Part shown: positions 1-21,992 of the stretch, piece after piece
Numbering within the stretch: the stretch's first letter is position 1
Layout of the letters: each line of letters starts with the position of its first letter
Source: an uncultured virus (IMG/VR IMGVR_UViG_3300045955_000385)
Lineage: Duplodnaviria; Heunggongvirae; Uroviricota; Caudoviricetes
Virus record (IMG/VR): IMGVR_UViG_3300045955_000385
Length of the DNA stretch: 21,992 nt
Reading direction: 5' to 3' (one strand)
Notes under the pieces: model-generated
Database searches by the model: none
The model's input: only the letters and a program-made list of their open reading frames with translations
What the model was told of the DNA's origin: nothing
Program-made: the position numbers and the translations under genes

Positions 1-238
1 AATTTTTGGGAGAGTCAGGCCGATACCCTTCGAAATACTCCGGATGATTCATGGTCCAGACAATCTCTCTGGCGTTTTCCAAACCGATGTCGATCTCCAC
101 GATATAGCGCATAGCCTGCTCAATAGTACTAAAAATCCCGCAAGGGAAATATGGTGTCTCAGTAACATCAGTTTCTTGAGCCAAAACGCTCAGCGGACCA
201 CACGTCAACAACCACAATCGCTGCTCTCCATTGCTCAT
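1..238 (-). CDS. Hypothetical phage protein, truncated by the window edge (MSNGEQRLWLLTCG...GIFSTIEQAMRYI...)
   Basis: Translated by hand and absent from the ORF track. The ATG at 238 directly abuts the stop of the 239..448 gene and the frame stays open to base 1. Confidence 0.55.
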   Translation of the reverse strand, partial: MSNGEQRLWLLTCGPLSVLAQETDVTETPYFPCGIFSTIEQAMRYIVEIDIGLENAREIVWTMNHPEYFEGYRPDSPKN

Positions 239-448
239 CTAGTCGACCTTTGGTGGGCACAGCGTAATACGCGGTCTGACCGATTCCCGTGTGCCATGGC
301 GGGCAAAGTGGAACTCCAGGCTGCCCTGATCGCAGGCGTTAATCAACTCGGCATCCCTCAAAATGAGGCTGATCATGCTCTGCACGCGGGGTGCCAGCGC
401 GGTCATATCCACGCAGTGGACCTGGGTGGTGAGTTTGATGACTTTCAT
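239..448 (-). CDS. Small hypothetical protein, 69 aa
   Basis: ATGA overlap with the terminase stop codon suggests translational coupling. Confidence 0.65.
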   Translation of the reverse strand: MKVIKLTTQVHCVDMTALAPRVQSMISLILRDAELINACDQGSLEFHFARHGTRESVRPRITLCPPKVD

Positions 449-2121
449 AGCACTGTGATAATCCCACGACTATCGTAGACAGAACCATCCTCCGGCCGCA
501 CCATCGCACGCCCCAGGGCCATCACGAGGGCAACAACGAGGTCAATCTTCTTCTTACTGAGTGCTTTGCTGGGCTTCAGGTTATCCGCAGGGTCCTTTTG
601 CACCGCCACATTGCCTACACACCACGTCAGGACGGGATGATTGCCATGGCGTATCTCATGACTTAAGATGAGCCGTTCTAGCTCTTTCGATGGGGCATTC
701 ATGCTGGCAAACCCCTGGCGATATTGGACAATCTCGTACCCCTCAGCCATGAGTTGCGTCTGCATCTGGGTACTATTCCATGGATCAATGCCAATTTCGC
801 GTATATCAAAGCGCTGCGAGAGTTCCCGGATGTCATGCTTGATACAGTCGTAATCTGTGACGTTCCCCTCCGTCACCCGTAAATAGCCTTGTCGCTCCCA
901 CATGGCATAGAGCGGGTCCCCCTTCACCTCCAGCATCGTCACGGTATCACGCGGTACCCAGGCATAGGGCAACACGGCATTGCCACAGGTAGGGAAGTAC
1001 AGAACCAACCCGCAGAGATCTGAGGTCGTAGCCAGATCCAACCCGGCCCAGCATGGCTGCCCGTGCAGATCCGCCTCGGTGAGCCGCTCCCCACACGCCA
1101 GCCAGTGATCCATCGACAGCCAGCGCTCCACCTGGGCTGTCCAGATGTTCAGCCGGTAGCGCTTAAACGCGTTTTCCAGCCGCGGCGACTGCACCGCGCG
1201 CTGAAAATCTTCCCGGAAACTCTCCAGACTTATCACCGATCCGAGTGCTGGATTCGCCTCATGCCAGACCGCCTCATCCTTCCAGCACGCTTCCTTTGCG
1301 GCGTCCTCCTCGACTCGGCGCATGGCCCACTCAGCGGTGCGCACATAGGCAAAAAACCCGTCATCCTGGACGCTCCCCTCCATCACCTGCATGGCCTTGG
1401 TGTGATACTCGTAACAGAGGCTCTCCGGGTCGACGCCAGCGGTGGTGATGATCACCTGCAGGGGCTGCCGCCTGGCCGCGCCACCATACATCAGGGCATT
1501 CCAGAATTTATCGTTCGGCTGGGCATGCATCTCGTCCATAATGAGCATCGAGATGTTCATGCCTTCGTTGGTACCCGCCTCAGCCGAAAGTGCCTTGTAG
1601 AGGCTCCTGGAGGCCACATCCGTCATATGCTTCTGGGATTCGAGGAGTGTGAGGCGTTTGTAGAGACCAGGGGACGCTTTCACCATGTTCACCGCTTCCC
1701 GGTAGACAATGGCGGCCTGGTCCCTCGACGCTGCGGCTGAGTAGACCTCAGCGCCCTCTTCACCGTCACCTAACAGACCATACAGGGCCAGGCCGCTACA
1801 CAGGCTACTTTTACCGTTCTTTTTGGGCACTTCGATATACGCTGTGCGGTAGCGCCGTGTCCCATCCGCCCGCATCCAGCCAAACAGGGGCTTGATAATC
1901 TCATCACGCTGAAACGGCAGGAGCTTGAACGGCTGCCCGGCCCATTCGCCCTTGGAATGGCGCAGGAAGGTCTCGAAAAACGTCACCACACGCCCGGCCG
2001 CCACGGTGTCGAACCAGCACCCATGCGCCACGGCCATGGCGTCAGCGGCGCTGCGGGTCCAGCGCTCGGTCGCACGCTTCTGGGCGGCGGTGAGCTTGCG
2101 GGATGAGTACGAAACGCTCAT
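445..2121 (-). CDS. terL: Terminase large subunit (HK97/Terminase_1-like)
   Basis: Walker A VPKKNGKS, Walker B LIMDEMH, ITTAG coupling motif, nuclease motifs GLDLA and KIDLVVALVMA. Start placed at ATG 2121 behind an AAGGA SD. Confidence 0.97.
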   Translation of the reverse strand: MSVSYSSRKLTAAQKRATERWTRSAADAMAVAHGCWFDTVAAGRVVTFFETFLRHSKGEWAGQPFKLLPFQRDEIIKPLFGWMRADGTRRYRTAYIEVPKKNGKSSLCSGLALYGLLGDGEEGAEVYSAAASRDQAAIVYREAVNMVKASPGLYKRLTLLESQKHMTDVASRSLYKALSAEAGTNEGMNISMLIMDEMHAQPNDKFWNALMYGGAARRQPLQVIITTAGVDPESLCYEYHTKAMQVMEGSVQDDGFFAYVRTAEWAMRRVEEDAAKEACWKDEAVWHEANPALGSVISLESFREDFQRAVQSPRLENAFKRYRLNIWTAQVERWLSMDHWLACGERLTEADLHGQPCWAGLDLATTSDLCGLVLYFPTCGNAVLPYAWVPRDTVTMLEVKGDPLYAMWERQGYLRVTEGNVTDYDCIKHDIRELSQRFDIREIGIDPWNSTQMQTQLMAEGYEIVQYRQGFASMNAPSKELERLILSHEIRHGNHPVLTWCVGNVAVQKDPADNLKPSKALSKKKIDLVVALVMALGRAMVRPEDGSVYDSRGIITVL

Positions 2122-2398
2122 TGGAGTCCTTATGACCTTTTGCAACATGACAGCGGAGGACTAATTGAGAGAATTTCTCCTTCGTTGGGGCAAGGAATAT
2201 CCATGGACAACGTGCAAGATTCATTTCAGCAACAAGATGGTAGGCATGTCTTTTGATATGACACCTTGCTCGCTCAACAAAGATTTGCCTGGTATATGAC
2301 AAGAGTCTACGCGAGAGAAAAGTTTGAATATACATCAGATGTGTCCCGTAGAAATCCATCCACGCATGCGCACGGAAGTCACACCCAGGGTCGTGCAT
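2042..2398 (-). CDS. Possible hypothetical protein in an AT-richer insert between terS and terL
   Basis: ATG lies 1 nt after the terS stop, but the ORF overlaps terL by 80 nt and has no recognisable motif. Confidence 0.35.
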   Translation of the reverse strand: MHDPGCDFRAHAWMDFYGTHLMYIQTFLSRRLLSYTRQIFVERARCHIKRHAYHLVAEMNLARCPWIFLAPTKEKFSQLVLRCHVAKGHKDSNERFVLIPQAHRRPEACDRALDPQRR

Positions 2399-2399
2399 G

Positions 2400-2876
2400 C
2401 TACGCCACTTTCGCCTTGCGCTTGGCCGTATTCACGAACTGATCCAGCAGATCACCCTCAGTCGGCGTGCCACTGGCCAGGCGCACCCGTGCCGCTGGTG
2501 ACAAGCCCAGGTCAGTCATGTACTTGTGCATGGTATCGAGGCACTTATGGGCCACCTGGATACTCGGATGCATGGTTTTTTGCCCGTTACCGCCCCGCAC
2601 AATCACCTCATCGATCAGGCTCTCTGCTTCCCGCCAGCGGGCATACACCGTGCAGTAGGCTGCCAGGACCGTCTGATCGACAATGGTGAGTATGCCAATG
2701 CGGTGCAGCTCACCAGCCACGCGGTGCCACTCTTCCAGGGCAACATCGGTCAAATAATCGGGGGTTGTAGGCATGCCAGGGGCAGGTTTGGGCTCTCCCT
2801 GGGGCTTGGGATGGTGCGTGCCGATGCCCTTCAGTTTGCGCAGAGGTGAGGGGACTGGTTTCCTGCCACGGGCCAT
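2400..2876 (-). CDS. terS: Terminase small subunit, P27 family
   Basis: MARGRKPVP start, A..EW.RV..EL...GIL...D...LAAYC, and LGLSPAAR.RL; lies upstream of terL. Confidence 0.95.
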   Translation of the reverse strand: MARGRKPVPSPLRKLKGIGTHHPKPQGEPKPAPGMPTTPDYLTDVALEEWHRVAGELHRIGILTIVDQTVLAAYCTVYARWREAESLIDEVIVRGGNGQKTMHPSIQVAHKCLDTMHKYMTDLGLSPAARVRLASGTPTEGDLLDQFVNTAKRKAKVA

Positions 2877-2894
2877 ACGTCATCACCCTTTATG

Positions 2895-2985
2895 GTTTAT
2901 TTAGGGATAAAAAGCGCGTTTGGGCGCGTCCGCTTTCCGTCGAAAGGCTTCCGGTCCGACCCCCCCCCCTCAGTCTACTACCCCG
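2895..2985 (-). other. Putative cos/packaging initiation region
   Basis: Non-coding gap between HNH and terS with a G-run, a GC-rich segment and a T-run on the minus strand, as usually seen in HNH-terS-terL cos phages. The cut site was not determined. Confidence 0.45.
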
Positions 2986-3384
2986 TCAATCGCTGGACAC
3001 CCGCCCTCTGTACCCCCGGCTAGCCCGCAGGGTGTGCTGCTTCCGTTCTAGCGCTGACTTGCGACTATGACAGGCTAAGCACAAAGGCTGCAGATTCACC
3101 TCATCATAGGCTAACGACAAGTCCTCTACGAGTGGCACAATATGGTCCACTTCTACCGCTGGCTCCAGCCTACCCCATGCCGCATGCACGCCGTAGGGGT
3201 CTGCACACAGAGGTGCCCGGTTCAGCACCATGCGGCGCAGCCGCCTCCACCTGGCAGAGTTGCGTACCTGTTGGGCGGACCACAGGAGGGGATTCAGCTT
3301 GCGTTGCAGATGGTTATAGGCACGATCATCGGCAGTACGGTCATGAAAGCGGTGGGCTTTATGAGAAGGGGGACGTGTAGGCAT
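2986..3384 (-). CDS. Terminase-associated HNH endonuclease (HK97 gp74-like)
   Basis: RWRRLR...PLC, VDHIVP, NLQPLCLACHSRKS; immediately upstream of terS. Confidence 0.92.
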   Translation of the reverse strand: MPTRPPSHKAHRFHDRTADDRAYNHLQRKLNPLLWSAQQVRNSARWRRLRRMVLNRAPLCADPYGVHAAWGRLEPAVEVDHIVPLVEDLSLAYDEVNLQPLCLACHSRKSALERKQHTLRASRGYRGRVSSD

Positions 3385-3428
3385 ACGCTCTCCCTCTGCG
3401 GCTATCCCTCTCCAAGGTGTATGCCGTT

Positions 3429-3457
3429 ATGGTATAGGAATGGGCGCGTTGTGTCAA
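3429..3457 (-). promoter_or_regulatory. Sigma70-type promoter for the HNH-terS-terL operon
   Basis: TTGACA-N17-TACCAT on the minus strand, 45 nt upstream of the HNH ATG. Confidence 0.6.
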
Positions 3458-3483
3458 AGGGGTATGCCCCACCCCGCCGGCGC

Positions 3484-3520
3484 GGTGCTTCCCCGGTGCT
3501 TCCCACATCTGGGAAGCACC
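3484..3520. repeat. Integrase arm-type sites, left arm of attP
   Basis: GGTGCTTCCC at 3484 and 3495 plus an inverted copy at 3511-3520. Confidence 0.75.
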
Positions 3521-3555
3521 ACCGCTCCATCCTTCTAACCCATTGATTTGTTGAG

Positions 3556-3602
3556 TACCCCCTACAGGACTCGAACCTGTGACCCTCGGATTAGAAGTCT
3601 GA
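3556..3602 (-). mobile_element. attP core: 3' half of tRNA-Arg(UCU)
   Basis: Minus strand reads anticodon loop CTTCTAA, TCCGA, variable loop, T-arm ACAGG-TTCGAGT-CCTGT and acceptor strand AGGGGGTA. There is no D-arm or 5' acceptor strand, and the site is next to the integrase. Confidence 0.9.
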
Positions 3603-3657
3603 GAGACGAGACATCCCCTCTAGTCTCCACAGAACTCCACGTATCGCTAAATACCGC

Positions 3658-3686
3658 TAGATTCGCGCTTCTCGTTTCTCTATAAT
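3658..3686 (+). promoter_or_regulatory. Putative integrase promoter
   Basis: TAGATT-N17-TATAAT upstream of the integrase gene. Confidence 0.45.
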
Positions 3687-3716
3687 GCCCCATAGGTCTC
3701 TACAAATCCCTACAAA

Positions 3717-3758
3717 GTGCTTCCCCGTGCTTCCCCGGTGCTTCCCCGGTGCTTCCCA
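3717..3758. repeat. Integrase arm-type sites, right arm of attP
   Basis: Four tandem GTGCTTCCC copies at 3717, 3727, 3738 and 3749; same motif as the left arm. Confidence 0.75.
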
Positions 3759-3772
3759 GGAAGGAGGGCGCT

Positions 3773-4996
3773 ATGCCACGACTGACGACGCGCATGATCA
3801 AGCAGCTCACGGGCTCTGGCGATACATTTCTGTGGGACGAGCAGGTGCCTGGCTTCGGGGTACGCTGCCGCCGTGGGCAAAAAACATACGTGCTCCAATA
3901 CCGCGTGCTCGGTGGACGCGGCAGTAGGCAGCGGCGTGTGACGCTCGGGCGCGTGGGGACGATCACCCTGGAGGATGCCCGCGTCCTGGCGCAGGAGTAC
4001 CTGCGGGGGGTGCGCTACGGGCACGATCCCGCCGGGGCACGTCAGGCCATGCGGGCGGCGCCACGCGTGGAGGACCTGGCGGAACGCTACCTGCGGGAGC
4101 ATGCCGACGTCAAAAAAAAAGCCTCCAGCGCCAGGATGGATCACGTGAACATGCGCCGGCACGTGCTGCCGGCACTCGGAACGCTGCGGGTCGAGACGCT
4201 GACCAGAGCGGATGTGGCCAGGCTGCATCACGGCATGCGCGAGACACCAGGGGCGGCCAACCGGGTGCTGGCATTGCTCTCGAAGATGTGCGCGCTGGCC
4301 GAGCAGTGGGGGTGGCGTGAGCCGAGCAGCAATCCGGTGAAGGGCACCCAGCGCTACCCGGAGCGCGCCAGGGAGCGGCATCTGGCTGAGGCGGAGCTGG
4401 GACGGCTCGGGGCGGTCCTGCGGCAGGCGGAACTGGAGCGAACCGAGAGCCCGTCAGTGATTGCCATGGTGCGGCTGCTGCTCATGACCGGCGCCAGGCG
4501 TGGGGAAGTGCTGGGGCTCAGGTGGGAGCGCATCGACTGGCAGAGGGGACAGGTACGGCTGGCGGATTCCAAAACGGGACCAAAAACGCTGTACCTCTCG
4601 GAGGCGGCTCAAGCCGTGCTGGCACACCTCCCACGTCTGGAGGGCAACCCGTGGTGCCTGCCGGGGCGGGTGCAGGGGCGGCCGCTCGCCAACCCCCAGA
4701 AGCCGTGGAAGCGGTTGCGTACGCAGGCCGCCCTGGAGGACGTACGGCTGCATGATCTGCGGCACACGTATGCGGCAGTAGCGGCGAGGGGTGGTTTGAG
4801 CTTGCCCATGATCGGGGCGCTACTCGGGCATCAGGAGGCGCAGACGACGCAGCGCTATGCGCATCTGGTAGGGCATCCGGTACAGGCGGCGGCCGAGCAG
4901 GTGGGGGAGGCGGTCAGGCGGGCGCTGGGGGGGGAGAAGGGGGCTGGGACTTCATGGCCGCAGACAGTTCATCGGCGACCCTGCGAAGTTGTTTGA
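3773..4996 (+). CDS. int: Tyrosine recombinase (integrase) with N-terminal arm-binding domain
   Basis: LWD...GFGVR arm-binding domain, TGARRGE, HDLRHT, LLGH, TQRYAH; AGGAGG SD before ATG 3773. Confidence 0.96.
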   Translation: MPRLTTRMIKQLTGSGDTFLWDEQVPGFGVRCRRGQKTYVLQYRVLGGRGSRQRRVTLGRVGTITLEDARVLAQEYLRGVRYGHDPAGARQAMRAAPRVEDLAERYLREHADVKKKASSARMDHVNMRRHVLPALGTLRVETLTRADVARLHHGMRETPGAANRVLALLSKMCALAEQWGWREPSSNPVKGTQRYPERARERHLAEAELGRLGAVLRQAELERTESPSVIAMVRLLLMTGARRGEVLGLRWERIDWQRGQVRLADSKTGPKTLYLSEAAQAVLAHLPRLEGNPWCLPGRVQGRPLANPQKPWKRLRTQAALEDVRLHDLRHTYAAVAARGGLSLPMIGALLGHQEAQTTQRYAHLVGHPVQAAAEQVGEAVRRALGGEKGAGTSWPQTVHRRPCEVV

Positions 4997-5300
4997 CTGC
5001 ACGTTGCACTTTTTTGACTTCGATCATGGTGGTAGAAGCATCCCTGATCAGGATGATGTCAGCTTTTCTGAAGGCCTCAATGGGCAAGCGCAGATAATCG
5101 GCAATGGCCAGCGCTTTGTCCCAGGATGGTAGCTGTGTACCTTTTTCAATGTTGGCAATCGTTGACCGCGTACGATAGCCCACAGCCGCCGACAGTTCTT
5201 CCTGCTTAATACCAAGCGCCTCGCGGCGTTCCCGCATGACGGTGCCAAAAGGATGCATAGTCTTCCTTGGCGCTCTACTGACAGTCGCTTTCATCGGCAT
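4914..5300 (-). CDS. XRE-family HTH repressor (cI-like)
   Basis: RERREALGIKQEELSAAVG...TIANIEKG...PS; divergent from a second XRE gene. The start may instead be at 5258. Confidence 0.88.
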   Translation of the reverse strand: MPMKATVSRAPRKTMHPFGTVMRERREALGIKQEELSAAVGYRTRSTIANIEKGTQLPSWDKALAIADYLRLPIEAFRKADIILIRDASTTMIEVKKVQRAVKQLRRVADELSAAMKSQPPSPPPAPA

Positions 5301-5325
5301 TGATCCATCGCTCAGATCCAGGCAA

Positions 5326-5436
5326 TGTCATCTTTAATGACACAAATCATTATAGCAACGGCGTACAGACATTGGTTGCAAAAAAAAGTCATTTGAAATG
5401 ACGAAATTTGCTGCTATGATGTCAGACATACTGACG
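5326..5436. promoter_or_regulatory. Immunity switch: three 17-bp palindromic operators and divergent promoters
   Basis: TGTCAT-N5-ATGACA (5326-5342), AGTCAT-N5-ATGACG (5387-5403) and TGTCAG-N5-CTGACG (5420-5436). Rightward TTGAAA-N16-TATGAT (5393-5420); leftward extended -10 TGCTATAAT (5357-5349). Confidence 0.8.
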
Positions 5437-5445
5437 GAGGGCATC

Positions 5446-5670
5446 ATGAGAGGGATCATTAGACGATTGCGCAAACAACGTGGACTGAGTCAGGCACAAC
5501 TGGCGCAGATGATTGGTAAAGCACGCTCAACAGTCACCATGTACGAGGTCGGGGCAAATGATATCCCCGTAACAGTGCTCTATACCTTGGCCAAAGTCCT
5601 CGATGTGCCAATTACCACATTCTTCACGGAAGAGCTGGTCACCAACGCCCAGGAGACCGCCGATATCTGA
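5446..5670 (+). CDS. Cro-like XRE HTH regulator
   Basis: IRRLRKQRGLSQAQLAQMIG..RSTVTMYE; GGAGG SD before ATG 5446. Confidence 0.9.
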   Translation: MRGIIRRLRKQRGLSQAQLAQMIGKARSTVTMYEVGANDIPVTVLYTLAKVLDVPITTFFTEELVTNAQETADI

Positions 5671-5686
5671 GATGAAAGGAGGAGCA

Positions 5687-6433
5687 ATGTCTGATCTCAT
5701 GCCCTTTGCCTCGCGCCAGCTTGGGACAGAGACTGTGCCTACCGTGAATGCCCGTGATCTGCATGCCTATCTTGGCATCACAAAACCCTATGCCGATTGG
5801 ATACGGGTGCAGATTCGTCGCGCACATCTGGCGGAACACCGCGATTATGTGGTTTTTCACTCCGAGGTGAAAAACCTCCAGGGTGGCCGTCCTGCCAGCG
5901 AACATCATCTGACCTTCGATGCGGCGAAGCATGTAGCGATGATGTCGAGTGCGGATAAAGGCCATGCCGTCCGTGAGTGGTTCATCGCGAAGGAAAAAGA
6001 ACTCGCGCAGCTTACGCTCCAGTCATCCGCCTTGCCACAGGTCCACAACCAGGCCCTGCAGGCCATCATTGATATGGCCGTGCAACTCGACCGCACCGAA
6101 CAACGCGCTATCCTCGCGGAAGCGACCGCGACACGCGCCGAAACCAAAGCCGATATGGCCCTGGCCGAAGTGCGCATGATGACCCTCGAAGATTTCGTCC
6201 TGGCCAACGGCCTGATGCGTCAACTACCGCAGTCATCCTGGCGGGAGTACGCCAGATGGCTGACGGAGTTTTGCCAGACGTATCTCCTGGACGTGCGCAA
6301 AGACCCCGTGCCAGGTCGCCTCTGGGAGAGCGAGAATGTCTATCCCGTGACGGCCCTTGGTGCCCTCCTCCACTACGAGCAGACACGCCCACGGCAAGTC
6401 ACCCTGCTCCGAGCGAGTCGCCACGATGCCTGA
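5687..6433 (+). CDS. Antirepressor (AntA/AntB-type N-terminal domain)
   Basis: VNARDLHAYLG...YADWI...GGRP..EHHLTFDAAKHVAM...G..VREWFI; AGGAGG SD before ATG 5687. Confidence 0.88.
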   Translation: MSDLMPFASRQLGTETVPTVNARDLHAYLGITKPYADWIRVQIRRAHLAEHRDYVVFHSEVKNLQGGRPASEHHLTFDAAKHVAMMSSADKGHAVREWFIAKEKELAQLTLQSSALPQVHNQALQAIIDMAVQLDRTEQRAILAEATATRAETKADMALAEVRMMTLEDFVLANGLMRQLPQSSWREYARWLTEFCQTYLLDVRKDPVPGRLWESENVYPVTALGALLHYEQTRPRQVTLLRASRHDA

Positions 6434-6707
6434 CTCTGACACCTACCTCCTCCCGGACGAAGCCGCAGCCTATCTGCGTGTCGCCGCCAAAACGCTCACC
6501 AAGTGGCGCGGGCTACACAAAGGGCCGCCGTACCGCAAAGTCGCCGGGAACCTGATCCGGTACGTGCGCGAGGAGCTTGATGACTGGATGGCGGCGCAGG
6601 CCGTGCTGCCAGGAGGGCCACCGCTGGACGACCTGCCACCGCCAAAGGCACGCGCGGCCGTGCACGCGCTGCCGCCACGGAGGCGGGGGAGTCGGGTGCC
6701 GCACTAG
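6426..6707 (+). CDS. Excisionase-like HTH DNA-binding protein
   Basis: LLPDEAAAYL.V..KTL.KWR...GPPY.K....IRY....LDDW; overlaps the antirepressor stop. Confidence 0.85.
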   Translation: MPDSDTYLLPDEAAAYLRVAAKTLTKWRGLHKGPPYRKVAGNLIRYVREELDDWMAAQAVLPGGPPLDDLPPPKARAAVHALPPRRRGSRVPH

Positions 6708-6765
6708 GAGAGGGAGCAGAACCAACCGTGAGTCAACTGGCGAGCACGTCTGTGGAGAGAGAACC

Positions 6766-7371
6766 GTGAGTCGTTCGACAACCACTCCTGGTGGAGCATT
6801 ACTTGGCTACGTCGGCCGACAGCCCGGCACCCCGGTACGCGCCTCCGATACCTGGCGCACGCCGCAGCGCTACATCGAAAGTGCCAGGATCGCCATGGGA
6901 TCCATCGACCTCGATCCGTTTTCCTCTCACGACGCCAATGAGGCGGTGCGCGCCACGTACTTTTTTACGCCGGAGAGTTCAGCGCTGAGCCGGCGCTGGT
7001 GTCCGCCGTCACGGCGGCGGCGTTTCCCCCACGGGCTCAACGTCTGGATGAACCCCCCCTATAGCGCCCAGATGATCGGTGAGATCTCCCAGGTCTTTCA
7101 GCAGGCGTGGGAGCTTGGCGACATTCACCAGGCCGTGGTGCTGCTCAACAACGCCACGGAGACCCGCTGGTTTCAGCAGATGCGTGCACTGGCAACCGCC
7201 GTGTGCTTTCCCACGGGCCGCATTGCCTTTGTGGCGCGGGATGGGGCGGAAATCCCCGGCAACACGCGTGGCCAGGTGTTTTTATACATGGGCGGACAGC
7301 ACGCCGCATTTATCAAGGAGTTTAGCAGCTATGGCTGGACAATCGACCGGGAGACCGGCTGGCGCGCCTGA
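6766..7371 (+). CDS. Phage Dam-like N6-adenine DNA methyltransferase
   Basis: DTWRTP, IDLDPFS, VWMNPPYS, NATETRWFQ, GRIAF; GTG start at 6766 after GGAG. Confidence 0.9.
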   Translation: MSRSTTTPGGALLGYVGRQPGTPVRASDTWRTPQRYIESARIAMGSIDLDPFSSHDANEAVRATYFFTPESSALSRRWCPPSRRRRFPHGLNVWMNPPYSAQMIGEISQVFQQAWELGDIHQAVVLLNNATETRWFQQMRALATAVCFPTGRIAFVARDGAEIPGNTRGQVFLYMGGQHAAFIKEFSSYGWTIDRETGWRA

Positions 7372-7819
7372 TGAGCAAGGACGTCGTGCCAACGAAAGTA
7401 GCAAGCGTCTCCTCAAAGACGTTTTCAACAAGCTCCAGCAGTGCGGCTATGAAGCGCATCCGAGCGTCTCCGCGTTCTGGCGCGGGGCGCCGTACTTTGT
7501 CCCCAACTACGAGGGGGAATTTACCAACCTCTACGGCATGCCCATGAAAGTCGACTTTCTCGTCTGGCATCCGACTAAGCACCCCAGGCGGCTCTTGCTC
7601 AAGGCCAAATATCAGGCCAGCTCAGGGTCGATTGACGAAAAGTTCCCTTATCTGGTGCAGTCGCTCAAGGCAACGGGCGTCCCTGCCTTGTTATTGGTTG
7701 TCGGCGGCGGAGCCAAAGACCAGGCCCTCGATTGGCTGCGCGCCCAACAAGACGCGAGTTTCACCGTCATGACCCAGGTGGAAGCGTTTATGGACTACGC
7801 CAACAAAGGACGCCTGTAG
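7371..7819 (+). pseudogene. PD-(D/E)XK-family nuclease, apparently disrupted
   Basis: QGRRAN...LYG....DF...HP.KHP..L..xxKYQ.SSGSIDEKFPYL...GGG matches a PD-(D/E)XK family from memory. The coupled ATG at 7371 is out of frame by one base and the ExK motif reads KAK. Confidence 0.65.
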
Positions 7820-8544
7820 TGGAGATTGTGGTGCTACCCATGGGAGAAATCCACATCGGGAACCGCCAGCGGCCCGCCGATCCAAAGAAAGTCGCGGACC
7901 TCGCTGGTTCGATAGAACAGGTGGGCCTGCTCCAACCCATTGGCGTGGTGCCGGACGCCGGTCAGACGTATACCTTCTATCGCCTGGTCTTTGGACTACA
8001 CAGGATGCAGGCCGTGCAGATGCTTGAATGGACCGAGATCCCGGCCTATGTTCTGCCGCCAGACCTGGCGGAGGAAGAGTACCTGCTCATTGAGCTGCAA
8101 GAAAACAGCGCCAGGAATGATCTGACTGGCGCGCAGCGGAAAGCGTTTGCTGCTGAGATTGGCCGACTGATTACCATTTTGGGGAGAGATTCCCACGCTC
8201 CCAATGGGAATACTCAATGGTTTATCGAAATGGGAAAACGCACTGGAACACCGCAAACGACCATGTATCGTTGGTGGCAAGAGTTTTGTGAGGCGGAGGC
8301 CATCACACTGACCCCGCGCCAGGCACTCGCCCCACACCGCGAACGGTTCTTTACCTGGCTTGAGGAGCATCAGCGCGAGGCCGAGGCGGAAAAACAACGC
8401 AAAGCTGCGGCTGCAGCAGAAGCCGAGCGGACGCAGTACCTGGAGGACTTACACGCCGAAATCGTCGAGGCCATTGGGCTCTATGGCTGGGATGTCGTGT
8501 ATACCACGGTGCTCGTGCCCGTGTTGGAAGGGTATCTGCCTTGA
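7819..8544 (+). CDS. ParB/Srx N-terminal domain protein
   Basis: RQR......VADLAGSIEQVGLLQPIGV...LVFGLHRMQA...EIP...ELQENSARNDLT; GTG overlaps the upstream TAG. Confidence 0.88.
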   Translation: MEIVVLPMGEIHIGNRQRPADPKKVADLAGSIEQVGLLQPIGVVPDAGQTYTFYRLVFGLHRMQAVQMLEWTEIPAYVLPPDLAEEEYLLIELQENSARNDLTGAQRKAFAAEIGRLITILGRDSHAPNGNTQWFIEMGKRTGTPQTTMYRWWQEFCEAEAITLTPRQALAPHRERFFTWLEEHQREAEAEKQRKAAAAAEAERTQYLEDLHAEIVEAIGLYGWDVVYTTVLVPVLEGYLP

Positions 8545-8717
8545 GCCTCTGCACCTGGTGCTTTCTGCGCTGTGGCATCTGCTGCGATGGATGCCACCAT
8601 ACGGTCTGCGAGGTCTGCGTGGCCCTGCATGACGGCTGTCCCGAATGCGGGCAGGCGGACGAGACATACTGCGAGGTCTGCGGTCTGCGATACCTTGTCG
8701 ATCAGGCCTGGCATTAG
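8541..8717 (+). CDS. 58-aa Cys-rich zinc-binding protein (not in ORF track)
   Basis: TTGA overlap with the ParB stop and a GGAAGG SD. Sequence MSLCTWCFLRCGICCDGCHHTVCEVCVALHDGCPECGQADETYCEVCGLRYLVDQAWH, with 12 Cys. Confidence 0.7.
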   Translation: MSLCTWCFLRCGICCDGCHHTVCEVCVALHDGCPECGQADETYCEVCGLRYLVDQAWH

Positions 8718-8761
8718 TCGGTGGTGTCCTGCTCTCGCCGCCGCCGTGCCTGGGCCAGCAG

Positions 8762-8947
8762 TTAGCGCTCCGTGAGCGCCCGCATCTGGGCCTGGTGGTC
8801 CTTGAGCATCTGCTCATGCTGGAGTTGGGTCTGACGCAGCGAGGTGCTGATGTCGTGCATGGTGACAATGGCCTGGGCAGCCACCAGGATAGCCACGAGC
8901 AGCAGACCGACGTAGAAGGCGAGTTGGACGTAGTCGAGCAACTTCAT
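8762..8947 (-). CDS. Small single-pass membrane protein
   Basis: GGAGGAG SD, then MKLLDYVQLAFYVGLLLVAILVAAQAIV (hydrophobic) and a coiled-coil-like tail. Confidence 0.7.
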   Translation of the reverse strand: MKLLDYVQLAFYVGLLLVAILVAAQAIVTMHDISTSLRQTQLQHEQMLKDHQAQMRALTER

Positions 8948-8985
8948 CACGACTCCTCCGTGGAGGTGGTTCTGTGGCTTGTGGA

Positions 8986-9186
8986 TCAATCATTCTTAGG
9001 CTGACGCGAGGGTTGGGCACGGGACTCCGTGGTGTCATGCAGGCACGCCTCCAGCACCCAGAGGATCTGCGCATTCAGGCTCCGGTGCTCCGCCGTAGCC
9101 CACCCTCTGTAGGCATCAAGCAGCTCGGCCGGCAATCGCAACATCAGGCTTTTATACGTGGCTGCGTCCGTTTTGGGGCGTGCCAT
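8986..9186 (-). CDS. Arc-family ribbon-helix-helix DNA-binding protein
   Basis: LMLRLPAELL......A..EHRSLNAQI...LE; AGGAGG SD before ATG 9186. Confidence 0.88.
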   Translation of the reverse strand: MARPKTDAATYKSLMLRLPAELLDAYRGWATAEHRSLNAQILWVLEACLHDTTESRAQPSRQPKND

Positions 9187-9229
9187 GGGTCCATCCTCCT
9201 GCCCTCTTGTCTCATTAATAGACACTATT

Positions 9230-9249
9230 TAGCAACCCCTATGTTGCTA
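9230..9249. promoter_or_regulatory. Candidate operator in the AT-rich divergent arc/helicase intergenic region
   Basis: Inverted repeat TAGCAAC-N6-GTTGCTA. Confidence 0.45.
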
Positions 9250-9306
9250 GATAAGCACTATTTATATAGCACAATGACAGTCTTGCGTGCAAGCAAAGGA
9301 GTGCCC

Positions 9307-10605
9307 ATGCCCGATGAGCGGACGCGCCGTGACAGGAAGGACATCGGGCTTGAAGATATGCGTGGGGCGATGGGTCGCCATGATGCGAGTATGGAGCCGG
9401 ACTTCGAGTCCCTGCTCCAACGCCTGGCTGAGGCCATTACGGAGCCGGACATTGGCAAGTGGATGACGGATGGACCGATGCTCCTCTTCAGTGTCTTTCG
9501 CCGCCATCCGCGCTACTGGGGGTTGATCAAGGCGACGTATCGCAAGTGGGGCGGTAATGCGTATGACCTGGAAAAAGCGGTCGATCATTCCCGCGTTACG
9601 CATGGCCTGGATGCGCACGACGCGGACGCTGGCGAGGTCCTCGACCCCTTCGTCTTTACCGATGTGACCAGTATTCTTGCGACAGAAGCCCAATCGCGCC
9701 GTTGGCTGCTCCCTGGCATCATTGCCGATGGACTGACCTTGCTCGGCGGCTCTCCCAAAGGAGGCAAGACATACCTGGCCTATGCCCTCGCCCTGGCCGT
9801 GTCACATTATGGAAGGTGGTGTAATCATTGGCAGGTCGAACAGGGAAAGGTCATCTATATTACACTCGAAGATGACAGCAACGATACACACCTGCGCTTG
9901 TTAGAACTTGACCCCCATCTTGCGCTCATGAGCAATCGCCTCTTGTTTGTCCATGGCCAGGACACCATTCCCACCTTTGGTAGTGGCTTGCGTGAATGGC
10001 TCGAAGCGACCCTAGAACTGCATCATCCTCGCCTGATGATTATTGATCCGATTTCCTATCTCTATGTCCTCAAGAAAACGGGCAGTCAGTTCGAGGAAAC
10101 GAAAGACATGTTGTTTCCTCTGCAATGGCTCGGCAAGACCTACCAGTGTGCCATTGTCTGCCTCGATCATCGCCGTAAGCGCTCACGCGAGGATGTCTCT
10201 ATGGTGGACACCCTCTATGGCAGTGTCGCCAAGCAAGCCGTCCCCAGCGGCATCATTATGGTCAATCGTGACCAGGATGATATTGAGTTAGATATGATTA
10301 TCCGCAACGGCCAGCAGCAGAAAGAATATCTCTCCTTTACGTTTCAAGATGGCCGCTGCTTCCTGGCGTATAAAGGCGGGGAGCAACAGCCGATGACTCA
10401 GAGTGAGCTGCGCATGCGACTGCTCGACATTTTACGCAAAGCCCCGCTGCCCATGACGCTTCCAGATCTCTTGCTTGAATTAGGCATGACCGATACGCGC
10501 CAGGGCCGCTCCGCACTCTGGCAATTACTCTATCGCGCTATGAAGGCCAGAGAAATTGAAAAGACGTCGCGAGGGAGATATGTCATTAGCACAGAGGACG
10601 GTTGA
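9307..10605 (+). CDS. RepA-like AAA ATPase/replicative helicase with C-terminal winged helix
   Basis: WLLPGII, Walker A GSPKGGKT, VIYITLED, Walker B LMIIDP, LDHRRK, GS; AAAGGA SD before ATG 9307. Confidence 0.88.
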   Translation: MPDERTRRDRKDIGLEDMRGAMGRHDASMEPDFESLLQRLAEAITEPDIGKWMTDGPMLLFSVFRRHPRYWGLIKATYRKWGGNAYDLEKAVDHSRVTHGLDAHDADAGEVLDPFVFTDVTSILATEAQSRRWLLPGIIADGLTLLGGSPKGGKTYLAYALALAVSHYGRWCNHWQVEQGKVIYITLEDDSNDTHLRLLELDPHLALMSNRLLFVHGQDTIPTFGSGLREWLEATLELHHPRLMIIDPISYLYVLKKTGSQFEETKDMLFPLQWLGKTYQCAIVCLDHRRKRSREDVSMVDTLYGSVAKQAVPSGIIMVNRDQDDIELDMIIRNGQQQKEYLSFTFQDGRCFLAYKGGEQQPMTQSELRMRLLDILRKAPLPMTLPDLLLELGMTDTRQGRSALWQLLYRAMKAREIEKTSRGRYVISTEDG

Positions 10606-10615
10606 AAATAGATTT

Positions 10616-10870
10616 CGTTGAAAACGTTGAGAACGTTGAGAACGTTGAGAACGTAGACATCGTAGACATCGTAGGCAAAAACCTACGAAACCTACGAAAC
10701 CTACGCGCATGTTTTTATGCCCGTAGGTTTTCTGAGGCCAGCGTGATTACAGGCTATGAGAGTAGTTATCCACAGAAACCTACGATGTCTACGGGGGTAC
10801 TACCCGCGCGCGCGTGAAGATATATAAGTTGTGTAATTCGTAGTTTATTTTTAATGTATTATTGGTATAA
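10616..10870. repeat. Putative replication origin: 9-bp iterons in both orientations, DnaA box and AT-rich tract
   Basis: Seven tandem CGTWG-core 9-mers (10616-10678), three inverted AAACCTACG (10679-10705), and further copies at 10722, 10776 and 10785. TTATCCACA at 10766-10774; AT-rich 10820-10870. Confidence 0.78.
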
Positions 10871-10871
10871 T
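10863..10871 (+). promoter_or_regulatory. Extended -10 promoter
   Basis: TGGTATAAT preceded by AT-rich DNA, about 100 nt upstream of the SWIM gene. Confidence 0.6.
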
Positions 10872-10972
10872 GTCGATAAGGTAGGTAGACACACGACAGG
10901 CCGTACCCCCCGCCAAGGTTGCACGGCCTGCCTGATGCACTGACTAACCCCCCAACGTGAGGAGTCACAAGG

Positions 10973-12199
10973 ATGAGTACCACAACCTCTAGCATCATTC
11001 AAGACATCATGCACACAGACGCCGAACGCGAACTCTGGATTATCGTCAAAGAACACGAGCGCCCGCCCTTCTGGTTTGCCGATGAGGGCGTCGGCAATCG
11101 CCTCAACCGCGCCGCCCGCGTCGTCGCCGAGGGCCGGATCACCCCCAACTCGGACGGCTCCTACACCGTGGAGGGCTCTGCGGGTCGCACCTACCGCGTG
11201 GCGGATCGCTGTTCGTGCCCCAATGCCTCGCGCGGCAAAAGTCATTGGTGTTACCACCACGTGGCGGTAGCCCTCTACATCGAGTGGTGCCGGCGCCGCC
11301 ATTTCCTGCCCGGCCAGGAGGCGTTGCCGCTGCCCCCCACGACGCCTGAGGAACGCCTTGCCCATGCCCCCCTCGCGGCCCAGGCCCGCCTCGCCGCCGC
11401 GGACGCCACCACGGACACCCCACTGCAACCGCTCCTCGAGCCCCAGGAGGACGTTATGCCCGCAGATGCGTATATCCCTGAACCCGCGCCTGATGAGGCC
11501 CCTGTGGCCGTCCTGGAGGCTCCACGTGCCACCCGTGCACTGACCCCCGCCCCGGCGCAGGACGACGACTTAGAGCAGGCCCTGGCCACCTGGACGACGC
11601 AGCGCAAAGTGGTCCAACGCTTCCTCAAGCAGGAGCTGGTGCCTGGCACCGATTATTACCAGCTACGCATCGGCAAGGTGGAGAGCAAGCCGTCGCTCTC
11701 CAAAGCTGGCGCCGAAAAGGTAATTGGCTGGCTCAAATGGAGCGCCTCGTTTGCCCCGGATACCGGGACATGGGAGATGCTCGGGCGCCCCACCGATCTG
11801 GTCTGTTACGTCTGCACGCTGCGCACCCGCAGCGGGGAGATTATCGGGGAAGGCCGCGGTGCCAGGTCGCTCAAGAAAGACAATGGTGATGTGAACAAGG
11901 CCATTAAGATGGCGGAAAAATCCTCCATGGTCAGCGCGGTCTTACGCACGGGCTGCCTGAGTGATTGCTTTACGCAGGACCTCGACCCGGAGGACGGTGT
12001 GCAGGATGCGCCAGCTCCCCAGCCCCCGGCCCCGCCCAGCAGTGCGGCGCTGCGGAGCCAGATCTGGGCCTGGATGCAGCAGCACGCACCCGAGGTCACG
12101 TCCCGTGAGGCGGTGACGGCCTGGATCGCGCAGGAAACGGGGTATGAGCTGCATCCGAACAATTATCCCAAAATCATGGCGAGCCTGGAAGGACGCTAG
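10973..12199 (+). CDS. SWIM zinc finger fused to a putative single-strand-annealing/recombination domain
   Basis: YTVEG...YRV...CSCP.......WCYH (SWIM). The C-terminal part has KPSLSKAGAEK...GEGRG...NKAIKMAEK...LSDCFTQD, typical of a conserved phage family. Confidence 0.75.
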   Translation: MSTTTSSIIQDIMHTDAERELWIIVKEHERPPFWFADEGVGNRLNRAARVVAEGRITPNSDGSYTVEGSAGRTYRVADRCSCPNASRGKSHWCYHHVAVALYIEWCRRRHFLPGQEALPLPPTTPEERLAHAPLAAQARLAAADATTDTPLQPLLEPQEDVMPADAYIPEPAPDEAPVAVLEAPRATRALTPAPAQDDDLEQALATWTTQRKVVQRFLKQELVPGTDYYQLRIGKVESKPSLSKAGAEKVIGWLKWSASFAPDTGTWEMLGRPTDLVCYVCTLRTRSGEIIGEGRGARSLKKDNGDVNKAIKMAEKSSMVSAVLRTGCLSDCFTQDLDPEDGVQDAPAPQPPAPPSSAALRSQIWAWMQQHAPEVTSREAVTAWIAQETGYELHPNNYPKIMASLEGR

Positions 12200-12201
12200 C
12201 C

Positions 12202-12384
12202 ATGCAGAGCACTGGCCTCCTGGTCTTCCAGGCGTTATGCGACTGCGGCAACACCCTGGCGGCGTGCCGCGACGACTACCCGCCGGGCAGCGATACGTGG
12301 TGCGCGCTCACGGGCTTTGTGCAGAGCATCGATCAACTTATTGACGCGCTGGTTGAGGGACCAGCGCTGGAGGAGGAGTGGTAA
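12202..12384 (+). CDS. Hypothetical protein, 60 aa
   Basis: AAGGA SD; starts 2 nt after the previous stop. Confidence 0.6.
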   Translation: MQSTGLLVFQALCDCGNTLAACRDDYPPGSDTWCALTGFVQSIDQLIDALVEGPALEEEW

Positions 12385-12385
12385 G

Positions 12386-12664
12386 TTGGAGTCCTCGACT
12401 GGGAGGCGCCTGTACAACGAGCTGGGGTTAGTCGCCACGCGCTACCGCGACTGGTTTGCGGAGGGCACCCCCGCCGAATGGGTCCGGGCTCTCGATCATA
12501 TCCAGGCCGTCCTGACGGCCTGCAAGCGCGAGGCCGCCGACGCCGACCGGGCCCACCGTGCCCGGCTCGCGGCCGCGCAGCAACTGCCCCTGCTGCCGGA
12601 GGCCGCCGGGCACGAACCAGTGCTGGAGGACAGGCCATGTCGCGCGGCCGCACCACGTCCCTGA
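12386..12664 (+). CDS. Hypothetical protein
   Basis: AGGAGG SD with TTG at 12386; tightly packed with its neighbours. Confidence 0.6.
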   Translation: MESSTGRRLYNELGLVATRYRDWFAEGTPAEWVRALDHIQAVLTACKREAADADRAHRARLAAAQQLPLLPEAAGHEPVLEDRPCRAAAPRP

Positions 12665-12933
12665 GAGTCACCCTCACGCCCCAGGAGCGCCAGCAACTCA
12701 CCACCTGGCAGCGGCAACACGTCATCCCGGTAGGGCTGGCGCGGCGTGGGCGGGTCATTTTGCTCGTGGAAGGCGGCATGCCGCTCACGCACGTGGCGGC
12801 GCGGGTGGGCCTGAGCCGCCGCTGTGTGGCACAGTGGGTCAGGCGCTTCCTAGCGCAGGGGCTGGACGGGCTCAGGGAGTTGCCACGCGGGCGGCGGGGC
12901 GACGCGGGGAGGGGGCGGGAGGAGAGGCCATGA
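12637..12933 (+). CDS. Stand-alone HTH protein resembling the IS630-family transposase N-terminus
   Basis: LTPQERQQL..W......GLARRGRVILL...G......A..VG.SR..V..W..RF...GLDGL.E.PR; GGAGG SD; no DDE domain follows. Confidence 0.82.
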   Translation: MSRGRTTSLRVTLTPQERQQLTTWQRQHVIPVGLARRGRVILLVEGGMPLTHVAARVGLSRRCVAQWVRRFLAQGLDGLRELPRGRRGDAGRGREERP

Positions 12934-14336
12934 CAGTGCTGCTGGTGCAGGGGGATAGCCGTTATCTGCCCATAGCCGATGCCAGTGTGGATTGTGTGGT
13001 GACGAGCCCGCCCTACTATGGCTTAAGAGACTATGGAACCGGACAGTGGCAGGGCGGGGAGGCGGGATGCGACCACACAAAGGGGCAGATGGCGATCTCA
13101 GCCAATGGGAATCATCGCTGTGGCGGCGGTCTCTATGCCAACACGAACCATGCACAGGAGCCGTACAAGGATACCTGTGGCCGCTGTGGCGCCGTGCGCG
13201 TCGATGCCCAGATCGGCCTGGAAGGCAGCCTGGAGGCATACCTGGCGCAGCTCATGCAGGTGTTCAGGGAGGTGCATAGGGTGCTGAAGCCGAGCGGGAC
13301 GCTATGGGTCAATATGGGCGATAGCTATGCTCAGCATGCCACTGGGAAACGAGGCGTAACCAATTCCCCTGCGTATGGGGATGGGGTCTATCATCGGCGG
13401 TTTCATCGTATGATGGGGCATGAGGCACAGGCCGATTTTCTGCCAACGAGACTGCCACCGGAAGGCCTTCCTGCCAAAAACCTTCTGGGCGTGCCCTGGC
13501 GCGTGGCGTTTGCGCTCCAGAGCGACGGCTGGATCTTGCGGAGTGAGATTATTTACCACAAAGTCAATCCGCTTCCCGAGAGCGTCCAGGACCGCCCAAC
13601 CCGCAGCCACGAGCAGGTATTTCTGTTCAGCAAGCAGAGCAGATATTTTTTCGATATGCACGCTGTCAGAGAACCATGGGCCGATGAGCGAGCCGGGGGC
13701 AGTGCAACCATCTCCCTACGTTATTCGCAAGAAAGTGGACGCAATGGCGATAGTGGCCTTGGCCCTCCTCCTCCCTATGCGGGCCGTGCCTGTCGATCCG
13801 TCTGGTCCCTGCCCTCGGAAGCGCTCGGCTTCGCCCACTACGCCGCCTTCCCCACTGCCCTGGTGCGGAAGTGCCTCCTGGCGGGAGCGCCGACGCAGGT
13901 GTGCAGTGCATGCGGCAGGCCGTGGGTGCGTAAGGTAGAGCGTCGCGGTGGCACTATCGGCAAAAGTTGGCACCCCCATACTGACGATCTGGGCTTAGGA
14001 CAGCATGGCAGTAATCGAGGAGAGAACTCTTCCAAGGCAGGTTGGGAGCGTGGCGATTATCGCGTAACGACTCTCGGCTTCTTCTCCTCCTGCTCCTGCC
14101 ATGCACCCACGCGCCCCGCCGTTGTCCTCGACCCCTTTGCAGGATCGGGCACGGTCGGCCTGGTTGCCCGCGAGCTTGGCCATGACGCCGTGCTCTGTGA
14201 CCTGTCCTGGCCTTACCTGCACACCATTGCCCGTGAGCGCCTCGGGCTCGCGGCGCTCGACAGGTGGATCAACGGCGACACCCCCCGCGTCACGAGTTAT
14301 GCGGACTTACCCCTGTTCGGGGAGGACAGGCCTTGA
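12930..14336 (+). CDS. Beta-class N4-C/N6-A DNA methyltransferase with Cys-rich insertions
   Basis: VTSPPYYGLRDY, RVLKPSGTLWVNMGDSY, HYAAFP, VLDPFAGSGT; ATGA overlap with the upstream gene. Confidence 0.93.
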   Translation: MTVLLVQGDSRYLPIADASVDCVVTSPPYYGLRDYGTGQWQGGEAGCDHTKGQMAISANGNHRCGGGLYANTNHAQEPYKDTCGRCGAVRVDAQIGLEGSLEAYLAQLMQVFREVHRVLKPSGTLWVNMGDSYAQHATGKRGVTNSPAYGDGVYHRRFHRMMGHEAQADFLPTRLPPEGLPAKNLLGVPWRVAFALQSDGWILRSEIIYHKVNPLPESVQDRPTRSHEQVFLFSKQSRYFFDMHAVREPWADERAGGSATISLRYSQESGRNGDSGLGPPPPYAGRACRSVWSLPSEALGFAHYAAFPTALVRKCLLAGAPTQVCSACGRPWVRKVERRGGTIGKSWHPHTDDLGLGQHGSNRGENSSKAGWERGDYRVTTLGFFSSCSCHAPTRPAVVLDPFAGSGTVGLVARELGHDAVLCDLSWPYLHTIARERLGLAALDRWINGDTPRVTSYADLPLFGEDRP

Positions 14337-14521
14337 GCGAGTGGCGCTACGCCCCGGCCCCGGAGCTGGTACCCCTGCCCTGCCAGCTGTGCGCCAGCGC
14401 GCCAGGCACCGTGGCGGTGTACCATCGCCTGGTGTGGATACAGACGCTGTGTCAGGCCTGTGCCAGAGAGCACCGCGTCGTCTACGAGGCACAACTGGGC
14501 CTGTTTGAGGAGACCCTCTGA
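14333..14521 (+). CDS. Small zinc-finger protein
   Basis: TTGA overlap and GGAGG SD; CQLC...LCQAC. Confidence 0.7.
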   Translation: MSEWRYAPAPELVPLPCQLCASAPGTVAVYHRLVWIQTLCQACAREHRVVYEAQLGLFEETL

Positions 14522-14973
14522 TGCCCATCATGCACTACTTACCCGCCCTCGATGCCCCACCCCTGTGCGACGCTGAGGGACCCTTCTATGCCAGTCTGGA
14601 GGCCAGCCGTACGACGTGTCCGCGCTGCCTGAAACAGATGGAGCCGCGCGTCAGTGAGAAGGCGTTCATGCAGGCGTTAAGGCGTCTGGCACAGTCGCAG
14701 GGCTATTATTTTTACCATACGTACTCCAGCAAGCGATCGGAGCCCGGATGGCCTGACGTGGCGCTGGTGCATCCGACAGGTGATACGACGCTCTACCTAC
14801 TGGAGTGTAAACGCGAGGGTGAACAGCCCACCCTGGCACAACAGCGCTGGCTCGACGCCCTGGGGAGAGTCACCCGCGTCCACGCCCAGGTAGTCAGGCC
14901 GGGGGATCTGGCGGTCGTGAAAGCCTTCCTGGCTGGCGAGACGCTCCCCGCCGGGCCTACGCCGGCACCCTGA
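14521..14973 (+). CDS. VRR-NUC domain nuclease (putative Holliday junction resolvase)
   Basis: SEKAF...G.....HT..S.RSEPGWPD.....LLECKREG......Q..WL..L. Confidence 0.88.
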   Translation: MPIMHYLPALDAPPLCDAEGPFYASLEASRTTCPRCLKQMEPRVSEKAFMQALRRLAQSQGYYFYHTYSSKRSEPGWPDVALVHPTGDTTLYLLECKREGEQPTLAQQRWLDALGRVTRVHAQVVRPGDLAVVKAFLAGETLPAGPTPAP

Positions 14974-14990
14974 CGGGGAGGCGCGAGAGT

Positions 14991-15041
14991 CCTCTCCAAC
15001 GTAGGAGAGGGTGGTAGAATACGCCAGGCACGACCCTGGCG
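14991..15041 (+). promoter_or_regulatory. Internal promoter with a palindrome and a leader hairpin
   Basis: CCTCTCC-N6-GGAGAGG (14991-15010), extended -10 TGGTAGAAT (15012-15020) and hairpin CGCCAGG-N6-CCTGGCG (15022-15041). Confidence 0.55.
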
Positions 15042-15054
15042 CAAGGAGGACGTC

Positions 15055-15324
15055 ATAAGTCTCCAGATTGCGTGTTGCGGACGATTTCATGAGGTGCCAG
15101 AGGTCCCCTGGGCCTGTGGCACGTGCGGCAAGACCTATCTTGGCGAGGCGCCGCCGTCCTTTCTCTGGCGTGTGCAGGAAGAGATCGCCGAGCTGGCTAT
15201 GCAGGTCAGGACGCTTGAGGAGGAGATGGTGCGCTGCACGCACGCCATTCGCGCCCTTGAAGAGCGCCAGGCGGTGCTCAATCAGTATCTCACGCTGATC
15301 GAAGAACAGGAGAACACCCCATGA
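15055..15324 (+). CDS. Zinc-ribbon plus coiled-coil small protein, probable ATA start
   Basis: AAGGAGG SD followed by an in-frame ATA at 15055; CCG...CGTCG then a heptad-like C-terminus. Confidence 0.6.
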   Translation: MSLQIACCGRFHEVPEVPWACGTCGKTYLGEAPPSFLWRVQEEIAELAMQVRTLEEEMVRCTHAIRALEERQAVLNQYLTLIEEQENTP

Positions 15325-15575
15325 CCCCTGAGTACACCATTACCTTTTACGCGCCCGATGAGACCATGGGCGACACGCCGCCGCTGGCCTGTGAGCAGTT
15401 TCGCGGCTGGGCGCTGCGCCAGTTGCATGCCGCCTTTCCGGGCTACCATGTCCGCGTCCTGGCCGAGCCCGGCCTGCGCCAGGCGTTGACCAATGACGCC
15501 CAGCGCGAGGGCGAGATTGCCGACTTCTGCGCCCGCCTCTGGGACCGCTGTCCCTGGGATTGGACACACGTATGA
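15321..15575 (+). CDS. Hypothetical protein
   Basis: AGGAG SD; ATGA overlaps at both ends. Confidence 0.7.
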   Translation: MTPEYTITFYAPDETMGDTPPLACEQFRGWALRQLHAAFPGYHVRVLAEPGLRQALTNDAQREGEIADFCARLWDRCPWDWTHV

Positions 15576-15748
15576 CCATACAGGCCCTGATTGACCGTCT
15601 CGTCGAGGAATGGCACGCTGAGGACCTGCGCCCCCTGATTACCCGTTGCGTGCTGCGCGCCTATGCCCTGGGCGTGGAGAACGGCGAGAAAGACACGGCG
15701 ACGCAGGGACACGGCGACACGGCGACACCCGGAAAGGACACACCATGA
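15572..15748 (+). CDS. Hypothetical protein
   Basis: ATGA overlaps at both ends. Confidence 0.6.
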   Translation: MTIQALIDRLVEEWHAEDLRPLITRCVLRAYALGVENGEKDTATQGHGDTATPGKDTP

Positions 15749-15981
15749 TCACCATTCTATCGACCGATATCCGCTGGCCAGGCCCATACCACGTCGAGGA
15801 AGGCCCAGCATACCTGTGTAGCCGCTGTCAGCAGCCTATCCTTGCGCCTGACATTGCGATAAGGGCATGGCCAGACGACGATCCAAACCGCTACTCGTAC
15901 CGGTTCCATCCTGGCTGTCTGGGGATGGAGACCACCTACCCCTTTGACGACGCATACGAGGAAGAGGAGGACAGCCTATGA
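15745..15981 (+). CDS. Small zinc-finger protein
   Basis: AAGGA SD; CSRC..PI...FHPGC and an acidic tail. Confidence 0.7.
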   Translation: MITILSTDIRWPGPYHVEEGPAYLCSRCQQPILAPDIAIRAWPDDDPNRYSYRFHPGCLGMETTYPFDDAYEEEEDSL

Positions 15982-16211
15982 CCACCACGTGCTCGATCTG
16001 CGGCCAGCCCTGTCCAGGCCACGCCGACAGCAGCAACCCGTTCTGCGAAGACTGCCGACGTATTTCTTGGCGCGGCAACGAGGGGGAGCGCTGGCCCGAC
16101 GACGACCCCCAGCCCGCCGCACTCACCCTGACGCCGCGTCAGCTCCAGCAGCTCGCCCGCCTGGTGGCCGCGGGGGGAGGCTGGCGGATCGAGGAGACCC
16201 CCTATGGATGA
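15978..16211 (+). CDS. Small zinc-finger protein
   Basis: GGAGG SD and ATGA overlap; CSIC...FCEDC. Confidence 0.7.
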   Translation: MTTTCSICGQPCPGHADSSNPFCEDCRRISWRGNEGERWPDDDPQPAALTLTPRQLQQLARLVAAGGGWRIEETPYG

Positions 16212-16410
16212 ACGCTTTTTGCGAGCCAAAGTACAAGAAATGCGTCAGTGGTTGGAAGACAACAGGGGGGGCGAAGTGACGTATGAGGCCATCATGGATG
16301 CCCTCGTGGCCGAATGTGGACGGCAGCCTGACGGTAGTTGTCTCGAAGCGGGCTCCGAACACTGCGACTTTGATTGCCCCTTTTCCCCCGTACACGAGGA
16401 GACCCCCTGA
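16204..16410 (+). CDS. Small Cys-containing protein
   Basis: GAGGAG SD; ECG..PDGSC..AGSEHCDFDCPF. Confidence 0.7.
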   Translation: MDERFLRAKVQEMRQWLEDNRGGEVTYEAIMDALVAECGRQPDGSCLEAGSEHCDFDCPFSPVHEETP

Positions 16411-16580
16411 TGCCTGGCGACCACCTGACGACCCACTGCGACTGGTGCGGCAGCCCCACGCCGCCCGCCTGGCTCGACCCCTGCGCCCCCCCCAGCGACG
16501 CCGAGGTGCCCACCTGGTGGCTCTGCCCCGTGTGTGTGCAGGCCGGCGCCTGGCGGGATGCCAGCAAGGAGACCCCCTGA
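16410..16580 (+). CDS. Small zinc-finger protein
   Basis: TGATG coupling and GAGGAG SD; CDWC...LCPVC. Confidence 0.68.
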   Translation: MPGDHLTTHCDWCGSPTPPAWLDPCAPPSDAEVPTWWLCPVCVQAGAWRDASKETP

Positions 16581-18082
16581 TGCCCTACGCCCTGATCCTA
16601 CCCCTGTCGACGCTGCTCGTCCTCGTGCTGGCCCTCGTCGTGGACGGGGTGCCCGCACTGGCCACCACCTATCACACGCGCCAGGCCGCCGAGACGCGCC
16701 AGGGCGCGAGCCGCCCGCGCGGCTCCGATAGCTACACCTGCACGCAGGCGACCCACCCGGCAACTCCGAAAGGAAGCATCAATGGTGGGCTCCAATGTTT
16801 AGCCCCCGGTGATACCTTGATGATCGGGCCGGGGACGTACAACGAACTGCTCATCTCGCAGCAGTCGTCGTCACGCCAGTGCTCAAGCGGTGACCTGGCG
16901 GTGGAGCCCTTGTGTGTCCCGATGCCCAACGGTGTCAGCCCGGACCGTCCGACGCGGCTCATTGGTGACGGACAGGCGGTACTCTCGCCCCAGGGCAAGC
17001 AACTCCCCGGCGGCGGCTCGGCCATTACCCTCCTCGATTACGCCCGTCATCTCCATATCGAGGGCCTGAAAGTTGTGCGCCACAGTGCCCCCGGCTCCGT
17101 CGGCGGCATCTACAGCGGCAACGTGCAGTACGTCACCCTGACGCGCAACGAACTGGCCGACGGCCAGATCAAGGGTGGGGTCACGTCGCGCTACCTCACC
17201 ATCACGCACAACTATATCCACCACACCGGCCTGAAGGAATGCCCGCAGGGCGATACCAAACCGACCCCCGCCGGGTGTCCCCACGGCATGTACGTCTGTG
17301 GCACGGATCATGTCATCACCGACAACAGAGTGGAGTATTGCTCTTACTATGGAATTCAGGTGTCGTGTGAGCAGGGCGGTATCGCCCGCATCCGCCTGGA
17401 GAGGAATATCGTGCGGCACAGTGCTGCCGTCGGTATCCGCTGTGGCGGCCAGGATTGCCTGGTGGCCAGTAATCTGCTCGAAGCCAACGGCCAGGGCATC
17501 ACCCTCTCAGGCTCCGGCCTGGTGGCGCACAACACCATTCACGGCTACAAGGCCGCCGACTGGAACGACGACCCGAGTGCCATCTGGGATACCAGTGGCG
17601 GCTCCGGCAGTGGCTGGCAGATCGTCAACAATCTCCTCACCGGCCAGAAAAACAGTTTTCTCCTCGTTGGCAACAACGGCGGGGCGGCCATTGATCCAGG
17701 CCGCGTGCATCACAATATGAGCGAGCAGGTTGGCAATCCTGGCGTGACGCTGATTGCGCCGGTCAGTGCCATCTACCGCGACGCGGCGAGTGGCGATCTC
17801 AGCCTGGCGGCCACCAGTCCGGCCCTGGGAGCCGGGGTCGCCCTTCCGGCCGTGCCTGCCGATCTGTTCGGTGCCCTCTATCCGACCCCGCCGGATCTGG
17901 GGGCCATCAGTGGGGCGGGGCTGCCACCTGACCCCGGACCCGACCCCGGACCAGAGCCCACGCCGCCAGGTGCGTGGGTGTGCCGTGGGGATATTCAGGC
18001 CGTGCCTGGTGAAATACAGCTCGAATGCCAACCGAAGCAGGAGGGACGACGATGGAGGACACGCGATGATCTGTCTCGGTGA
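16580..18082 (+). CDS. Secreted right-handed parallel beta-helix protein (pectin-lyase-like fold)
   Basis: Hydrophobic signal peptide ending ALA-TTY, GSD...C......P..SI..GL..L.PGDTL....GTY.E, repeated N-x-I/G-I rungs, C-terminal DLSL..TSPALGAG...PDLGA and a Pro linker. Confidence 0.85.
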   Translation: MPYALILPLSTLLVLVLALVVDGVPALATTYHTRQAAETRQGASRPRGSDSYTCTQATHPATPKGSINGGLQCLAPGDTLMIGPGTYNELLISQQSSSRQCSSGDLAVEPLCVPMPNGVSPDRPTRLIGDGQAVLSPQGKQLPGGGSAITLLDYARHLHIEGLKVVRHSAPGSVGGIYSGNVQYVTLTRNELADGQIKGGVTSRYLTITHNYIHHTGLKECPQGDTKPTPAGCPHGMYVCGTDHVITDNRVEYCSYYGIQVSCEQGGIARIRLERNIVRHSAAVGIRCGGQDCLVASNLLEANGQGITLSGSGLVAHNTIHGYKAADWNDDPSAIWDTSGGSGSGWQIVNNLLTGQKNSFLLVGNNGGAAIDPGRVHHNMSEQVGNPGVTLIAPVSAIYRDAASGDLSLAATSPALGAGVALPAVPADLFGALYPTPPDLGAISGAGLPPDPGPDPGPEPTPPGAWVCRGDIQAVPGEIQLECQPKQEGRRWRTRDDLSR

Positions 18083-18263
18083 CTGGCTGGCGTGGACCGC
18101 CGCTGCCGTCAATGGCGGCATCGCCCTCTGGCAGATCAGTGGCTGGCAGCGCCTGGCGCGGGCTGAAAAGCAGCAGGCACAGCTCTGGATTGACAGGGAA
18201 GTCGAGCAGTTCCTGGAGTGGGCCCGGAGTCGCCAAGAGCTGGAAGACGAGGGAGGTATCTGA
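18066..18263 (+). CDS. Small membrane protein
   Basis: GGAGG SD; hydrophobic N-terminus MICLGDWLAWTAAAVNGGIALWQI. Confidence 0.6.
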   Translation: MICLGDWLAWTAAAVNGGIALWQISGWQRLARAEKQQAQLWIDREVEQFLEWARSRQELEDEGGI

Positions 18264-18523
18264 TGGCCCGCACCGCGGCCCGTGCCCACTACAAGCGCCA
18301 GGGCCGCTGCGTCTGGTGCGGCAAAAAGCCCCTGGGCGGCCGCGCCAAGTGTGCCCGCTGCCTGGCGTGGAACCGCCAGTATCAGCGCGCCCGGTACCTG
18401 AAGCTGCGGCAGGACGGCCGCTGCGTGCAGTGTGGGCAGGCGCCGGCAGGGTACCCGTACGTGCGCTGCGAGGCGTGCCGGGTGTATATGCGGGAGTACC
18501 ATAGGCGGTATCAGCGCAACTGA
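18263..18523 (+). CDS. Basic double zinc-ribbon protein
   Basis: TGATG coupling and GGAGG SD; two G.C..CG...C..C units. Confidence 0.78.
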   Translation: MARTAARAHYKRQGRCVWCGKKPLGGRAKCARCLAWNRQYQRARYLKLRQDGRCVQCGQAPAGYPYVRCEACRVYMREYHRRYQRN

Positions 18524-18699
18524 CACGGGCATTGCACCTGCAAGCAGCGCTCCAACGCGACGCCGCCGGTGGCCGTGACGCCGTGCCCCAGCCAGTTACT
18601 CCAATACACGCAACTCTGCGCCTGACGCTCCTCTAATGCGGCGACGAGCGGGCCTGTACAGCCGCCGAGCAGGCACGCCAGGAGCACCAGGGTGGGCAT
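18511..18699 (-). CDS. Small lipoprotein
   Basis: Hydrophobic leader with lipobox LGGC; last gene of the leftward structural operon. Confidence 0.7.
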   Translation of the reverse strand: MPTLVLLACLLGGCTGPLVAALEERQAQSCVYWSNWLGHGVTATGGVALERCLQVQCPCQLR

Positions 18700-18701
18700 G
18701 G

Positions 18702-18800
18702 CTACGCCTCAGCCTCCAGGGCCTGCACCCGCGCCGCGAGGGCTTCCACCTGCGCCAGCGTCTCTTGCAGCGCGCCCCACAGCCATGGCACCAGCTTACT
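18702..18800 (-). pseudogene. Orphaned original 3' end of the tail-fibre chaperone gene
   Basis: Encodes SKLVPWLWGALQETLAQVEALAARVQALEAEA*, paralleling the end of 19586..20731; it has no start of its own. Confidence 0.85.
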
Positions 18801-18807
18801 TCTTCCC

Positions 18808-18849
18808 TTGATTAGGTCACAAATTACTAGGTACAATATCTGATATACT
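18808..18849 (+). promoter_or_regulatory. Promoter(s) of the HNH cassette
   Basis: TTGATT-N18-TACAAT (18808-18837) and extended -10 TGATATACT (18841-18849) in an AT-rich patch. Confidence 0.6.
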
Positions 18850-18854
18850 TTGTC

Positions 18855-18939
18855 TGCCCAGCTAGGGAGTCGACCCCGAAAACCTGTTTCCGGCAGGCTG
18901 CTGGGCACCTCAACCCGGAACCAACGACGGAGGTTGGGG
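18855..18939 (+). ncRNA. Candidate structured 5' leader RNA of the HNH gene
   Basis: TGCCCAGC/GCTGGGCA stem enclosing two hairpins; loop TTCCGG is complementary to downstream CCGGAA. Confidence 0.5.
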
Positions 18940-18941
18940 CC

Positions 18942-19649
18942 ATGCCACGCAGACGTTCCAAAGAACAACGTGCCGGGGAACGCGCCTATAACCGCGCCTA
19001 TAAAGCGTCCCATAAGGAAGACATTCGTCGCCAAACACGCGCCTATCGGGCTGCCCACAGAGAGCAGATTCGTCGCCAAACACGTGCGTATAAGGTTGCG
19101 CACAAGGAGGAGCTTGCGGCCAAAAGACGCGTTTATGTCGCTGCCAACAAGGAGAAAATTGCGGCACAAAGACGTGCCTACGTTGCGACCAACAAGGAGA
19201 AAATTGCCGCACGGACCCGTGCCTATAAGGTGGCTCACCGGTCGGAAATTCGCGTACAGGAACGCGCCTATAAAGCTGCGCACCCTGACCTTGTCGCAGC
19301 AACACGTGCCAGACGCAAGGCTCGCGAGGCGAAAGCATCCGTCAACGATCTTACTGCAGCGCAATGGGAGGAAATCAAGGCGGCCTACGGTCACCGTTGC
19401 GTGTACTGCGGTCGCAAAATGCAGCGGCTGACGAAAGATCATATTGTCCCACTCGCCAAAGGCGGTACGCATACGTTCTCCAATGTCGTCCCAGCCTGTC
19501 TGTCCTGTAACAGCAAGAAAGGCGCCAGAGCCCCCCTCATCCCTGTGCAACCCTTGTTATTAACCATCGCCTCTTCTTGCTCGGCTCAAGAATCGGTTAA
19601 ACCGGCAAGTTGTGTTTCGACTCGCTCTAAACGTTGTAGCAATTCCTGA
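18942..19649 (+). CDS. Free-standing HNH endonuclease with N-terminal 15-aa repeats
   Basis: LT..QW..I...Y..RCVYCG.....LTKDHIVPLAKGG.H..SNVVPACLSCNSKKG; GGAGG SD. Confidence 0.93.
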   Translation: MPRRRSKEQRAGERAYNRAYKASHKEDIRRQTRAYRAAHREQIRRQTRAYKVAHKEELAAKRRVYVAANKEKIAAQRRAYVATNKEKIAARTRAYKVAHRSEIRVQERAYKAAHPDLVAATRARRKAREAKASVNDLTAAQWEEIKAAYGHRCVYCGRKMQRLTKDHIVPLAKGGTHTFSNVVPACLSCNSKKGARAPLIPVQPLLLTIASSCSAQESVKPASCVSTRSKRCSNS

Positions 19650-20731
19650 CATACAGACCATAGCCATGGGACCAATTTGCTATAGTCTATTTGCTGTGGA
19701 ACAATTTGACCTTGTTCATCCACCGCATCTGGCGCGCCGGTGATGACGCCCTCCACCACGCCCTGCACCTCGCTGGCGACAAAGCCGACGCCCTCGGTGC
19801 CATCCGCGCGCCAGCGCCAGGTGCGGGCCGGGATCTGGCGCAGGACGTCCAGGGCGCCGGTGAGCGAAAGCACGTCGGTTTTGAGCCTGGCATCGGAGGT
19901 GGTATTAAAGGCCGTGGCTGTTTCAGAACTCGTAATGCTGCCGACGATCGTATTGGTGGTATTATGGCACAACAGGACTGTGACGGTGCCCGCCTGTGTC
20001 GAGCGTGTCCCCAGTGCTGCCCCAGAGGCCACGTCAATCTCGACCGAGAGCCAGGCCGGGATGTTTGAGGTATTGACGCCCACTTTGCTCGCAAAATAAT
20101 TGGGCGCGGTGCCATCGGCAAAGATATTATACTTATCCGTTCCGCTGCTTACTTGACTCCGTATGCCATAGAGCCCTGACCCTGCACTATCCTCAATCCA
20201 GATTCCACCAACGGTAGAAAGGACAGGCAGTCGGATCGTCCCCCCCGTAATCGCCACGGCGTTGGCGTTCTGCGTGGCCATGGTGCCCAGCGCCAGCAGC
20301 CCGCGCCAGGCCGCCGCCAGTGTCGAGCGCGAGGCGATCGGCGTCACCGTGGTGATGGCCCCACCAGAGACCACGAGCTGCACGGCGACCAGTAACCCAT
20401 CCAGGTCTGCCGGCTGCGTCGCAGAAGGCCTCCACCTATAGTGCGAACCGTACTCCGTGGTCCACTGCGCGTAGTCGGTGACTGTCGTCTCCGAGACAGC
20501 TAACCAATAGTTGCCATCGGCGCCCGTCAGGGTCACGGCATGCGGTTCTTGCCGCACGTATACCAGGGTGGTGCCCTGACGGACATACGCCGTCGTAGCA
20601 AACGGCGCCAGGACCATGCCCGGCGGCGCGGGCACCTCTGGCCAGGTGGTCGAAAGGATGGTCGCCGGTAAAAGGTCCGAGCACACCGACTGCAATTCAT
20701 ACATCACGTCAGGGACTGCGTGGGAGTTCAA
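19586..20731 (-). CDS. Tail fibre/spike protein with C-terminal Peptidase_S74-type intramolecular chaperone
   Basis: LGTMATQNANAVAITGG fibre motif, TSDARLK autocleavage motif, GFVASEV, QIDYSKLVP and a terminal coiled coil. Confidence 0.88.
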   Translation of the reverse strand: MNSHAVPDVMYELQSVCSDLLPATILSTTWPEVPAPPGMVLAPFATTAYVRQGTTLVYVRQEPHAVTLTGADGNYWLAVSETTVTDYAQWTTEYGSHYRWRPSATQPADLDGLLVAVQLVVSGGAITTVTPIASRSTLAAAWRGLLALGTMATQNANAVAITGGTIRLPVLSTVGGIWIEDSAGSGLYGIRSQVSSGTDKYNIFADGTAPNYFASKVGVNTSNIPAWLSVEIDVASGAALGTRSTQAGTVTVLLCHNTTNTIVGSITSSETATAFNTTSDARLKTDVLSLTGALDVLRQIPARTWRWRADGTEGVGFVASEVQGVVEGVITGAPDAVDEQGQIVPQQIDYSKLVPWLWSVCQELLQRLERVETQLAGLTDS

Positions 20732-20746
20732 TGTCTTTCCTTTCTC

Positions 20747-21811
20747 CTAGGGGGCACTGGCGAGCAGTGTTGCCCAATAGACGACCACCGACAGCTCACC
20801 ATTGGCATCGAAACGGCCACCATCAGCAGCCACTTGCAAGACATACGCGGTGTGCGCTATCGGCTGATCACCAACGCTAAAACTCTCTTGCGTCGTCCCG
20901 CTGGTGGGTGTGAGGTTCGTCAGCAGGCCAAATCTATTATTGACGATACTGTCCCCAATGAGGAGCCCGGTGAGGCCACGGGACGTGCCAAACGCCGCCG
21001 TAATCGTCACGGTCACGCCCAGCACCCGTGCACCTTCCGGAGTCAGTCCCGTGGCCGTGAGCTGGCGTTCGCCGTCCTGCGCCGTGAGGGTGACACTGGT
21101 GGAGCCCGTCTCCAGCACGCCCTCGACGCTGGGGGCATCCGAGAACACTTCCCACACCGCCGTGAGCTGGAGCGCGCCGGCGTTATCAAAACGCCCACCG
21201 TCAGCCGCCACGAGACAGCTGTACGGCTGCGCGGCAATCGGCGCATCCCCGGTATGGAACTGGGCCTGCGTGGTCCCTGTGGTGGCCGTGAGTTGTGTCG
21301 TATGGCCCCACCTGTCCTCCACCACGGGATCACCGATATAGAGCCCGGTGAGCCCCCGCGACGTGCCGAAATCTTGCGTGATCGCGGCGACCACGCCCAG
21401 CACGCGGTACCCCTGCGGGACGAGCCCGGTGGCCGTGAGCACACTGGCGCCATCGATGGCGTTGAGGGTGGTCTGGGAGGTGCCAATTTGCACGGCGCCC
21501 GGCACTGGGGTCACGCCGCTGGAGAATTCATAGGACGAAACGGACCAGATAAGCACATCATCAGCATCGAAGAGCCTGAGATCAGTAGGGCCAGTCAAAT
21601 AGACCGTAGCCGCGCCCTGGTCGTCTAGCACCGTTGGGTTTGGATTGCTGATGGTGAGAAAAGGGTCCGAAAATGTCGAACTCGGGGTAGATGTTCCAGG
21701 TAAATAGCTAAACAATTTGGCGCCAATAGCTGGCTGGCCATCAATCACCGCCTGGAAGTGCGGCCATGGATAAATTTCTACAAGTGTGCTCTCGGTTACA
21801 GTCGGTGCCAT
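20747..21811 (-). CDS. Virion structural protein: N-terminal attachment-like domain plus two tandem ~115-aa beta domains
   Basis: GQP..GAKLFSY..GT.TP..TFSD......NPNP.VLD..G N-terminus; duplicated LTATGL.P.G.RVLGV...IT..FGTSRGLTGL.IGD...VAADGGRFD domain. Confidence 0.75.
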   Translation of the reverse strand: MAPTVTESTLVEIYPWPHFQAVIDGQPAIGAKLFSYLPGTSTPSSTFSDPFLTISNPNPTVLDDQGAATVYLTGPTDLRLFDADDVLIWSVSSYEFSSGVTPVPGAVQIGTSQTTLNAIDGASVLTATGLVPQGYRVLGVVAAITQDFGTSRGLTGLYIGDPVVEDRWGHTTQLTATTGTTQAQFHTGDAPIAAQPYSCLVAADGGRFDNAGALQLTAVWEVFSDAPSVEGVLETGSTSVTLTAQDGERQLTATGLTPEGARVLGVTVTITAAFGTSRGLTGLLIGDSIVNNRFGLLTNLTPTSGTTQESFSVGDQPIAHTAYVLQVAADGGRFDANGELSVVVYWATLLASAP

Positions 21812-21992
21812 ACTGCACTTTCTGCTAAAGTATTGTGTCCACACGGACGATAAGATAGACTAGAAGCTGCCGTGCAGGGTTTGGCCACCCTCGCAAGTGC
21901 AGCAGCGCCAATCCGCTGATTGCAGCACGGCGCACCACCTCAGCCTGATTGGAGGTTGTCTCATGTCCTCATCGGATCGTTGGCTCTTCGCC

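Follow-up and report, generated by a model that had tools for sequence, protein, structure and literature searches.

The window analysed here, meaning the whole stretch of DNA, is a 21,992-nt Caudoviricetes sequence from an uncultured soil phage (IMG/VR IMGVR_UViG_3300045955_000385). Its tail-fibre gene in current use (19586..20731, minus strand) is a 381-aa ORF with a C-terminal S74 intramolecular-chaperone domain (Pfam Peptidase_S74, PF13884; residues 279-327, 38.9 bits for a cut-off of 22), and PHROG tail-fibre families were also matched. A lipoprotein-like gene lies downstream on the same strand (18511..18699), and an intact gene for a 235-aa HNH endonuclease is encoded on the plus strand (18942..19649), between two versions of the tail-fibre 3' end. 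As claimed in the first-pass annotation, the minus strand encodes the peptide SKLVPWLW on either side of the HNH gene: the copy inside the tail-fibre gene reads AGC AAA TTG GTC CCA TGG CTA TGG (from 19681) and the other AGT AAG CTG GTG CCA TGG CTG TGG (from 18800), with five synonymous differences in 24 nt. The second copy belongs to an orphan 3' end, SKLVPWLWGALQETLAQVEALAARVQALEAEA* (18702..18800, minus strand), which terminates at a TAG (18704-18702) located, again as claimed, 2 nt ahead of the ATG (18699) of the lipoprotein-like gene. The end in use, EQGQIVPQQIDYSKLVPWLWSVCQELLQRLERVETQLAGLTDS* (19586..19718, minus strand), is collinear with the orphan and one codon shorter.

The likeness of the two ends is not limited to these eight residues, since 13 of 31 aligned residues are identical. 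Ten of the 11 identical residues that offer a synonymous choice are spelled with another codon, and the ends share 44% of their nucleotides, with a longest common run of 8 nt. In a flank-against-flank peptide test the window pair scored 32.3 bits, and none of 200 mismatched control pairs went above 25.4; the likeness exceeds chance. A C-terminal motif ...PQQIDxSKLVPWL... is common to 42 homologues, and it is retained in the end in use together with the amphipathic helix and the Q-E-L register.

The HNH match of the nuclease (PF01844) reached 54.2 bits (cut-off 21.4), and Pfam additionally reported HNH_5 and HNH_4 and no other families. All residues of the CxxC...DH...N...CxxCN signature are present, and an alignment displayed C153, C156, D166, H167, N181, C186, C189 and N190 as invariant across six HNH sequences. 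The closest solved chain was 4h9d (E 1.5e-11). The N-terminal half consists of about seven 15-residue repeats with a tandem period of 45 nt in the DNA. The conserved core stops at 19562 (PVQPLLL); beyond it the ORF runs on for its last 28 codons, to 19649, as nothing more than the opposite strand of the new tail-fibre end.

The HNH gene is preceded by a leader of its own (18801..18941, plus strand) comprising promoter-like hexamers (18808-18837; one consensus match found, 0.5 expected), a three-way-junction RNA (18855-18919) and a hairpin overlapping the GGAGG in front of the HNH ATG. The leader scored 35.7 bits with the Rfam int-alpA model (RF02996), 0.1 bit short of its gathering score (35.8), while homologous leaders at loci L154, L144 and L140 scored 39.2, 36.1 and 35.0 bits, of which the first two pass. 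It shares with int-alpA the three-way junction and the junction letters CUAG, CGAAAA and CUG, but here the motif precedes an HNH coding region, within its 5' leader, and is not beside int or alpA. Support for the structure rests on covariation, since the single-sequence fold was no better than shuffles (z -0.63): compensatory changes were encountered in nine of 16 pairs across 11 leaders. A leader model (R1) gave 16 matches in 79 sources, every one directly upstream of an HNH gene. The first-pass description of the insert as promoter, leader and HNH gene on the opposite strand is supported; the insert is a self-contained unit made of promoter-like site, leader and nuclease gene.

An allele without the nuclease, predicted by the first-pass annotation, exists in L001, a related viral contig. 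There the gene end is uninterrupted and reads ...AVDEEGRIQPQQIDLSKLVPWLWGALQETLAQVEALSARVQALEAEA* without HNH; a 49-codon ORF comes next, and after it the same lipoprotein gene (L001 4862..5053, syntenic with 18511..18699 of the window, 85% DNA identity). According to blastn of the window against L001, the whole insert amounts to 918 nt (18801..19718), replaced by 37 nt in the L001 allele. The native part of the gene beside it (19719..20094, minus strand), a putative left homology arm, is 89.2% identical to L001 4200-4575 (blastn), and the orphan, probably a right homology arm or else a scar, is 91% identical to L001 4613-4711. The left crossover falls inside a run at 19719-19729 common to both sequences. 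The right junction has no homology, and the insert edge precedes the promoter-like site of HNH by 7 nt. One filled allele (the window) and one empty allele (L001) were available for this lineage.

Composition sets the two ends apart. G+C content drops to 0.45-0.50 at 18750-18899 and 19550-19749, versus 0.64-0.75 in the adjoining DNA. The end in use has a GC3 of 0.295, compared with 0.848 in the orphan, 0.748 in the tail-fibre gene body and 0.56 in HNH, in line with the earlier description of an AT-richer end in use and an orphan that is GC-rich like the phage. Between the orphan and the working end of L001, 86 of 96 nt and 31 of 32 residues agree, which bears out the proposed ancestral character of the orphan; the end in use shares only 40 of 93 nt with the same L001 end. 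Judged by these sequence comparisons, the end in use is foreign. No relative of this 55-aa end was found in viral_contigs. A 12-nt run, CAGCAAATAGAC, is common to the new end and the L001 allele within an otherwise diverged stretch, which is at odds with a recognition site recoded throughout. The new end may owe its low G+C to a diverged donor and not to selection for another spelling.

The doubled end could in principle have been produced by an assembler that joined two tail-fibre alleles, all the more as related variants coexist in the samples and a minor X13 contig turns L001-like after 18700. The probability of such a chimera is practically negligible. An X13 contig of 3377 nt covers 18400-19909 with zero differences, X14 contigs span both 18800/18801 and 19718/19719, and the tail-fibre protein with the new end (P0001) is recorded on eight contigs. 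Since X13 and X14 are runs not marked as possible source of the window, the bridged junctions answer the concern about an artefact raised at first pass. Contigs from RNA libraries also cover the HNH gene, the joint between leader and orphan, and the new end. Roughly 20 soil runs contain the stretch; gaps in its coverage in X14, X16 and X18 are uninformative.

Tail fibres are mosaic here: the L001 fibre is 1120 aa long and matches only residues 147-378 of the 381-aa fibre of the window. As S74 ends are conserved enough to recombine, ordinary recombination between two phages might have exchanged an S74 end and its neighbour, with the HNH gene carried along as a mere passenger. Homologous exchange is, however, not expected to duplicate the native end, nor does it account for a right junction without homology, for an insert edge so close to the HNH promoter-like site or for the repeated occurrence of this HNH family between duplicated gene ends, and we consider mosaicism of this kind very improbable.

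The preferred reading, which we hold to be probable on sequence grounds, is an invasion of the tail-fibre 3' end by a free-standing HNH homing-endonuclease cassette that brought a foreign copy of this gene end with it. The final 44 codons of the S74 chaperone domain are replaced, in frame, from the insert, and the native last 32 codons stand directly behind that insert, unused.

Relatives of the HNH gene displayed the duplicated-end layout at three other genes, at the 3' end in L123 and at the 5' end in L148 and L232. In L148, 34 of 44 residues but only 79 of 132 nt are identical (G+C 0.36 versus 0.61); its target gene is without an empty allele, as relatives of that gene were looked for and not found. 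The duplicated 3' end of L123 was borderline in the similarity test (E 2.8e-5), and the orphan start of L232 comprises seven codons. Most usable HNH loci were without flank duplication, and of 48 non-tube loci the window and L148 were the sole ones to pass when judged on similarity alone. A 6-mer test was positive in 26 of 400 control pairs, a figure that includes same-lineage pairs and is thus no clean rate. The paralogous genes flanking HNH in L081-L087 were rejected as a cassette-borne duplication, since their composition is native and relatives lacking HNH have the two side by side. A 7-mer shared at L139 (SDAAGRS) was off-frame and about 500 nt from HNH, hence a chance match, and the flank similarity at L096 involved membrane segments and was ambiguous. 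A scan of genome_contigs added 29 Actinomycetota loci matching the HNH core only, where the flank test gave just low-complexity Arg/Pro-rich matches that are not interpretable.

The HNH family behaves as mobile. A tail-tube intergenic site was filled by plain insertions in nine of 17 close loci and empty in the other eight, and two HNH variants just 38% identical occupy this same site. Presence and absence at one site were likewise encountered in the filled window and the empty L001, and one family member adjoins group I introns.

Association with S74 genes did not recur in the way that had been anticipated. HNH homologues between duplicated S74 ends had been expected; an S74 domain was found at none of 117 HNH-homologue loci, and none of 81 other S74 genes displayed an orphan end. 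S74-specific targeting and movement between unrelated tail-fibre genes, both proposed at first pass, gain no support from these counts. The only further family HNH abutting the end of an S74 gene is that of L228, which carries the same leader and lies 12 nt after the stop codon of the S74 gene with no duplication. The L228 HNH was not placed as sister to that of the window in a quick, poorly resolved tree (40 of 62 inner branches open).

These observations bear on another history, in which the HNH gene normally lives in the intergenic space after an S74 gene and a single transfer between diverged phages dragged the donor's gene end along; the orphan would then be a scar with no role, and the block as a whole would not home. 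The plain arrangement of L228 with the same leader, the plainly intergenic insertions of the tail-tube lineage and the lack of an orphan at any of the other S74 genes all speak for it. Neither a second copy of the cassette nor a donor was found, even by an exact search with the 48-nt leader edge; blastn of 17500-21992 against the phage collection gave no match, and G001, the nearest virus record, had none to 18000-21992. Against this stands the recurrence of the duplicated-end layout at three other genes with the same HNH family. The orphan itself is intact, and its conservation matches that of the flanking genes (91% versus 85-89%), which fits a recent event or retention alike. We regard a one-off event as rather unlikely.

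For a cassette that homes with its replacement end, the following course is proposed from the sequences. The predicted HNH would cut or nick alleles lacking its gene where they encode the conserved ...PQQID(L/Y)|SKLVPW..., and the 5' edge of the orphan at 18800 is probably the position of the break. Repair would proceed from a cassette-bearing genome, using homology in the gene body on the left side. On the right side, repeated homing would use homology in the orphan and the downstream genes, while first entry would have relied on end-joining at the break, from a diverged donor with the L228 arrangement, HNH following just after the stop. As the new end differs at almost every synonymous site, the re-spelled working gene should escape cutting. 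Moreover, with only 44% identity and no common run above 8 nt, the two ends could not recombine to delete the cassette. Known S74 proteins shed their chaperone by cleavage once folded; as the swapped piece is part of this chaperone, the mature tail fibre is probably unchanged by the swap.

Known genes of the Seg and Mob type lie in intergenic positions or interrupt a gene whose two halves still work. These free-standing T4-type endonucleases home without introns and co-convert flanking markers (PMC2988022, PMC2790892). They resemble the cassette HNH in having no intron or intein, in their sporadic presence among relatives and in break repair that drags flanking sequence along, but the available parts of both papers describe no carried replacement gene end with an orphan (PMC2988022, PMC2790892). 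Closer parallels come from eukaryotes. According to the parts available of PMC3630166, mobile endonuclease ORFs (mORFs) form gene hybrids in fungal mitochondria, at atp6 of Allomyces macrogynus and at atp6, atp9, cox2 and nad3 of Glomus. Like the cassette, they combine an endonuclease ORF with a foreign in-frame C-terminal end, and the native C-terminus is found displaced downstream. Native pieces are 91-98% identical to relatives for mORFs and 91% for the window orphan; inserted pieces are 64-81% identical for mORFs and 43% for the window's end in use (PMC3630166, same parts). From what is available of that source, mORFs are organellar with the nuclease in phase with the host gene, whereas the cassette is phage-borne, with its HNH on the opposite strand behind its own promoter-like site and structured leader; relatives of the window HNH, unlike mORFs, also replace 5' ends.

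The WHO elements at the yeast aldolase gene FBA1 likewise home without splicing, with allele-specific cleavage and replacement of the target 3' end at each integration, as far as the available text of PMC7282813 goes. Homing without splicing and a replaced 3' end are what they have in common with the cassette; the same text presents WHO proteins as intein-like zinc-finger fusions of the eukaryotic nucleus with demonstrated cleavage (PMC7282813), while cleavage by the cassette HNH is a prediction. The window displays the layout of both mORF and WHO elements, with a foreign in-frame end, a nuclease ORF and a displaced native end resembling L001 more than the end in use does. By analogy, the cassette may be classed as working like these elements, not as a member of either group. 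For phages, no description of a replaced end with an orphan was found in literature outside subscription journals, including the parts available of PMC10448857, PMC2248197, PMC8778798 and PMC9957025.

A broader picture can be offered only tentatively. Soil phages might carry HNH cassettes that act as natural cleave-and-rescue drives: each would bring a maximally re-spelled 3' or 5' end of the essential gene that it cuts and so invade coding sequence without intron or intein, a conserved leader of the int-alpA type would time expression, and the conserved S74 end would let the element hop between otherwise unrelated tail-fibre genes, shuffling their ends.

If confirmed, the arrangement would mean that phage homing endonucleases could invade coding sequence by way of a replacement gene end, with no intron or intein, in parallel to what is found in fungal mitochondria and yeasts. 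The orphan edge predicts where cleavage falls in a form open to direct testing, and the link of the cassette to a structured leader like the function-less Rfam int-alpA offers a way to study how such a nuclease is restrained. Confirmation would also add a further mechanism of local mosaicism in structural genes, here in a folding module of the tail fibre, and would account for the small orphaned pieces of genes, and the AT-rich gene tips, that annotation pipelines misread in GC-rich phage genomes.

The tail-fibre protein gene of the window (19586..20731, minus strand) is an ORF of 381 aa matching PHROG tail-fibre families, whose C-terminus is a Peptidase_S74 intramolecular-chaperone domain (PF13884, 38.9 bits with a cut-off of 22) ending in ...QIDYSKLVPWLWSVCQELLQRLERVETQLAGLTDS and a stop. 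Past the 5' side of the adjoining HNH gene, the minus strand displayed an orphan gene end, SKLVPWLWGALQETLAQVEALAARVQALEAEA, with its stop at 18704-18702; the ATG of a small lipoprotein-like ORF (18511..18699, minus strand) lies 2 nt beyond. The pair of SKLVPWLW peptides noticed in the first-pass annotation was borne out, the copies differing at five of 24 nt with every change synonymous. Elsewhere the window encodes large and small terminase subunits, an integrase, an anti-repressor, methyltransferases, ParB and a primase/helicase, and therefore belongs to a phage of temperate type; the runs holding the stretch are labelled soil metagenomes. A second small HNH (2986-3384, minus strand, 132 aa), unrelated to the cassette, was located beside the small and large terminase genes, the usual position for packaging-associated HNH proteins.

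The annotation had predicted an empty allele, and one was encountered on the related viral contig L001, which is syntenic, lacks the HNH and has a native-type fibre end. Its tail fibre matched residues 147-378 of the window protein (81% identity) and terminated in ...AVDEEGRIQPQQIDLSKLVPWLWGALQETLAQVEALSARVQALEAEA and a stop with no HNH after it; downstream, both share a lipoprotein gene, an opposite-strand Cys-rich ORF and a gene for a beta-helix protein. Comparison by blastn yielded three collinear blocks, pairing window 20094-19719 with L001 4200-4575 (89.2% identity), the orphan at 18800-18702 with 4613-4711 (91%) and 18704-18464 with 4858-5100 (85%). The insert amounts to 918 nt (18801-19718) in the window, against 37 nt at the same place in L001. 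The orphan is the native gene end: its agreement with L001 is 86 of 96 nt at the DNA level and 31 of 32 aa in protein. The end in use has only 40 of 93 nt and 13 of 31 aa in common with L001.

A duplication of this kind could also be an assembly chimera, which was checked against contigs from two sequencing runs, X13 and X14, neither of which is marked as a run the window may derive from. One X13 contig of 3377 nt spans 18400-19909 with zero differences, and X14 contigs bridge 18800/18801 and 19718/19719; with both junctions bridged, the duplication is not an assembly artefact. The HNH, the joint between leader and orphan, and the new end are also represented in contigs of two RNA libraries (these are strandless, and carried-over DNA is possible), and eight contigs on record encode the protein that has the new end. 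The gap between fibre and lipoprotein genes in L001 holds an extra 49-codon hydrophobic ORF (4712-4857, 146 nt) absent from the window (18700-18702). A minor X13 contig displayed an L001-like version beyond 18700, so one sample contains both forms.

Along the tail-fibre strand, the insert is composed of a replacement end, a spacer, the HNH gene (antisense) and a leader. The replacement end (19586-19718, minus strand; 44 codons plus stop) aligns collinearly with the native end, being one codon shorter; its GC3 of 0.295 is below those of the gene body (0.748) and the orphan (0.848). A spacer of 23 nt separates it from the conserved core of the HNH. The nuclease gene (18942..19649, plus strand; 235 aa; PF01844, 54.2 bits) is convergent with the tail fibre, and the nearest solved chain is HNH endonuclease 4h9d (E 1.5e-11). 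Its residues CxxC, DH, N and CxxCN were invariant in all six aligned sequences; the family-conserved core stops at PVQPLLL (19562) and the final 28 codons are not conserved. The N-terminal half (18942-19330) contains, as judged by eye, about seven 15-residue repeats of the form RAYxxAHxExIxxxx, supported by a 45-nt period at 19102-19211 (2.4 copies) in Tandem Repeats Finder, and may constitute a modular DNA-reading array. Amid the otherwise re-spelled replacement end, a 12-nt run, CAGCAAATAGAC (QQID; window 19682-19693, minus strand), was identical to L001 4598-4609 and not common to four other S74 genes. Equal codon choices there would arise by chance roughly once in 24 on a rough estimate, and the identity may reflect chance, a conversion patch or part of a recognition site.

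The leader (18801-18941, plus strand, 141 nt) lies 5' of the HNH gene. Seven nt into it is a promoter-like TTGATT-18-TACAAT, a consensus match only (one found, 0.5 expected), followed at 18855-18919 (plus strand) by a three-way-junction RNA scoring 35.7 bits against Rfam int-alpA, 0.1 bit below the gathering score, and then by a hairpin overlapping the Shine-Dalgarno sequence. The same leader preceded HNH homologues at L154 (1412-1480, 39.2 bits) and L144 (848-910, 36.1 bits), both above the Rfam score, and at L140 (495-559, 35.0 bits). Nine of 16 predicted pairs displayed compensatory changes in an alignment of 11 leaders, and the model built from it gave 16 matches in 79 sources, all directly upstream of an HNH, 11 of them being its own training rows. 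A single-sequence fold was not better than shuffles. The HNH 5' leader is thus described here as a conserved, predicted three-way-junction RNA matching int-alpA, a motif for which we know of no function.

Duplicated gene ends were searched around HNH homologues (32-70% identity) from eight viral and 80 metagenome contig loci by comparing the translated flanks of each HNH with one another. The set comprised 88 sequences, namely 87 homologue loci with a tblastn hit and the window, and at least 150 nt were available on both sides in 63. Mismatched controls with 1000-nt flanks reached E <= 1e-5 in two of 150 cases and E <= 1e-6 in none of 150; with 350-nt flanks their top score was 25.4 bits (n=200), the window pair scoring 32.3 bits in that test. 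Locus L148 (61.6 bits) is a mirror image of the window: a GC-rich orphan 5' fragment (GC 0.60) touches the HNH 3' end, and on the promoter side the working gene begins anew, the 45 codons of its 5' end being AT-rich (GC 0.36 versus 0.61 in the remainder). Between the copies, 34 of 44 residues are identical, as against only 79 of 132 nt. At L123 (E 2.8e-5, borderline on similarity alone), a small Cys-rich gene with AT-rich terminal codons (HLSTRDAALAALKLWEAQKGRGEE and a stop) is followed by a same-strand HNH, at whose stop begins a GC-rich HMTPRQAAEAAVRLWQAQREAAHA with its own stop. At L232, which came from a survey of S74 genes and has no flank score, the HNH immediately precedes a tail-fibre gene that opens with ~30 AT-rich codons (GC 0.32-0.40), and a 7-codon orphan start, MALPKFY, with three synonymous differences was found on the far side of the HNH. 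Duplicated ends around homologues were thus found, though not S74 ends, and with the window the layout appears at four unrelated gene ends, two 3' and two 5'. It was absent from most loci tested, short contigs and short orphans limiting the reach of the test.

Replacement ends were AT-richer than the HNH genes carrying them (window 19586-19718, L148 286-420, L232 2311-2400), with GC3 of 0.295 versus 0.56 in the window and GC of 0.36 versus about 0.42-0.52 in L148; this spelling may stem from a diverged low-GC donor rather than from selection. At L139 1278-1400 and L135 1127-1250 (minus strand), a capsid-like gene meets a convergent HNH homologue at its 3' end, and its last ~35 codons look AT-richer than the rest by eye; an orphan end of that gene was not found.

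Fifteen high-scoring loci with the HNH between paralogous tail-tube genes were rejected as duplicated ends: these are plain intergenic insertions, since the two genes are adjacent in HNH-less relatives and both display native composition. One such site (L198-L214; also L081-L087) was filled in nine and empty in eight of 17 close loci, and three of the nine filled loci carried, at the same site, an HNH just 38% identical to the rest. This sporadic, site-specific distribution corresponds to that of homing endonuclease genes. At L156, an HNH homologue (530-1150, plus strand) lies beside three group I intron matches (1197-1433, 1508-1736 and 2554-2795, minus strand), two above and one below the Rfam gathering score.

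Evidence for S74 as the target of the HNH was thin. The end motif ...DAVDxxGxIVPQQIDxSKLVPWL... was kept in 42 S74 homologues and would therefore suit a homing target; in none did the gene end closely resemble the one in use. The recurrent association with S74 expected by the annotation was not seen in 117 HNH-homologue loci (473,588 nt), where no S74 domain was found. With 80 further S74 loci added, the survey covered 82 S74 genes, those of the window and L001 included; in the 2.5 kb following each, the gene's own last 40 residues were sought a second time, and only the window displayed an orphan end. Ten other survey matches, C-termini of stop-to-stop peptides of 134-655 aa, were taken as separate S74-bearing genes from length and position alone. 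The family HNH was present in two of the 80 further loci, L232 and L228. In L228 (254-3202), an HNH with 51% identity and the same leader starts 12 nt beyond the stop codon of an S74 fibre gene for 740 aa. The two genes are convergent, as they are in the window, and L228 has neither an orphan nor altered codon composition. This plain, donor-type arrangement may be what the donor of the window cassette looked like. In a quick HNH tree of 65 rows and 126 columns, poorly resolved with 40 of its 62 inner branches open, the HNH of the window did not group with L228, which clustered with L232 and one tube-site variant (SH-aLRT 95).

Altogether, a homing-type insertion that brought along the gene end of its donor is the likely origin of the cassette. 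The unit might home as a block, the orphan serving as right homology arm; or the orphan might be a scar left when the cassette entered just once, through one-sided homologous repair plus end-joining, in which case the edge at 18800 would mark the break. Engineered cleave-and-rescue drives offer an analogy. Fungal mitochondrial mORF gene hybrids display the same layout, with a foreign C-terminus, an endonuclease ORF and the native C*-terminus left behind, the native piece resembling relatives closely and the inserted piece only distantly (PMC3630166). Yeast WHO elements, which replace the FBA1 3' end at each integration (PMC7282813), are matched as well. The cassette differs in its HNH nuclease family, its phage host and its self-contained expression unit, which is antisense and has a structured leader; its relatives differ in having 5'-end versions. 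No phage description of this layout was found in the portions of the full-text literature covered, subscription journals lying outside this scope. The empty allele, native orphan and self-contained insert agree with the first-pass interpretation, its targeting of S74 being the thinly evidenced part. Besides the conserved leader RNA as a side lead, the cassette yields a directly testable prediction of the cleavage site.
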